Shown: positions 1-64,000, numbered from the stretch's first letter. The stretch is 64,000 bases of DNA from Candidatus Dormibacteria bacterium (GCA_049518775.1 JBEKRL010000004.1:4968-68967); one strand, 5' to 3'. Translations and numbers: made by a program. Notes: generated by a model from the sequence alone, not told the origin.

Positions 1-1
1 C

Positions 2-685
2 CGCGTGGCGGTGGCCGAGGCCCCGATTCGGAAGGTCCGGGTGGTGGGTGCTCTCCACCCGCTGCGGATCACCGGTGACGCCGAGGTGCGCGAGGCGGTG
101 GTGAGTGGCCCACACGAGGCTCACAGGGAGGGCGACACCCTGGTGGTGAGGAGCTCGGCGCTGGGGGACGAGGACTCCGGCTTCTCCTTCCGCTGGCCGG
201 GCCGGGCCGGGCCCCACAACTTCGGCGGAGGCCACCCTGAGCGGGCATTCCGCCCGCTCCAGATAAGGATGAACCCCGAGCTGGCTCTTGAGGTGGAGAT
301 GGCCGCCGGTTTGCTCTCGGTCCAGGGGGTCAAGGGACCGATCAAAGCTGAGATCCAGGCCGGGAGCGCCAAGCTGGAGGGATTCGCCAGTCCATTCGAC
401 ATCAAGGTCACCTGGGGCACCGTGTCCGCCACCGGGCTGCTCACGGACGGCGAGTCCCGGGTGCAGTGTGAGGCCGGCACGGTCAAGGTGGGGCTGGAGA
501 AGGGATCCAGCGTCAAGGTCGTGGCACGCAGCGTGCTGGGCCGGATCACCCTGCCCGGGGAGGTCGCCGGGATCGCCGAGGGCTGGACCATGGGCGGCGG
601 GGATCGTGAGGCCACGGTGGGCTCGGGCCAGGGCAAGCTGGACGTGGAAACCACCACCGGCGCGGTCTGGGTGGAGGAGCTCTGA
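2..685 (+). CDS. DUF4097-like putative adhesin/beta-strand repeat protein (5' end probably outside window)
   Basis: ORF open to window start; Gly/Val/Thr-rich repeated beta-strand segments (VKV..GxVxV) typical of DUF4097/LiaG-like C-terminal domains; followed 3 nt later by DUF2089 gene (common pairing). Confidence 0.5.
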   Translation, partial: RVAVAEAPIRKVRVVGALHPLRITGDAEVREAVVSGPHEAHREGDTLVVRSSALGDEDSGFSFRWPGRAGPHNFGGGHPERAFRPLQIRMNPELALEVEMAAGLLSVQGVKGPIKAEIQAGSAKLEGFASPFDIKVTWGTVSATGLLTDGESRVQCEAGTVKVGLEKGSSVKVVARSVLGRITLPGEVAGIAEGWTMGGGDREATVGSGQGKLDVETTTGAVWVEEL

Positions 686-687
686 GC

Positions 688-1053
688 GTGGCGGGGCACC
701 ATGCCCCCGGAACCTGTCCGGTGTGTGGTGAGCACCTCCAGCTCACCAGGCTCTCCTGTCCGGACTGCGGCACGGAGCTGGCGGGGGACTTTGAGAGCTG
801 CGAGTTCTGTGCCCTCGGCGGCTCCGACCGTGAGCTGCTCAAGCTATTCCTTGGCTCCAGGGGCAACCTGAAGGCAATGGAGCGTCAGCTGGGGTTGAGC
901 TATCCCACGGTGCGCTCGCGGTTCGAGCAAGTGCTGGCCCGCCTGGGTCTGGAGCCGCGCGAGCCCCAACCCGAGTCGCCTCTGGAGGTCCTCCAAGCGC
1001 TGGCCAGAGGTGAGGTGGAGTTGGAACAGGCTCAGGCCAAGCTGCTCGGCTAG
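688..1053 (+). CDS. DUF2089 family protein (N-terminal zinc ribbon CPVCG..CPDCG + HTH-like C-terminus)
   Basis: GTG start immediately after upstream stop; two CxxC pairs (CPVCGEH..CPDCGTE) then helix-rich segment LGLSYPTVRSRFEQVL typical of DUF2089. Confidence 0.6.
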   Translation: MAGHHAPGTCPVCGEHLQLTRLSCPDCGTELAGDFESCEFCALGGSDRELLKLFLGSRGNLKAMERQLGLSYPTVRSRFEQVLARLGLEPREPQPESPLEVLQALARGEVELEQAQAKLLG

Positions 1054-1171
1054 GGTTCTCCCGGCCGAGCCGCGGCCCGCGACGGAGGCGTCGCTGGCCC
1101 TGACGTCGCTCTGGCGCGTGCCTGTGACCTGCCCCCGGCACCGAGGGCTCCCCCGGTGGGACCGGCCCACC

Positions 1172-1627
1172 TCAAGCCCCCCTGGGCCCGCATCTGGGCG
1201 GCAGAGGAGCCTGGGCCCAGGCCTTGGCCTTCACATCCATCACCGCCGGGGCGACGGCGTCGGCCAGCTCCCTCGTGGTGGCGATGCGCACCGCCGGCCA
1301 CCAGCTGAGGTCCCTGCCAAGTTCAGGTAGCTCCCCCAGCCGCTGCTTGGCCTCGCGGTCCGCCTGAGGCTCAGCGGGCCGGTCCGGTGGCGGAGGTGGT
1401 GGTCGCGGTCGGGCCGTTGCCGAGGATGGCGCCAGGCCCGCCCTGATCTCGTCAGGGCCCGAGGAGGCCGCCTTCCGCCGAACGTCGGGCCGTCTCCTCG
1501 GGCTTGCTCCGGCGACCTGGCTGCCGGGAGGGCCGAACCGGCCTGGTGCACCGCTCGGCGGCGGGCCAGGCTGTCCCCCGGGACGGCGGGAGGGGATCAC
1601 AAGACTGCTGGGAAGGACCGCTCCCAA
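1172..1627 (-). CDS. hypothetical Pro-rich protein (weak call)
   Basis: ORF 45 bp downstream of MarR on same strand; C-terminal 60 aa have protein-like composition and codon position GC pattern (pos1>pos2, GC3 ~97%); N-terminal half is low-complexity Pro/Arg-rich. Confidence 0.25.
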   Translation of the reverse strand: MGAVLPSSLVIPSRRPGGQPGPPPSGAPGRFGPPGSQVAGASPRRRPDVRRKAASSGPDEIRAGLAPSSATARPRPPPPPPDRPAEPQADREAKQRLGELPELGRDLSWWPAVRIATTRELADAVAPAVMDVKAKAWAQAPLPPRCGPRGA

Positions 1628-1672
1628 CCCTTGGCCACCGAGATGCCACTGGGCAGCCGGACTTCCGCTCGC

Positions 1673-2224
1673 TCAGGCGCCGAGTGCTCCCGAACCGGAG
1701 GAGGGCGGTTCAGCACCGCGGTCGGGGAGCGCCGAGCCACAGCCTGGCGGCATCGCGGCCGCCACCTGCTCGAGGGCCAGCCGCAGCGCCTCGACCTGCT
1801 CGTCCTGGAGCGGCTTGGCGAAGTGGGAGTGCACGGAGCTGAGGTGAGAGGGCGCCGCCTCCTCGAGCCGCCGGCGCCCCTCGTCGGTGATCACCGCGAA
1901 GAAACCCCTGGCGTCGCTGGGGCAGGCCTCTCGGCGGACCAGCCCGCCAGTCTCGAGTCGCTCGACCAGTCTGGTCAGACCGCTGCGGCTGAGCAGGACC
2001 CGGTCGGCCAACTGCGACATTCGCAGAGCTCCTCCGTCGGCTTCCTGGAGCTGGACCAGCACGTCGTACTCGGCGAGCGGCAGGCGGTGGGCCGCCAGCA
2101 GCTCCCGCTCCAGGGCCCTGGTGACCACGGTGTGGGCCCTGAGGAAGGCCCGCCAGGCCTTCAGCTGGCTGGCCGAAAGCGGTCCTTCCTCGGCTGACGC
2201 CTGGGCAGATGGTTGCACTGGCAA
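1673..2224 (-). CDS. MarR family transcriptional regulator
   Basis: winged-helix MarR signature (LAEYDVLVQL..G..LRMSQLADRVLLSRSGLTRLVERLE..GLV R); TTG start; divergent from YceI gene. Confidence 0.75.
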   Translation of the reverse strand: MPVQPSAQASAEEGPLSASQLKAWRAFLRAHTVVTRALERELLAAHRLPLAEYDVLVQLQEADGGALRMSQLADRVLLSRSGLTRLVERLETGGLVRREACPSDARGFFAVITDEGRRRLEEAAPSHLSSVHSHFAKPLQDEQVEALRLALEQVAAAMPPGCGSALPDRGAEPPSSGSGALGA

Positions 2225-2240
2225 GTACCCGTGTTATATG

Positions 2241-2271
2241 ATTGCTCACGCAATTATCGCGCATCTGCGCA
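2241..2271. promoter_or_regulatory. candidate MarR operator in MarR/YceI divergent intergenic region
   Basis: perfect palindrome ATTGC-TCAC-GCAAT (2241-2254) followed by GCGCAT-CT-GCGCAT repeat containing self-complementary TGCGCA hexamers, in the 72-bp gap between divergent starts. Confidence 0.3.
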
Positions 2272-2296
2272 TCGCCGCGAACAGGGAGGGCTCTTC

Positions 2297-2839
2297 ATGA
2301 GCTGGAAACTGGACAATGCCCACACCTCGATCGAGTTTTCCGCCCGCCACATGATGGTGAGCACCGTCCGAGGAAATTTCACCGAGTTCTCAGGCGAGAT
2401 CGAGCTCGACCCCGACGACCTCGCCAAGGGTCGCGCCACCGCCACCATGAAGGCGGCCAGCATCGAGACCCGCGAGGGGGCTCGGGACACGCACCTGCGC
2501 TCCGCCGACTTCTTCGATGTGGAGAAGTACCCGGAGATCACCTATCGCAGCACCCAGGTGGAGAGCCGCGGCGGTAACCACTATCGGGTCGTGGGGGATC
2601 TGACCATCAAGGACGTCACCCGTCCGGTGCAGCTGGACGTGGACTTCCTAGGCGTGGAGCACAGCCCCTACGGGTTCAGGGTGGCCGGCTTCGAGGCCAC
2701 CGGCAAGATCAGCCGCAAGGACTTCGGCCTCACCTGGAACGTCGCCCTCGAGACCGGTGGCTTTATGGTCGGCGATGAGATCAAGATCCGGATCGACGCC
2801 GAGGTAGACGAGGTGGCCGAGGCCGCCGCATCCGCCTGA
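2297..2839 (+). CDS. YceI family protein (polyisoprenoid-binding lipocalin-like)
   Basis: ATG at 2297 preceded by AGGGAGGG RBS; YceI-like motifs (W..D..HS.I.F...H.MVS.VRG.F..F.G). Confidence 0.8.
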   Translation: MSWKLDNAHTSIEFSARHMMVSTVRGNFTEFSGEIELDPDDLAKGRATATMKAASIETREGARDTHLRSADFFDVEKYPEITYRSTQVESRGGNHYRVVGDLTIKDVTRPVQLDVDFLGVEHSPYGFRVAGFEATGKISRKDFGLTWNVALETGGFMVGDEIKIRIDAEVDEVAEAAASA

Positions 2840-2845
2840 CCCGAA

Positions 2846-3433
2846 TCAACCCTGCCTGCCGGCGGGCTGGAGTGCATCCTGCGCACCAGCCCGCCGGCTG
2901 CTGGGCCGCCCCCGGCTGGATCGCCGCTCGCTGGCCCGATCGGCCTCGTCCGCGGCGCTGACCTCCTCGAAGGTGGCGCCGGGAGCGAGCCGCTCCGAGC
3001 AGAGGGTTCCCTGGAGGTGGTCGGATTCGTGCTGAACGATCCTCGCCAGCCACCCCTCGAAATCCCGCTGCACTCCCTTGCCCTGGACGTTGCGGTAGCG
3101 GACCGTGACCTGCTCCGCCCGGCGCACCAGCCCGCTGCGGTTGGGCATGGAGAGGCAACCCTCATTGGCGTCCACCTCGCCCCGGGCCGAGACCACCTCG
3201 GGGTTGCAGATCGCGAACCGCCGGCCCTCGTAGATGATCACCGCGACCTGGAGGTTGAGCCCCACCTGAGGCGCCGCCAAGCCCACTCCGTTCCACTCCT
3301 CGCAGCGGACGTACATCTCGTCGACAAGCCGACGGAGGGCGCTACCAAAGGTCCTCGCCGGAGCGCCCCGGTGGTGGAGGACGGCAGCTGGGTCAAGTAC
3401 CAGCCGCAAGGGGGGTTTGGAGCTCACGGTCAC
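2846..3433 (-). CDS. def: peptide deformylase
   Basis: three deformylase motifs: GVGLAAPQVG, EGCLS, QHESDHLQG; inferred GTG start at 3433 overlapping upstream stop (GTGA); long upstream ORF extension is Pro/Arg-rich and judged non-coding. Confidence 0.85.
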   Translation of the reverse strand: MTVSSKPPLRLVLDPAAVLHHRGAPARTFGSALRRLVDEMYVRCEEWNGVGLAAPQVGLNLQVAVIIYEGRRFAICNPEVVSARGEVDANEGCLSMPNRSGLVRRAEQVTVRYRNVQGKGVQRDFEGWLARIVQHESDHLQGTLCSERLAPGATFEEVSAADEADRASERRSSRGRPSSRRAGAQDALQPAGRQG

Positions 3434-4131
3434 ATCTTCGCAGGAGCCAGATCGGGACCGCCGAGGAGGCGGGCGGCTGCGTCCCGGTCGGTCCCGGACA
3501 GCCCCGGCAGCTCGGAGATCGATATCAGCCGGGCCCCGTTCACACCAGAGCCGAACACCAGGTGGCAGGCATTCAGCGCCGCCAGCTCCTCGGGGCCGGG
3601 CGGGCAGACTGCCACCACCCCCCGAACCAGCCCCCAGCCGCCGGTCAGGCGCAGGCCGAGACCGGCCAGCTTGCGGCCCTCGACGGACAGGTCGCTGAAG
3701 CCCGGGCACCAGGCACCGTCCACCTGTCCCTGGCTCAACCGCACCCTGGAAGGGCGAAGCCGCTCTTCGAGGAAAGCGCGCAGCGAGTGGGTGAGACGGT
3801 CCAGTGGCCGAGGGCAGGGTTGAGGCATTCGGGCGACTGCCAGGAACCCGAGCCAGTTCTCGCCGCCGGGGCCGACCGTGCCGGCGATCGGACTGGTCCG
3901 GACTTCTCCGATCTCGCGGATCCGCCGAATCTGGGCCACCAGCTCGGGCTTGCGAGTGAGGCTGCTGCCCAGGGTGACCCCCGGGCGGCTCACCAAAAGC
4001 AGAAGGGAGATCTCCCCGGCCGCCGCGGTGAGGCCCGCCCGGGGCTGGGCTTGGACCACCGGGTCCTCCTCGTGGGCGAGCCCCACCACCTGGACCGGCC
4101 AGATGGGCGGCTCGGCATTGACCGGGCTCAA
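3430..4131 (-). CDS. lipB: lipoyl(octanoyl) transferase-like BPL/LPL catalytic domain protein
   Basis: LipB-like motifs LLLLVSRPGVTLG (cf. WLLEHPPVYTLG) and GRKLAGLGLRL...VAVC (cf. GRKIAAIGVRV...ALNC); start uncertain (TTG 4131 chosen by N-terminal length comparison; ORF open to 4275); stop overlaps def start. Confidence 0.5.
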   Translation of the reverse strand: MSPVNAEPPIWPVQVVGLAHEEDPVVQAQPRAGLTAAAGEISLLLLVSRPGVTLGSSLTRKPELVAQIRRIREIGEVRTSPIAGTVGPGGENWLGFLAVARMPQPCPRPLDRLTHSLRAFLEERLRPSRVRLSQGQVDGAWCPGFSDLSVEGRKLAGLGLRLTGGWGLVRGVVAVCPPGPEELAALNACHLVFGSGVNGARLISISELPGLSGTDRDAAARLLGGPDLAPAKM

Positions 4132-4760
4132 CTGGGGCCGAAGGCGCCGGGTCGGAGGGAGCCTCGGGGCCGGCCAGGCCAGCGACCCACCCTCGCCAGC
4201 AGCCCGTTCAAGTCCCGAGTCCCCCGCCTGCGATCGGCGACTTGCCTGGGCTGGTCGCACCGGGCCCGCGACCACTCGCTGCCCGTCATCCGGCGTCCCG
4301 CCACCAGTCGGATGCTCGACCGGTCGGCCACGTGACGTGAGCGCTGGAGCCAGCCGGAGGTCCGGCAGGCTCCGAGGACCCCCCAGGGGACGCTGGGGAC
4401 ATCTGCGGCGAGGTCCGAGACCGGCTCATCGGAGCTAGGGCACCGAGGCACCCGTTCGCCTCAGGCACTGACCGGACGGGCTGGGACATGGCTTGAGGAT
4501 ATCCGCTGGGGTCGGAGCGGTGCCCCGAGGGACACCATCAACCGCTCGCCCGGCTCGACCAGTTCTCGAAGTGGGACCTCGTCTGCGCGACCCCTCGGGG
4601 CGCCGTCCATCGCGCCGGTGGGGAGGAGGCTGGTCACCGCATTGCGGGCTGTGGCTACGGTCCCCCTGGCCGGGGGCCTCGGTGAAGCGCGACTCCCTCC
4701 AGCCCCGGCTCCATTGAGACCCCATGCTCGGGCCGGGCGGCGGCGGGCACAGGTTCGGGA

Positions 4761-4790
4761 GCGGCTCGGTGCGGCTCGGTGCGGCTCGCA
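4761..4790. repeat. short tandem repeat (GCGGCTCGGT x ~2.8)
   Basis: direct reading of sequence 4761-4790 in non-coding region upstream of the GGDEF gene. Confidence 0.4.
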
Positions 4791-4939
4791 ACGCTGCCGC
4801 ACCGGGTTTGCTCTGAGCTCCGCCTGTCGGACGCGCCCGGTGGGGGCTCCGCAAGTACCTCTGCCTCGGTCAAATTCAATTGCACAACCGTCACTTCACC
4901 GTCGCTTGGCTCGGAGCTGCCCGATGGCAAGATCTCGCC

Positions 4940-6898
4940 ATGGCGGCGATGGTGCGGGATCAGGGCGAGGTGGCCGTGTGGCCGGACGCGCAGGAGGTCA
5001 CGCCGCGCCGGACGGCCAGAAATCGGAGGACCGATTCTCCGACCGCGGCCGAGCTCGCCATCCGAGACCTGCTTCGGCCCAATGCCATCCGCCTCATGGT
5101 TCAACCTTTCAACCGCCTTTGCGACAAGGCCATTCTGGGTTATGAGATCCGCTGGCGAATCCCCCGGTTGGACGTCCTGCCGTCGCGCGAGGAGATCTGG
5201 GCCGCGGCCGAGGCTGCCGGCCTGCTGAGCACTCTGGACGACACCCTGCTCCGGGCCGAGCTGGAGGTGGCCGCTCGGCTGAGCCCCGGGGCGGTGACGT
5301 TGGAGCTGCATCCCTGGCGCTGGCATCGGCGGGGGGTCGTCGGGCTGCTCTCGAGGGAGGTCAAAGCGAGCGGGGTCGACCCCGGTGGGATCGTCTGGCA
5401 ACTGTTGGAGCAGGAGCACCTTGAGAGCGGCGTCATCTACGACATGTCCGCCCAGCTCCACGGGCGAGGCTTCAAGGTGGCGCTGGCCGGGCTGGGAGCC
5501 GTCCGGTCCCGGCTCTCGGACGCCGGCAAGGTCGAGCCTGACGTCATCCAGATGGCCCCGATCATGATCGAAGGAGTGGACCAGGACCGGGGTCAGCGTG
5601 CCATGGTCTCGGCTCTGGTCGGGTTCGCGCGCCAGATGGGCGCCTATCTTATTGCGGACGGGATCGCCGAGAAAGCGGAGCTCTCCACCCTCATCGACCT
5701 TGGGGTCCAGTTCGGCGATGGGCCCCTCCTCGGGGCCCCCTTCGACGCTGCTGGCGAGCTCCAGCCGCCCGGGCGGCTGCCGCTGCTCTCGCTTGACTCC
5801 CCGCCTCCCGTCGACGGTGACAAGCCGTCCAGTCAGGGGGCCGTCGCCAACTCCCGCCGCCGGGTCCGGAGCGTCCCCCTCCATTTCCAGCAGCTCGGAG
5901 TCGCCGAGGTCCTGACCCAGGCCGGCAGGGCCTTTCAGGCCGAGCACGATCTCCGCGCGATCGTTGAGCTGGCGGCCGACTATCTGGACCAGCTGGTCCC
6001 CTCGGACGGGATCGCCGTATATGAGGCGGACTGGGACTCGGGTCAGTTCCGGCCGATCCTGGCCCGCTCTTCCAAGGACCCCACCTATGCGGTGGGGGTG
6101 ATGGCTCACCCCTTCAGGTTCGGCATGGGACTCACCGGTTGGGCCTTCGACCAGGGGACGCCTCAGCGAGTCAATGACGCCGAGGCCCATCCGGCCGCAG
6201 GCCACCTCCCCGGCACCGCCCCGCAGGACGAGTCGATGCTGCTGCTGCCGCTCACCTCCGGCGACCACCGGCTGGGGATGCTGGACGTGGTCCGCTTCCG
6301 CCGCGACGCCTTCGTCGCCAACGAACTCATCGTGGGCGGACTGGTTGCCTACATGGCAGCCGCCGCCTGGTACAACGCCCAGCTCTATGTCGAGCAGGTG
6401 CAGCACGCCATCACCGATCCCCTCACCGGGTTGTTCAACACCAGGTGGCTCCAGGACGCCGACGGCCGGGAGTTGGCCATGGCCGAGCGCAACGGTACCG
6501 AGATGGCCCTCCTGATGATCGACCTCGATGACTTCAAGCAGATCAACGACAGCTGCGGCCACGCCGTCGGCGACGATATCCTGCACAGCGTCGGCCGGGT
6601 CCTCCAGGGGGCGATCAGGACCGACGATGCCGCGGTCCGCTGCGGGGGAGACGAGTTCGTCCTGGTCCTCCGGGGTTCCAGCCGGGAGGGGTCTCGGCGG
6701 ATCGCCCGCGAAGTCCGCAAGGGGCTTGCCGAGATCGCGCTTCCGGCTGCGAGCACCCTGCCTGTCGTCACCGCCTCGATAGGGATTGCCTATTTCCCCA
6801 GGCACGGTCGCACCATCGGCCAGCTGCTGGGGGTGGCGGATGGCGCCATGTACAGCGCCAAGCGCAGGGGCAAGGACCGAGTCCTGGCGGCCCGCTAG
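4940..6898 (+). CDS. c-di-GMP signalling protein, degenerate EAL - GAF - GGDEF (diguanylate cyclase with I-site)
   Basis: C-terminal GGDEF domain with intact RCGGDEF and RTDD I-site 5 aa upstream; central GAF-like region; N-terminal EAL-like domain with EAL->EIR and loss of DDFGTG/EGVE/KID motifs; ATG 4940 chosen (ORF open from TTG 4880); long antisense ORF 4655-6805 rejected. Confidence 0.8.
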   Translation: MAAMVRDQGEVAVWPDAQEVTPRRTARNRRTDSPTAAELAIRDLLRPNAIRLMVQPFNRLCDKAILGYEIRWRIPRLDVLPSREEIWAAAEAAGLLSTLDDTLLRAELEVAARLSPGAVTLELHPWRWHRRGVVGLLSREVKASGVDPGGIVWQLLEQEHLESGVIYDMSAQLHGRGFKVALAGLGAVRSRLSDAGKVEPDVIQMAPIMIEGVDQDRGQRAMVSALVGFARQMGAYLIADGIAEKAELSTLIDLGVQFGDGPLLGAPFDAAGELQPPGRLPLLSLDSPPPVDGDKPSSQGAVANSRRRVRSVPLHFQQLGVAEVLTQAGRAFQAEHDLRAIVELAADYLDQLVPSDGIAVYEADWDSGQFRPILARSSKDPTYAVGVMAHPFRFGMGLTGWAFDQGTPQRVNDAEAHPAAGHLPGTAPQDESMLLLPLTSGDHRLGMLDVVRFRRDAFVANELIVGGLVAYMAAAAWYNAQLYVEQVQHAITDPLTGLFNTRWLQDADGRELAMAERNGTEMALLMIDLDDFKQINDSCGHAVGDDILHSVGRVLQGAIRTDDAAVRCGGDEFVLVLRGSSREGSRRIAREVRKGLAEIALPAASTLPVVTASIGIAYFPRHGRTIGQLLGVADGAMYSAKRRGKDRVLAAR

Positions 6899-7123
6899 TC
6901 TTCGCTGACGCAGGCTGCCTTCTGACTGGCGCCGGGTGGAACCCGCGCTGGACCGCGATCTCGGGCACCTTGAGGGGACCTCGTGCCGGAGGCAGCCCGG
7001 CCGCGGCTGCGAACTCGGCGCCCGCCACCCAGACTGCGGCGGCGGCCGCCAACCCGGCAGAGGTACCGGCGGTCGCTCAGCCGGCGAGGCGTCACCCCAT
7101 ACGGCACCCGCCCGGCTGGGACA

Positions 7124-8608
7124 TCAGCTCTCAACCCCCTCGATTTCGACGTCGGCTGGATGTCCGTAGAATTCCGACTTCCCGAATACCTTAGACAGCA
7201 CCACGACGACGGCAGCCAGCACCAGCGTGACCACGAAGGTCAAGATGGTCTGGGCCGTCAGCCCGTGCAAGGTCTCCACCCCAATCCAGATGAGGACCAG
7301 TGCCCCGCCTACCGGCAGCAGGAGCCCGGTCACGAAGGACACGACGCTGGTGAGCACCACGCGCCGAAGCATCCACGCTGCGGTCAGGCCGGTGAGTGCG
7401 TAGTACACGACGAACATCAACCCGATGCTGCTGACGAGGTTGGTAAGCACAGTGCCGATGGTTCCCGTCGAGGACCACAGCGAGAACAGGAACATGGCAA
7501 ACGAAGGAACTGACAGGATGATCATGGCTAGCCACGGAGTCTTCGTCCGGTTGTTCACGGCGGCGAATACCTTGGGCAGAACGCCATCGCGTCCCATGGA
7601 GAATGCGACCCGGCCGAAGGTGATTATCGTGGTCTGAATCCCGCCTATGAAACTTGAGCAGATCGCCAACGCCAGAATGTCGCCCCAGGGGTGGCCGGCA
7701 AGATGGGTTCCGACATCGGCGAGCCAGGTGCCGGAGTTGGCCCCCATCTGCTTCGGGGAGACCAGGGTCAGGTAGAACATCGAGAGAACGACGGAAGCGA
7801 GAAGGACGCCAACCAGGGCCCAGATCCCAGCCAGACCGGGGTTCCGGAACCGGTGAGTGGTCTCCTCGTTCACCACGACAGCCGTCTCCCAGCCGGAGTA
7901 CCAGAACACCGTGATCAGCAGCCCGGAGAGAAGACCGCCTGTCCCCCCAGCGCCCGCGATGGTGAACCATTGTGGGCTGGGAGCCTTGGCGCCGACGGCG
8001 TGGGTGGTGAGCCCGTGAACCATGGCCCAAACACCGAACAGGGTGAAGACCGCCAGCTCACAGCTGGTGAGGACCCACTGGAAGCGCGCTGAAATCCTGA
8101 TCCCGCTCACCACCAGAACAGTGATGGCAAGCAAGAACACGGTCCCCGTGATCATGACGATGAAGTGGTTGGAGGCGTACTTTGGGGAGAAGAGTGTGAG
8201 CAGCGTCGTCGAGGCCGGAATGATCGAGAAGGCGTTGGAGACGACGAAGGCGAGGATGATCAAAATCCCCACAAACGCCCCGAGATACGGGCTGATGATC
8301 CGACCGATCCAGGCGTAGGAGATCCCGACGTCCGGCCGCCACCGGTTCAGGTAGTAGAAGCCGAAGGCGATCCCGACGAGGGGAAGAAAGCCCACGAACA
8401 GGGCGAACAGCGCTCCGTACCCGGAGGCGCCGGCAAGTGACGCCAGGACCCCGGCCAGGCTGACCCCCGGCGCTGCGCTGGCGAACCCGAGGACGATGCC
8501 GGAGGTGGCGCCGATGGCATTCTCCCGAAGAGGGCGGTGGCGGGGCTGCTGGGCCTGGAACTCACCCCCGGGGCCGACCTCTGCTCCCTTGCTGTCCGAG
8601 ACGCCCAT
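7124..8608 (-). CDS. APC family amino acid/polyamine permease
   Basis: 12-TM hydrophobic profile with APC-like segments; ATG at 8608 with GGAGG RBS; upstream ORF extension judged non-coding. Confidence 0.8.
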   Translation of the reverse strand: MGVSDSKGAEVGPGGEFQAQQPRHRPLRENAIGATSGIVLGFASAAPGVSLAGVLASLAGASGYGALFALFVGFLPLVGIAFGFYYLNRWRPDVGISYAWIGRIISPYLGAFVGILIILAFVVSNAFSIIPASTTLLTLFSPKYASNHFIVMITGTVFLLAITVLVVSGIRISARFQWVLTSCELAVFTLFGVWAMVHGLTTHAVGAKAPSPQWFTIAGAGGTGGLLSGLLITVFWYSGWETAVVVNEETTHRFRNPGLAGIWALVGVLLASVVLSMFYLTLVSPKQMGANSGTWLADVGTHLAGHPWGDILALAICSSFIGGIQTTIITFGRVAFSMGRDGVLPKVFAAVNNRTKTPWLAMIILSVPSFAMFLFSLWSSTGTIGTVLTNLVSSIGLMFVVYYALTGLTAAWMLRRVVLTSVVSFVTGLLLPVGGALVLIWIGVETLHGLTAQTILTFVVTLVLAAVVVVLSKVFGKSEFYGHPADVEIEGVES

Positions 8609-9090
8609 GCTTCTTCCTCCCCGAGCGGTCGGCGAAATGGGAGCCATCATAGCCCCGGATGTCTGGGCAGTCAATAGACATCAGTTGACAGACAACAGCC
8701 TCTCTGAGTAGAGTCCCCCCCATGCCGTCGTCGTGGGTCAGGTCTGACTTCGGCTGGAACTGGAGAGCGGCGGGCGTCCGAGAGTCGGCCGGCGCGGGCC
8801 AAGGAGCCGCGCCGCCGCCCACGGGCGGTGCTGCCGCCGCACTCGACCGGTTGCGGAGACCGAGAGCCGAGGGACAGGGGCCACCACCTGCCGTGGCCTC
8901 TTGAGTCAGCGCGGCGCTGGGTGTCCCAGGCCGGTACGCCCGTCGCGGCGAGAAGAGCCGGGGTGCAGAACTGGGGCCGGACCGCGGCCCGGCCACGCCG
9001 GCCGCCCTGGGCCCGAGCCCAGGTGCCCCGACGGTACCGTCAAGACGCTCTCGTGATTTGGCAGTGCGACATAGACTGGAGGCATAGGAC

Positions 9091-10140
9091 ATGGCCGCCG
9101 AAGATCAAGACCCCATGGCAGAGAACCGCCCCGGCGATGTAGCTGGTCACGCCCCTCAACTGGTCTTCGGGCGCGGGATCCTGGCGCCGGCGATCGCGGA
9201 TCTGCCGCGGCCGTATGCCTTGCTGGCCCAGCCGGAGCCGCTGGAGTTCGTTCCTCCCGAGGTCAGGGGTGAGGCGGCCTACGTCGGGTTGGTGACGTCG
9301 CTGGAGGAGGAGGTCCTCGAGCGCTGGGACCGCCTGGTCCCGCCTGTGGCTGCGGTGCTCGGGTTGGGGGGAGGCACGGCGATGGACTCGGCCAAGTACG
9401 TGGCGTGGCGCCGAGGCCTGGCACTGTTCGAGGCCCCGTCGGCGGTGAGCGTGGACGCCTCCGTCACCAACACCGTGGCCGTCCGCAGCGGCGGGCGGGT
9501 CGAGTACCGGGGCTTCGTCACCGCCGACCGCGTATTCGTGGACTTCGGCCTCGTCCAGACTGCTCCCGTCCAGATGAACCGTGCCGGGGTGGGGGACCTG
9601 CTCTCGATCCACACAGCGCTCTGGGACTGGCGCCTGGCTGATGAGCGCGGCCGGTCGCGGCTGGTTCCGGCCTTCGCCGAGCGGGCCGAGACGATCCTTG
9701 ATCGGGTGGAGTCGCTCAGCGGAGAGATCCGGGATGTTTCCGACCGGGCCGTGGAAGCCATCGTGCGGGCCTACCTTGAGGTCAACGACATGGTGGCCGA
9801 ACTCGGCCACGCCCAGGTCGAAGAGGGTTCCGAGCACTACTTCGTCTATTGCCTCGAGCGGGTGACTGGCCGTTCCTTCGTGCATGGCGAGGTTGTGTCG
9901 TTGGGAACCGTACTGATGGGGTTCCTGCAAGGCGGTCGCACCGACCGCCCGCTCAAGATCGCTGAGCGTGCCGGGGTGCGCTGGCGGGCCACCGAGCTCG
10001 GGATCTCACGCGAGGAGTTGATCGAGACGCTGCGACGCCTGCCCTCCTTCGTGCGTGAGTCCTCACTCTCCTACTCGGTCATCAACGAGGTCTCGTTCGA
10101 CGAAGCATCGATAAATCACCTGGTGGAACTCGCATCGTGA
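9091..10140 (+). CDS. Fe-ADH_2 family NAD(P)-dependent dehydrogenase (glycerol-1-phosphate dehydrogenase/AraM-like, DHQS superfamily)
   Basis: GGGTAMDSAKYVA nucleotide-binding motif and ~350 aa length characteristic of G1PDH/Fe-ADH_2; first gene of 5-gene coupled operon. Confidence 0.6.
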   Translation: MAAEDQDPMAENRPGDVAGHAPQLVFGRGILAPAIADLPRPYALLAQPEPLEFVPPEVRGEAAYVGLVTSLEEEVLERWDRLVPPVAAVLGLGGGTAMDSAKYVAWRRGLALFEAPSAVSVDASVTNTVAVRSGGRVEYRGFVTADRVFVDFGLVQTAPVQMNRAGVGDLLSIHTALWDWRLADERGRSRLVPAFAERAETILDRVESLSGEIRDVSDRAVEAIVRAYLEVNDMVAELGHAQVEEGSEHYFVYCLERVTGRSFVHGEVVSLGTVLMGFLQGGRTDRPLKIAERAGVRWRATELGISREELIETLRRLPSFVRESSLSYSVINEVSFDEASINHLVELAS

Positions 10141-10928
10141 CTTCACCGCGGGGTGCGCTCCGGATCGTTCCCGATCCCATCGATCAGTTGCAGCCGGTGG
10201 TCAGTGACCCGCGGTCTCTGTCAGTCCAGATCGCTGAACGAATCCGTCAACTCATCTCCGACGGGGCCCTCGGCCCCGGCGAGCGGCTGCCCACTGAGGC
10301 GGGATTCGCGTCCCGGTTCAGGGTGGGAAGGACGACCGTCCGCGAGGCGCTGAAACTCCTCGAGAACGACGGGCTCATCCAGGTGAGGAGGGGGCGGGGC
10401 CGATTTGTTTCCGCAACGCCCTTGGTCCGACGTCCGCTCACCCGGCTGGAGGGAGTGACGGAGATGATGGAGGCGTGCGGGTACGACGTCACCAACCGCG
10501 TCGTGTCCGTCACCGTGGAACGGCCGACGCCGGAGGAGCGGGAGGTTCTTCAGCTTCCCGATGGCGCCGACGTGATTCGTCTGGAACGCATCCGCCTGCA
10601 TCGCGGGGAGCCCTACATTCTCTCTCTCGACGTCATCCCGCGCTCCCACTTCGCCGAGGATATTGGCGCACTCGACTGGAGCGGGTCGCTCCTGGCTCTG
10701 CTTGAGGCTCGTGGCGCGATGCCCGCCTTTGCCGTGGCGCGGGTCTCTGCCGTGCAGTTGCCGCGGGCTCTCCTGCGTCGGCACAAACTGGCCAGCGGCG
10801 TCCCGTGGCTGCTGATGATTCAGACCAACACCACCGAGGAAGGGGTGCCCGTGATCTACTCTCACGACTATCACCGAGGCGACTGTTTCACGTTCGACGT
10901 CCTGCGCCGGGTGGAGAGGCGGCCATGA
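10137..10928 (+). CDS. GntR family transcriptional regulator, HutC subfamily (UTRA effector domain)
   Basis: N-terminal GntR wHTH (LPTEAGFASRFRVGRTTVREALKLLENDGLI) + C-terminal UTRA-like domain; GTG start overlaps upstream stop (GTGA). Confidence 0.8.
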   Translation: MTSPRGALRIVPDPIDQLQPVVSDPRSLSVQIAERIRQLISDGALGPGERLPTEAGFASRFRVGRTTVREALKLLENDGLIQVRRGRGRFVSATPLVRRPLTRLEGVTEMMEACGYDVTNRVVSVTVERPTPEEREVLQLPDGADVIRLERIRLHRGEPYILSLDVIPRSHFAEDIGALDWSGSLLALLEARGAMPAFAVARVSAVQLPRALLRRHKLASGVPWLLMIQTNTTEEGVPVIYSHDYHRGDCFTFDVLRRVERRP

Positions 10929-12049
10929 TGGCGGAGAGCGGGCCCCCAGTGATCCTGGCCGAGGACGCGAGACGATGGCACGCCAAGATTGCAGGCGAGT
11001 TGCGGGCGGCATTCGAGGATGTTCTTGAGGTCGGCAAATTCACCATGGGCCGCCACCTCTCGGCCTTTGAGGGAGAGTTCGCCGCCTACAGTGGGGCGCG
11101 CGCCTGCGTCGGCACTTCGAGCGGGACCTCGGCGCTGCAGCTGGCGCTGCTGGCCCTTGGAGTTGGCCCGGGTGACGAGGTCATCACGGTGCCGAACACC
11201 TACGTTGCGACCGCGTTCGCCGTGACCTATGTGGGGGCGGTGCCGGTGTTCGTCGACGTCGACCCCATCACGTACAATCTCGACCCGCAGAGGATTGCGG
11301 AGGTCCGCACCGATCGCACCCGGGCGGTGTTGCCCGTGCACATGTACGGACAGGCCGCTGATGTCGACGCTATCCGCCACGTCGCCCCCGACCTGCCTAT
11401 CCTGGAGGACGCAGCTCACGCCCATGGGGCGACGCTGGGGGAGCGGAGGGCTGGCAGTCTCGGGGATCTGGCTGCATTCTCGTTCTATCCGACCAAGGTC
11501 CTGGGCGCGCTCGGAGATGGCGGAGCCATCACCACCTCACGTGAGGATCTTGAGCAGCGAGCGCGCCAGCTCCGCTACATGGGACAGCGGGCGATCAAGC
11601 ATGACCATGAGGCGCTCGGCTACCAGGAGCGGCTGGATGAAATGCAGGCGGCTTTCCTTCAGGTGAAGCTTCGTCAACTTGAGGACCAGATCGCCGGTCG
11701 CCGCCGGGTGGCGGCCGCCTACCGAGAGCTACTTGCGGGAACGCCGCTCACCCTGCCCGCACATGATGTGAGCGGTCGGCACGTGTACTACATGTTCACC
11801 GTGCTTGCCCCCTCCCGGGACGCCTTGGCACGACATCTGCTCGACCGCGGCATCACGACGCAGGTGATCTACCCGAGGCTGGTTCCTGAGCAGAAGGCTT
11901 ACCGTGACTTGCCCTGGCGCGCCGGCGAGCTGCCGGTGGCGAAGAACCTTCCCTCTCGAATCCTCTGCTTGCCCATGTTCGCGGAGCTTTCAACGGCCGA
12001 GATCGAGCGGGTCGCAGAGGCAATCCGGGAATTCTACGGACCTAGCTGA
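10925..12049 (+). CDS. DegT/DnrJ/EryC1/StrS family sugar aminotransferase (PLP-dependent)
   Basis: fold-type I sugar aminotransferase motifs incl. catalytic Lys region SFYPTKVLGALGDGGAI; ATG 10925 overlaps GntR stop (ATGATGA). Confidence 0.85.
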   Translation: MMAESGPPVILAEDARRWHAKIAGELRAAFEDVLEVGKFTMGRHLSAFEGEFAAYSGARACVGTSSGTSALQLALLALGVGPGDEVITVPNTYVATAFAVTYVGAVPVFVDVDPITYNLDPQRIAEVRTDRTRAVLPVHMYGQAADVDAIRHVAPDLPILEDAAHAHGATLGERRAGSLGDLAAFSFYPTKVLGALGDGGAITTSREDLEQRARQLRYMGQRAIKHDHEALGYQERLDEMQAAFLQVKLRQLEDQIAGRRRVAAAYRELLAGTPLTLPAHDVSGRHVYYMFTVLAPSRDALARHLLDRGITTQVIYPRLVPEQKAYRDLPWRAGELPVAKNLPSRILCLPMFAELSTAEIERVAEAIREFYGPS

Positions 12050-12051
12050 CG

Positions 12052-13281
12052 ATGCGATTCGCGGTCCTTGGCGGCAACGCGGCGTCGACGCTGCAGCTCG
12101 TCGATGCCATCGCCGCCTGGCCGGGCGGCCAGGATCGCAGGCCTGAGATAGAGCTGATTCTCCACGGGCGGTCCTCCGAGCGGCTGGGCCTGATGGCGGC
12201 GGCGTGCCGTGCGCGGGCTGGACAGCTTGGCTTGGACCTTCGCGTGGTCGGCGAGGCCCAGCGCCCGGCGGCTCTGGACGGCGCGGACGTCGTCCTCAAC
12301 CAGATACGCGTCGGCGGCCTGCAGGCGCGCTCCGTCGATGAATCGTTGGCCCACGACTTCGGCCTGCCTGGTGAGGAGACGTTGGGCCCGGGGGGCTTCG
12401 CCTGCGCGGTGCGCACGGTTCCTGCGCTGCGTCCGGTCTGGGGTGATGTCGCCCACTATGCGACGGGCAGCTTGGTGATCAACCTGACGAATCCCGCCGG
12501 GATCGTCCAGCAGGCTGCCAGGGCCGGGTTCGAGCTGGAGGTCGTAAGCGTCTGCGACAGCCCGGTGACCCTGCTCGACAGTGTCGCTGCGCGCCTGGGC
12601 CGGGGGAGCCAGGAGGTGCGATCACGGTACGTGGGGATGAACCACGTTGGCTGGTACCTGCCAGCGGACCTGGCCGAGCTGGACTCCCTGGGAGGCTTGG
12701 TCGAGGGGATTGACCCTGCACTTCCGCAGCTGCACGCAGGCCTGCCGAGCGCCTACCTGCGCTACTACGTGCATCCTGACCGTGTACTTAGGGCGCAGTT
12801 GGGTCGGCCCACCCGTGCCCAGGAGTTGATGCGCATCCAGGAGGAGGTGCTGGGGTCGCTGCGGGGCGGGCCGGGCTCGATCTCCACGCCCTGGAAGCGG
12901 AGGGCGGTTTGGTACTCGCTCGCGGTTGTGCCGCTGGTCGATGCCTGGTTCAACGGGTCGGAGGAGACGCTCATCGTCGGCCTGCCCAACCGAGGACGCA
13001 TCCCCTGGCTCCACGACGATGTCGTGATCGAGGCTGCGATCGCGATCCGGGTTCCTCAACGCCTGGACGTCCTCCCGCTGCCTGCCGTCCCCGAGCTGCC
13101 GCGCGCGCTCCTGTCCCAGCAGGCGGCGTTCGAGACTCTGACGACCCGGGCGCTGCTTGGGGCCGCCACCGAGGAAGGGCTGACACGAGCCTTGCTGGCG
13201 AACCCCATGGTGCGAAGCGTCGACCAAGCGCGTGGGCTGGTGGATGCCATCCGCCGAAGCGTGGAAGCTGGCCCTGGGTGA
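12052..13281 (+). CDS. glycoside hydrolase family 4 (NAD+/Mn2+-dependent 6-phospho-glycosidase-like) with atypical N-terminal dinucleotide motif
   Basis: GH4 signatures INLTNPAGIV, VCDSPV (catalytic Cys), GMNHVGWY; Rossmann motif reads VLGGNAAS instead of canonical IGAGS. Confidence 0.7.
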   Translation: MRFAVLGGNAASTLQLVDAIAAWPGGQDRRPEIELILHGRSSERLGLMAAACRARAGQLGLDLRVVGEAQRPAALDGADVVLNQIRVGGLQARSVDESLAHDFGLPGEETLGPGGFACAVRTVPALRPVWGDVAHYATGSLVINLTNPAGIVQQAARAGFELEVVSVCDSPVTLLDSVAARLGRGSQEVRSRYVGMNHVGWYLPADLAELDSLGGLVEGIDPALPQLHAGLPSAYLRYYVHPDRVLRAQLGRPTRAQELMRIQEEVLGSLRGGPGSISTPWKRRAVWYSLAVVPLVDAWFNGSEETLIVGLPNRGRIPWLHDDVVIEAAIAIRVPQRLDVLPLPAVPELPRALLSQQAAFETLTTRALLGAATEEGLTRALLANPMVRSVDQARGLVDAIRRSVEAGPG

Positions 13282-14300
13282 TGGACGGCTCGGCTGAGGT
13301 CCGCCATTCAGGGGTGCTGCTAGCTGCGGACGTCGGCGCTTCGAAGACTCTGGTTGCCTTGGTGGACCCTGGTCCCGGCGGTTGGACCTGGCTTGGCTCC
13401 CCGCTCCGCTTCGCGACACCTCAAGATCCAGCTGCCTTGGTCGAGCTGATCGCCCAGGCCGCTGAAGTGCGCGCCCGCGATGCCGGACGGTCGATCCGAG
13501 GCGCAGGGATAGCCATTCCCGGACCGCTCGATCCGGACCAGGGGATCGTTACCCATCTGCCGAATCTCGGCTGGCACAACGTCCCGTTCGCCAGGATGCT
13601 CACGGCTCGGCTTCACGTTCCCGTCGCCCTCAATGACGATGCTCGCATGGGCGCACTCGGGGAGTGGGCGGTCGGCGCCGGTCGAGGTACCAACATCCTC
13701 GTCTTCGTGGCGGTGAGCACGGGGATTGGCTCCGGCCTGGTGATCGACGGGCGCCCGTACGTCGGCGCCCATGGGTTCGCGGGCGAGTTTGGCCACATTG
13801 TCGTGGACCCCAACGGCCCTCGCTGTGGCTGCGGCCACCGAGGATGCGTCGAGGCCTATGCGGGTGGACTCGCCCTGGCGCGCGCCGCCTGCCGGGCGTG
13901 GCCGCGCCGTCGGCTCGAGGACGGGAGTCCATCTCCGCGAACCGCGAGCGATGTCTTCCGCCTGGCACGGCAGCACCATCCGGTGGCGGCCTCGCTCGTC
14001 GACCAGGCCACCGACGCCCTCGCCCTGGGGATCGGCGCCATCGCGGCCGTATTCGACCCCGGGTTGATCGTGATCGGTGGCTCGGTGGCAATGGGCGAGC
14101 GGCGCTGGCTCGCCTCGGTGGTGGCTCGCGCCCGCCAGCGCTGCATTGCGGATGCCGGCAGAGAGATACGGGTCGCCCCGCCGGGCCTGGGAGGCCTCTC
14201 CTCGCTGGCCGGGGCTGCCCAGCTTGCCATTGGCGTCGGCGGCGAGGGAGCAACTGTGCCGGTGACCTCGTCAGCAAACGGCCACGGCGATTCCGGATGA
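13281..14300 (+). CDS. ROK family sugar kinase (glucokinase/N-acetylglucosamine kinase-like)
   Basis: ROK motifs LAADVGASKT, GIGSGLVIDGRPYVGAHGFAGEFGH and Zn-binding CGCGHRGCVE; ATG overlaps GH4 stop (TGATG). Confidence 0.8.
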   Translation: MDGSAEVRHSGVLLAADVGASKTLVALVDPGPGGWTWLGSPLRFATPQDPAALVELIAQAAEVRARDAGRSIRGAGIAIPGPLDPDQGIVTHLPNLGWHNVPFARMLTARLHVPVALNDDARMGALGEWAVGAGRGTNILVFVAVSTGIGSGLVIDGRPYVGAHGFAGEFGHIVVDPNGPRCGCGHRGCVEAYAGGLALARAACRAWPRRRLEDGSPSPRTASDVFRLARQHHPVAASLVDQATDALALGIGAIAAVFDPGLIVIGGSVAMGERRWLASVVARARQRCIADAGREIRVAPPGLGGLSSLAGAAQLAIGVGGEGATVPVTSSANGHGDSG

Positions 14301-14577
14301 CCTAGGTGGTGGGAGCAAGCAGGGGGCCGGTCTTCGCCGTGGGATCGGGGAGGACGAGGGTCTCCAACACCTGGCCGGTGCGGTATCTGTCAGGTAACGC
14401 GGCCGGGCCCTTGCTAGCGGGGCTGGGCCCGACCCGGTGATGCTAGCTCCACAGAGGATGCCGAGCCTGCGGCTGCCTCCGTGGCGGAACTCCTTCCCCG
14501 GCACGGATCCCCATCAATCCGGCACCTTCTGATCGTCCGACCCCGATTCCGGCTCGAACCTCCGCCGCTTGGGAGAG

Positions 14578-15072
14578 TCAGCCCCGGCTCTGGTGCGACC
14601 CGCCCTCGAGGCATCGGTGGACGGCCGCCAGCACCTTGAGAAGGGCCTGGAGCTCCTGAGTGTCGAAGCCGCAGAGGAGCTGGAGCGCCTCCTGGTGGTG
14701 GTATCCGGAGGCCGCCTCGGCGGCGGCGATCCCCTCAGGCGAGAGCGCCGCGTGGACCACCCGGCGGTCGGCATCGTCACGGGTGCGGATCGCCAGCCCA
14801 TGCTCCTCCAGGCGGTCCAGAGCCGAGCTGGCGGAGGGCAGGCTGATCCCCAGCGCTTCCGCCAGCGCTCCCACCGTGGCGGGGCCGATCTCGTGCAGCA
14901 CCATCACCATGTGCATCTGCCCGACCGGCAGCTCTCGGTGGGCCCAGCGGCCTGCGGGCCCCTGGCGCCACTGCCGGGCTGCGGTCTCCTCCAGGGCGGC
15001 GAGCGCCTCCGCCCGAAGCTGGGTGCGGGCGGTGTCGGTTTGGAGGGCCTCGGTCGAGCCAGCGGTGGGCAT
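14578..15072 (-). CDS. MarR family transcriptional regulator
   Basis: MarR wHTH (MHMVMVLHEIGPATVGALAEALGISLPSASSALDRLEEHGL); ATG 2 nt after MFS stop, i.e. co-operonic with the pump. Confidence 0.75.
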   Translation of the reverse strand: MPTAGSTEALQTDTARTQLRAEALAALEETAARQWRQGPAGRWAHRELPVGQMHMVMVLHEIGPATVGALAEALGISLPSASSALDRLEEHGLAIRTRDDADRRVVHAALSPEGIAAAEAASGYHHQEALQLLCGFDTQELQALLKVLAAVHRCLEGGSHQSRG

Positions 15073-15074
15073 CG

Positions 15075-16745
15075 TCAGCCTCTCGGTGGGCCGGCCGCTA
15101 CCAGCTGCTCTTCCCGGGCCGGCTCGGCGGGTGCCTCGGTTGACTCGGCCGGCGGTGCCTCGTGATGGGTGGTGCGCAGTGGCAGCTCCTTGAGGAAGAG
15201 GGTCGCCACCACCGCCAACACTGAGACCACCAACCCGATCCGGAATGACGAGACGATGCCCTGGGCCAGGGCCTCGTGGATCGCTCTCACGATGGCGCCG
15301 ATGTAGGGATGGGCGACCGCGGGCAGGACGTGGGCCAGCTCGGCACCCAGGTTGCCCACCCCGGTGAGGCTGCTGTTAGAGCTGGACGAGAGGTGGCCGG
15401 CGAGCGACGCCGGCACTCCGGCTCGGGCCAGGTCCTTGGGGACCTCGGTGGTGACAGCCGCGGAGAGCGAGGTCCCGGCGATGGCGAGGCCGATGGTGCC
15501 GCCGATCTGACGAACGAAGGTCAGGGTGCTGGTGGCCACACCCAGCTGGTTGATGGGGACCGAGTTCTGCACCACCAGGATGTAGCCGGACATGGACGGC
15601 CCGATGCCGATCCCGAGCACGAACAGCCAGCTCCAGAGGGGAAGGTTGCCGGTGGTGGCGGTGAGCTGGGTCATCAGCAACAGTCCCACCGTGAGGATCG
15701 CCATCGAGCCGACCAAGAGGGCCTTGTACCTACCTGTGCGGGCGATCAGCAACCCGGCGCCGACGCTGGTCGCCATCAAGCCCAACAGCAGGGGCCAGAG
15801 CATGTAGCCGGAGGCAGTGGCGCTGATGCCCCGAACCGCCTGGTAGTAGCGGGGCATGAAGATCACCGCGATGAAGAAGGCGAAGGACATGAAGAAGATG
15901 GCCGCCTGCGAGGCCGCGTAGGTGCGGATCCGGAACAGGTGCAAGGGCAGGATCGGCTCCTTGGCCCGGCTCTCGATGTAGAGGAACACCAGTCCCAGCA
16001 GAGACCCCACCAGGATCAGCCCGCCGACCCGCCAGGAGAACCACGAGTAGGCGATCCCGGAGCTGCCCGAGAGGCCCTTTTCGGTGAGCCCGATCAGTAT
16101 CGGCACCAGCGCCATGGAGAAGACCAGGGCGCCCAGGTAGTCGATCGAGGGGCTGGCCCCCTCCCGCTTGTGGTTGGGAAGCTGGGTGGCGATGACCGCC
16201 AGGGCGACGATCCCGATCGGGAGGTTGACGTAGAAGACCCAGTGCCAGCTGATGTTGTCGGTGATCCAGCCGCCCAGGAAGGGCCCCACCAAGAACGCGA
16301 GCCCGAAGACGGCCCCAAAGAAGCCCTGGTACTTGCCCCGCTCGCGGGGGGTGAAGAGGTCACCGATGACCGCCAGGGCGATCGGGAAGAGGGCGCCGGC
16401 GCCCAGGCCCTGAAGGCCCCGGAACAGGATCAGCTCGGTCATGTTCTGGGAGAGCCCGGAGAGGGCGGAGCCGACCAGGAACAGCCCGATGCCGATGATC
16501 AGAAGCAGCTTGCGTCCGAAGAGGTCGGAGAGCTTGCCGTAGATGGGCACGGTGATGGTGCTGGTCAGCAGGTACGCGGTCACCACCCACACGTAGAGGT
16601 TGTTCCCGCCTAGGTCGGTCACGATGGTGGGCAGGGCCGTCCCTACGACGGTCTGGTCCAGGGCGCTGAGGAAGAGCCCCAGCATCACCGCCGCCACGAT
16701 GGCCAGCTTGGCGCGCTGGGAAAGGTGCATCACGGGTTGGGGCAT
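15075..16745 (-). CDS. MFS transporter, DHA2 (EmrB/QacA-like 14-TMS drug:H+ antiporter) family
   Basis: MFS motifs (GKLSDLFGRKLLLIIG, 14 hydrophobic segments, ~550 aa); ATG 16745 preferred over TTG 16751. Confidence 0.85.
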   Translation of the reverse strand: MPQPVMHLSQRAKLAIVAAVMLGLFLSALDQTVVGTALPTIVTDLGGNNLYVWVVTAYLLTSTITVPIYGKLSDLFGRKLLLIIGIGLFLVGSALSGLSQNMTELILFRGLQGLGAGALFPIALAVIGDLFTPRERGKYQGFFGAVFGLAFLVGPFLGGWITDNISWHWVFYVNLPIGIVALAVIATQLPNHKREGASPSIDYLGALVFSMALVPILIGLTEKGLSGSSGIAYSWFSWRVGGLILVGSLLGLVFLYIESRAKEPILPLHLFRIRTYAASQAAIFFMSFAFFIAVIFMPRYYQAVRGISATASGYMLWPLLLGLMATSVGAGLLIARTGRYKALLVGSMAILTVGLLLMTQLTATTGNLPLWSWLFVLGIGIGPSMSGYILVVQNSVPINQLGVATSTLTFVRQIGGTIGLAIAGTSLSAAVTTEVPKDLARAGVPASLAGHLSSSSNSSLTGVGNLGAELAHVLPAVAHPYIGAIVRAIHEALAQGIVSSFRIGLVVSVLAVVATLFLKELPLRTTHHEAPPAESTEAPAEPAREEQLVAAGPPRG

Positions 16746-16807
16746 GGACAACGGAGGACCTCGAGATGGCTGCTGATCGCTCGGCGGCCGGGCCGCGGCG
16801 ATAGCAG

Positions 16808-16848
16808 AAGGTTAGCTTGTCGAGAATAATTCTGTCAAGTCTAACCTT
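16808..16848. promoter_or_regulatory. AT-rich imperfect palindrome upstream of MFS-MarR operon (candidate MarR operator / bidirectional hairpin)
   Basis: AAGGTTAGCTTGTCGAGAATAATTCTGTCAAGTCTAACCTT: outer 8-bp arms perfectly complementary, inner arms near-complementary; only AT-rich patch in a 90-bp intergenic region; overlaps stop of J-domain gene. Confidence 0.35.
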
Positions 16849-18220
16849 TGCCGATCTCGGGCTCGGCGGGGAACCCGAGGTTGTCCACGTAGGCGGCCCT
16901 GACTGAAGCGGCCAGGGTCAGGCCGGCCGCCTTGGGGTGGGAATGCACCCGAAAACGCAGCCGAGCGCCCCTCATTGCCACCAGGTGGACCCCATCCGGC
17001 TGATCTCGGAACAGACGCTCCAGCACCCGGCCGACCAGCCTGGCCGCCGCGTCGCCCAGCCGGCGGTCCAGACCGCACTGGGACAGCGGCTCGCCCCAGG
17101 GGAGCCGGCCGGGGCCCCGGCCCGAGTCAAGCAGCCAGCTCCGGCTCGTCGGCAGGGCCTGGAGCAATCGCTCCAGGGCGGCCGGCGGCCGCCCCCCGTC
17201 CAGTGCCGAGCCCGGGAGCGGCTCGTAGCCATCCCGCCGGCCCCTCCGCGCCTCCAGGGCCCGCTGGGCTGAGCCCACCTCGGCCAAGCTGAGCTGGGCC
17301 ACCGCGGCCAGTCCGTCCCAGCCCCGCTCCAGCGCGCCCATCGCCCGTCGGTCCTCGGCCCAGGCCGTGACCAGCGCCAGGGCGGGAGACGGGAGGCGGA
17401 GGTCGAGCAGAGCCTCCGAGTTGCGCCGCCTCGCCTCCTGCCGGTCTGCGGGACGGGGCTCCAAAGCCTGGTAGATCCCGCCCGGATGGGGCAGGTTGAT
17501 CTCGTAGCCGGAGACGGAGAGCCTGCCCATGAGGCTGACGTCCGCCCGGTAGGGGAGTTCCTGGCGTCGGCCTGGGAAGGCGCTCGCCCATCGGGTCAGG
17601 GCTCGCTCCAGCTGCTGCAGCTTCCACTCCCCGTTCTCGTCCAGCTCCTCCTCGTCCGACCCCCGCGCCTCGGCGGGGCCCTCGAGCCCCACCATGGTCA
17701 CGAGCCGGTGTCGCTCGACGAAGTCGGCTGCCCGCAGCGCCTCACGCAGGGCCGGATGGGGGGGCAGGTCTCCGATCAGCAACGGCGGCCTGGCGGCGTC
17801 CGCTGCTCGCCTCAGGAACCGCGAGAGCGACAGGTCCCAGTCGCCCCCGGGGATCGCGATGTGGAGGTCGCCGGGCCCGGTCCGGAGCAGCACCCCGACG
17901 AAGGGCCCAACACTCCATGCGGGTACCAGAGATGGCCGCCGCCGGCGGGCGACGGGCTGGGGTTCCGCTCTGAGCAGGAGGTCGTACGCGGCCCGGCGCT
18001 CCGGGGTGGCCACCAGCGACCAGGCCGTCTGGAGCTGAGTGAACAGGGCGGTGGCCCGGGACTGATCGAGCCGGGAGAGAGCCGGCCGCCGGACCTGGAC
18101 GTCGGGATGGAGCTCTCGGGCCCGGGCTCGATAACTGCGGCGCAGCTCGGTCCAGCTGGCGGAGCGGGGCGCTCCCAGCACCGAGTAGACATCGAGCAGC
18201 GCGCGCTGCCTGGTCTTCAC
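16841..18220 (-). CDS. J-domain (DnaJ-like, HPD motif) protein with ~380-aa C-terminal region of unknown function
   Basis: N-terminal J domain LLDVYSVLGAPRSASWTELRRSYRARARELHPDV...AAYD; remainder unrecognised; GTG start; antisense ORF 17486-19321 rejected. Confidence 0.5.
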   Translation of the reverse strand: MKTRQRALLDVYSVLGAPRSASWTELRRSYRARARELHPDVQVRRPALSRLDQSRATALFTQLQTAWSLVATPERRAAYDLLLRAEPQPVARRRRPSLVPAWSVGPFVGVLLRTGPGDLHIAIPGGDWDLSLSRFLRRAADAARPPLLIGDLPPHPALREALRAADFVERHRLVTMVGLEGPAEARGSDEEELDENGEWKLQQLERALTRWASAFPGRRQELPYRADVSLMGRLSVSGYEINLPHPGGIYQALEPRPADRQEARRRNSEALLDLRLPSPALALVTAWAEDRRAMGALERGWDGLAAVAQLSLAEVGSAQRALEARRGRRDGYEPLPGSALDGGRPPAALERLLQALPTSRSWLLDSGRGPGRLPWGEPLSQCGLDRRLGDAAARLVGRVLERLFRDQPDGVHLVAMRGARLRFRVHSHPKAAGLTLAASVRAAYVDNLGFPAEPEIGKG

Positions 18221-18532
18221 TTTGGGCGCGTGTCTAACTGCAGGCTGGGGACCAGTCCGCTGCGCTCGGGGGTGGAAGAGGGCCCGGGAGCAGGCTGGGG
18301 GCGGGGGAGAGCCTGCTCCGTTGCGGGGACACCTCGCCGGCGACCCGGAGCCTGCTGGTCGCCGCAGCCCCAGTTCCGCCGAGATCGGAGATCGGCCGCT
18401 GCGGCCAGCCGAGGGATGTCAGCAGTCGGCCGGCCTCGCCGGCCGGCCGCGCCGCCAGGCCCAGTGGCGCTCCCAGCCAGCCAGCGTGCCGACGTGGGAG
18501 CCTGGGGCTGGGCTGGGCCCTGGGCGCTGACC

Positions 18533-20341
18533 TCAGGTCTGGGCGTGGCCAGCCATCCGGGCCAGCTCGATCTCAGCCAGCTCCGGCTCCAGCTTGCGAA
18601 AGAGCGGCGCCGGTTCCCTAAGGCGTTGTCCCGCAGCCAGCCGGCTGGGGGCCCAGCTCACCTCCGGCGTGTCGTAGTCGCCAGTCAGCGCCAGGTGGGG
18701 GTCGTCCGCGGGGCCAACCAGTTCCAGGCGCGGCATCGGGGCGATCACCCCCTCGCCCCCCAGCATCTGGTGCAGACGCTGGCAGCTGAAGGGCAGGAAG
18801 GGGAGCAGCTGCACCTTGAGGTTGTCGATGCAGTTGAGAGCCACGTAGAGCACCGTCGCGGCGCGCTCCCGGTCGCTGGAGACCAGCCGCCAGGGCTCGT
18901 TGTCAGCGAGGTACTGGTTGACCAGGGCCGCCAGACCCATCGCCTCCGCCAAGGCGGCTTTGAAGCGGGCTGCGTCCAGCAGCCTGCCCACCGAATCGAA
19001 GCCGGCATCCACCTGTCCGATCAGTGCCTGGTCGGCCTCGGTCAGCTCCGCCGCCTGGGGCACCTCCCCAAACTGGCGCTTGGCAATGGCGAGGGTCCGA
19101 TTGACCAGGTTGCCCCAGGTGGCCACCAGCTCGTCGTTGTTGCGGCGGATGAACTCGGCCCAGGTGAAGTCGGTGTCCTGGGTCTCGGGCCCGGCGGCGG
19201 TCAGGTAGTAGCGGAGCGAGTCCGGGTCGTAGCGGCTGAGGAAGTCGCGGACCTCGATGGAAATGCCCCGGCTGTTGGAGAATTTCTGGCCCTCCTGGGT
19301 CAGGAACTCGCTGCTGACTAGGTTCTCCGGCAGTACCAGCGGCAGGTTGGGTGGCCCGCCCCCCAACTCCCCGCCGCTGCCATAGCCGAGGAGCATGCTG
19401 GGCCAGATCACGCTGTGGAAGATGATGTTGTCCTTGCCCATGAAGTAGAAGTGGCTGGCCTCCGGGTTCTGCCACCAAGCCCGCCAGGCCTCGGGCTCAC
19501 CCCGGCCCAGGGCCCACTCCACACTGGCCGAGAGGTAGCCCACCACGGCGTCGAACCAGACGTAGATCAGCTTGTCATCCCGCTCGGCGAACTCCGGCAA
19601 GGGAATGCGAACCCCCCAGTCGATGTCCCTGGTGACCGCCCTGGGCTTGAGGTCGGCCACCACGTTGAGCGAGAAACTGCGCACGTTGCTGCGCCAGCCC
19701 GACTTGGACCCGATCCAGTCGGCGAGAGCCCCCGCGAAGGCGGGCAGATCCAGGAAGAAGTGCTCGGACTCCCGGAAGACCGGCGGCTCCCCGTCGATCC
19801 TCGAGCGGGGCTCGATCAGTTCGGTAGGGTCCAGCAGCCGGCCGCAGCTGTCGCACTGGTCGCCACGGGCGCCCTCGTAACCGCAGTGGGGGCAGGTACC
19901 CTCGATGTAACGGTCGGGCAGGGCCCGCCCGTTGGCGGCCGAGAAGGCGCCATGCTGGGCTTGGCGCAGGAGGTAGCCCCGGTCGTGCAGGGTCTTGAAG
20001 ACGTCTTGGACCACTCGGGCGTGGTTGGCGGTGGTGGTCCTGGTGAAGAGGTCGTAGCTGAGCCCGAGCCGGAGCAGGTCCTCGGCGATGACCTGGTTGT
20101 AGCGGTCGGCGATCTGGCGCGGGCTGATACCCTCCCGGTCGGCCGCGACCAGGATGGGGGTGCCGTGCTCGTCGGTACCGCTCACCATCAGCACCATCGC
20201 TCCCCGCAGCCGCTGATACCTGGCGAAGATGTCGGAGGGAACGCCGAACCCGGCGACGTGACCGATGTGGCGAGGCCCGCTGGCGTAGGGCCAGGCCACC
20301 GCGACCAGCACGTGAGCCGTGCCTGGGCGAGATGCACTCAA
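18533..20341 (-). CDS. metG: methionine--tRNA ligase
   Basis: HIGH motif (PRHIGHVAG), Zn knuckle CPHCG...CDSCG, KMSKS-position motif reads KFSNS; TTG start at 20341 inferred from N-terminal length (ORF open to 20410). Confidence 0.9.
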
Positions 20342-20385
20342 GATCGGATCGATGGTAGCCGGTCGACTGTGAGTGAGGTGGAACA

Positions 20386-21474
20386 ATGGCACCCATGAAC
20401 AGGGACTCACGGGTGCTCTTGGTCATTGCCGACAGCTCCCGGAGCGGCGGGCCCGAGCATGTTCTGACCCTGGCCAGAGAGCTCTCAGCTGCCGGGTGGG
20501 CAGCACTGGTGGCCTGTCCGCCGGGCGAGCTCGTCGACCGCTGCGGCGGCGCGGGGATCGCCGTTGCCACCATCTCGGTGGGAGGCAGGAGCTGGGCTAC
20601 GGCTCCGATCCAGCTCCGCCAGCTGGCCCGGCAGTGGCGCGCGTCCGTCGTCCACAGCCACGGGCTGAGGGCTGGGGCCCTCCTCCGTCGGGCCCGGGCT
20701 CAGGCCCCCATGATCCACACCCACCACCTCGACGGATGGTTCGCCTCCGGTGCGGTCAGGCTCATGGTCCACCGCCACGAACTGCGCGCCCTGGGTCGGG
20801 CATCCAAGCTGCAGATCGCGGTCTCCAATGCGGTCGCCGCGTTCCTGATCGACGAGGTGGGGACCGACTCGCGCCGGGTCCGGGTGGTACCCAACGGCAT
20901 CGACCCGCTTCCATTGGTGCCCCGCGCCGCGCCGTCCGGACACCGCGTCGGCGTGCTGGCCAGCCTCACCCTCTCCAAGGGGATCGACACCGCGATTCTG
21001 GCGCTGGCCACCCCGGCCGGCCAGACCCTCTCCCTCTTCGTGGGGGGGACCGGGCCTGAGCTCTCGAGCCTGGCGGACCTCGCCTACACCGTCGGGGTAG
21101 CGGACCGCGTCAACTTCGTGGGGGAGGTTCGGGACCGGGAGAGGTTCTTCTCTGGCTGCGATCTGGCCTGGGTCCCATCGAGGGCCGAGCCGTTCGGCCT
21201 TTCCGCCTGCGAGGCGATGAGTTCAGGGTTGCCGGTGGTGGCCAGCCGGGTGGGCGGCCTGACGGAGATCCTGGATCCACCCCATGCCGGGCTGGTTGTC
21301 GGGGCCGGCAATCCCGCCGCCCTAGCCGCAGTCAGCTTGGCCCTGCTGGGCGACCCCGATCGGTACGCGGCCCTGAGCGCCGCCGGGGCGGAGCGCGCTC
21401 GCCAGCGCTTCTCGGCCGCTCGGATGGCGGCTCTCACCAGGGGGGTATACCGCGAGGTGATGGGCGTCCAATAG
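20386..21474 (+). CDS. glycosyltransferase family 4 (GT-B, EX7E motif)
   Basis: C-terminal [20 protein letters not shown] (E-X7-E) and GT4 architecture; divergent from metG. Confidence 0.8.
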
Positions 21475-21536
21475 AACAGCTCTGGGCCGGGGCGGCTGGA
21501 GCAGGGTGAGAATCACGGGCTCGGTCCAGGGCCGTG

Positions 21537-21570
21537 CCTCCCACTGCAACTTTGTGGTTGCAGTGGGAGG
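21537..21570. terminator. perfect 14-bp inverted repeat hairpin (CCTCCCACTGCAAC-tttgtg-GTTGCAGTGGGAGG); intrinsic-terminator-like or operator
   Basis: read directly; 60 bp downstream of GT4 stop and upstream of SRPBCC start; no U-tract (common for high-GC actinobacterial terminators). Confidence 0.4.
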
Positions 21571-21617
21571 CGAAAACGTGCCCTCTTTGGGCTGCAACTC
21601 TCCCCAGTCGCAGGGGC

Positions 21618-22070
21618 GTGCCTACGAGCGACGACCGCATTGAGCAGCAGGTCATCATCAATGCCAGCGCGGATCGGGTCTGGGACCTTTTGAGCCGGCC
21701 CGGCTGGTGGGCGCCGACCGAGGCCGACGCTCCGGTCGATCGAACGCCAGGCCACCAAGTCGTGCGGGAGAGCAAGGATTGGGGGCGATTCGCGGTCGAG
21801 GTTGTCGACATCAAGCCTCTGACCTATGTCGCCTTCCGGTGGGCGAGCCAGTTCTCGGGTGAGGAGCTCGGCTCAGGCAGGGCGACCCTGGTCGAGTTCC
21901 AGGTCGAGCCCACCAGCGGCGGGATCAGGGTGGCTGTGTTGGAAAGTGGGTTCGCGCCGTTGGATGCGCCGGAATCGGTACGCCGGGCGGCCCTCGACGG
22001 CAACGCCGGCGGGTGGGCCGAGGAGTTGCGCGGGCTCCGGGAGCGGGCCGAGCGGTTCCCGAGCCCCTGA
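21618..22070 (+). CDS. SRPBCC family protein (AHSA1/activator-of-Hsp90-ATPase-homolog-like)
   Basis: IEQQVIINASADRVWDLL...GWW motif pattern of AHSA1/SRPBCC; GTG 21618 chosen downstream of the hairpin (ORF open from 21534). Confidence 0.6.
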   Translation: MPTSDDRIEQQVIINASADRVWDLLSRPGWWAPTEADAPVDRTPGHQVVRESKDWGRFAVEVVDIKPLTYVAFRWASQFSGEELGSGRATLVEFQVEPTSGGIRVAVLESGFAPLDAPESVRRAALDGNAGGWAEELRGLRERAERFPSP

Positions 22071-22327
22071 GCCCGCACGCCGAAGCCGAGGTCGCTCAGG
22101 TCTTTGTGGCTCTCGCCGATCCCACTCGGCGCCGGCTGCCGCGCGGACACTGGAGAGGTGATGCCTTAGGACATGGTCACCTCGTTTCCGGGCCGGCGAT
22201 GACGGCGTCCAGCTCGAACTGAGCAAGGGCGAACAACGTGCAGCAGGCAGAGGCCGACGGGCGACTCAGCCCGCCCGGCTCCAGCTCAGCCGGCCGGCTG
22301 CGCTGACAACCCCTTCGCGGGCTCGAG

Positions 22328-22822
22328 CTAGGTGTCGGGGTCCGGGGGTCCCAGGCCGCTGCCAACGAAGGCACTCAGAACATCCACGAGGATGTCCCTC
22401 TGGGATGCATCCAGCTCCTGCCCGAGACGCCTCAGGGAGCGTCTCCGCCAGCCGCGATACACCTCCAGGGCGCGGGCCGCCCGTGGGGTTGGCGCCAGCC
22501 AGACGGTGCGCCGGTCCTGGGGATCGTCCCGGCGCTCAACCAGCCCCTGGCGGATCATCCGGTTGGCCATGGCGGTCGCCGCCGCTCCGGTGATCCCCAT
22601 CGACGCCGCAAACCGCCGCATGGGCATGCCTTCCGGAGGCAGGCAGCCAACCGCTTCGAGCTGGCGCCAGGTGACCGATCCGAGCTGGCGGCTGACATTG
22701 TGCGGAAGGGGCCTGTCCAGGACCGACCGGAGCTGCGGCTGGAGCTTCAGCATCCGTTCCACGAAGTCGTCAACTGGTGCAGTGTCCCTATCCCCAGGCC
22801 CATCGCCCGGCTGAAGGTTCAC
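22328..22822 (-). CDS. MarR family transcriptional regulator
   Basis: MarR wHTH (MRRFAASMGITGAAATAMANRMIRQGLVER); GTG start. Confidence 0.7.
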   Translation of the reverse strand: MNLQPGDGPGDRDTAPVDDFVERMLKLQPQLRSVLDRPLPHNVSRQLGSVTWRQLEAVGCLPPEGMPMRRFAASMGITGAAATAMANRMIRQGLVERRDDPQDRRTVWLAPTPRAARALEVYRGWRRRSLRRLGQELDASQRDILVDVLSAFVGSGLGPPDPDT

Positions 22823-22851
22823 GCAGTGAATTATGTGACTGTCAGAGTCAC
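22818..22851. promoter_or_regulatory. two adjacent perfect palindromes at MarR start (TTCAC-GCA-GTGAA and GTGACT-GTCAG-AGTCAC): candidate autoregulatory operator
   Basis: read directly; first palindrome overlaps GTG start codon of MarR 22328-22822, second lies 13 bp upstream. Confidence 0.35.
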
Positions 22852-23006
22852 CGGGCAGTTCCCGGCCGGTTTCGTCGGGGATGGCGGAGATCTGCGCCCC
22901 GCGCCTTCGCTGCGGTGCGGGGGCAGCTGCGGTGGTGCCCGCCGTCCGCCGGGCGGCCCGCTGATCGCGATGAAACCGAGTCGGGAGACGGCCCGTTTAA
23001 CCGGAC

Positions 23007-23309
23007 GTGCCTCTCAGCGCCGACCGCTCCCGTTTGGCCGATGGCCTGGACCGCTGTCATGAGGCGGCGGTGCTCCTGAACACCGCGCTGACCGACCTGT
23101 CAGACGCCGAGGCCAGGGAGCTCGCCCTCGACGCCGTGGCGGCGGTGGCCCGGCTGGAGCGGCGGCTTCAGCTCCTCGCGGAGGCCTTCCGAATCGCCGA
23201 GAGCTTCCTCGCCGCCGACCAGTTCCTGGTGTCGGGCGCCGACACGGACGAGCAGGAGCCGGTGGCCTCGGTCCTGGGCCGACCCGCCCGCATCGGAAGC
23301 TCCGACTAG
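23007..23309 (+). CDS. hypothetical small protein (weak call), divergent from MarR
   Basis: 100-aa ORF with helical Ala/Leu/Glu-rich composition in MarR divergent position; no recognisable family. Confidence 0.25.
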   Translation: MPLSADRSRLADGLDRCHEAAVLLNTALTDLSDAEARELALDAVAAVARLERRLQLLAEAFRIAESFLAADQFLVSGADTDEQEPVASVLGRPARIGSSD

Positions 23310-23326
23310 CGCTCGCCCCTGGCCGC

Positions 23327-23929
23327 CTACTCCTTGGAGGACGGGTAGTAGGGGTTGGTGCCCTCGGCGTGATCGGTGGTATCGACCACCTCGACGATCT
23401 CCTCGAAGCGCTCCAGGATGGCGGTCCGCACTCCCTGGGACAAGGTGGTCTCGGCGAGGCCGCAGCCCTGGCAGCCGCCCCCCATCTGCACGTAGGCGAC
23501 GCCATCGGCGATGTCGAGCAGACCGATGTAGCCGCCGTGGCCGGCCACCGCCGGGTTGATCTCCTGATCGAGCATGCGCTGGACCGCCTGGGCCAGGGGA
23601 TCCTCATCGGGGTCGTAACCGGTCTCCAGACTGAGCGCTCCGGAGATCGGGTCGGCCTCCACGCGGGAGCCGACCACATGGCGGGTGATGACCCGAGGAG
23701 CCACGAAGAAGATGTCGGGTGCCCCCTCCACCAGCACCTCCTCCGGCTTCAGCCCGCCCGCCTCAACCAGATCGAAGTTGAAGGTCAGCCGCTCGCCCTG
23801 GAGTAACCCCGGGGTCACCGAGACCCATGCCTCGGGGTGCCCCTGGCGCGCTCGGAAGCTCCGGATCCGGGCCGCGGCCCGCTCACTCAGCTGAAGCCGG
23901 GGCACGTCCCCCCTGGTCTTGGTCTCCAC
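23327..23929 (-). CDS. NfuA-like Fe-S cluster biogenesis protein (degenerate A-type carrier domain + Nfu domain)
   Basis: C-terminal Nfu motif GGGCQGCGLAETTL; N-terminal HesB/IscA-like fold lacking Cys; GTG start 23929 inferred (ORF open to 24091). Confidence 0.75.
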   Translation of the reverse strand: METKTRGDVPRLQLSERAAARIRSFRARQGHPEAWVSVTPGLLQGERLTFNFDLVEAGGLKPEEVLVEGAPDIFFVAPRVITRHVVGSRVEADPISGALSLETGYDPDEDPLAQAVQRMLDQEINPAVAGHGGYIGLLDIADGVAYVQMGGGCQGCGLAETTLSQGVRTAILERFEEIVEVVDTTDHAEGTNPYYPSSKE

Positions 23930-24120
23930 TTGTCCCAGTCTGACGCGACGGGCTGGAGAGTGCCTGTGGCGCGCCGCTCGGTGGGCGGGGGATCCGCGAT
24001 CCAGCCCGGTCATCGATGCGGTCGAGGCAGCGGCCGTCCGCGGAGGCCTGAGGCCGCTTGTCGTCGCCTGGCAGGACTCGACCCCGCCCACCGGGCGGGG
24101 GCTGGAGGGACTAGCCGGGC

Positions 24121-24975
24121 GTGACCGTCACTTCGTCCGCCGGCCGGCCGGCCGACGCGTCCGCGCCCCGCCAGGCGAAGGCCGAGCTCCTCGACCAGCT
24201 GACGCTGGGGGTGTTGGAGCTCACGTCATCCGCGGCCTGGGCCCGGTGGCTGCAGGTGAGCCGCCGCTTCCACCGCTACAGCTTCCCGAACCAGATCCTG
24301 ATCCTGAGCCAGCGCCCAGATGCCACCTGGGTGGCCGGGTATCGGGCCTGGGTCCGGCTGGGCCGGCAGGTGCGCCAGGGGGAGAGGGCGATTCGAATCC
24401 TGGCTCCGTGCCTGGTCGTCCCGGAACCGGCGGAGGGAGAGGGGCCGCCGTCCCCCACCCTGCTCGGGTTCCGAGTTGCCCACGTGTTCGACCTGGCCCA
24501 GACCGCCGGAGAGGAGCTTCCCCAGCCGGTGCGGACCCTCACCGGGCCGGGTTCGCCGGACCAGCTCGGCAAGCTGGCCCGGCACGCCGTGGATCTGGGG
24601 TTCGACCTTCAGTTCAAGGCTCTCCGGGGCGCCAGGCACGGGGACTGCTCCCACGCCCTGCGGCGGATCCGGGTCAGCAGCGAGCTGGCCCCGGCCCACC
24701 AGCTGAAGACGCTGGCCCACGAACTGGCCCATGCGATCCTCCACGGGCCCGAGTTCCAGGGCTCCAGGGCACTGGCGGAGCTGGAGGCCGAGAGCGTCGC
24801 CTATGTGGTCTGCCAGGCGTTGGGGGTGGAGAGCCGAGACTACAGCTTCGGCTACCTGGCCACCTGGTCGGGAGGCGGTCCGGAGGCGGCACGGCTGGTG
24901 ATCGCCGCCGGAGGGCGAATACTGAAGGCCGCCTCCTCGATCCTGGATGCGAAGGACGACCAACCGGCACCCTGA
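24121..24975 (+). CDS. ArdC-like antirestriction protein: N-terminal ssDNA-binding domain (DUF1738) + C-terminal zincin metallopeptidase (HEXXH)
   Basis: N-terminal QILILSQRPDATWVAGYRAWVRLGRQVRQGERAIRILAP matches ArdC-N pattern; C-terminal HELAHAILH HEXXH motif. Confidence 0.7.
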   Translation: MTVTSSAGRPADASAPRQAKAELLDQLTLGVLELTSSAAWARWLQVSRRFHRYSFPNQILILSQRPDATWVAGYRAWVRLGRQVRQGERAIRILAPCLVVPEPAEGEGPPSPTLLGFRVAHVFDLAQTAGEELPQPVRTLTGPGSPDQLGKLARHAVDLGFDLQFKALRGARHGDCSHALRRIRVSSELAPAHQLKTLAHELAHAILHGPEFQGSRALAELEAESVAYVVCQALGVESRDYSFGYLATWSGGGPEAARLVIAAGGRILKAASSILDAKDDQPAP

Positions 24976-25030
24976 GGGGACCCAAGCCCCCGTCGCGGCC
25001 ACTCCAGCGCGGGCGCGCTCCGACCCGGCC

Positions 25031-25059
25031 TTGACAAAATGAGCCGCCACTCATAGGGT
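25031..25059 (+). promoter_or_regulatory. candidate sigma70/SigA-type promoter for XRE gene (TTGACA - 17 nt - TAGGGT)
   Basis: perfect -35 TTGACA at 25031-25036, 17-nt spacer, TAnnnT -10 at 25054-25059, 28 nt upstream of GTG 25088. Confidence 0.3.
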
Positions 25060-25087
25060 CGGAGGCGGAATCAGGGGGTGATCAGGG

Positions 25088-25414
25088 GTGTCCAGCAGCA
25101 ACTTCGACGTCTTGTTCCCGGAGGTGGAGGTTGAGGTCTCCGACCCAGGCCTTGCTGCCTTCCGCGACCAGGATGCCATGCGGGTCAAGTCACGCCTCAT
25201 CGAGCTCGTCCTGGTGCGGCGCTTGGAGCTGGGGCTGACCCAGGAGCAGCTGTCACAGCGCTCGGGCGTGGCCCAGACGGAGATCAGCCGGATAGAGCGG
25301 GGCCGAAAGACCCCCAACCTGGACACCTACGCGCGGCTGGCCGCGGCGCTCAACTTGGATCTGATCGCGAGGAGACCACAACGGGTGGCCAGCCGGCGGC
25401 GGCCGCGCGTCTGA
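25088..25414 (+). CDS. XRE family helix-turn-helix transcriptional regulator
   Basis: HTH_3/XRE motif LGLTQEQLSQRSGVAQTEISRIERGRKTPNLDTYARLAAAL. Confidence 0.7.
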   Translation: MSSSNFDVLFPEVEVEVSDPGLAAFRDQDAMRVKSRLIELVLVRRLELGLTQEQLSQRSGVAQTEISRIERGRKTPNLDTYARLAAALNLDLIARRPQRVASRRRPRV

Positions 25415-25810
25415 GGCCGGTCGCCGCTCTCACACGAGACTTGAGCATCCTCAGCTCGGTGCCAGCGCCTGCGAACAACCCGCGCCGGCGCGCATTCCCA
25501 GCGCGTTCCTCGTCGCGATGCGTCGGGCGACCGTCGCCGCCGGGATGAGGCAAACCGCAGCGGCTGGCGCGACCATCCGTCCGGGTGGTCTCCACGCCCT
25601 CACCGAGAGTGAGGAGGATCCTCATGCCGATCGGCCGTCTCCGCCGGGACGACGGAGTCGGGACCACGACGCCATTCCCAGGGGGTCTGGTTCAGGGGCC
25701 GGCAGCTGCGGTCAGGGCAGCCCGCCTCTTGGCGGCCGGCACCATCGCTTGGACAAGGCTCAGGCTACAGTTTGGCTCTGAAGCAGCGCGAAGGGCGAGA
25801 CGGCAACCCG

Positions 25811-26359
25811 ATGAAGGCGCTCCATGTTGCCGATGGCAGCGAATGGCGCGCGTGGTTGGTGAGCAACGCCAAGACCTCCGAGGGGGTCTGGCTGCTCTAC
25901 TACAAGAAGAGTTCGGGAAAGCAGCGGATTCCCTATGAGGACGCCCTCGACGAAGCTCTCTGCTTCGGCTGGATTGACAGCAAGATCAGAAAGGTCGACG
26001 AAGCCAGCTACGCGCAGCGGTTCACGCCCCGCAAACCCAGCAGTCGCTGGTCAGCCTCGAACGTTCGGCGCATGGAGAGACTGATCCGAGACGGGAGGAT
26101 GACCCAGGCCGGGATGGATGCCTTCGCGTCTCACCAGACCCGGAGGGCCCCACCCCTGCCAACCCAGCTCCCGCGAGGCCAGGAGGATAGATTTAAGGCG
26201 CAGACTGCGGCGTGGGGCAACTTCGAGCGCCTCTCTCCCTCGTACCGGCGCCTGGCCATCGCCTGGGTCGCCGGCGCCAAGAAGGAAGAGACTCAGATCA
26301 AACGCCTCAATCAGCTCGTCGAGTCCTCAGCAGCCAACAAACGCCTCGAGTTCATGTAG
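25811..26359 (+). CDS. YdeI/OmpD-associated (OmdA/DUF1905-like) family protein
   Basis: W..WL..N......WLLYYKK......IPYEDALDEALCFGWIDS..RK.D......RFTPRK..S.WS..N pattern; ATG 25811; local GC (~60%) lower than flanks. Confidence 0.6.
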   Translation: MKALHVADGSEWRAWLVSNAKTSEGVWLLYYKKSSGKQRIPYEDALDEALCFGWIDSKIRKVDEASYAQRFTPRKPSSRWSASNVRRMERLIRDGRMTQAGMDAFASHQTRRAPPLPTQLPRGQEDRFKAQTAAWGNFERLSPSYRRLAIAWVAGAKKEETQIKRLNQLVESSAANKRLEFM

Positions 26360-26444
26360 CCGATCTCACGCTGGGTCCCCTTGGAATCCGGCGGCAGGGG
26401 GCCGGGGCTCAGTCACTCCAGGGGGCCGGGCTCAGCGGTCGATC

Positions 26445-27539
26445 TCAGCTCTGGAGCAGACGGCGAACCTCGCGGGCGATCTCCAGGTCCTCTCGGCTCT
26501 CTATGACCATGGTCGAGGCCGGCGCGTCCGCCGCACCGATCTGCCGGTCCCCTATCCCGGATCGGTTGCCCTCGGGGTCGATGTGGATGCCCAGAAAGCC
26601 CAGACCGTCGCAGCACTCGCCCCGGATTCGCGGGGAATTCTCCCCCACCCCGCCGGCGAACACCAGAGCGTCGAGCCCGCCCATGGCCGAGGCCATGGCT
26701 GCCACCCCGGCGCGCAGGCGGTGCAGATAGACGCCGATCGCCAGAGCGGCGGCGGGGTCACCGGAATCGCGCCTGCTCAGAAGCACCCGGATGTCGGCGC
26801 TGCCGCCCAGGCCGAGCAGCCCGGATCGGTACTCAAGGGTTGCCGCGAGTTCGGCGGGAGCCATCCCCACGTGCTCCTCGAGCCAGAGCACCAGGCCGGG
26901 ATCGACGTTGCCACATCGCGTCGCCATCACCAGGCCTTCGAGTGGCGTGAACCCCATCGTGGTGTCGACGGAACGGCCATCTGCGACCGCACACAGGGAA
27001 GCTCCGGCCCCAAGGTGGCAGGTGACCAGGCGAAGCCCCTTCGCCGGGCGCCCGAGGATGGCGGCAGCCTGTCGGGAGAGGTAGGCGTGTGATAGCCCGT
27101 GAAAGCCGTAGCGGCGCAGATTCCAGCGCTCGCGCCACGCCCGGGGCAGGGCATAAGAGGCCGCCGCGTCGGGCATGGTGACGTGAAAGGCAGTGTCGAA
27201 GCAGGCCACCGCCGGCACTCCGGGGAGGGCCGCCTTGGCGGCATCGACACCGGCAATCGACTTCGGCTGATGGAGGGGAGCGAGTTCCGTCAGGGCCCTC
27301 AGCCGCCGCTCGACCTCCGGCCCGAGCCGCACTGCAGCGGTGAACTCGGTGCCGCCGTGCACGATCCGGTGTCCGACCGCGTCGATGGGACCCAGACCGC
27401 GGATCTCCTCCTCCACCGCCGAGAGGGCGGCCGCTTCATCGAACGCCGCCAGGTCCTTGGCCGCGGAGACGGTGTCGTCCGTCTCCACTACTCGAAGCTT
27501 GAGGCTGCTCGATCCGGCGTTGACAACTAGGACACGCAC
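26445..27539 (-). CDS. ackA: acetate kinase
   Basis: N-terminal VLVVNAGSSSLK, acetate/propionate kinase motifs; GTG 27539 with GGAGAG RBS (ORF open to 27710). Confidence 0.85.
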   Translation of the reverse strand: MRVLVVNAGSSSLKLRVVETDDTVSAAKDLAAFDEAAALSAVEEEIRGLGPIDAVGHRIVHGGTEFTAAVRLGPEVERRLRALTELAPLHQPKSIAGVDAAKAALPGVPAVACFDTAFHVTMPDAAASYALPRAWRERWNLRRYGFHGLSHAYLSRQAAAILGRPAKGLRLVTCHLGAGASLCAVADGRSVDTTMGFTPLEGLVMATRCGNVDPGLVLWLEEHVGMAPAELAATLEYRSGLLGLGGSADIRVLLSRRDSGDPAAALAIGVYLHRLRAGVAAMASAMGGLDALVFAGGVGENSPRIRGECCDGLGFLGIHIDPEGNRSGIGDRQIGAADAPASTMVIESREDLEIAREVRRLLQS

Positions 27540-28215
27540 TGTCTCTCCGCGGCCGGCCCCTTCCCGGCGCGAAAGTCGAGAGGGCCTACACCCTGCTCGC
27601 GAAAGTGGAGGCGGCAGTCGAGCCCCCCGTCGATAGTCGTCTGACGGAGATGACCCTGCCCGGCGAGCGACCTCGGCCTGCCACCGGCGGCGTCGATGAT
27701 GAGGTCGCAACGGTCGAGGTCGTTCGCTAGCACTGGGTCAAACCGAGCGTGGTGGTGCATTCTTCCCGGCAACCGCTGACCTGGGGGTTGAGCCGTCGCC
27801 GCCTCGAATTGGGCCGACGAGGAGGGAATGGTAGTGCATGCCGGCGCATGACGGGTCTCCGGGGGGCACCGCTTCCGGTTACCTGGGCGCCCTGCCTGCG
27901 GTGAGGGAATGATTCTCACCGCGGAGGTAGGAGTCGATCGGGAGTCGGTGCCCGCTTGCCCGGGGCACGCCGCCGAGGCCTGGGCGTGCACCTCGTGGGG
28001 CCATGGGAGCGTCACCACCGCACGTCTGAAGGCCAGGCCGCAGCCGCCCGTTGTCCCCGCTGATCTGGGTAATCTTGCCCCGCGTGTCCGCCAGGTCCGT
28101 CCGAGGATTCCAGCCGCTGGCGGGAGTCGACGAGGAACCAGGGCCTCACCACCGCCTCCGGGACAATCCCCAAGCCGCGCATCACAAGGTGTTCAACGCT
28201 GGAGGTCAGGTGAGC

Positions 28216-28252
28216 TGGGCAGCGCCATTAGGCCCGGCCCAACGGCGCTGCC
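28216..28252 (-). terminator. GC-rich hairpin immediately downstream of NCS1 permease gene (terminator-like, no U-tract)
   Basis: GGGCAGCGCC - 17 nt loop - GGCGCTGCCC perfect 10-bp stem, flanked by second complementary pair AGGTGA/TCACCT; 45 bp from stop codon at 28300. Confidence 0.35.
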
Positions 28253-28299
28253 CGCAACGATCAGGATTCTCGCGTCACCTCAGCTTGTTGGTATTGCCG

Positions 28300-29757
28300 C
28301 TATGTCTCCGAGGCGCGGGTGGCGGCTGCTTCCTTCCGCACGCTGCCCACGGAGAGGACGAAGTAGACAAGGCCGCCGACGAGAATGCCGACCACCCAGC
28401 TGAAGTCAGCACCTCCGGTAGCCTTGGAAAGCGGGCCCGTAAAGGAGGGCACGTAGAAGGCGGCATCGATCCACAGCATCGCGGCCACCATTCCCAGCGC
28501 CTGAGCGACAAGCGCCTTCCAGTTCACACCGCCGTTCCGCCAGTACAGTCCGCCAATCCTCGACACCAGCGAGCCGGTGTCGTAGCGGCCACGGCGGAGC
28601 AGGTAGTCGACCATCAAGATCCCGAACCAGGGTCCGAGCCAGACCACGATGTAGTCCAGGAAGCCCGACAGGTCGGTGTAGAACTTGCCCTTGAAGATCA
28701 CCAGGGCGGTGACGGCCCCGGCCACGATGGTGTCGATGACGACCGCTCCCCAGCGCTTGATCGGCAGCCCCAAGGCCTGAAGCGTCACCGACGACGAGTA
28801 CATGTCGATCGAGTTGATGGCGAACAGCTGGGGGAGGACCAGGATGAGGAAGGGCCAGAAGAACCAACTCGCGAACGAGGATGGCACGCCGGTCACAGCG
28901 GTCACGCTCGGGCTCACAATGAAAGCCAGCGCTCCCAGAATCTCCAGCAGGATCGCGGGGATGGCGCCGCCCAGGGTGGCGGCCCAGAACGTCCTGGCCT
29001 TGGGTGTCGAGCGGGGCAGGTAGCGCGAGTAGTCGGCGGCATTCTCGGTCCAGCCCAGGCCACCAGCCGAGACGATCAGCACTACGGCAGTGGTCCACAG
29101 CGCCCACGAGCCTGACTGATGGAAGTGGGAAAGGTTGACATGGGGGATGACCAGCACCGCCATGATCACGAAGAGCACGATGAAGACGTAGGACAGGTAG
29201 CGCAGGAGCCTGGTGATCATCGCGTGGCCGAGGAACGGCACTATGAACTGAATCAGGACGGCCGCGACTATCAGGATGGCCTTGAGCCCGGTCCCGACCC
29301 CGATGCCGCCCTTGACGAACATCGCCACGGCCACCAGCACGACAAGCACGATGCCCTCGATCTCAAAGCCCACCTGGGTGAGCCAGTTGAAGAACGAGAC
29401 CACTCGGTTGCCGTTGATCCCGAAGGGGGCTCTGGAGACCATGAAGGCCGTGGTGCCGGTCTCTGGCCCGGGCAGGCTGGCCCAGCCCAGGAATGAGTAG
29501 AAGAGGTTGCCAACCAGGATGGCGAGCACCGCCTGGCCGAATGAGAGTCCGAATGAAATCGCCAGAGCTCCGTAGACCAGGAACTCAACGTTCCAAATCG
29601 CCCCGGCCCAGAGCCAGAACAGCCCTGAGGGCTTCATCTTCCTGTCCGCGTCGGGGATCAGATCGATGCCGCGCTGCTCGACCTTGAGCGCCGAGTACTC
29701 CTCCGTCGCCGGGACGGGCGCGCCCTGCCCTACATTGGTCGGATAGTTCCTTGCCAA
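28300..29757 (-). CDS. NCS1 family nucleobase:cation symporter (cytosine/purine/uracil/allantoin permease-like)
   Basis: 12-TM NCS1 profile (ALKVEQRGIDLIPDADRK...LFWLWAGA..); TTG 29757 preceded by AGGGGGGA RBS; upstream part of ORF (to 30168) is Pro/Arg-rich and non-coding. Confidence 0.8.
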   Translation of the reverse strand: MARNYPTNVGQGAPVPATEEYSALKVEQRGIDLIPDADRKMKPSGLFWLWAGAIWNVEFLVYGALAISFGLSFGQAVLAILVGNLFYSFLGWASLPGPETGTTAFMVSRAPFGINGNRVVSFFNWLTQVGFEIEGIVLVVLVAVAMFVKGGIGVGTGLKAILIVAAVLIQFIVPFLGHAMITRLLRYLSYVFIVLFVIMAVLVIPHVNLSHFHQSGSWALWTTAVVLIVSAGGLGWTENAADYSRYLPRSTPKARTFWAATLGGAIPAILLEILGALAFIVSPSVTAVTGVPSSFASWFFWPFLILVLPQLFAINSIDMYSSSVTLQALGLPIKRWGAVVIDTIVAGAVTALVIFKGKFYTDLSGFLDYIVVWLGPWFGILMVDYLLRRGRYDTGSLVSRIGGLYWRNGGVNWKALVAQALGMVAAMLWIDAAFYVPSFTGPLSKATGGADFSWVVGILVGGLVYFVLSVGSVRKEAAATRASET

Positions 29758-30779
29758 GGCATCCCCCCTGTGATCTGGGCCGTTGGACTCGCCGGAAGTT
29801 CCCGCCACTATAAGGCTAGCCGGCGGTTCCCGGCTGGGGTCGGTTGGACCCCAGCCGGGGCGGGGTTGGGAGCTGCCCCCGGTCAGCGGCGGGGTAGCCG
29901 CGAACAGGCGTCTGCGGCGGTAGCAGCAGCGGGTGAAGCTGGCCGCCTGGACCCGGGTCAATGGCGTCCGCCCTAAGACCGCCGTTCGTGGGGGGAAGGC
30001 ACGCTCCCGGCGCCGGCACGCACGGTCGGTCCGCGGCCCATCCTGGTGGAGACCGGGCCGCCCGGAGTCCCCGGGGCCGTCGCGATCTGCGCCCGCGCCT
30101 CCTCCCCCGACCGACCGGCAGATATCGAGTGCCAGGTGGGTCGGCTGGCGGAATCGGCGGCCTCGCACTCGTTACCGGTGAGCCGGACCTTCGCCGAGGT
30201 GGGCTCGGGGTTGAACGGATCTCGCCCCAGGCTGCGGCGGCTGCTGCCGGATCGGACGGTCAGGACGATCGTAACCGAGCATCTCACCAGCCTTCGCGCC
30301 CGGCTCTACGGGAGGTGCTCAGCCTGCACCAGAGCGGCTCGAGCCCTGGGGGCCGACGCGCCGGCCGGCCGGTGGAGGTCGCCTGAATGGCGAGAGCCCG
30401 CCGCGCGTGCGATATACGCCGACGGGGCGGATGACGGACCGGGAGCTCTCCCGGCAGCTCGCGGTGAAGCACGAACCGGGGTCACCCCAAGGCTCGCGCC
30501 CGGGGCCGGGGTCCTCGATCACGGCAGAGCTCCTGTCCCGATGGGCCCGGTGATCAGGAATGGTGGCCGCTCCCCCACCGTCGCCGGGCCGCGTCGGCGT
30601 CCCCGGGCCAGAGCGATCGAGGGCCGATCGCGTCTCCAGGATCAAGAGCCCGAGCTGCGCCTGGTGAGAGCCGACCCGGTTCCCGAGGAGCCTGAAGCAC
30701 CTGGCCTCCACCCCAAGTGGCATCGTCGGTCTTCCGCGTTCCGGCCTCACGCATCACTGCGTCGATGGTGGCCGGCCCT

Positions 30780-32186
30780 TCAACTCGGGTACTGGCAGAA
30801 GCCCCGCACGATGAACCGCCCGTCGCCGCGCCGGCCGACGTATTGGCCCCGGTCCAGCACCACCGAACCCCGCAGAAGCACCGTTTCCACCCGCCCCGAG
30901 ATCTCCATGCCCTCGTAGCAGGAGTAGTCCACTGCCATGTGATGGGTGCTGGCGGAGATCGTGCTCCGCGCAGAGGGGTCGTAGATCACCACGTCGGCGT
31001 CGGCCCCTGGCCGCAGGCTGCCCTTACGGGGATACATGCCGAACATCTTGGCCGGCGAGGTCGAGGTCACGTCGACCCAGCGGGTGAGGCTGAGCATGCC
31101 TCGCACCACCCCTTGGTGGATCAGGTTCATGCGGTGCTCCACCCCGGGCAGCCCGTTGGGAATCTTGGAGAAGTCACCGCGGCCCAGGTCCTTCTGCCCC
31201 TGGAAGCGGAAGGGACAGTGGTCGGTGGCGACCACCGACAGGTCGCCGCCGTGGAGGCCGCGCCAGAGGGCCAGCTGATCGTGGCTCGACCTCAGCGGCG
31301 GGGAGCAGACGAATTTGGCACCTTCGAATCCGTCCCTGGCCAGATCGTCCTCGGAGAGGAAGAGGTATTGGGGGCAGGTCTCCGCGAAGACCGGCTGGCC
31401 CCGGTCGCGGGCCCCCACCACCTCCGCCAGCGCCGCCGCCGCCGAGACGTGCACGATGTACAGGGAGGCTCCGGCCACCCTGGCCAGCTGGATCGCCCGA
31501 TGGGTGGCCTCCCCCTCCAGGACCGCCGGCCTGGTCGAGGAGTGGAAACGGGGAGCCACCTCACCGCGGGCCAGGGCCTGGGCCACCAGCAGCTCGGTCG
31601 CGATCCCGTTCTCGGCGTGAATCTGGATCAGGGCCCGGTTGTGGGCGCCGTGCTGGAGCGCAGCCAGGATCTGGCCATCCGTGGAATAGGAGACACCGGG
31701 ATAGGCCATGTAGAGCTTGAAGCTGGTCACTCCCTCATCGACCAGCTGGTCCATCTCGCGCAGGGAGGACTCGTTGACATCGGCGAAGCCCATGTGAAAG
31801 CCGTAGTCGGCAGCGCAGTTGCCCTCCGCCTTGAGCCGCCAGCTCTCCAGCGCGTCATGCAGCGACCCACCCCGGATCTGGCTGGCGAAGTCCACGATGG
31901 TCGTGGTACCCCCCCAGATGGCCGCCCTGGTGCCGGTCTCAAAGGAGTCGGAGGCGACCGTGCCCGCGACCGGCAGCTCCATGTGGGTGTGGGCGTCCAC
32001 CCCGCCCGGCAGCACGTACCTGCCCGCCGCCTCCAGGACTCGGTCCGCCGACTCTGCGAAGGCCTGGCTCAGCTCCGACCGGGCGGCGGCCAGGCCGACG
32101 ACCCGCTGGTCTTCGATCAGCACGTCCGCCGGCTCGGCCGAGTCCGCAGTCAGGACGGTGCCACCCCGGATGATCAGGCGCGCCAC
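30780..32186 (-). CDS. dihydropyrimidinase / D-hydantoinase (cyclic amidohydrolase; HyuA/YgeZ-like position)
   Basis: GGVDAHTHMELP, FKLYMAY (carboxylated Lys), HAENG, DHCPF, KIPNGLPGVEHRM; GTG start with GGGAGATGAG RBS. Confidence 0.85.
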   Translation of the reverse strand: MARLIIRGGTVLTADSAEPADVLIEDQRVVGLAAARSELSQAFAESADRVLEAAGRYVLPGGVDAHTHMELPVAGTVASDSFETGTRAAIWGGTTTIVDFASQIRGGSLHDALESWRLKAEGNCAADYGFHMGFADVNESSLREMDQLVDEGVTSFKLYMAYPGVSYSTDGQILAALQHGAHNRALIQIHAENGIATELLVAQALARGEVAPRFHSSTRPAVLEGEATHRAIQLARVAGASLYIVHVSAAAALAEVVGARDRGQPVFAETCPQYLFLSEDDLARDGFEGAKFVCSPPLRSSHDQLALWRGLHGGDLSVVATDHCPFRFQGQKDLGRGDFSKIPNGLPGVEHRMNLIHQGVVRGMLSLTRWVDVTSTSPAKMFGMYPRKGSLRPGADADVVIYDPSARSTISASTHHMAVDYSCYEGMEISGRVETVLLRGSVVLDRGQYVGRRGDGRFIVRGFCQYPS

Positions 32187-32373
32187 CTCAGCTCATCTCC
32201 CGGCTCGCTCGGCCAGCGCCGGGGCAGCCCCTGAGACCTGGCTGCGGTTCGACCGGCTCGGCATCAGGGCCGCCGGTGGCGCTTGTCGAATCGGCGCCCT
32301 CCCGGCCCGCGGCCGGTGAGGCTCCGGAAAATGCCACCCGTCGCGCTGGCGCCGCCCCGAGGTGCCGCGGCCA

Positions 32374-33333
32374 TCAGTCCCTGGTGATTCGCGTGCCGGT
32401 CTCGCCCCGCAGCGCTCGCTCGATGTTGGCAGGGTTGGTCACGATCGCCTCCTTGCCACCGGCGTCGAGATAGTTGAGCACGGCCTGGATCTTCGGAGCC
32501 ATGCTGCCGGCGGCGAAGTGGGTCCCCTGTTGCAGGTACTCGCGGGCCTGCGCCGCCGTCAGATGATCGACGTCGTGCTGCTCCGGGGTACCGAAGTACA
32601 GCGCCACCTTCTCCACCGCGGTGGAGATCAGCAGCAGGTCCGCCCCCAGTTTTGCCGCCAGCAGGGCGGAGGCGAGGTCCTTGTCAATGACCGCCGCGAC
32701 CCCTCGCAGCTGCCCTTCGTCGTCGGCGACCACGGGGATCCCCCCGCCGCCCACGGTGATGACGATCGTGCCACTCTCGACCAGCCGCCGGATCGCGGGC
32801 AGCTCCACGATGCGCTTCGGGAGTGGGGACGCGACCACACGGCGCCAGCCCCGGTTGGCATCCTCGATCAGGGCCCAACCGTCCGCCCGCCGGCGCTCGG
32901 CCATCGCCTCGTCCATGAAGGAGCCTATGGGCTTGCTGGGGTGGGAGAAGGCCGGGTCGTCAGCCGCCACCACGGTCTGGCAGATGACAGTGACCGCCTC
33001 GCGGTCGATCCCCAGATCCAGAAACTCGTTGTGGAGGTTCTGCTGAAGTTCGTAGCCGATGGCGCCTTGGGAGTCGGCCCCGCACACGTCGAGCGGCACC
33101 TCATGGAGCTCGTGCGCAGCGAGCTCGGAGCGCCGGAGGATGAAGCCCACCTGGGGGCCGTTGCCATGACTCACGACCACCGTCCAGCCCGCCTTCACCA
33201 TCGCCGCGATGTGGTGGCTGGTCTCCTTGGCGGCGAGGTTCTGGTCCTCAACCGATTGGTGTGCCTTGTCGATGATCAGCGAGTTGCCCCCGATCGCCAC
33301 CACCGCGGTTCGCTCGGCCCTGGCCGCGCTCAT
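32374..33333 (-). CDS. arcC: carbamate kinase
   Basis: VVAIGGNSL, GNGPQVG, GGGGIPV, AAGSMAPKI motifs; ATG overlaps upstream stop (ATGA). Confidence 0.85.
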   Translation of the reverse strand: MSAARAERTAVVAIGGNSLIIDKAHQSVEDQNLAAKETSHHIAAMVKAGWTVVVSHGNGPQVGFILRRSELAAHELHEVPLDVCGADSQGAIGYELQQNLHNEFLDLGIDREAVTVICQTVVAADDPAFSHPSKPIGSFMDEAMAERRRADGWALIEDANRGWRRVVASPLPKRIVELPAIRRLVESGTIVITVGGGGIPVVADDEGQLRGVAAVIDKDLASALLAAKLGADLLLISTAVEKVALYFGTPEQHDVDHLTAAQAREYLQQGTHFAAGSMAPKIQAVLNYLDAGGKEAIVTNPANIERALRGETGTRITRD

Positions 33334-34307
33334 CGCATCGTCAGGGCCATCACGGCCTTCTGCCCGTGGAGGCGGTTCTCGGCCTGGTCATAGACCGCGG
33401 AGTGGGGCCCGTCGATGACCCCGTCGGTCACCTCGACGTTGCGTGCCGCCGGCAGGGGGTGCATGAAGATGGCATCCTCGCTCGCGGTGGCCATGTGGGC
33501 TTCGTCGGTCATCCAGGACCGGTACTTGTTGATGAGGCGGGTCTCCTCGGCCTCGTCCGAGGTGGTGACCATCGCTCCCCAGCTCTTGGCATACACCACG
33601 TCGGTACCCCGGAAGCCGGCCTCGAAGTCGTCCATCAGCTCGAAGCCGACATGGGCCCGCCGCGCGTTCTCCTTCATCTGCTCGACTATCTCGGGCATCA
33701 GAGCGAACTCCGGCGGGTGGACCAGGCGCACGTTCATGCCGAAACGCGGCAGCAGCAGCGCCAGGCTCTGCGGCGCACTCACCGGCTTCAGGTAGGTCGG
33801 ATCGTGCGCCCAGCTCACCGTGGCGGTCCGGCCCCGGAGGTCCTTGAAGCGCTCGAGGATCGTCATCAGGTCCGCCAGGGCCTGGTGGGGGTGGTAGACC
33901 TCGCACTGCATATTGAGCACCGGGACGCGGCTCGCCTCGGCGACGTCCCGGATGTAGCGGTTGCCCACGCCCCAGTCCACGTTGCGGATCGCGATCCCGT
34001 CGTTGTAGCGGCCGAGGATCTCCCCGATCTCCTTCGCCGTGTCGCCATGCGCGATCTGAGTGGTCCGGGATTCGATGAACTGCGCATGTCCTCCGAGCTG
34101 CGCCATTCCGGCCTCGAAGGACGCCCGGGTCCGGGTCGAGGAGAAGAAGAAGAGCATGGCCAGCACCTTGTCGCGCAGGAGCGGATGGGGGATCCCCAGC
34201 GCGCGCTCCCGCTTCAGAATGAAAGCCACGTCGAGCAGGGTCTCGATCTCGCCCAGGGTCCACTCCTGCAGGTCGATCATGTCGCGCCCGCGCAGGTCTG
34301 TCTGCAT
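33330..34307 (-). CDS. carbamoyltransferase, OTC/ATC superfamily (YgeW-like paralog 1)
   Basis: STRTR carbamoyl-phosphate motif, HPHQ and HPLPA motifs, N-terminal DLRGRDMIDLQEWTLGEI. Confidence 0.75.
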   Translation of the reverse strand: MQTDLRGRDMIDLQEWTLGEIETLLDVAFILKRERALGIPHPLLRDKVLAMLFFFSSTRTRASFEAGMAQLGGHAQFIESRTTQIAHGDTAKEIGEILGRYNDGIAIRNVDWGVGNRYIRDVAEASRVPVLNMQCEVYHPHQALADLMTILERFKDLRGRTATVSWAHDPTYLKPVSAPQSLALLLPRFGMNVRLVHPPEFALMPEIVEQMKENARRAHVGFELMDDFEAGFRGTDVVYAKSWGAMVTTSDEAEETRLINKYRSWMTDEAHMATASEDAIFMHPLPAARNVEVTDGVIDGPHSAVYDQAENRLHGQKAVMALTMR

Positions 34308-34312
34308 GGCCG

Positions 34313-35266
34313 TCAGTCCACCGCGCCGAGGACGAGTGCGAGCAGAGCCATGCGCATCACCACCCCGTTGAAGGCCTCGACCCAGTAGCGGGCGTGGCGA
34401 GTGGCGTCGACCTCGACCGGCAGCTCGTCCATCCGGGGCAGCGAGTGCACCACGATCGCCCCACCCTTGCCCTTGGTCCGCAGCAGCTCCCGGGTGACCC
34501 GGTAGGCGGCGGGAGTGCGACCCTTGTCCTCGGTCGCCTCGACGCGCGACTGGGTGTAGTCGGGCTGCACCACGGGCTCCATGTAGATGACATCGGCGCC
34601 CTCGATGCAGGCCTCGACGCTCTCCATCTCCTGGTAGCGGACGCTGCGCTCATCGAGCTCGGCCTTGAACTCCGGGAGCAGCGACATGTCCGGCGGGGAG
34701 ACCACGAACGCCTCCATGTCGAACTGGGACATCGCGTAGAGGATGGAGTGCATCGTGCGCATCCGCATGTCGCCGACCAGCAGAACCTTCAAGCCATCGA
34801 GGGTGCCCTTGTCCTGCCAGATGGTGTACAGGTCGGTGAGCACCTGGGTGGGGTGCTCGCCCCATCCGTCCCCGCAGTTGATGACCGGTACCGAGGCCCA
34901 TTTTGCCGCCTCGTGCGGCGCACCCTGCTGGAAGTGGCGCATGGCGATGACATCGCCGTAGTACTCGAGCATGTGCACCGTGTCCTTGATCGACTCCTGA
35001 TAGAAGTCGCCCGCCCTGGTCATCTTGGCATCGGAGAAGCCGAGGACGTGGCCGCCGAGACGGTGCATTGCTGCCTCGGTGGCCAGCCGGGTGCGGGTGC
35101 TCGGTTGGTAGAAGGCGGTGAGCAGAGTCTTGTGCTGGAGCAGGTCACCGTTGCGCCGCTCGGCTGCATACGGCTTGAGTTCGTCGGCCACCCGGAAGGT
35201 CTGGAAGTACTCCTCTCGCTCCATGTCCTTCAGGGACAGAATGTCGCGGCCGAGAAAGCTCCTCAT
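34313..35266 (-). CDS. carbamoyltransferase, OTC/ATC superfamily (paralog 2)
   Basis: STRTR, HPTQ, HSLPR motifs; ATG 35266 with GGAAGGGAGAA RBS (ORF open to 35416). Confidence 0.75.
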   Translation of the reverse strand: MRSFLGRDILSLKDMEREEYFQTFRVADELKPYAAERRNGDLLQHKTLLTAFYQPSTRTRLATEAAMHRLGGHVLGFSDAKMTRAGDFYQESIKDTVHMLEYYGDVIAMRHFQQGAPHEAAKWASVPVINCGDGWGEHPTQVLTDLYTIWQDKGTLDGLKVLLVGDMRMRTMHSILYAMSQFDMEAFVVSPPDMSLLPEFKAELDERSVRYQEMESVEACIEGADVIYMEPVVQPDYTQSRVEATEDKGRTPAAYRVTRELLRTKGKGGAIVVHSLPRMDELPVEVDATRHARYWVEAFNGVVMRMALLALVLGAVD

Positions 35267-35434
35267 GCCTGTTCTCCCTTCCAACTCCTGCTCATATACA
35301 TCTCCTTCTGCTGCCACTTCGCCGGCAGCTGGCGGGCACCTCGGTGCACGGGCCTTGAGCTGGCCCTGGCGCACGGAAAGCCCGGCGCCGCAGCCATCAT
35401 AGCTCGGGCGCCGCAAAGGGGGTGGACCTGTGGG

Positions 35435-36931
35435 TCAGGCGGTCGCCGGGGCGCCGACCTGGGCGTTGAACTCGGCGATGAGCTCATCCCAGGCTCCTAC
35501 CTGTTCCATGAGCCCATCCCAGAATGCCTGGCGCCGACGCACCTCGAAGGCCTCGAGCGACACTCCCTGCTGTTCCACCCAGGTGAAGTAGCCAAGGTTG
35601 AAGATCCGGGTCCGGTCCTGGTGCCGAAGCTCCAGCAGCTCGGAGTGCTCGGCATCCTGCAGATCTCGCGCCAGGGCGGCCAGGGCAGCTGGTTCGTCCA
35701 GGCCCTCAGGGAAGTCACGCCGGACCCGGGCCTGACGCTGGTCGGCGTACATCGCCGCCCCGTCGGTGGCCAGGGTCAGGACCAGGTCCTCTGGACCCAG
35801 CTCAAAGTGGCGGGCCACCGCCACGGCAGCCACCACGTTGGCCAGCGCCGACAGGCCGAAGTGGGCCATCCCCGCCAGCAGCGATTGCTCCAGACCGGGG
35901 GCCTGCTGCAGAGCCGCCAGCCCTTCCTTGGTGTGGAAGATGGCATCCAGCCGGTCGGTGTTGCGGTCCGACACCGCCACCACCACGTCGGTGTTCATGA
36001 CGTTGTGGATGAGGGGAATGTGCTTGTCACCGATGCCCTGGATGTTGTGGTCCCCGAAACCGTTGCGCAACATGGTGGCGCACTCCACCGGTTCCGCGGC
36101 CACGGTTCGCGTCCCCAATCGCTGCTTCAGGTGGTCGCCAGCGCCGAGGGAGCCCGATGAGCCGGTGGTGGCGACGAAGGCGAAGGGCTGCAGCTGGGGT
36201 CGCTGGACCCGCAGGTGCTCCACCAGCCGCTCCAGGGCCCGCCCGGTGCAGAGGCGGTGGACCACATAGTTGGGGTACTCGGCGAACTGGTTGAGGATCA
36301 CGTTGCGCTCGTCCTCGGCCAGTTCCTGGCAACGCTCGTAAATCTCCCGCACGTTGCTCTCACCACCGGGCGTGGTGATGACGTCGCTGGGTTCCGCGAC
36401 CCAGCGACGCAGCCACTCGAAGCGCTCGGTGCTCATGTCCTCGGGGAGTACCGCGACGCCCCGGCATCCCAGCATCCGGGAGATCGCCACCCCGCCGCGG
36501 CAGAAGTTCCCGGTCGACGGCCAGACCGCGCGCTGCGAGGTGGGGTCGAAGCCACCGCTGACCAGACGCGGTGCCAGGCAGGCGTACGCAGCCAGCACCT
36601 TGTGGGCCCCGATCATGGGGAAGCGGTCCGCCAGGGCGACCACGATGGTCGCGGGGACGCCGGTCAGTTCCGGCGGGAGCACAAGGTGGCTGGGCACGGG
36701 GACCAGGCTCCGCCGGTCGGCTCCGTTGTACCAGTGAACCCGGTAGAGGTTGCGGGGGTCGGGGGCGTCGGGGTCGATGCCGATCAGCTGGGAGAGGAGC
36801 TGAACGTCAAGGCTGCTGGGGTCAGCGAGCTCTGCGAAGGTCGGTAGGACGATGGCGAGTTCACGGCAGCGCGCGACCGCCTGCCGGTATGCGGTCGGAT
36901 CGGTGATGCCCCCTGCTGTCTCCACCATCAC
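35435..36931 (-). CDS. PLP-dependent enzyme, tryptophan-synthase-beta (fold type II) superfamily, unusually long (498 aa)
   Basis: fold-II-like Gly-rich loop (ATTGSSGSLGAG) and length/architecture; exact subfamily not recognisable by eye; AGAGGTGA RBS. Confidence 0.55.
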   Translation of the reverse strand: MMVETAGGITDPTAYRQAVARCRELAIVLPTFAELADPSSLDVQLLSQLIGIDPDAPDPRNLYRVHWYNGADRRSLVPVPSHLVLPPELTGVPATIVVALADRFPMIGAHKVLAAYACLAPRLVSGGFDPTSQRAVWPSTGNFCRGGVAISRMLGCRGVAVLPEDMSTERFEWLRRWVAEPSDVITTPGGESNVREIYERCQELAEDERNVILNQFAEYPNYVVHRLCTGRALERLVEHLRVQRPQLQPFAFVATTGSSGSLGAGDHLKQRLGTRTVAAEPVECATMLRNGFGDHNIQGIGDKHIPLIHNVMNTDVVVAVSDRNTDRLDAIFHTKEGLAALQQAPGLEQSLLAGMAHFGLSALANVVAAVAVARHFELGPEDLVLTLATDGAAMYADQRQARVRRDFPEGLDEPAALAALARDLQDAEHSELLELRHQDRTRIFNLGYFTWVEQQGVSLEAFEVRRRQAFWDGLMEQVGAWDELIAEFNAQVGAPATA

Positions 36932-37259
36932 TCACCTCTCTCATCGACCGGTGATCCAAAGTCGTGGCCTCGGGGCCCAGTGCGCGGGCAGGATACCATC
37001 CCGCCACGACGCTTCCGGCGAGTGCCAGCCCAGCTTGATTCGATCTCAGCCAGCATGGGCGCGGTCCGTCCCAGGGGCGGATGTGAAACTCCGCTTCCAT
37101 GAGTGGCTTACCGTCGTTGTCGCCTTGGCAAGCGTTTTGTGACGCCCTGCTCGCCCGGGAGCGGGGCCGCTCAGGAACCGGGACCGTGCCTGCCGTCAGT
37201 GCTCCTGCGGTGGCGGTGGCGCTGCCGCGGCCGTCCGGAGACACGCACAGGCGAGGGGC

Positions 37260-38294
37260 TCAAACCAATTCCAGGATTGGCTCTCCCGGTTGGCTGTCCC
37301 GCACCTCTCCGATCAGCACCGCGGAGGGCAGCAACTCGACGAGGTGGGCAGCGCGGTCGGCCCCGAGCGTGATCACCAGTCCTCCGCTGGTCTGAGCGTC
37401 GCAGGCCAGGATGAGCAGGGCATCGGGGACGTCAGCCGCGATTCGAGTAACGGTTCGGGCCAGCTCCAGATTGCGCCTGGTTCCTCCCGGGATGCGTCCC
37501 TGCGCGACCAGGTCGAGGGCACCCGGCAGCAGGGGAAGGTCTGCGGCTCTAACTGTGACTTGAACTGACGAAGCCCGGGCGAGGTTGTGGAGGTGGCCCA
37601 GGAGCCCGAAGCCGGTCACATCGGTGGCGGCGTTGGCGCCGGCCTCGACCATGGCCTGGGCCGCCGCCCGGTTGAGCTGGCGCATGGTGGCGACCGCACC
37701 TGCCAGGACCGTCGCTGCCACCTGCTGAGCCTTGTGAGCGTTGAGGATCACCCCCGTTCCCAACGGTTTGGTGAGGAAGACCAGGTCTCCGGCGCGAGCG
37801 GTGGCGTTGGTGATCATCCGGCGGGGATCGACCGAGCCCAGCACCGCGCATCCGAAGATCGGCTCGGGACTGCGGATGGAGTGGCCACCGGCGATCGCGC
37901 AGCCGGCTTCGGCCGCCACCTCCGCGCCCCCCTCGAGGATCTGCCGGAGGATCTGCCCGTCGAGGTTGGCCAGGTCGAAGCCCACCAGGTTCAGGAGCAG
38001 GAGGGGAGTGCCACCCATCGCGTAGATGTCGGAGAGGGCGTTGGCGGTGGCGATGCGACCGTAGTCGCGGGGATCGTCGACTGGGGGCGGGAAGAAGTCG
38101 GTGGTGGCGACCACGGCCAGGCTGTCGCCAACCCGGTATACGGCTGCATCGTCCATGGTCTCGGCCGAGACCAGCAGGTCGCCGCTCGCCGGGGAGGCGA
38201 TCCCGGCCAGGATGGAGGCCAGGTCGGCCTGGGCGATCTTGGCGGAACACCCGCCCTGCCCGGTGAGCTCTGTCAGTCGCACGGATCCCGCCAC
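37260..38294 (-). CDS. selD: selenide, water dikinase (selenophosphate synthetase), Cys-type
   Basis: N-terminal RLTELTGQGGCSAKI (Cys at the Sec/Cys position), PurM-like fold motifs; GTG 38294 with GAAGGAG RBS (ORF open to 38477 would overlap upstream gene by 130 bp). Confidence 0.85.
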   Translation of the reverse strand: MAGSVRLTELTGQGGCSAKIAQADLASILAGIASPASGDLLVSAETMDDAAVYRVGDSLAVVATTDFFPPPVDDPRDYGRIATANALSDIYAMGGTPLLLLNLVGFDLANLDGQILRQILEGGAEVAAEAGCAIAGGHSIRSPEPIFGCAVLGSVDPRRMITNATARAGDLVFLTKPLGTGVILNAHKAQQVAATVLAGAVATMRQLNRAAAQAMVEAGANAATDVTGFGLLGHLHNLARASSVQVTVRAADLPLLPGALDLVAQGRIPGGTRRNLELARTVTRIAADVPDALLILACDAQTSGGLVITLGADRAAHLVELLPSAVLIGEVRDSQPGEPILELV

Positions 38295-38347
38295 GCCATC
38301 TCCTTCACCCTCGCACAGGACGGCACCCGCAGCCGTGGCCCAACCGG

Positions 38348-39730
38348 CTACAGCACCGGCCAGCGTGGGCCGGGGTCGATTCCGGTGGACCGGTAGAGCC
38401 GCCCAGCTCGCTCCCGGGCCTGAGCCACCGCTCTCTCCTCGTCGATGGTGAGCAACCGCCCATCCCGGACCAGCCACCTGCCATCGACCATCACCGAGTC
38501 CACGTCAGCCCCGGTGGAGGCGTAGACCAGCGAGGAGACCGGGTTGAGGCCGGGCGCCATGTGGGCGCGCTCACGGTCGACGACCACCAGGTCAGCCTTC
38601 TTGCCCACCTCGAGCGAACCGATCTCGTGCTCCCAGCGCAGCGCCTTGGCTCCATTGATCGTGGCCATCTCCAGCACCGTCTCCGCGGGCACGACGGTGG
38701 GGTCCCGTGAGACCGCCTTGTGAACCAGGGCCGCCAGCTTCATCTCCGCGAGGAGGTCGTAGGTGTTGTTGCTGGGACCTCCGTCGCAGCCGAGGGCCAC
38801 GTTCACCCCGGCTGCCAGCAGCTTGGGGACCGGGCAGACCCCCGAGCCCAGCTTGGAGTTGGAGGAGGGGTTGTGGGACACGCTGGTGCCGGTCTCGGCC
38901 AGGATGCGAATGTCCTGGTCATCGATCCACACCATGTGCACCAGGACCACGTCAGGACCCACCAGGCCCACGCTGCGGGCGAACTCCACGGGAGACATCT
39001 GGTACGTCTGGCGCAGGAACTGGCGGTCCGCCTCGATCTCGGCCAGGTGCATGGTGATCTCCATGCCCCGGCTCCGGGCCTCGGACACCATCTCCCGGTA
39101 GAGCTCGGGAGACACCCCCCCCGGGGTCCGGGGGCCGAAACCGACGTGGATCCGGCCGTCGGCCGCCCCGTCCCAGCGGTCGAACATGTCGAGCGTGGTC
39201 AGCAGGCTCTCCTCGCGGGTCTCGCGCAGCCCCATCGGCATGGCGTTGTCCTGGGTTGCGTAGGTGGCGATGTCCATCACCTTCTTGGTCAGGCAGGCGC
39301 GGATGCCGGTGTCGACGACCACTTGGGCCACTCCGTCGAAGCCGTACCGATGCGCCAGGCCCGACTCCAGAAACGTGGTGGTGCCGGACCTCAACATCTC
39401 GGCGATGCAGAGGCGGGCGCTGACCACGCCATCCTCGTGGTCATAACTGCCCTGCAGCACCCACACCCGCTCGCAGAGCCATTGGACCAGCGCCATGTCG
39501 TCAGCGCAATCGCGGATCATCGCCTGCGCTTCGTGGACGTGGGTGTCGACCAGCCCGGGGATGATCAGCTTGCCGGCGAGGTCGATCTGCTCCTCGTCAG
39601 GATAGGCGCGCAGAACCTCGTCGGCCGGGCCCACCGCCGCGATGCGGTCCGCCCGCGCCACCAGCGCGCCGCGGCGAAAGATCCTGCGCCCGGGATCCAC
39701 CGTGATGATCGTCGCCCCGTTCAAGAGCAT
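38348..39730 (-). CDS. amidohydrolase, SsnA/chlorohydrolase/nucleobase deaminase-like
   Basis: metal-dependent hydrolase motifs (GLVDTHVHEAQ, ..MHLAE.., ..HNPSSN.., GCDGGPSNN); ATG 39730. Confidence 0.75.
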   Translation of the reverse strand: MLLNGATIITVDPGRRIFRRGALVARADRIAAVGPADEVLRAYPDEEQIDLAGKLIIPGLVDTHVHEAQAMIRDCADDMALVQWLCERVWVLQGSYDHEDGVVSARLCIAEMLRSGTTTFLESGLAHRYGFDGVAQVVVDTGIRACLTKKVMDIATYATQDNAMPMGLRETREESLLTTLDMFDRWDGAADGRIHVGFGPRTPGGVSPELYREMVSEARSRGMEITMHLAEIEADRQFLRQTYQMSPVEFARSVGLVGPDVVLVHMVWIDDQDIRILAETGTSVSHNPSSNSKLGSGVCPVPKLLAAGVNVALGCDGGPSNNTYDLLAEMKLAALVHKAVSRDPTVVPAETVLEMATINGAKALRWEHEIGSLEVGKKADLVVVDRERAHMAPGLNPVSSLVYASTGADVDSVMVDGRWLVRDGRLLTIDEERAVAQARERAGRLYRSTGIDPGPRWPVL

Positions 39731-39794
39731 GCCCGACCTCCTGGCCGATTCGACCCGGGCGCGCGGATGGGCCCGGGGACGCCCCTGCCGCTGG

Positions 39795-41165
39795 TCAATC
39801 CATGACCGCCCGGTGCCACAGGGCACCGGCGCGCTCCCGGCTGCGGGCGGCGATCTCCTCCTCGTCGAGGCCGACCAGCTCCCGCCGTCGCATCAGCCAC
39901 CGCCCCGCCACCATCGTGTCGGAGACCTGGCAGCCATCCGCTCCGGCGACGATATGTCCGCCCACGTTGCTGGCGGTGAGCGGCGTGGGCGCCCGGTAAT
40001 CCAGGAGCACCAGGTCCGCTGGTCCTCCCACCCGCAGCTGCCCCAGCGGCCCCAGTTGGGGGACGAAGGGAGCGAAGAGCGAGTCGCAGATCCGCCCGCC
40101 GCCGGAGAAGGCGAGCGCCACCACCTCATCCGGCGGCAGCAGCCGGGGATCCCGGCCGGTCAGCCGGGCCTGTGACTGAGCGGCGCGCATCTCCTCGAAC
40201 ATGTTCATGCTGACGCCGTCGGTGCCCAGCCCGATCGTCACCCCGGCCTGGCGGAGCGCGGTGATGGGGGCGCTGCCCACCGCGTTGCCCATGTTGGAGC
40301 GGGGGTTGTGCGCGACCGCCACCCCGGCCTGGGCCAGCTCGGCGATCTCGCGGCCGTCGACGTGGACGCAGTGGGCGGCGAGCGACCCGGGGCCCAGCAC
40401 GCCGTGGGCTACCAGGTGCGGTACGACGCGACTGGCGAAGCGACGCTGACAGTCCTCCTGATCGACCGGGCCCTCGGCGACATGCACGTGGCAGCCCACC
40501 CCCTGCGCCGCGCCCAGGTCAGCGCAGGCGGACAGGGTCGCGGGGCTCAGGGTGAATGAGGCATGCAGCCCCACGGCCGCGGCCAGGCGGCCCCCCGGAG
40601 CGGCGGTTGGGGAGCGCAGGGAACTAATGAAACGCGCGTTCTCACGGATCCCCGCCTCGGTGTCGGCCGTGCCGTTGCGCTCCGACACCTCGTAGGCGAG
40701 GCACGCGCGCAGCCCCGAGGCCTCCACCGCGGTGGCGATCACGTCCAGGCTGCCGTCCACGCAGGATGGGCTGGCATGGTGGTCGACCAGGGTGGTGACG
40801 CCGTGCCGAATCGCGTCGACCAGACTCACCTCGGCGCTGGAGGCGATGTCCGCCGGGGTGAGGAGGCGGTCCAAGCGCCACCACAGCCCTTCCAGGATCT
40901 CCTGGAAATCCCGCGGCGGGTCCCCGGGAAGGGCCATGCCGCGGGCGAACGCGGAGTACAGATGGGTGTGCGTGCAGAGCATCCCCGGCAGGCACAGGCC
41001 GCCCTCCGCATCCACCAGCTCGGCCTCCGGATGTTCGGCCGTCAGTGAGCTCGAACCGATGGCCCCGATCCGGCCATCCGCCACCAGGATCGCCCCGGTC
41101 TCCACCAGGGGGGCGCGCTCGTCCATGGTCACCACGGTGGCATTGGCGATGCAGATCGGCTTCAC
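39795..41165 (-). CDS. amidohydrolase, SsnA/TRZ-ATZ-like (second paralog)
   Basis: GMLCTHTHLYS, VHVAE, HNPRSN, GTDGVSMN motifs; GTG 41165 inferred (ORF open to 41447 is Pro/Gly-rich). Confidence 0.75.
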   Translation of the reverse strand: MKPICIANATVVTMDERAPLVETGAILVADGRIGAIGSSSLTAEHPEAELVDAEGGLCLPGMLCTHTHLYSAFARGMALPGDPPRDFQEILEGLWWRLDRLLTPADIASSAEVSLVDAIRHGVTTLVDHHASPSCVDGSLDVIATAVEASGLRACLAYEVSERNGTADTEAGIRENARFISSLRSPTAAPGGRLAAAVGLHASFTLSPATLSACADLGAAQGVGCHVHVAEGPVDQEDCQRRFASRVVPHLVAHGVLGPGSLAAHCVHVDGREIAELAQAGVAVAHNPRSNMGNAVGSAPITALRQAGVTIGLGTDGVSMNMFEEMRAAQSQARLTGRDPRLLPPDEVVALAFSGGGRICDSLFAPFVPQLGPLGQLRVGGPADLVLLDYRAPTPLTASNVGGHIVAGADGCQVSDTMVAGRWLMRRRELVGLDEEEIAARSRERAGALWHRAVMD

Positions 41166-41391
41166 CGCGGCCCCCTGGGGATCGTGACCGGAGATCGCAG
41201 GGGTGGCGGAGGAGCGGGCCAGCGGGTGTCGACCTGGTCGCAGGAAGATGCGGCAGACCGCGCCGGCCGCCCCTCCCCCTCCCGGCTGGAAGCGGTTGGC
41301 GCTGCCCTTGTCCAGGCTGCAGCGGGCGGCGCCCCGCGATGGAGCCGGACGGGCTCCACCGCCTCCTGGCGGCGTATGTCGCGGTCCGAAC

Positions 41392-42444
41392 TCATGGCGC
41401 CGGGTTCGCCTGACCGCCGGCCCCGGAACCGGGGGTGACACCCTCAAGGCCGCCGGCGAAGAGGTCGATCATGGCCCGAACGTCCGGACCCAGCGGGTAC
41501 AGCACCGGGCAGGTGCAGCCGCTGGCGACGTACTCGGCAACCTTGGCCCGGCACTCGTCGGGCGTCCCGGAGGCGCTGAGCATCTGCACCACGTCATCGG
41601 GCACCAGGTGGGCGGCCTCCACCACCTCCGCATGGGTGGCCGGCCAGTGCAGCACCGCGGCGATGCGGTCGAGCAGGTCCTGGGGTACGCCCGACGCCTT
41701 CATGAGATGGGGCTGCTGGCCCAGGTACTGGGTGATCAGCAGGCGCGCCGCATCCAGCGCCACCCGGCGGTCCCGGTCCAAGGAGCAGATGACCAGCTGG
41801 GGACGGTCGACGTCCACGACCCCGCGGCCGGCCCGCGCCGCCCCTTGTTGCAACTGCTCCAGCGCCTGGCGGGTGTAGCCGGGTGACACCAGATAGTTGA
41901 GCAGGACCCCATCAGCTATCTCCCCCGCCAGCTCCATCATCCGCGGCCCGGTGGCGCCGATGTAGATCGGTACCGCCTTGGGTCGCCGCTCCTGATGCAC
42001 GTAGTCCAGCTCCACCGCGTCGAGGTGGACGAACTCTCCCTGGAAGGTCACCGACCCGCCCGCCAGCAGAGCTCGGACCGTGGTCACCGTCTCTCTCATG
42101 GCGACCACCGGCCGGGAGCGCTGGATGCCGACGCGGCTGGCCAGGGGGTCCCACCAGTCACCGATCCCGAGCATGACCCGACCCGGCGCCAGGTCGTCCA
42201 GGGTGGAGAAGGTGGAAGCCAGCAGCGCGGTGTTGCGCGTCCACCGGTTGACCACGCCGCTGCCCACCAGGATCCGCTCGGTCGCGGTGAGGAACGCGGC
42301 CATGGGTACCGTCGCCTCCCGGGCCAGCCGGCTCTCGGCCTGCCATACCGCGGAGAAGCCATTGGCTTCGGCGTACTGGGCCAGGGTGATCCCCTGGCGC
42401 ACGGAGTGGGCGTCCTGAAGGTAGAGGGCGACGGGGACGGTCAC
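41392..42444 (-). CDS. LLM class (luciferase-like) flavin/F420-dependent oxidoreductase
   Basis: typical LLM N-terminus [20 protein letters not shown] and TIM-barrel length. Confidence 0.7.
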
Positions 42445-42633
42445 GACCGCTTCCCCCTACGCGGGCGCTGGCCCGGCCGGCGGCGGCCGCCGAGTGGCTC
42501 TGGGGATCCGTGGTGGTGCCCGCCGGCACCACCGAGAGATTGGGTGTCTGATCTCATGAAATGCACCTTCTTGGGACGCGCCGACGGTTCCGGTCGCCAA
42601 TTGTGCGGATGGGTCGCACCGTCCTTGCTTCTC

Positions 42634-43779
42634 CTAGTTCCCCGGGCTGTCTCCGACCACCGCCCGGTAGCCGGCCGGATCGGTGGCCCCCTCGGTGTTC
42701 ACGATCAGCACCCGCGCCTTCCGGCCCAGGCCCAGCGCCAGGCGGGCCTGCCGCTGCTCTGCCAGAGCCAGCAGTCCCGCCACGCCCGCGGCGCCTGACT
42801 CCCCGGATTCGACGCCGGCGGCCGCCAGATCGCGCATCGCCTTCCGGGCCCACTCATCATCGATGGCGCAGAAGACGGTGGCGAGCGCCTGGACGTAGGG
42901 CCAGGCCACCAGGGACGGTGTTCCGCAGTTCAAACCGGCCATGATCGAGTCCTGGGTGGCATCGACACTGGTGCGCCGGCCCGCGCGTGCCGAGGCCAGG
43001 CAGCAGGCGGCGGTCAGGGGCTCGACGACGGCCATTCGAGGCGGCCGGGGGACGCTCAGGTAGTACCTGGCGGCCGCCCCGGCCAGGGCCCCGACGCCCG
43101 CCTGGATCAGCACCACGTCCACCGGTCCGGGAAGCTGGTCGGCGCACTCCGCAAAGATGGTCTGGTAGCCATCCATGACCCAGCCGGGGACGGTCACGTC
43201 CGTCCCGATGGCCACGTCGACCACCAGCAGCCATCCCTGGCTCGCGGCGGCGGCGGTGGCGGCCTCCACCGCCTGGTCGAAGGTGCCCGGTTCCACCCGC
43301 ACCAGCGCGCCCTCGCCCTCGAGGGCCTCGATCCGGGCGGGTACGGTCTCGTCGGGGACATACACGACCGCGTTCAGGCCGAGCTCGCGAGCCATGTGAG
43401 CCACGCCTCGGCCGTGGTTGCCGTCGGTGGCGGTGACCAGGGTGAGGTCGCCCATGCCGGCGGCCGCCGCCTGCAGCTGGGCCCAGCCCGATCCGGCGAA
43501 GGGCAGGCCCGCTCGTCCCAGGATCAACCGGTTGACGGCCCAGGAGCCACCCAGGATCTTGAAGGAGGGGAGGCCGAGGCGCTCGCTCTCGTCCTTGATC
43601 CAGAGCTCGCCAACTCCGAGCTCCTCCGCAAGCTTGGGGAGGAGGTGCACGGGCGTGGGCGCGTAGCCCGGGATGGTGCGGTGGAAGGGCCTCGGATCCT
43701 GGACACCCTCGACGGGCTCGCTCGGACGCGGTCCCGCGTCCAGCACCAGCACCTCCGGGGGGGTGGCCGCAGGACTCAT
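42634..43779 (-). CDS. 2,3-diaminopropionate ammonia-lyase (YgeX/DpaL-like, PLP fold II)
   Basis: FKILGGSWA, TATDGNHGRGVA and IVNTEGATDP motifs, closely resembling E. coli YgeX. Confidence 0.75.
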   Translation of the reverse strand: MSPAATPPEVLVLDAGPRPSEPVEGVQDPRPFHRTIPGYAPTPVHLLPKLAEELGVGELWIKDESERLGLPSFKILGGSWAVNRLILGRAGLPFAGSGWAQLQAAAAGMGDLTLVTATDGNHGRGVAHMARELGLNAVVYVPDETVPARIEALEGEGALVRVEPGTFDQAVEAATAAAASQGWLLVVDVAIGTDVTVPGWVMDGYQTIFAECADQLPGPVDVVLIQAGVGALAGAAARYYLSVPRPPRMAVVEPLTAACCLASARAGRRTSVDATQDSIMAGLNCGTPSLVAWPYVQALATVFCAIDDEWARKAMRDLAAAGVESGESGAAGVAGLLALAEQRQARLALGLGRKARVLIVNTEGATDPAGYRAVVGDSPGN

Positions 43780-43996
43780 GCGCGCGCGCTCCCCGGCTCC
43801 ACCTGAAGCGGAGCCTCCTCAGCCTGCCCAGCCTCCGGGCTCACCGGCCGGCCGCCCCCGCCACCCTTCGTCCCTCCCCCGGAGCGCTGGGCCGCTCGCG
43901 TAGGTCCGGTGGGCGCGCCGAGAAGCCATGCCCTGTCCAGGCCACCGGATCAAGATGGCCGTCCGCACCCACTGCCGCGGCTGTCAACCGCACCCG

Positions 43997-46966
43997 CTAC
44001 CCGTCCTCGCCGGCGGGCGCCGCGGCCGCGCTCTGGAGCGCAGCCCACACCCGCGGTGGGGTGAGCGGGATCTGGCGGATGCGGACGCCAGTGGCATCAG
44101 CCACCGCATTCGCCACCGCCGGGGCCACCCCGTCCAACGGGATCTCGGCGACCGCCTTGGCCCCGTAGGGACCGAAGGGGTCATGGGTCTCGACCAGATA
44201 GGTATCCATCGAGGGCATGTCCTGGGCGCCGAAGATCCGGTACTCGGCCAGATCGGTGGTCAGCAGTCGGCCGGCGCCGTCGTAGAGCATCTCCTCGCTG
44301 ACGGCGTAGCCGAGCGCCTGGGTGACGCCGCCGTCCACTTGGCCCTCGGCGGTGGCCGGGTTGATGGCGCGCCCGCAGTCGACCGCGGACACCACCCGCA
44401 GGACCGTCACCGCCCCGGTCTCGGTGTCGACCTCGACCTCAACGAACTGGGCCGCGAACGGCGGCGGCGAGTTGTTGCTCATGTAGGAGGCGGTGGCCAT
44501 GATCTGATGCTGGTCCTCGACGTGCAGGGAGTGCAGCGCGACCTCTGAGACACTGACCCCCGGCCCTTCCGGGCTGCTCACGATCCGGTTGGCGCACTGC
44601 AGCCGGTCCGGGGCAGTGCCGAGCATGGCGCCGGCCACCGCGAGGATCTGCGTCCGCGCCCGTTCCGCCGCCAGCTTCACCGCTCCGCCGGAGATGTAGG
44701 TGGTGCTGGAGGCGTAGGCCCCGGTGTCGAAGGGGGTGAAGTCGGTGTCGGAGGAATGGATGATGATGTCCTCGAGCGGGACCCCGAGAACCTCGGCGGC
44801 GATCTGGGCCAGCACCGTGTCGGATCCGGTGCCGAGATCGGTCGCCCCCACCAGCAGGTTGAAGGACCCGTCGTCGTTGAGCTTGATGCTGGCGGCACCC
44901 ATGTCCAGGCCGGCGATGGCGGTCCCGTGCATGGCGATCGCCATGCCGATCCCGCGTCGGAGGGGCCCGCGATCGGCTCCCTTCCGCCTGCGCTCCCAGC
45001 CGATCGCCGCCGCCCCCTTCTCCATGCAGTCCACCAGCCCACAGCTCTCGATGATCTGAGGCAGGCCCTCCTTGCCCTCGCCGAGCGCCTCCGCCAGGAT
45101 GTTCTGGTCCCCCACGCGCACGCAGTTCTGGAGGCGCAGGACCAGCGGATCCATTCCCAGGCGGCGCGCCACCTCATCGATCTGGCTCTCCAGGGCGAAG
45201 AAACCCTGGGGCGCGCCGTAGCCCCGAAAAGCACCGGCGGGGGGAAGGTTGGTGTACACGACGTCGGCCACGAAGCGCACGTTGGGGACTCGGTAGATGG
45301 GAAGCGACTTGGAGCCGGTGTTGCCCTGCACGGTGAGGGCGTGAGTCCCGTAGGCGCCGGTGTTGCCGAGGACGTACATGTCGTTGGCCACGATGGTGCC
45401 GTCGCGGTTGGCCCCGGTGCGCAGGCGGATGCGCTGCGGGTGGCGCGAGCGGCTGCTGCGGAACTCCTCAGCCCTGGTGTACTCGAGCCGCACCGGCCGG
45501 TTGGTCGCCATGGTCAGGTGGGCGCAGATGTCCTCGATCAGCACCTCCTGCTTGACCCCGAAGCCACCGCCGATCCGTGGCTTGATGACCCTGATCCGCC
45601 GCGGTGGCAGGCCGATCACGGGCGCGATGATGCGGCGGACGTGGTAGGGCACCTGGGTGCTGGTGCGCACCACCATGCGCTCATCCTCATCCCAGTAGGT
45701 GATGACGATGTGATTCTCCAGGGGAGTCTGCTGTACCTGGGGCACCAGGTACTCCGCCTCGACCACCAGGTCGGCCTCCGCCAGCGCCTTCTCCACATCC
45801 CCCACCTCGGCCTCGATGCGGGCGGCGAGGTTCCGGTCTCGGTCCTCGATGTGATAGGCCTCCGGCTCGGGATGGATGCAGGGCGCCCCGGGCCGCATCG
45901 CCTCTTGCGGATCCAGGACTGCGGGCAGGATCTCGTAGTCCACCTCTATCAGCTGGAGCGCCCGCTCGGCGATCTCCTCGGTGTCGGCGGCGACCGCGGC
46001 GACGCGATCTCCGACGAACCGGACCACCGAGTCCAGGCTGAACTGGTCATGAGGGCCCGGTTCGGGCCAGGACTGGCCCGCAGAGGTGTACACGACGCGG
46101 GGCAGGTCCGCGTAGGTGAGCACGGCGTGGACGCCGGGCAGGCCCCGGGCGGCGCTGACGTCGATTCGGCGCAGGCGCGCGTGGGCATGGGGGCTGGTCA
46201 ACAGCTTGGCGTGGAGCAGGCCCCGGAGCTCGACGTCGTCCACGAAGCTGGGACTGCCCGCGGTCAGCTTGGGGGCGTCGACCTTGCGCTCGCGCTTTCC
46301 CACCACCTGCAGCTGCTCGGCCGGACGGGCCGGGGGCGCGCCCGACTCCGGCTGCCGGTTGCGGCCCTGTCGGTCGCCCGGCCCGGTGGAGCCGTCATCC
46401 CCGTCATCCCCGCCGTCCGGCTGCCGCGGATCGGCGATACGGGGAGCCCACGGGTGCCCCGCATCCAGTGGCCTGAGGGCACCTGGCGGCCCCGCGCCGG
46501 GAGCATCTCCCCGCATCACCGCCGCCGCCTGGAGAATCGCCTCAACCGGCTTGAGGTAGCCGGTGCACCGGCAGAGGTTGCCTGACAGGGCGTCCCGGAC
46601 CTCGGCCTCGGAGGGGTTGGGCTCGCGGTCCAGCAGGGCCTTGGCCCCGAGGACCATCCCGGGGATGCAGAAGCCGCACTGCACCGAGCCGTTGTCCACC
46701 AGAGCTTGCTGGATCGGGGTCAGCCCCGTGGACCGTCCCAGGCCCTCGACCGTGGTCAACCGGCGCCCCTGGGCCTGGGCCGCCAGCATGACGCAGGTCA
46801 CGCGCGGCACCCCGTCGACGAGGACGGTGCACACACCGCACTCCCCGGTCTCGCATCCGTGCTTGACACTGAAGACGCCGGCGGAGCGCAGAGCCTTTAG
46901 CAGGGAGGTGTTGGGGGCGACCTCGAGCTCCAGGGAGCTGCCATTGAGCTCGCAGCGGAGCTTCAT
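43997..46966 (-). CDS. molybdenum hydroxylase, fused [2Fe-2S] + molybdopterin-binding subunit (XdhD-like)
   Basis: N-terminal ferredoxin CGFCIPGMVL...GNLCRCTGY followed by aldehyde-oxidase/xanthine-dehydrogenase a/b hammerhead and MoCo-binding domains (989 aa); ATG overlaps FAD subunit stop. Confidence 0.85.
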   Translation of the reverse strand: MKLRCELNGSSLELEVAPNTSLLKALRSAGVFSVKHGCETGECGVCTVLVDGVPRVTCVMLAAQAQGRRLTTVEGLGRSTGLTPIQQALVDNGSVQCGFCIPGMVLGAKALLDREPNPSEAEVRDALSGNLCRCTGYLKPVEAILQAAAVMRGDAPGAGPPGALRPLDAGHPWAPRIADPRQPDGGDDGDDGSTGPGDRQGRNRQPESGAPPARPAEQLQVVGKRERKVDAPKLTAGSPSFVDDVELRGLLHAKLLTSPHAHARLRRIDVSAARGLPGVHAVLTYADLPRVVYTSAGQSWPEPGPHDQFSLDSVVRFVGDRVAAVAADTEEIAERALQLIEVDYEILPAVLDPQEAMRPGAPCIHPEPEAYHIEDRDRNLAARIEAEVGDVEKALAEADLVVEAEYLVPQVQQTPLENHIVITYWDEDERMVVRTSTQVPYHVRRIIAPVIGLPPRRIRVIKPRIGGGFGVKQEVLIEDICAHLTMATNRPVRLEYTRAEEFRSSRSRHPQRIRLRTGANRDGTIVANDMYVLGNTGAYGTHALTVQGNTGSKSLPIYRVPNVRFVADVVYTNLPPAGAFRGYGAPQGFFALESQIDEVARRLGMDPLVLRLQNCVRVGDQNILAEALGEGKEGLPQIIESCGLVDCMEKGAAAIGWERRRKGADRGPLRRGIGMAIAMHGTAIAGLDMGAASIKLNDDGSFNLLVGATDLGTGSDTVLAQIAAEVLGVPLEDIIIHSSDTDFTPFDTGAYASSTTYISGGAVKLAAERARTQILAVAGAMLGTAPDRLQCANRIVSSPEGPGVSVSEVALHSLHVEDQHQIMATASYMSNNSPPPFAAQFVEVEVDTETGAVTVLRVVSAVDCGRAINPATAEGQVDGGVTQALGYAVSEEMLYDGAGRLLTTDLAEYRIFGAQDMPSMDTYLVETHDPFGPYGAKAVAEIPLDGVAPAVANAVADATGVRIRQIPLTPPRVWAALQSAAAAPAGEDG

Positions 46967-47901
46967 CCGGCGGCCCCGCGGGAGGGGTCCGCGCGGTCGG
47001 TGGCGGCGCGTTGGGCGGCTTGGCGGATGGCCCGCCGCAGGAGCACGCGGCTCACCGCCCCCCGGTAGCGCCTCGAGGCCCGGAAGTCGTCGCCAGGCAG
47101 CACCGCCTCAAGGCCCCGGTCCAGCGCCCGGTCCACCGCGGCGGCGGCGAGGTCGGTCCCGCGCAGCTCCGCCTCTACCCCCGCAAGCCGGACCGGTGCC
47201 CATCCGGCCCCGCCCAGCGCCAGCCGCACGACACAGCCACCGCCGGCGCAGGGCTCCACCACGGCCACCGCGTGGAGCAGCGCCGGGTCGCTGGCTGTGC
47301 GCGCCACCCGCAGGAAGGAGGCCCCGCGCCCGGGTCCGACGGCGGACCCCGACGGGGCTCGGCCGGTGACCAGGCCGGTTTGATCCGGATGGGGGACCTG
47401 GACCTGGAGGAGGATGCCCGGCGTCGGGAGCCCGTCCCTGCAGTCCGCCATTGCCAGCTCGTGCTCCCGGCCTTCCAGGCCCATAACTCTCACCCTGGCC
47501 TCAAGCGCCAGCAGCACCACCGCCAGGTCGGCTCGGGAGGCGCTCCCCAGCGCCAAGGTCCCCCCGAGGGTGGCGGCGTTGCGCAGCATTCGGGTGGCGG
47601 AGCTCTGCGCGGCGGCCGCGATCACCCCCCACCACAGGGCCCGGCTGGTGCGGTCCTCGGCCAGAGCCTGCAGGGTCGTCGTGGCCCCGATCACCAGGCC
47701 GTCGGGGTCGAAGCGGATGAAGTCGAGGCCGAGGCCGCCGAGGTCCACGACGGCCTCCACTCCGGCGGCCGGGCCGCCGCTGAGAGCCGTGGCACCGCCG
47801 AGTGGCACCGTGCGAGGCCGCACCCGAGACAGGAGCCTCAGGGCCTGCGCCATCTGGATGGGGCGGTCGTACTCGAGCAGGTCGGCGAGCATCCGCTCCA
47901 C
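46963..47901 (-). CDS. molybdenum hydroxylase FAD-binding subunit (CoxM/YgfM-like)
   Basis: FAD-binding-5 domain pattern (PLGGATAL...NAATLGGTLA); overlaps both neighbours by 1-4 nt. Confidence 0.75.
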   Translation of the reverse strand: MERMLADLLEYDRPIQMAQALRLLSRVRPRTVPLGGATALSGGPAAGVEAVVDLGGLGLDFIRFDPDGLVIGATTTLQALAEDRTSRALWWGVIAAAAQSSATRMLRNAATLGGTLALGSASRADLAVVLLALEARVRVMGLEGREHELAMADCRDGLPTPGILLQVQVPHPDQTGLVTGRAPSGSAVGPGRGASFLRVARTASDPALLHAVAVVEPCAGGGCVVRLALGGAGWAPVRLAGVEAELRGTDLAAAAVDRALDRGLEAVLPGDDFRASRRYRGAVSRVLLRRAIRQAAQRAATDRADPSRGAAG

Positions 47902-49619
47902 TATGCCTGAATCGGGATCAGGCGGCCGGCCTCAACGTCGACCAGCCCCTGGTCGGTCAACTTCAACGCCGGGATCACCGACAGGCAGAGGAAGCTGAGG
48001 GTCGAGCAAGGGTGCGCCAGCCGGCAGCCCAGCGCCGCGGCGGCCTGATCCAGCGCCCCCAGCTGGGCCACGAGCACCGCCGCCGGGGCGTTCGACACCA
48101 GGCCCGCGACGGGCAGGGGGACGGTGGCCAGCACCCGGCCGCCGGCCGCCACCGCGAAGCCGCCCTTGGCCTGGATCACCGCCTCCATGGCCAGCAGCAT
48201 GTCGGCGTCGTCGACCCCCACCGCCAGCAGGTTGTGGGCGTCGTGGGCCACCGTGGAGGCGATCGCCCCCTGGCGCAGGCCCATCCCCCGTACCAGGCCC
48301 AGGCCCGCACGCCCGCTCCCGTGGTGGCGATCCACCACGATCATCTTGCAGAGGTCGCGCGCCGGGTCGGCCACCACCTGGCCGTCGCACCAGGGGGCCT
48401 CCTCGGTGAGGTGCCGGGTGGTGACCGTCCCGTCCTCCACCCCGATGACGGCGGCCGGCCCGGGCCGGCCCCGGATCATCAGCATCTCGGCCGTGAGCGG
48501 CGCCACCCGCAGCCCCTGCCAGGTCGGAGGCGGATCGCTGGCGGGGACAGCGAAGAGCGGCCGGCCCTGGTCCGCCACCAGGACCCCATCCTTGTAGACG
48601 GACTGGACCTGGAAGCGCTCCAGGTCCTCCACCACCACCAGGTCCGCCACGTACCCGGGTGCCACCACCCCGCGATCCCGGAGCCCGAAATACTGGGCGG
48701 TGTTCAGGGTCGCCATCCGCACCGCCTCGATGGGATCGAGCCCGGCCGCGATCGCCTCCCGCACCACTGAGTCGATGTGGCCCCGGGTCATGAGGTCAAC
48801 GGGGTCGCGATCGTCGGTGGCGAACAGGGCCCGGGGCGGATGCAGCTCCTGGATGACCGGCAACAGGGCGTGGAGGTTGCGGGTGGCGGATCCCTCGCGC
48901 ACCATCAGCCACATCCCCAGACGCAAGCGCTCCCGGGCCTCCTCCGGGGTAGTGCACTCGTGGTCGGACATGGGGCCGGCGGTCGCATAGGCGCAGAGGT
49001 CACGGCCGCTGAGTCCCGGCGCATGCCCATCGACCACTCCCCCCTGCGCGCGCACCGCCTCAATCTTGGCGAGCACGTCGGAATCGCCCGCCAGCACCCC
49101 GGAAATGTCCATCATCTCGGCCAAGCCGAGTACCTTGGGGTGCTCCAGGAGCGGCACCAGGTCCGCCGCACTGAGTGGTCTTAGCGGGGTCTCGAAGGGC
49201 GAGGCCGGCACGCAGGACGAGAGCATCACGTAGGTGGAGAGGGGCACGTCGCGGCCCGAATCGAGCACGTAGCGGATCCCGTCGATGCCCAGGACGTTGG
49301 CGAATTCGTGAGGATCCAGGACGACCGTGGTGGTCCCGTGGGGCACCACCATCTGGGCGAACTCGGCCAGCACCATCATCGTGCTCTCCAGATGCATGTG
49401 CGCGTCGATCAGCCCGGGTACCAGGAAGCGTCCCTCCAGCTCGACCTCGCGGATCGCCCGGTAGCCCGGTCCCAGTGCCACCACCCGGCCCTCGGCCACC
49501 ACCACATCGGTGGGCTCGACTCTCCCAGTACACACGTTGACCAGGTTGGCGCCTCGCAACAAGAGATCGGCGGGTTCGTGTCCGCGGGCGACCGCAATGC
49601 GATGACCGAGACCCATCAT
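47901..49619 (-). CDS. ade: adenine deaminase
   Basis: GLIDAHMHLESTM metal site, ~570 aa two-domain architecture. Confidence 0.85.
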   Translation of the reverse strand: MMGLGHRIAVARGHEPADLLLRGANLVNVCTGRVEPTDVVVAEGRVVALGPGYRAIREVELEGRFLVPGLIDAHMHLESTMMVLAEFAQMVVPHGTTTVVLDPHEFANVLGIDGIRYVLDSGRDVPLSTYVMLSSCVPASPFETPLRPLSAADLVPLLEHPKVLGLAEMMDISGVLAGDSDVLAKIEAVRAQGGVVDGHAPGLSGRDLCAYATAGPMSDHECTTPEEARERLRLGMWLMVREGSATRNLHALLPVIQELHPPRALFATDDRDPVDLMTRGHIDSVVREAIAAGLDPIEAVRMATLNTAQYFGLRDRGVVAPGYVADLVVVEDLERFQVQSVYKDGVLVADQGRPLFAVPASDPPPTWQGLRVAPLTAEMLMIRGRPGPAAVIGVEDGTVTTRHLTEEAPWCDGQVVADPARDLCKMIVVDRHHGSGRAGLGLVRGMGLRQGAIASTVAHDAHNLLAVGVDDADMLLAMEAVIQAKGGFAVAAGGRVLATVPLPVAGLVSNAPAAVLVAQLGALDQAAAALGCRLAHPCSTLSFLCLSVIPALKLTDQGLVDVEAGRLIPIQA

Positions 49620-49699
49620 CGGCGCCTCCTTGCAGTCGGACGGTCACTTCTGGCCAGAATCGACCAGTGCCACTCCGGCGGCACAGGCGTTCGTCGTGG

Positions 49700-49731
49700 G
49701 TGACCCCTCGGTTGAAGCCGATCAGTATAAT
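49700..49731 (+). promoter_or_regulatory. candidate promoter for plus-strand xdh operon (perfect TATAAT at 49726)
   Basis: TATAAT hexamer in 72% GC DNA, -35-like GTGACC ~19-20 nt upstream; 150 nt upstream of TTG 49883. Confidence 0.3.
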
Positions 49732-49882
49732 TCTGGGATGTCTGCCAGAGGATCGCGGGCTGCCTCCGGGAATTGGTGGGGCGCCCTCGGGTCGGCCAGC
49801 ATCACGCGGGGCTGGTGGCCCTGGCGGGTGGCGTCGGCAGGGCCGCCTTGGCGTCGGTCGCGACTCACAAGGTGGCCATGAC

Positions 49883-50806
49883 TTGACGGCTGCGGTCGGC
49901 GAGATCTATCTCGACCGAGGCCGGGCGGCAGCACCAGTTTCCCCAACCACCGTGCTGGTGGGGGTGCGCGGTGCGGGGGAGATGGCCACCGGGGTCATCC
50001 ACCGCCTGCGCCGGTCGGGGTTCCCCGTGGTGGCTGCGGAGATGGAGCAGCCGACGGTCGTTCGCCGCTCGGTGGCCTTCGCCAGCGCGGTCTGGGAGGG
50101 CCGCGTGGAGGTGGAGGGAGTCACCGCGGTGAGGGTCGACGACGGTGAGGGTGCGGCGGCGGCGTTGGGCTTGGGGCAGGTGGCCATCCTCGTGGACCCC
50201 AGCGCGGAGCTGCTGCTGGGGCTTCGCCCCCAGGTGCTGGTGGACGCCATCCTCGCCAAGCGCAATTGCGGCACCCGGCGGGCCGACGCTCCGCTGGTGA
50301 TCGGGCTCGGCCCGGGGTTCACCGCCGGGGACGATGTCGACGCCGTGGTCGAGACCAATCGGGGCCATCACCTCGGCCGTGTCCTGCTTCGGGGCAGCGC
50401 CCAGCCCAACACCGGGGTCCCCGCGCCTGTCGGCGGGCACAGCGCTGACCGGGTCCTGCGGGCGCCGCGCCCGGGCCGCCTGCTGGGGTGCCAGCGCATC
50501 GGCGATGAGGTGGCGGCCGGCACCGTGGTGGCAAGCGTGGATGGAGAGCCGGTGGTTTCGAGCATCGCGGGGACGCTGCGGGGCCTCCTGCATGACGGGG
50601 TGGAGGTCAGCAGCAACATGAAGGTCGGCGACGTCGACCCCCGCGCCGTCCCCGAATACTGCTTCACGATCTCCGACAAGGCCCGCGCCCTGGGGGGGGC
50701 GGTGCTGGAGGCAATCCTGATGCTCTATCCTCTCGCCGCCCAGCGCCCGGCCGGCGAGGTCGATGCCCTGACGGTGGCCGGCGGCGGGTGGCCAGGAACA
50801 TGTTGA
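49883..50806 (+). CDS. YqeB/EF2563-like (XdhC-Rossmann-like) selenium-dependent Mo-hydroxylase maturation protein candidate
   Basis: LVGVRGAGEMATGV Rossmann start and VIGLGPGFTAGDDVDAVVETNRGHHLGRV motif; TTG 49883 with AAGGTGG RBS (ORF open from 49667); family assignment from memory, not verified. Confidence 0.5.
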   Translation: MTAAVGEIYLDRGRAAAPVSPTTVLVGVRGAGEMATGVIHRLRRSGFPVVAAEMEQPTVVRRSVAFASAVWEGRVEVEGVTAVRVDDGEGAAAALGLGQVAILVDPSAELLLGLRPQVLVDAILAKRNCGTRRADAPLVIGLGPGFTAGDDVDAVVETNRGHHLGRVLLRGSAQPNTGVPAPVGGHSADRVLRAPRPGRLLGCQRIGDEVAAGTVVASVDGEPVVSSIAGTLRGLLHDGVEVSSNMKVGDVDPRAVPEYCFTISDKARALGGAVLEAILMLYPLAAQRPAGEVDALTVAGGGWPGTC

Positions 50807-51672
50807 GAATCGACGCCTACCACCGGCCTGCCACGCTCGACCTGGCGCTGGCACTGATGACGGAGGGCCGGACCGTCGTGGCGGGCGGGACCGACCTCCT
50901 GGTCAATCCTCGCTACCTGGTTGGGGTCACCGAGGTGGTGGACCTCGGTGACCTGCCGCTGGACTTCGTGGAGGTGGAACCGGACCTGATCCGCATCGGC
51001 GCCAATGCCACCATGGCCAGGGTGGCCGCCTCGCCGGAGGTTCGTGCCCTGGCTGACGGCATCGTCAGCCGGGGAGCGGCGGTCTGTGGGTCGCCCAACA
51101 TCCGCAACATGGCGACCCTGGTCGGCAACGTGGCCTCCGCGCTTCCGTCCTCCGACACTCCGCCACCCCTCCTGGTCCTGGGGGCCCGGGTGGTGCTGCG
51201 GAGCCGCAGCGCCACCCGCCGGTTGGCGCTGGAGGAGTTCTTCCTCGGACCGGCGGTCAGCGCGCGTCGCCCGGATGAGCTGGTCGAGAGTGTGGAGATT
51301 CCCCGTCCGCGGCCCGGCACCAGGGGTGGCTTCTACAAGGTGAAGCGCACCGCCGACGACATCGCCATCGTCAACAGCGCGGCCTGCCTGTGTGTCGAAG
51401 AGGGGCGGATAGCCTTCGCCCGAGTGGTGGTGGGAGCGGTGGCGCCCGTCCCGCTGCGGATTGCGGCTGCGGAGCAGCACCTGCTCGGTCGGCAGCCAAG
51501 CGAAGAGGTGCTCGCGGAGGCCGGCCGCCTCGCGGCCGCCGCCGCCCGGCCCATCACCGACCAGCGGGCGACGGCGGAGCATCGACGCCATCTGGCCGGG
51601 GTCTGCGCGACTCGTGCCCTGCGCCAGGCGGCGGGGCTGGATCCCCACGGCGCGGAGCTGGAGCATGCCTGA
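50800..51672 (+). CDS. xanthine dehydrogenase family FAD-binding subunit
   Basis: FAD-binding domain of molybdopterin dehydrogenases (VAGGTDLL...NMATLVGNVASA); ATG overlaps upstream stop (ATGTTGA). Confidence 0.75.
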   Translation: MLRIDAYHRPATLDLALALMTEGRTVVAGGTDLLVNPRYLVGVTEVVDLGDLPLDFVEVEPDLIRIGANATMARVAASPEVRALADGIVSRGAAVCGSPNIRNMATLVGNVASALPSSDTPPPLLVLGARVVLRSRSATRRLALEEFFLGPAVSARRPDELVESVEIPRPRPGTRGGFYKVKRTADDIAIVNSAACLCVEEGRIAFARVVVGAVAPVPLRIAAAEQHLLGRQPSEEVLAEAGRLAAAAARPITDQRATAEHRRHLAGVCATRALRQAAGLDPHGAELEHA

Positions 51673-52213
51673 GCCGACCCCGGTCACCATCGAGTGCACG
51701 GTCAACGGCCGGCTGCACCGCTGGCAGTCGCCGCCCGGGGCCACCCTGCTGGAGGCCCTCCGGGAGGCCCACGTGCGGGGGCCCAAGCTGGTGTGTGGCA
51801 CCGGCGACTGCTGCGCCTGTGGAGTCATGCTCAACGGGCGTTCGGTGAACTCCTGCTGCACCCTGGCGGCCCAGGCCGCGGGGGCGACCGTGCTCACCGT
51901 GGAGGGTTTGGCCGAGGATGGCCAGCTTCATCCCCTCCAGGCTGCCTTCCTGGAGACCGGCGCGGCCCAATGCGGCTTCTGCACCCCCGGCCTCCTCATC
52001 CGCGCCTACGCGCTCCTGCAGGCCCAGCCCGATCCCGACGAGGCGGCGGTGCGGGTCGCCCTCGGTGGCAACATCTGCCGCTGCACCGGCTACGTCAAGC
52101 CGGTGGAGGCCGTGTTGGAGGCAGCCAGGCGGATGCGGGCGGCGGCGGCGGATGCCACCCGCCAGGGGTCGGTCGAGCCCGGACTGCCCGCCTCGGACTC
52201 CGCCCTCCGATGA
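51665..52213 (+). CDS. xanthine dehydrogenase family [2Fe-2S] small subunit
   Basis: CGTGDCCACGV and CGFCTPG, NICRCTGY motifs; ATG overlaps upstream stop. Confidence 0.85.
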   Translation: MPEPTPVTIECTVNGRLHRWQSPPGATLLEALREAHVRGPKLVCGTGDCCACGVMLNGRSVNSCCTLAAQAAGATVLTVEGLAEDGQLHPLQAAFLETGAAQCGFCTPGLLIRAYALLQAQPDPDEAAVRVALGGNICRCTGYVKPVEAVLEAARRMRAAAADATRQGSVEPGLPASDSALR

Positions 52214-54687
52214 GCACCCGCACGCCACCACGCAGCGCCCCGCCGGGCGCGCCGGGCGTCGCCCCGCCCCTGCGCGTGGTCGGCAGGGGGCTGCCCCGGG
52301 TCGACGGGCGGGCCCTGGTCACGGGCAGCCCCGTGTACACGGCGGACATGGACGTGCCGGACATGCTCCACGGCAAGATCCTGCACTCGCCGCTGGCCCA
52401 TGCCCGGATCGTGGCCATCGACACCGGCGCCGCTCGGGCCCTGCCGGGGGTTCGCGCGGTGCTGACCCACTTAGACGTGCCCGCGATCCTTCACGCCACC
52501 GCCGGCCAACCCTTCCCGGAGCTATCGCCCTACGACACCCGACTGCTCGATCCCCACCTGCGTTATGTCGGGGACTGGGTCGCCCTGGTGGCGGCCGAGA
52601 GCGAGGCCATCGCGGAGGCGGCGCTGGCGCTGATCAAGGTGACCTACCAGGAGCTGCCGGCAGTGTTCGACCCCGTCGAGGCGATGCGCGACGGCGCCCC
52701 TAAGCTCCACGAGCCCGACGTCGCCCACCCGCTCTTCGAGCGGTCGCCCGGGCCCACCTATGACGCGCGGCACAACATCGCCGGCCACGAGGAGATCTGG
52801 CGCGGGGCCGACTTCGCGACCACCATGGCCGCGGCCGACCACATCGTCACCGGGACCTACCACACTCCGCGGATCGCCCACTGCGCGCTGGAGCCCCACG
52901 TGGCGATCGCCCACGCCGACGGATACGACCGGCTCAACGTTTGGAGCAGCACCCAGGTCCCATACCACACCCGCCGTCAGCTGGCCCGGGTCCTCCAGTG
53001 GCCGGTCTCGCGCATCCGCGTGATCAAGCTGCGCGTGGGCGGCGGCTTCGGCGGTAAGCAGGAGATGGTGCTCGAGCCCGCGGTCGCGGTCCTGGCGATG
53101 GCCACCGGACGACCGGTGCGGATCCTCTACAGTCGCCAGGAGGAGTTCGCCGCCAGCCGGGTCCGGCACCCGATGACCATTCACATGCGCTCTGGGGTGG
53201 CCAGCGACGGGACCCTTCTCGCCCTGGAGATGCGCGTCATCTCTGACACCGGGGCCTACGGGGGGCACGGTCTGACGGTGGCCCAAGGGGCTGGTCACAA
53301 GACGCTCTGTCTCTACCGGGCCCGCGCCTATCACTTCGTGGCCGACGCGGTCTACACCAACTCGCCGGTGTCGGGAGCGATGCGCGGCTACGGGGCACCC
53401 CAGGGGTACTTCGCACTGGAGTCGCACATGGACGAGATCGCGGCCAGGCTGGGGCTGGACCCCCTCGACTTCCGCCGCCGCAACCATGTCCGCCGGGGCG
53501 ACTACGACCCCATCAATCTGGACTCCTCCTCAGGAGTGCCGCGGTCACAGCGGCACTTTCGCTCCTGTGCCCTGCCGGAGTGCCTCACCCGGGGCGCCGA
53601 GGCGATCGGCTGGGACCTGCCGTTCGATCGTGGTCAGGGGGTCGTGCGGCGCGGCCGTGGCCTGGCCACCGCCATGCAGGGCAGCGGCGTCGCCGGTTCA
53701 GAGCTGGGCGGGGCCAGCATCAAGATGAACGAGGACGGCTCCTTCAACGTGATGACCGGGGCCACCGACATCGGCCAGGGCAGTGACACCGTCCTGGCTC
53801 AGATCGCGGCCGAGACCCTCGGCGTCGGGCTGGACAAGATCATCATGCACTCGTCCGACACTGACATCGACGTGTTCGACTACGGCTCCTACGCCTCCTC
53901 CACCACCTTCGTCACCGGCACCGGGGTGCGGCTGGCCGCCGAGGCGGTCCGGGACCAGATCCTGGCGGTGGCGGCCCGGATGACGGGGTGCCCCGCCGCC
54001 GACCTGCACCTGGAGGATGGGCGTGTCCACGCCGCCGGTGGGCCCCTCGGGCTCACCCTGGCCGAGGTGGCGCTAGAGACCCTCTACGGTTCCCGGCGAC
54101 AGCAGATCATGGCCAGCGGGCACGCCTCCTGCCATGACTCGCCTCCACCCTTCCACGCCCAGTTCGTGGAGATTGCCGTCGACTGCGAGACGGGCCAGAT
54201 CCGGGTTGAACGCTCCGTCAATGCCATCGACATGGGTCGGGCCATCAACCCCCGCCTTGCCAGCGGCCAGGTGGAGGGGGCGATCGCGATGGGGCTGGGA
54301 TTCGCGCTCAGCGAGGAGCTGCTGATGGACGAGCGCGGGCAGGTCCGCAATCCCGCCTTCGTCGATTACAAGGTGCTCTCCTGCCTCGACATGCCCGCCA
54401 TGACCACCATCCTGGTGGACGACCCCGAGCCCACCGGTCCCTTCGGGGCGAAGTCCTGCGGCGAGGTCCCGATCAACACCCCGGCTCCGGCCGTGGCCAA
54501 CGCCCTCTTTGATGCGCTGGGCATCCGGGTGCGCAGTCTGCCGATCACCGCCGAGAAGGTGCTGGCCGCCCTCCGGGCCAGGGACTCTGCGCCGACCGGG
54601 CCGGTCGCTCACCCCGGTGGCCCCTTCGCTCCGCAGGACGGCGCGGGGCACCAGTCGGTGCCCCGGTGCTCCGGCCCGGGATCGTGA
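52210..54687 (+). CDS. xanthine dehydrogenase family molybdopterin-binding large subunit
   Basis: a/b hammerhead + MoCo-binding domains, 825 aa; ATGA overlap with FeS subunit. Confidence 0.85.
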   Translation: MSTRTPPRSAPPGAPGVAPPLRVVGRGLPRVDGRALVTGSPVYTADMDVPDMLHGKILHSPLAHARIVAIDTGAARALPGVRAVLTHLDVPAILHATAGQPFPELSPYDTRLLDPHLRYVGDWVALVAAESEAIAEAALALIKVTYQELPAVFDPVEAMRDGAPKLHEPDVAHPLFERSPGPTYDARHNIAGHEEIWRGADFATTMAAADHIVTGTYHTPRIAHCALEPHVAIAHADGYDRLNVWSSTQVPYHTRRQLARVLQWPVSRIRVIKLRVGGGFGGKQEMVLEPAVAVLAMATGRPVRILYSRQEEFAASRVRHPMTIHMRSGVASDGTLLALEMRVISDTGAYGGHGLTVAQGAGHKTLCLYRARAYHFVADAVYTNSPVSGAMRGYGAPQGYFALESHMDEIAARLGLDPLDFRRRNHVRRGDYDPINLDSSSGVPRSQRHFRSCALPECLTRGAEAIGWDLPFDRGQGVVRRGRGLATAMQGSGVAGSELGGASIKMNEDGSFNVMTGATDIGQGSDTVLAQIAAETLGVGLDKIIMHSSDTDIDVFDYGSYASSTTFVTGTGVRLAAEAVRDQILAVAARMTGCPAADLHLEDGRVHAAGGPLGLTLAEVALETLYGSRRQQIMASGHASCHDSPPPFHAQFVEIAVDCETGQIRVERSVNAIDMGRAINPRLASGQVEGAIAMGLGFALSEELLMDERGQVRNPAFVDYKVLSCLDMPAMTTILVDDPEPTGPFGAKSCGEVPINTPAPAVANALFDALGIRVRSLPITAEKVLAALRARDSAPTGPVAHPGGPFAPQDGAGHQSVPRCSGPGS

Positions 54688-55877
54688 CCAGCCCGCACCC
54701 GGATGGTGCTGCCGTCTTCGCCGTCCTCGGTGAGTTGCTGGCCCGGGGGGAGGCGGTGGCCCTGGCCACTATCGTCGGGCAGCGCGGCTCGACGCCGCGC
54801 GAGATCGGAACCAAGATGTTGGTCCGCTCGAACGGGGCCATCGTCGGCACCGTGGGCGGTGGAGCGGCCGAGGCGGAGGTCTGCCGGCAGGCGGCGGTGG
54901 TGCTGGAGAGCGGTCGGTCCCAGCTCCTCACCCTCGACTTCAACGGCACCCTGGAGCAGCCGGGGCTGGGCATCTGCGGGGGCAGCGTCGACGTGTTCAT
55001 CGAGTCCTGGAGCAGCTGTCCCCCCCAGGCCGCGCCCGGCCCAGAGGCGGTCGGTGGGGCCGCGGAGGTTGTCCGCGCCGCAGTGGGCGCCCTGGAGGAG
55101 GGCCGTCCCGTCACCCTGGTCACGGTGATTGACGCCGAGGGCCGCTGGGCGGCCGCTGCCGGCGCGCGGATCCTTTTCGGCGACCGCGGGCCAGTCAGTG
55201 CGGTCACCGCCCCGGAGGAGCTGATGGCCCAGGCGGCGCTGGCCACAGTCGGCCCGCGGCCCGGGCCGACGGCAGGGACCTGGGTCCGGACGCTTACCGC
55301 GGGGGACGGCGTCGCGCAGGCCCGGGTCCTGGTCGAGCCGCTGCGCCCGCCGGAGGCGCTCCTCATCATGGGTGGCGGGCACATCGCCCAGCCCTTGGCC
55401 GCGATCGCCACCATCTGCGGCCTCGCCGTGACCGTTGTCGACGACCGCCCGGGCCTTGCCACCCCGGCCCGCTTCCCAACGGCTCGAGCCGTGACGGCCG
55501 ATGCGGCCAGCTTCCTGGCCCAGCGCCTCCCCGGGGCCGAGACCCATGTGGTGTTCGTGAGCCGGGGGCCAGCGCAGGACATGGCCGGGCTGCGGGCTCT
55601 CCTGAACTCCGCCGCCGGCGGTTACGTGGGGCTGATCGGCAGTGAACGCCGGGTCTGGTCCGTGCTCACGGCGCTCCGCGCCGAGGGCGTGCCAGCGGAA
55701 CAGTTGGCCCGGGTCCACGGGCCGGTGGGGCTCGCCCTCGGCGGCACGTCACCGGCGGAGATCGCCCTGGAGATCATGGCCGAGATGCTGGGGTGGCGGC
55801 ACCAGAGCACCGGTCAGGAGCGGTCGGCCCGCCTGCGCCGGCGCCTCCTCACTCCGGTGGCGCCGGCCTCAGGCTGA
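54684..55877 (+). CDS. XdhC/CoxI family molybdenum-cofactor insertion accessory protein
   Basis: XdhC N-domain (AVLGELLARGEAVALATIVG..GSTPR) + Rossmann C-domain (LLIMGGGHIAQPLA); GTGA overlap with large subunit. Confidence 0.75.
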   Translation: MTSPHPDGAAVFAVLGELLARGEAVALATIVGQRGSTPREIGTKMLVRSNGAIVGTVGGGAAEAEVCRQAAVVLESGRSQLLTLDFNGTLEQPGLGICGGSVDVFIESWSSCPPQAAPGPEAVGGAAEVVRAAVGALEEGRPVTLVTVIDAEGRWAAAAGARILFGDRGPVSAVTAPEELMAQAALATVGPRPGPTAGTWVRTLTAGDGVAQARVLVEPLRPPEALLIMGGGHIAQPLAAIATICGLAVTVVDDRPGLATPARFPTARAVTADAASFLAQRLPGAETHVVFVSRGPAQDMAGLRALLNSAAGGYVGLIGSERRVWSVLTALRAEGVPAEQLARVHGPVGLALGGTSPAEIALEIMAEMLGWRHQSTGQERSARLRRRLLTPVAPASG

Positions 55878-56358
55878 TCACCTGCGATTCGGGACGGACG
55901 ACCACCGCCGGGCAGTGGGCGTGGGTCGCGCAATGCTGGGAGACCGACCCCAGCAGGAGGCCGACAACCCCTCCGTGCCCCCGCGAGCCGACCACCCGCC
56001 GCGAGGCCCGTTCGCTGGCATCGGTCAGGAGCTGGGCGACTGAGCCCTCGACCGTCCTGCCCTCGATCTGAACCGCGGGGTGCTCCTGGGAAGCCGCGGC
56101 GATTTCCGTCGCCAGGACCTTCTGGTGGTAGTCGGTCAGCTCTTCCACGTCGGCGGGGTCGAAGAGGAAGCCGGGAGCTGCCGTGCCCAGGGTAGGGATG
56201 AGGTAGGAGCTGATCGCCAGGACCCGCTGGCCGCGGACCTCCGCCTCTCGGCCCGCCCACTCCAGGGCCTTGCGCGAGGCCTCTGAGCCGTCGACTCCGA
56301 CCACGATCGGAAGGGGCTGGCTCTCCGTTTCCGAGATGGTGTTCGGAGTTCTGGTCAT
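55849..56358 (-). CDS. universal stress protein (UspA family)
   Basis: IVVGVDGSEASRKALEWA ... GSRGHGGVVGLLLGSVSQHC motifs. Confidence 0.75.
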   Translation of the reverse strand: MTRTPNTISETESQPLPIVVGVDGSEASRKALEWAGREAEVRGQRVLAISSYLIPTLGTAAPGFLFDPADVEELTDYHQKVLATEIAAASQEHPAVQIEGRTVEGSVAQLLTDASERASRRVVGSRGHGGVVGLLLGSVSQHCATHAHCPAVVVRPESQVISLRPAPPE

Positions 56359-56543
56359 CGGACCCGGTGGCTTTATGCGGCGGTCGGGACGATGGCTGAG
56401 ACGTCTTGTGCAACCGCCTCCACCATCAGCCTCAGCTGGCGGCGCGGCAAAGATGTGACCCTGGCGCGCACCTCAGTTGGGGGGCGCTCCCTAGCGGCAG
56501 CGCCGATCCCGGCCGGTCTGGAAGGGGAGAGGGCGGCGCTACC

Positions 56544-58274
56544 ATGGGCGGCCAGGACATGAGCGCAGGTACGGGAAGGGCGGACGCGAATCCGCAATCA
56601 CCGCCCGCCGAGGACTTGGAGGCCGCCCTGATCGAGGCCGGGGTGCTGCTGGCCTCGGAGCTCACCCTCCCCGCAGTCCTGCGCCGGCTGGTTGAGATAG
56701 CGGTCCGGATCACCCACGCTCGCTACGGGGCCATGGGGGTGACCGGTCCCCACGGTGAACTCGTGGAGCTCATCACCGTCGGGCTCACCGACCAGGAGCG
56801 AGCCGCCATCGGTCCCGCCCCCCGGGGGCTGGGGATCCTGGGAGCTCTGCTCCACGATCCCCACCCGCTGCGGCTGAGCCGGCTTCAGGACGACCCCCGC
56901 TCGGTGGGCTTTCCTCCCCATCACCCCCCCATGACCTCCTTTCTGGGGGCCCCAGTCCGCGCCCGGGGCCAACTGGTGGGCAACCTGTACCTGACCGATA
57001 AGGAGGGCGGTCGGCCCTTCGACGGCGCCGACGAGGGCGCGGTGGCCACCCTGGCGACCCAGGCCGCAGTCGCCATCGCCAACGCCCAGACCTACCGGGA
57101 GCTGCGTCAGCGAGAGCGCTGGTTGGGGGCCCTCCACGAGATCACCGCGGCGCTGCTGGCCGGTGAGCCGCAGCAGACTCTGATGAACTCGATCGTGCGC
57201 AGCGCTCGGGAGGTGAGCGGAGCCGACCTGGCCGCGATCGCGCTGGCGGTGGGCGGGGGGTCGAGCGAGCTGCGCGTCGCCGCCGCCGACGGTGCCGGGG
57301 CGGACCGCATCCTGGGCACCCCCGCGATGGCGTCGCGTACCACCTTCCACAGCGTGCTGGGCACGGGGCGTCCGTTGATCGTCCGGCCCTCGCCGGGCGA
57401 CCGCTTCACCCAGTCTCTGCAGGGCGCCGGCATCCCGGTCGGGGTCCTGATGGTCGTCCCCCTGCTCATCCGCGAGCGCGCCAGCGGGGCGATCGTCCTG
57501 ATCCGCTCCGCCCCGGATGCCAACTTCAACTCCGAGGACCTCAGCCTGCTCGAGAGCTTCGCCAGCCAGGCGACCCTGGCGCTCGACTACGCCGCCGTCC
57601 AGGTCCAGTCCCGGCGCCTGGCGGTGATCGAGGAGCGCCATCGAATCGCCCGTGACCTCCACGACGAGCCGGTCCAAGCTCTGATCTACCTGGCCCGGCG
57701 GCTGGAGGCGATGGCACTGGAGGCGGCCGCCACCGGGACCGCCGCCACCCAGTTGGAGGACACCATGCAGCTGGCCGTGGCGGTGGCTGACGGCCTGCGG
57801 CAGCTCACCGAGGGGCTGCGGTCCGAGATTCTCGAGTACGAGGGTCTGCCGGCCGCCCTGGGTGACTTGGCCGAGCGCTTCAGCGCCCGGGTGGGGATCC
57901 CGGCCGAGGTGTCGATTCGAGATGAGCTCCAGCGCTCGACGCCGGAGGTGGAGCGCGGCCTGCTCCGGGTGGCTCAGGAGGCGCTCAGCAACGTCGAGCG
58001 GCACGCCCAGGCCCGGCGGGTCCGGCTGGACCTGGCCGTGCGAGCCGGCCAGCTCAGTCTCCGGGTGGCTGACGACGGGGTCGGGTTCCTCGTCTCCGGA
58101 GAAGGCGCGGTCAGGCCGGGACTGGGGACGATCGGCATGCGCGAGCGGATGGAGCTGATGGGCGGCCGGCTCCTGATCTGGTCCCGACCACGCCGCGGAA
58201 CCCTGGTGGTGGCCAGGCTCCCCAACGACGTGTACCAGCGGGCCGGTGGCAACCACGCCGGTGGCAATAGGTGA
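56544..58274 (+). CDS. sensor histidine kinase, tandem GAF - HisKA_3 - HATPase_c (DosS/DevS-like)
   Basis: two GAF-like domains, H-box ERHRIARDLHDEPVQAL, HATPase motifs (RVADDGVGF, GLGTIGMRERMELMGGRL); ATG 56544. Confidence 0.8.
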   Translation: MGGQDMSAGTGRADANPQSPPAEDLEAALIEAGVLLASELTLPAVLRRLVEIAVRITHARYGAMGVTGPHGELVELITVGLTDQERAAIGPAPRGLGILGALLHDPHPLRLSRLQDDPRSVGFPPHHPPMTSFLGAPVRARGQLVGNLYLTDKEGGRPFDGADEGAVATLATQAAVAIANAQTYRELRQRERWLGALHEITAALLAGEPQQTLMNSIVRSAREVSGADLAAIALAVGGGSSELRVAAADGAGADRILGTPAMASRTTFHSVLGTGRPLIVRPSPGDRFTQSLQGAGIPVGVLMVVPLLIRERASGAIVLIRSAPDANFNSEDLSLLESFASQATLALDYAAVQVQSRRLAVIEERHRIARDLHDEPVQALIYLARRLEAMALEAAATGTAATQLEDTMQLAVAVADGLRQLTEGLRSEILEYEGLPAALGDLAERFSARVGIPAEVSIRDELQRSTPEVERGLLRVAQEALSNVERHAQARRVRLDLAVRAGQLSLRVADDGVGFLVSGEGAVRPGLGTIGMRERMELMGGRLLIWSRPRRGTLVVARLPNDVYQRAGGNHAGGNR

Positions 58275-58981
58275 TTTCTCGGAGCCCCGGGCCGGACGAA
58301 GCGGGTAGCCTCGACCCCGTGACGGGTGCGGGCGTGACCACCATCGTGCTGGCGGAGGACCACGCCCTGGTGCGTGAGGGCACCAGGCAGATCCTCTCGG
58401 CACAGAGCGACCTCAGGGTCGTGGGGGAGGCCGCCAGGGGCGACGAGGCGGTGCGGGTGGTCCTGGAACTGCGTCCGGACGTGGTCCTGATGGACATGCG
58501 CATGCCGGGGATGAACGGGATCGAGGCGACGCGCCAGATTCTGGCCCGGGCACCGGCCACCAAGGTCGTCATCGTCAGCGCCCATGAGGACGCCGACTAC
58601 GTTCGCGAGGCGCTGGCCGTGGGAGCGGCCGGCTACATCCTCAAGACGGCGCCGGCCCGGGAGCTGGTGGAGGGCATCCGTGCGGTGGCCGTGGGTTCGC
58701 TGGTGCTCTCGCCCAGCCTCTCCCGGCGTCTGGCCCAGTCCCGCGACGAGCCCGCCAGGGCCAGCGACCGGCTGAGCGCCCGGGAGCTGGCGGTGCTTCG
58801 TGAGATCGCCCTGGGTCACGGGAACAAGGAGATCGCCCGCGACCTGGGCATCAGCCTGCGCACGGTCGAGGGCCATCTCCACAACATCTTCGAGAAGTTG
58901 CGGGTCACCTCCAGGACCGAGGCGGTGGTGTACGCGGCCAACCGCGGGATCGTCTCCATCGAGTCGACCGAGGCCAGATGA
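58271..58981 (+). CDS. response regulator, NarL/FixJ (LuxR-type HTH) family (DosR/DevR-like)
   Basis: REC domain (IVLAEDHALVREG...DVVLMDMRMPGMNG) + LuxR HTH (LSARELAVLREIALGHGNKEIARDLGISLRTVEGH); GTGA overlap with kinase. Confidence 0.8.
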   Translation: MISRSPGPDEAGSLDPVTGAGVTTIVLAEDHALVREGTRQILSAQSDLRVVGEAARGDEAVRVVLELRPDVVLMDMRMPGMNGIEATRQILARAPATKVVIVSAHEDADYVREALAVGAAGYILKTAPARELVEGIRAVAVGSLVLSPSLSRRLAQSRDEPARASDRLSARELAVLREIALGHGNKEIARDLGISLRTVEGHLHNIFEKLRVTSRTEAVVYAANRGIVSIESTEAR

Positions 58982-59054
58982 GCCTCCCGTCGGCTCGTTC
59001 CGGCAGGTACCGGACGGAGTTGGTGCGACTCGTGGCCTAGGGGACGGCGGCCGA

Positions 59055-59625
59055 GTGGCTGCGATCTTTCGGGCGATCGAAGCCGAGCGGAGTCAGCTGG
59101 CCGAGCTGCTCAACGACGAGCCGGTCCAGACCCTGGCCCACATCTCCCGGGTCCTGCAAAGCCTGGATGACATCCCGGACGCAGCGGCCCCGGCGGCTGC
59201 GGCCTTCGATCCTCGACGACCTGCGGTTGGGGGCCGCACTCCGCCAGCTGGCCGGGGATTTCGCCGTGGCCTCGACACTCACCGTCCGGGCCGACCCGGG
59301 GGCTGTGACGGGGACCGGGCTCGCCGAGGCGGATCTCGCGCTGTTCCGGGTGGCTCAGGAGTCCCTGCGGAACACCGAGGTCCATGCTGCGGCGACCGAG
59401 GTCGACTTGCGGCTGCGCCGGCGGGGCGCCCGGGTGAGCCTCACTGTGGGTGACAACGGCATCGGTCTGGCGGCGTGTTCCCAGATGGCTGGCTCCGGCA
59501 CTGGCTTCCCGGACATGTGGGAGCGGATGCGGTCGGTCGGGGGCAACCTGACGGTGCGCTCGAGGCCGAGCGTGGGGACGGTGGTGCTGGCCACGGTGCC
59601 AAGCTCGGCTCCGCCCCGCCCTTAG
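59055..59625 (+). pseudogene. sensorless HisKA_3/HATPase_c histidine kinase remnant with frameshift (~59190-59220) and H-box His->Asn
   Basis: frame A encodes ERSQLAELLNDEPVQTLAHI (H-box with N instead of H); frame B (ORF 59167-59625) encodes LRPSILDDLRLGAALRQL...GDNGIGL...GSGTGFPDMWERMRSVGGNL (intact HATPase_c); the two segments are in different frames and closer together than in intact homologues. Confidence 0.35.
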
Positions 59626-59815
59626 GGATCGGGTCGGGTCGGCTCAGCGCCGGCGGCCGAAGCCTTCGAGGGCTGGCCCCGGCCTGGCTAGGCTCTGGCG
59701 CCGATGGGTGCGAACGCTCGGCGGTCCCGAGGAGTTCAGGGCCCCTCCCTGCGCTCACCGCCCCCGGGCGTGGTCTCGGTGGCGGAAGGCCGCCGGCGGG
59801 ACTGCCGTCGAGCGC

Positions 59816-62524
59816 CTAGCGGACCCGCTTGGCGCCCACCAGGGCAGGCAGCTGCGCCTGGGTCACCCGGACGCGAACGTCGACCGCGCGAGACCCACTG
59901 GCGCCGGCGATGACCGGGTTGGCTTCGATCTCCGCGATGGCGCTGTGGGCCTCGGCCATGGCCGCCAGCCTGACGATGACGTCGCAGAGTGCCTTGAGGT
60001 CCACCTTGGCGGCACCCCGGAACCCGTCGAGCAGGGGGAATGTGCTCAGCTTCCGGAGCATCTCCTCGGCTTCGCCAGGCCCGATCGGCGCCAGCCGGAC
60101 GGTCATGTCGCGGACCAGCTCAACTGCCGTCCCCCCGGCCGCGACCACGACCACGGTCCCGTAGGCGGGGTCGTTGGTCGCCCCGACCAGGACCTCGACT
60201 CCGGTCGGCGCTTGCTCCTGGAGCAGGAATCGCGTCACCGGAGTCGCGGTGCCCGCGAGCCGCGCCTGCATCTGCCGGGCGGCCAGCTCCACCTCAGGCC
60301 CTGCCTCCAGCCCGACCACCACAGCCCCCAGCTCACTCTTGTGCAGGATGCCCGGGCCGACTCCCTTCAGCACCACCTTGGCGCCCAGGTCCAGCGAGGC
60401 TTGAGCCGCCTGCTCGGGGGTCTCAACCTCGGCCGAGCGCAGAACCGGAATTCCGTAGGCCCGCATGATCGAGTCGGTCTCGGCACTGTCGAGCCACGCG
60501 CGCTTCTCCAGTAGACAGTGAGCCACCGTGGTCGCCACCGCCACCGGATCGACCCCGGCCGGGACCGCGGGCTCGCTCCGGGGACGCTTGCGCCACTCCG
60601 CCAGCCGGCAGGTGCCGGCCAGGGCCCGGACGGCGTTCTCGGGGAGTAGGAAAGTGGGGATGCTCACATGGTCCGACTTCACATGCCCCGTGATCCCCGA
60701 GTTGGCCATGAACACCCCGATGATCGGGATCGGCTGCTTGAACCTGGCCACTGCGTCCGCCAGAGCCTGGGCCACGTCCTCGGCCCGGGTCAACATGGGA
60801 GGGATGAAGATGACCACGATGGCGTCCACGTTCTCGTCGGCGGCCACCATGTCGATCACCGCGCCGTAGTCCTCGGCGGAGGCCGAGGCGATCATGTCAA
60901 TCGGGTTGCGGACGGAGGCGTGGGGGGAGGAGAGTCGCGCGGCCAGCTGGGTCTGGGTGGCAGCGGCCAGCTCGGCGACCTGGAGGCCATTCGACTCGCA
61001 GGCATCGGCGCAGAGGATCCCGGGACCGCCCGCGTTGGTGATGATGGCGACACGGTTCCCCTGGGGAAGCGGCTGGGTCGACAGCAGCGCCATGAGGTCG
61101 AACATTTCGCCCAGGCTGTGGGCTCGGAGCGCTCCGGTCTTCTCGAAGAGGGCGTCGACGGCGGCATCGGAGGCCGACACCAGGGCGGCGGTGTGGGAGG
61201 CCGCGGCTCGTTGCGCAGCGACGCCGATCGCGCTCTTGACCACCACGATCGGCTTGGTCCGGGAGACCCGCTCGGCGATCTGGGCGAACTTGCGGGCGTT
61301 GCCGAACGATTCCAGGTAGAGCGCGATCACCTCGGTGCGCGGGTCCCCATCCCAGAAGCTCAGCAGGTCGTTTCCACTGATGTCGGCCTTGTTGCCCACC
61401 GAGATGAAGGCGCTGAGCCCGAGGCCGAGCCGGCGAGTGGCGTCTATCACTGCCAGCCCCAGGGCACCGCTCTGGGAGAGGAACCCGATCTGGCCCCGAT
61501 CTGGTGGCACCGGCGCGAAGGTCGCGTTGAGGCCGACCTCTGGGCTGGTGTTGATGATGCCCATGCAATTCGGCCCCACGATGCGCATCCCTGAAGAGGA
61601 GCAGATCTCGAGGAGCTCATCCTGGAGGCCCCGCCCCCGCTCACTCTCCTCGGCAAACCCGGCGGAGATCACCACCAGGGATCGGACCTCCTTGGCGGCG
61701 CATTCTCGTGCCACGGCGATCACCGCCGACACCGGGACCGTCACCACGGCCAGATCCACAGGGCCCTCGATGTCGGTGACGTGCCGGTAGGAGCGGACCG
61801 ATTGAATGAACTCGGCCTCGGGGTGGACGGGATAGACCGGGCCCTGGAATTCGCCCTCCAGAAGGTTGTGGAAGATCGTGCCGCCGATCGTGCGGCGCTG
61901 ACGCCCGGCGCCGATCACCGCCACCGATTTGGGGTTGAGGAGCATCCGGACAGCCGAGGCCGAGGCCTGCTCCTCGCGCTCCTCGAAGCGGTGCATGGCC
62001 TCGGGGGTCAGCTCGGTGGGGAACTCCAGTCTCACCAAGCCCGGCTGTGAGTAGGTGTGAATCGCGAATCCACTGTGCGCGAACACGTCCAGCATGGCCG
62101 CGTTCTCCGGCTGGACGGCGGCTTCGAATACCTCGACCCCCATCGAGCAGGCGACCTGGGCCAACTGGCCCAGCAGTAGGGATCCGATTCCCTTGCCCTG
62201 AAGGGAGTCGGCCACCGTGAAGGCGGCCTCCGCGCGGACGCCAGCGGTGCGGATGAAGATGCCGTGCCCGACCACCCGGGGGGGCTGTCCCTGGATCGCG
62301 ACCAGGCCCACCGAGTTGCGTCCGTCAACCCTGCCCAGCATCTGGGCCGCCTCAGGCAGGGCCACTCCGGCGGCGAGGAAACGGAACGCGAGCGACCTCG
62401 GCGACAGCGTGTGCAGGAACTCCAGGACCAGCTCGACGTCGTCGGGTTGCTGCTCGCGGAGCCTGAGCACGGACCCGTCCTTGAGGACCACGTCGCTGTC
62501 CGGGATCAGGGAATTCTCCACCAT
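59816..62524 (-). CDS. GNAT acetyltransferase fused to ADP-forming acyl-CoA synthetase (CoA-binding + ATP-grasp) domains: actinobacterial Pat-like protein lysine acetyltransferase
   Basis: N-terminal GNAT (QGKGIGSLLLGQLAQ), then succinyl-CoA-synthetase-like CoA-binding (VAVIGAGRQ...GPNCMGI) and ATP-grasp domains; ATG 62524. Confidence 0.8.
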   Translation of the reverse strand: MVENSLIPDSDVVLKDGSVLRLREQQPDDVELVLEFLHTLSPRSLAFRFLAAGVALPEAAQMLGRVDGRNSVGLVAIQGQPPRVVGHGIFIRTAGVRAEAAFTVADSLQGKGIGSLLLGQLAQVACSMGVEVFEAAVQPENAAMLDVFAHSGFAIHTYSQPGLVRLEFPTELTPEAMHRFEEREEQASASAVRMLLNPKSVAVIGAGRQRRTIGGTIFHNLLEGEFQGPVYPVHPEAEFIQSVRSYRHVTDIEGPVDLAVVTVPVSAVIAVARECAAKEVRSLVVISAGFAEESERGRGLQDELLEICSSSGMRIVGPNCMGIINTSPEVGLNATFAPVPPDRGQIGFLSQSGALGLAVIDATRRLGLGLSAFISVGNKADISGNDLLSFWDGDPRTEVIALYLESFGNARKFAQIAERVSRTKPIVVVKSAIGVAAQRAAASHTAALVSASDAAVDALFEKTGALRAHSLGEMFDLMALLSTQPLPQGNRVAIITNAGGPGILCADACESNGLQVAELAAATQTQLAARLSSPHASVRNPIDMIASASAEDYGAVIDMVAADENVDAIVVIFIPPMLTRAEDVAQALADAVARFKQPIPIIGVFMANSGITGHVKSDHVSIPTFLLPENAVRALAGTCRLAEWRKRPRSEPAVPAGVDPVAVATTVAHCLLEKRAWLDSAETDSIMRAYGIPVLRSAEVETPEQAAQASLDLGAKVVLKGVGPGILHKSELGAVVVGLEAGPEVELAARQMQARLAGTATPVTRFLLQEQAPTGVEVLVGATNDPAYGTVVVVAAGGTAVELVRDMTVRLAPIGPGEAEEMLRKLSTFPLLDGFRGAAKVDLKALCDVIVRLAAMAEAHSAIAEIEANPVIAGASGSRAVDVRVRVTQAQLPALVGAKRVR

Positions 62525-63080
62525 GCTCAACTGTGACCCGGTGCCGGACTCACCGACACGGGTGCTTTCCTCCGGCCGGGGCGCGTGACTACCGCCAGCG
62601 CTGCGAACGCTACCACACCTCCCGCCGGCGTCCGGCCATCAGCATCGAGCGGCCACGGCCATCGGAGCCTCCCTCCCGGACGTGGAGGTCACGACCCCGC
62701 CGGCCGGCCTTCTCCCGTGCGTCCCGAGGCCCGTGAGTGAAAGCTCGGCCCCCCGGTAGGTGCAAGCGACGTGGCGGGCGAGTGCTCGCAGCACCAACCT
62801 TGGACCATGGCGACGGGTCTCAGGCATCAACACGGGATGCGGCCTCCGGCTGCGGAAGCTGGTATCAGCGCCGGGGCGCAGGACGGCTCGCCCCGGCGAG
62901 GTAAGCGTGGTGGCCAGGCGCCGCAGGGACCGGAGGCCTGTCTCTGGCCGGGGAGGTGGGCCGTCCGATGACTGGCTGGAGAAACCAGGGTCACCCGGGA
63001 GGGTGCATACCGCTGGTGGAGCTGGGCCGGCCCGCCCCGGGAGGTTCCCGTGATTGCGGGGAATCTCGGGAGGCATCGCT

Positions 63081-63557
63081 GTGAGCGAGGGCAACCGAGG
63101 CAAGATCGTGGTCGGGGTGGACGGGTCGGAAGGGGGCCGCCTGGCCCTGCGGTGGGCGATCGGTGAGGCGGGCCTACGCCACGCCGAGGTGGTGGTGGTG
63201 CATGCGATCCAGCCTTGTCTCACGGCGACCGGGCTTCCCACCTATCCGGCGGCGGAGGTGCGATTCCCCTTCGATGTCGAGGACGCCGCCCGACAGCTCA
63301 TCAACCGGGAGCTGGGAGTGGTGCGGCCGGAGGCTGACGGGGTCGCGGTCAGTCGGACGGTGGTCGATAGTGCCCCGGCGCGGGGACTTCTGGAGCAGAG
63401 CCAGGGCGCCCTGATGCTGGTGGTCGGCTTGCGCGGGATGGGAGGTTTCCCCGGCCTGGCGATGGGCTCGGTGGCCCATCAGTGCGTCCAGCATGCGGGC
63501 TGTCCTGTGGTGGTGGTGGGACCGGAGAGCGCTCCCGCGCGGGCCGCCGCGGGCTGA
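63081..63557 (+). CDS. universal stress protein (UspA family)
   Basis: KIVVGVDGSEGGRLALRWA ... GLRGMGGFPGLAMGSVAHQC; GTG 63081 with GGGAGG RBS 7 nt upstream. Confidence 0.7.
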   Translation: MSEGNRGKIVVGVDGSEGGRLALRWAIGEAGLRHAEVVVVHAIQPCLTATGLPTYPAAEVRFPFDVEDAARQLINRELGVVRPEADGVAVSRTVVDSAPARGLLEQSQGALMLVVGLRGMGGFPGLAMGSVAHQCVQHAGCPVVVVGPESAPARAAAG

Positions 63558-63747
63558 GTCCACCGCGGGTTCCCGTGGGGGCGTTGAGCGCGTAGCCGGG
63601 GACTGGCGGTGGCTGAGCCCGGCGAGGTCGATGCGGCGCCCCCACTCCGGTCGGCCGGTCGATGCGTTGGTCCCATGGCGGCCGAGAACGCTCGGGTCCG
63701 TCACCCCGGGGAGACGCGGCCGGGGGCCGTGCTTTCCGCTTCGGTCC

Positions 63748-64000
63748 TCAGCCCTCCTGCAGTACGGCGGCGAAGACATTGGCCTGCTCGCCGGGATAGG
63801 CCCGGATCCGGGGCAGCTCCCAGGGCTGGGTGGCGCTCTCATGCCAGGGGGCCCCGGGCAGCCAGTCGTCCTCGAGCCCGCCTACGTATCCAAGCGGTCC
63901 GAGCTCGGAGAAGAGCTCGGTCTCGCCCGGGCCCACCTGGGTCCCCGACTTATACGGCCACAGGCCGCTGTAAGCGATGAACTGGATCGGCGCGTTGGTG
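63748..64000 (-). CDS. hypothetical protein, C-terminal fragment (gene continues beyond right window edge)
   Basis: frame ending at TGA 63748 stays open to position 64000 (…TNAPIQFIAYSGLWPYKSGTQVGPGETELFSELGPLGYVGGLEDDWLPG…); no family recognised. Confidence 0.3.
   Translation of the reverse strand, partial: TNAPIQFIAYSGLWPYKSGTQVGPGETELFSELGPLGYVGGLEDDWLPGAPWHESATQPWELPRIRAYPGEQANVFAAVLQEG

Follow-up and report, generated by a model that had tools for sequence, protein, structure and literature searches.

A Probable Recent Pseudogene of a Naturally Histidine-Less HisKA_3-Type Family Beside a DosS/DosT-Like Two-Component System in a Candidatus Dormibacteria Bacterium

We analyzed a 64,000-nt stretch of DNA from a Candidatus Dormibacteria bacterium (GCA_049518775.1, JBEKRL010000004.1:4968-68967; hereafter the window), in which the genes for a DosS/DosT-like sensor kinase and a NarL-type regulator are followed by a broken gene for a HisKA_3-type transmitter. 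The best explanation as a whole, to which we give a probability of about 0.8, is that recent inactivation of a conserved third cistron gave rise to the broken gene, and that the product of this cistron lacks the phospho-accepting His and would act on the regulator. The segment at 58978-59625 taken by itself is very probably a pseudogene, recent and confined to this species, of a naturally His-less family here called pHK. The replacement of His by Asn is the conserved ancestral state, fixed in this family, and does not represent a step of decay.

Organization of the Locus

The following features frame the remnant:

55849-56358, (-) strand: USP1, a universal stress protein gene (Pfam Usp, E 1.6e-23)
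56544-58274, (+) strand: DosS/DosT-like sensor histidine kinase, GAF-GAF-HisKA_3-HATPase_c (Pfam domains, PDB matches of GAF-A)
58271-58981, (+) strand: NarL/LuxR-type response regulator, REC and GerE (Pfam Response_reg 4e-30, GerE 4e-20)
58978-59625, (+) strand: whole pHK, probable pseudogene, remnant of a sensor-less Asn-for-His HisKA_3-type transmitter gene (tblastn with the intact homologue P0002)
59816-62530, (-) strand: 904-aa GNAT and ADP-forming acyl-CoA-synthetase-like protein of Pat-type acetyltransferase architecture (Pfam, NCBIfam)
63054-63557, (+) strand: USP2, a second USP gene (open reading frame; called Usp in loci L001-L011)

The Pfam domains of the kinase are GAF/GAF_2 (two stretches), GAF_3, HisKA_3, and HATPase_c, and its H-box reads DLHDEPVQAL. 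The first-pass annotation had recognized a two-component system of the DosS/DosR kind, and the sensor agrees with the DosS/DosT (DevS) type in its architecture, in the homology of GAF-A to the GAF-A of DosT and DevS (E 1e-39 to 2e-37; DosT, 2vzw, 1.3e-39; DevS, 2y8h and 2w3d, about 1e-38 to 2e-38), and in the proximal-His heme motif FPPHHPPM, which is kept (GFPPHHPPM aligns with GFPLHHPPM and GFPPYHPPM); heme binding is predicted. The regulator, which has an alternative start at 58319 and ends with TGA at 58979-58981, finds its best PDB matches in VraR (7e-44) and NarL (7e-36), with DesR also among the best and DevR at 2e-26, and is 80-86% identical to orthologues in at least 16 Dormibacterota loci. 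Against NCBIfam, the kinase, the regulator, and pHK all scored below the model cutoffs, the best partial matches being MctS/MctR and UhpB.

The system had also been placed between two USP genes. USP1 does adjoin the kinase gene directly, in divergent orientation and in the same place as in relatives, but USP2 is not adjacent and lies 3.4 kb downstream, past the 904-aa gene. The latter is a convergent neighbor and forms context outside the operon. No promoters or terminators were found in a scan of 55700-60000, no Rfam family reached the gathering threshold in 55500-64000, and the window holds no second copy of pHK.

Anatomy of the pHK Remnant

The remnant can be divided into the following parts:

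58978-58985, (+) strand: original ATG overlapping the regulator stop (ATGA), then a 1-nt deletion in codon 3 (DNA alignment with locus L012)
58986-59190, (+) strand: frame-0 segment with a variable N-terminus and DHp helix alpha-1 (alignments; codon-position GC fits frame 0)
59190-59204, (+) strand: site at which about 71 nt, 1 nt short of 24 codons, are deleted (tblastn overlap and gapped protein alignment)
59167-59625, (+) strand: 152-aa ORF with the tail of alpha-2 (RRLRPSILDD) and a complete HATPase_c (CA) domain (Pfam, 36.5 bits against a cutoff of 26.4 bits)

The downstream unit had been described as a sensor-less HisKA_3/HATPase_c pair of halves in different reading frames, and this description is borne out: in tblastn, residues 4-76 of P0002 correspond to 58986-59204 in frame 0 (64% identity) and residues 96-250 to 59191-59661 in frame 1 (62% identity). 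The two pieces overlap at 59190-59204, P0002 residues 77-95 have no counterpart, and 24 columns are missing from the window copy in the gapped protein alignment, so that the shortened linker noticed earlier amounts to about 23-24 residues absent between the halves. Very little of DHp helix alpha-2 survives this deletion, after which the homologous sequence continues in frame 1 instead of frame 0. The frame break is real, but it is not single: sizing by alignment gives two fixed deletions, one of about 71 nt and an overlooked one of 1 nt in codon 3 (ATGAGCC-TCCCG in the window vs. ATGAGCCGACCCG in L012), together 72 nt. Read in frame 1 from the original ATG, the sequence gives MSLPSARSGRYRTELVRLVA and meets a TAG stop at 59038-59040, after 20 codons.

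The frame-0 sequence beginning with AIEAERSQLAELLNDEPVQTLAHISRVLQSL aligns with residues 360-401 of the upstream kinase, which form its H-box region. The Asn (AAC, 59112-59114) stands exactly opposite the phospho-accepting His of the kinase, as previously proposed, and the D-E-P-V-Q that follows is kept, with Asp at +1 and Gln at +5 of the His position. The window copy has Asn where a HisKA_3 kinase has its phospho-accepting His, and the HisKA_3 profile (PF07730, gathering score 24 bits) gave no match to the frame-0 fragment at E <= 0.1. Because alpha-2 is deleted, in addition to the broken frame, no DHp four-helix bundle is possible for this copy. The 152-aa ORF, which aligns to kinase residues 425-566, retains the N, G1, and G2 boxes (RNTEVHA, DNGIG, GTGFPDM) expected of a GHKL/HATPase_c domain, and ATP binding is predicted for it; no Shine-Dalgarno-like motif was seen upstream of its ATG at 59167.

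A tandem partial duplication of the upstream kinase was considered as the source of the remnant and rejected, since the halves are just 37-41% identical to the kinase, compared with 48-60% for orthologues elsewhere.

Population Evidence and Selection

Both lesions are fixed in 16 of 16 independently assembled metagenome contigs (JGI, ENA, and Logan samples), which carry distinct SNP haplotypes and show zero indels relative to the window across the region. An indel restoring a single ORF, which would have pointed to a misassembled frame break, was not seen in any of them, and because 16 independent contigs carry both lesions, assembly error is excluded. The frame disruption thus stands fixed against intact orthologues in L012 and about 24 other loci.

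Within the 152-aa ORF, the nonsense allele G59398T (GAG to TAG, E78 to stop) segregates in at least 11 contigs and truncates the ORF to 77 aa; contigs L060-L064 have the TAG allele and no indel, and the ORF cluster contains variants of 77 aa and 57 aa. Three SNPs were found in the ORF, the other two being C59224G (R20G) and C59510T (P115L), and two of the three hit family-conserved residues. The ratio of synonymous to damaging changes is 0:3, as opposed to 8:1 in the Pat-like neighbor gene (Fisher p = 0.018, small counts). Together with a derived R in the window copy at a family-invariant Gly, the nonsense allele and the SNP ratio indicate relaxed selection, on small counts.

The remnant breaks 4 of 59 conserved columns (0-11 in intact members), and relative-rate tests were mostly non-significant, the only p values of 0.01-0.04 having been obtained with doubtful outgroups; neither the conserved-site nor the relative-rate tests gave a clear acceleration of decay in the remnant. 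Since the substitution load is not elevated, the inactivation is recent. No closer relatives (60%-99% identity) were present among about 15 billion proteins, and the window species was absent among the genome-contig matches.

The Intact pHK Family in Dormibacterota

We found 24 intact homologues with 48-60% identity to the conceptually rejoined window sequence and 93-100% cover. In all 24, N occupies the His column, and V, Q, and H are invariant nearby. When 1.84 billion cluster representatives were searched exhaustively with a profile, P0051-53 and P0057-58 were added. Over 29 family representatives, the His column holds N in 28 and D in one, and Gln(+5) is present in every representative. 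The next matches of the profile search beyond the family are canonical kinases with His, and the nearest outgroups all keep it. The first-pass view of the His-to-Asn change as a sign of decay is contradicted by this distribution, the family being otherwise intact.

Family proteins are 200-293 aa long. The HisKA_3 profile aligns to intact members over its whole length (1-67 of 68), albeit below threshold (P0003, 19.8 bits); 20 of the 24 reach E <= 1, with a best value of 1.2e-4. The AF2 model of P0003 comprises alpha-1 (21-61), alpha-2 (69-96), and then an alpha/beta CA domain, and among PDB entries it matches DesKC structures best (E 5e-11).

In L012, L015, and L016-L030, the genes likewise follow the order USP / GAF-GAF kinase / regulator / pHK, and the two halves of pHK share one reading frame. 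The same order was observed in 7/7 loci fetched with the regulator as bait, a sample that is unbiased toward the presence of pHK; the underlying metagenome scan with the regulator profile gave only these 7 orthologous loci, the other 73 being unrelated NarL-family regulators. The pHK start overlaps the regulator stop (ATGA/GTGA) in 11 of the 13 loci scored, and the regulator-pHK pair stays linked also at loci with an inverted or displaced kinase gene. In all other orthologous loci sampled the pHK gene is intact; only in the window species is it dead. Existing annotations call the locus "ATP-binding protein" or "NarL family sensor kinase," and our literature searches did not find a description of the family.

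Six of the 29 representatives are without the N-box Asn, the G1 box, or both, yet keep N..PVQ, which places the constraint on DHp alpha-1 and not on ATP binding. Most members do keep the N, G1, and G2 boxes, and this hints at a nucleotide-binding role not needed by a phosphatase model. A Gln at +5, as in the phosphatases NarX and DesK, is found in the window copy as well as throughout the family. The Asp at +1 (DxxxQ) occurs in about 20/29 by count, with E, Q, N, T, or A in the others; as it is not invariant, phosphatase chemistry is not guaranteed.

Proposed Role and Alternative Explanations

In NarX and DesK, both HisKA_3 kinases, the residue responsible for phosphatase activity is the Gln that lies one turn below the His (PMC5231405, PMC3510030). 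In the phosphatase state of DesK, His188 is buried, away from the reaction center (PMC5231405, PMC3510030), and DesKC-H188V is trapped in this state and binds DesR 2:2 (PMC5231405). In Mycobacterium tuberculosis, the phosphatase activity of DevS gates DevR (PMC12757749).

The ancestral pHK gene would have been the third cistron of an operon with the DosS/DosT-like heme-GAF kinase and the NarL-type regulator, encoding a product of about 220-250 aa in which a DHp hairpin is combined with a CA domain but no sensor domain is present, and its translation would have been coupled to that of the regulator through the ATGA start/stop overlap. With Asn for His, pHK could neither autophosphorylate nor donate phosphate. 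The intact protein may dock on the regulator through DHp alpha-1, whose N-D/E-x-P-V-Q closely resembles the H-D-E-P-V-Q of the partner kinase, and may dephosphorylate the regulator, independently of any signal, by means of its invariant Gln; alternatively, it may bind and sequester the regulator in its phosphorylated form. Either activity would set the activation threshold and the reset rate of a hypoxia/redox response. This role at the regulator, whether enzymatic or through binding of the phosphorylated form, is a tentative proposal. We put forward with still more reserve the fuller view that the pHK of Dormibacterota could be an undescribed third component, a kinase-dead paralogue of the transmitter of the sensor that works as a constitutive phosphatase or buffer made in a fixed ratio with the regulator, and was lately discarded in the window species. 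There, the codon-3 deletion, the loss of alpha-2, and the segregating nonsense allele in the CA ORF very probably amount to a dead gene, which would leave the DxxxQ phosphatase face of the kinase as the sole remaining enzymatic reset.

The target of pHK might instead be the kinase, with a DHp heterodimer formed as in RetS-GacS or ChrS-HrrS and autophosphorylation blocked or modulated; on this reading, the loss of pHK in the window species would de-repress the kinase. The transmitters of adjacent kinases rank with the top canonical matches to the family profile, at 130-152 bits (the best database outgroups, <=150 bits), the unusual D-E-P-V-Q-x-L helix is common to kinase and pHK, and heterodimers are known both for ChrS_CA-fs with HrrS (PMC9491836) and for RetS-GacS (PMC12757749). 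We nevertheless consider the kinase an unlikely target, because pHK is translationally coupled and linked with the regulator gene even after inversion or separation of the kinase gene, and because Gln(+5), for which no part in dimerization is known, points toward the active site of the regulator in DesK:DesR.

The remaining alternatives concern the remnant itself. A canonical sensor-less kinase could have decayed in place, with His-to-Asn as one step and the HATPase_c ORF at 59167-59625 kept as an ATP-binding modulator. Its CA domain is complete with all three boxes, lone CA domains of this family do fold (in the alignment, that of VraS, structure 4gt8, begins at the same point), and the remnant has few substitutions at conserved sites. 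This scenario is improbable, however, in view of the ancestral Asn of the intact relatives, several of which themselves lack ATP-binding motifs. The expression of the 152-aa ORF as a retained stand-alone modulator, as the first-pass annotation had envisaged, is unlikely because of the nonsense allele, the nonsynonymous or nonsense nature of all three SNPs, and the lack of a Shine-Dalgarno-like motif; some residual function of the fragments is conceivable in strains without the nonsense allele. A functional two-piece or recoded gene, using two programmed frameshifts or alpha-1 and CA polypeptides that reassemble, might be suggested by the 72-nt total of the deletions, owing to which the first and last segments share a frame, and by GTG 59055 as a possible start of the frame-0 peptide. 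It would require two independent events, and we identified no slippery site or stimulatory structure and no Rfam match at the gathering threshold; moreover, alpha-2 would still be gone, so that the DHp hairpin of the AF2 model could not form, and the nonsense allele marks the C-terminal piece as dispensable. We therefore regard recoding as very improbable. Lower still, and practically negligible, is the chance that the real gene is intact and the frame break an artifact: high-GC metagenome assemblies can hold indel errors, but this general prior is all that speaks for it, a 71-nt deletion is unlike a homopolymer-type error, and the separately sampled contigs with their differing haplotypes agree on the break.

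Significance

Annotations should label the locus a pseudogene and should not take the absent His as decay. Through this pseudogene we arrived at a family of HisKA_3 proteins that are His-less by nature, conserved, restricted to one lineage, and tied to a DosS/DosR-like pair. Dormibacterota owe their phylum name to dormancy, and to our knowledge the phylum has few, if any, cultured members. If pHK is a dedicated phosphatase of the regulator, it would be the natural counterpart of the engineered, phosphatase-locked DesK-H188V, and the kinase and phosphatase functions of one sensor would be divided between paralogues. If the buffer or phosphatase reading is true, the "off" reaction would be separated from the sensor, and the window species would be a natural knockout, in which a dormancy-type response would fire at a lower threshold or reset more slowly. 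The contrast between the dead gene of the window species and the intact gene of its relatives makes it possible to compare the regulon between them in metatranscriptomes. The concepts of the pseudo-histidine kinase and of the accessory phosphatase are not new, and the function of pHK is one that we infer.

Comparison with Known Systems

The pHK proteins share a DHp hairpin and a GHKL CA domain with the HisKA_3 transmitters of DesK, NarX/NarQ, VraS, LiaS, and DevS/DosS; the closest structure is that of DesKC, and the closest solved sequences are the CA domains of VraS, DesK, and DevS. The Gln one turn past the His position and the "LRPxxLDDxGL" end of alpha-2 are also common to both. In contrast to these transmitters, pHK has Asn for His (28/29) and no sensor or transmembrane domain, matches HisKA_3 below its gathering score, and has lost the ATP boxes in about one fifth of the lineages; the window copy, in addition, is without alpha-2 and frameshifted.

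DesKC-H188V and other engineered His-less kinases are likewise HisKA_3 DHp-CA proteins without the His, which still bind the regulator and are phosphatase-competent (PMC5231405), and DesKC-H188V may be the nearest functional analogue of the intact family. It is, however, a laboratory mutant of a bifunctional sensor, whereas the substitution in pHK is natural, conserved, and located in a separate sensor-less gene known from sequence. In DivL (Tyr for His; its C-terminal part ranks 22 among the fold matches), RocA, PsmA, and the evolved ChrS_CA-fs, catalysis has been lost while a two-component pathway is still modulated. DHp subfamily, architecture, and partners are different in these proteins, among which there is no sensor-less Asn variant whose translation is coupled to that of a NarL-type regulator in a DosS/T-like operon. 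The part that has been lost differs as well: it is the CA domain in ChrS_CA-fs but the DHp in the window remnant.

The DosS/DosT-DosR system of M. tuberculosis resembles the present one in having two GAF domains followed by a HisKA_3 transmitter, a NarL-family regulator, and adjacent USP genes; GAF-A is about 55% identical, with the proximal His motif kept, and the phosphatase activity of DevS is physiologically important. The two systems belong to different phyla (Actinomycetota and Dormibacterota), and the window regulator resembles VraR and NarL at least as closely as DevR. Where M. tuberculosis has a second full kinase, DosT, the Dormibacterota have a His-less third gene.

Locus organization

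The broken gene next to the two-component system in the window is an ordinary recent pseudogene of the pHK family, whose members are sensor-less HisKA_3/HATPase_c proteins with Asn for the phospho-accepting His. The GAF-GAF-HisKA_3-HATPase_c kinase and the REC/GerE regulator described in the first-pass annotation were both recovered by domain matches.

55849-56358, minus strand: USP gene, divergent from the kinase gene
56544-58274, plus strand: sensor kinase, two GAF + HisKA_3 + HATPase_c (Pfam domains)
58271-58981, plus strand: response regulator, Response_reg + GerE (Pfam domains)
58978-59625, plus strand: broken pHK gene
59816-62530, minus strand: Pat-like gene (GNAT/acyl-CoA synthetase, 904 aa)
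63054-63557, plus strand: second USP gene, past the convergent 904-aa gene

The pair had been placed between two USP genes; the first does adjoin the kinase gene, but the second lies beyond the 904-aa gene. The GAF-A domain of the kinase is clearly of the DosT/DevS type by sequence comparison (E 1e-39, ~55% identity, heme proximal-His motif kept). The regulator is a NarL-family protein with no specific likeness to DevR.

The 904-aa protein has a Pat/YfiQ-type acetyltransferase architecture (N-terminal GNAT with CoA_binding, Succ_CoA_lig and ATP-grasp_5). Its gene converges on the operon, and pieces of it are also found near the operon in three other loci (L018, L022, L071). Lysine acetylation of M. 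tuberculosis DosR has been reported as regulation (PMC5861037). On the other side of the operon, an XdhC-like gene (54666-55877, plus strand) showed 10 nonsynonymous and 3 synonymous strain SNPs, compared with 5:13 in the flanking molybdopterin dehydrogenase gene and 1:8 in the Pat-like gene; some of this excess of amino-acid polymorphism falls where the gene overlaps its upstream neighbour.

The pHK remnant and its lesions

Downstream of the regulator gene, frame 0 reads '...VAAIFRAIEAERSQLAELLNDEPVQTLAHISRVLQSLDDIPDAAAP...' and frame 1 holds a 152-aa ORF (59167-59625). In BLASTP against the upstream kinase, the frame-0 piece aligned with residues 360-401, the H-box region, its N facing the kinase H, and the ORF with residues 425-566 (37% identity, E 2e-20), leaving ~23 residues unaccounted for between them. 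HATPase_c was significant in the ORF (36.5 bits), and codon-position GC favoured frame 0, then frame 1, as the formerly coding frames. The proposed sensor-less unit with Asn for the H-box His, halves in two frames and a shortened linker is thus corroborated; no second pHK copy was found in the window. In public annotations the ORF appears as 'two-component system NarL family sensor kinase' at JGI and as 'ATP-binding protein' at NCBI (MGA2872273.1, from a Candidatus Dormibacteria MAG), with no mark as a fragment of a pseudogene in either.

A single-base indel error, whose correction would restore one continuous ORF, had been named as a finding that would refute the decay. Exact copies of the 152-aa product and of the regulator are present on many independently assembled contigs (JGI, ENA, Logan). 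Samples from peat and permafrost contain the species, for instance JGI 3300037428, 3300037175 and 3300018044 and the ENA WOOD18 assemblies. Eleven contigs matched window positions 58982-59815 at 99.8-100% identity with 0 gaps; over 11 kb they carry scattered SNPs relative to the window and to each other, and because these occur in differing combinations, the contigs represent distinct strains. Five further contigs (L060-L064) showed no indels either, and an assembly or sequencing artefact is therefore ruled out.

Instead of the single break previously assumed, there are two fixed lesions and a segregating one. The first is the absence of one base in codon 3 ('ATGAGCC-TCCCG' in the window against 'ATGAGCCGACCCG' in the intact reference locus L012, DNA alignment); the conserved ATG at 58978, which overlaps the regulator TGA, is still present, and the original frame past the lesion reads MSLPSARSGRYRTELVRLVA and then TAG (59038-59040). 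The second is a deletion, sized by alignment to intact relatives. In tblastn, residues 4-76 of the pHK protein P0002 matched 58986-59204 in frame 0 and residues 96-250 matched 59191-59661 in frame 1, a spacing 71 nt less than in P0002; in the gapped alignment 24 columns are absent, corresponding to residues ~67-90 of the pHK protein P0003, essentially the whole alpha-2 helix. Since the two lesions total 72 nt, the tail is read in the original frame again. The third lesion, G59398T (GAG->TAG), is carried by at least 11 contigs, drawn from several samples. Clustering at 90% groups the 152-aa product with 77-aa and 57-aa variants ending in '...HAAAT'; these variants are internal to their contigs and keep the same spacing to the following gene, the difference being G59398T.

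The ORF had been suggested to be expressed as a stand-alone modulator, but it is not maintained: the TAG allele segregates, no synonymous SNPs were found in it among the strain contigs (Fisher p = 0.018, on small counts, against the Pat-like gene, with 8 synonymous and 1 nonsynonymous), and no Shine-Dalgarno-like motif precedes ATG 59167, while GAGG precedes ATG 58978. Two further polymorphisms are C59224G (R/G; the window Arg is derived, at the family-invariant Gly of 'LDDxGL') and C59510T (P/L; the window Pro is derived, the family residue being Leu). Only 4 of 59 conserved columns are broken in the remnant, against 0-11 in intact members, and relative-rate tests on it were mostly non-significant, which argues that inactivation was recent. 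We date it as recent relative to species divergence but earlier than population coalescence.

A second, independently decayed regulator-pHK locus was observed at L031:5790-6640 (JBAWFE010000018.1, MFD05722 bin17), with only a 37-aa regulator remnant and, near 6315, a frameshift in pHK. An intact locus (L028) is present in that MAG as well; therefore, loss of extra copies recurs.

The pHK family

When the conceptually rejoined halves were used as a query against 5.8 billion protein clusters, the 152-aa cluster was recovered, followed by 24 intact proteins, each encoded by a single ORF and 200-293 aa long (48-60% identity, 93-100% query coverage), all from Candidatus Dormibacterota wherever the source is named. 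Asn occupies the His column in 24/24 ('LLNDEPVQ(A/T)LAH' or 'RINDDPVQTLAH'), and the V, Q and H of the helix are invariant; the next-best matches are canonical kinases ('ELHDE.GQ'). In an exhaustive profile search of 1.84 billion cluster representatives, scores fell sharply after ~10 clusters, and the added members P0051-53 and P0057 also have Asn. Over 29 representatives the His column holds N in 28 and D in one, and Gln(+5), counted from that column, is present in 29/29. The gene in the window is thus decayed, as had been claimed, but its missing His, replaced by Asn in intact relatives as well, is evidently the ancestral state and no part of that decay. The Asp belongs to P0058 ('QLDAGPVQTLSH'); a 239-aa sensor-less relative, P0067, keeps His ('RIHADPLQTLSH') and may resemble the state preceding the His->Asn change.

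HATPase_c was significant in 24/24 members and Pfam HisKA_3 gave a full-length alignment, below the gathering score, in 20/24. The AF2 model of P0003 (pLDDT 74) consists of alpha-1 (21-61), a loop, alpha-2 (69-96) and an alpha/beta CA domain. DesKC structures were the top Foldseek matches (E 5e-11), and the profile search of PDB sequences matched the CA domains of VraS, DesK and DevS. Family members are conserved, intact DHp-CA proteins of the DesK fold without His. Constraint is centred on alpha-1 (N, P-V-Q, L-A-H) and the end of alpha-2, and ATP-binding motifs have been lost more than once: 6/29 (P0015, P0022, P0024, P0052, P0053, P0057) lack the N-box Asn, the G1 'DxGxG' box or both but retain the N-x-x-P-V-Q helix. 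The pattern suggests that the family can function without binding ATP.

Operon context and possible origin

The order USP (minus strand), GAF-GAF kinase, regulator, pHK is found in L012, L015 and 15 GTDB species representatives (L016-L030), with the pHK halves in one frame and ~84-90 nt apart. The pHK start overlaps the regulator stop in 11 of the 13 loci scored (ATGA or GTGA, once TGATG). The regulator-pHK pair remains contiguous, with the ATGA/GTGA overlap kept, despite an inverted upstream kinase gene in one lineage (L020) or, in another, the following insertion:

L015/L018:5418-5987: DUF308 gene between the kinase and regulator genes

Sampling by regulator match, which is unbiased for pHK presence, gave seven further orthologous metagenome loci, and 7/7 have an intact-looking pHK. 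L017 and L024 have typical Dormibacterota-type operons, but the titles of their MAGs are 'Candidatus Acidiferrales bacterium' and 'Candidatus Micrarchaeaceae archaeon', probably through mis-binning of the contigs or mislabelling of the MAGs.

All partner kinases carry 'DLHDEPVQALIYLARRLE', and the unusual D-E-P-V-Q-x-L is common to the kinase and pHK helix; against the pHK profile, their transmitter modules scored 130-152 bits, equal to the best outgroup database-wide. This likeness suggests that pHK may have arisen by duplication of its partner's transmitter or co-adapted to the same regulator.

Possible function of intact pHK

In the HisKA_3 kinases NarX and DesK, the hydrolytic water used in regulator dephosphorylation is held in place by a Gln one turn past the His; in the phosphatase state of DesK the His is buried >18 Å from the reaction centre, and DesKC-H188V is locked in that state with DesR bound 2:2 (PMC5231405, PMC3510030). 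DevR is held off in air by the phosphatase activity of DevS (PMC12757749). By analogy, and with the pHK gene coupled to the regulator gene, intact pHK could be a signal-independent phosphatase for the co-translated regulator, or a binder of its phosphorylated form (probability about 0.4). What speaks most against a simple DxxxQ phosphatase is that the +1 residue varies and that the ATP boxes are usually kept intact. The main rival, in which pHK would form a DHp heterodimer with the kinase, seems to us unlikely. The phosphatase or binding function, if so assigned, is gone in the window species, judging from the lesions.

Comparison with known systems

In our literature searches, no paper described a natural HisKA_3 family that is sensor-less, has Asn for His and is tied to DosS/DosT-like systems, and none described a component of this kind in Dormibacterota; NCBIfam contains no model for the family. 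Pseudo-histidine kinases are already known (DivL, RocA, PsmA and a laboratory-evolved ChrS frameshift variant), as are His-less, phosphatase-locked HisKA_3 mutants. Here it was a pseudogene that exposed the pHK family, and it offers a natural-knockout contrast with the relatives that keep an intact pHK.
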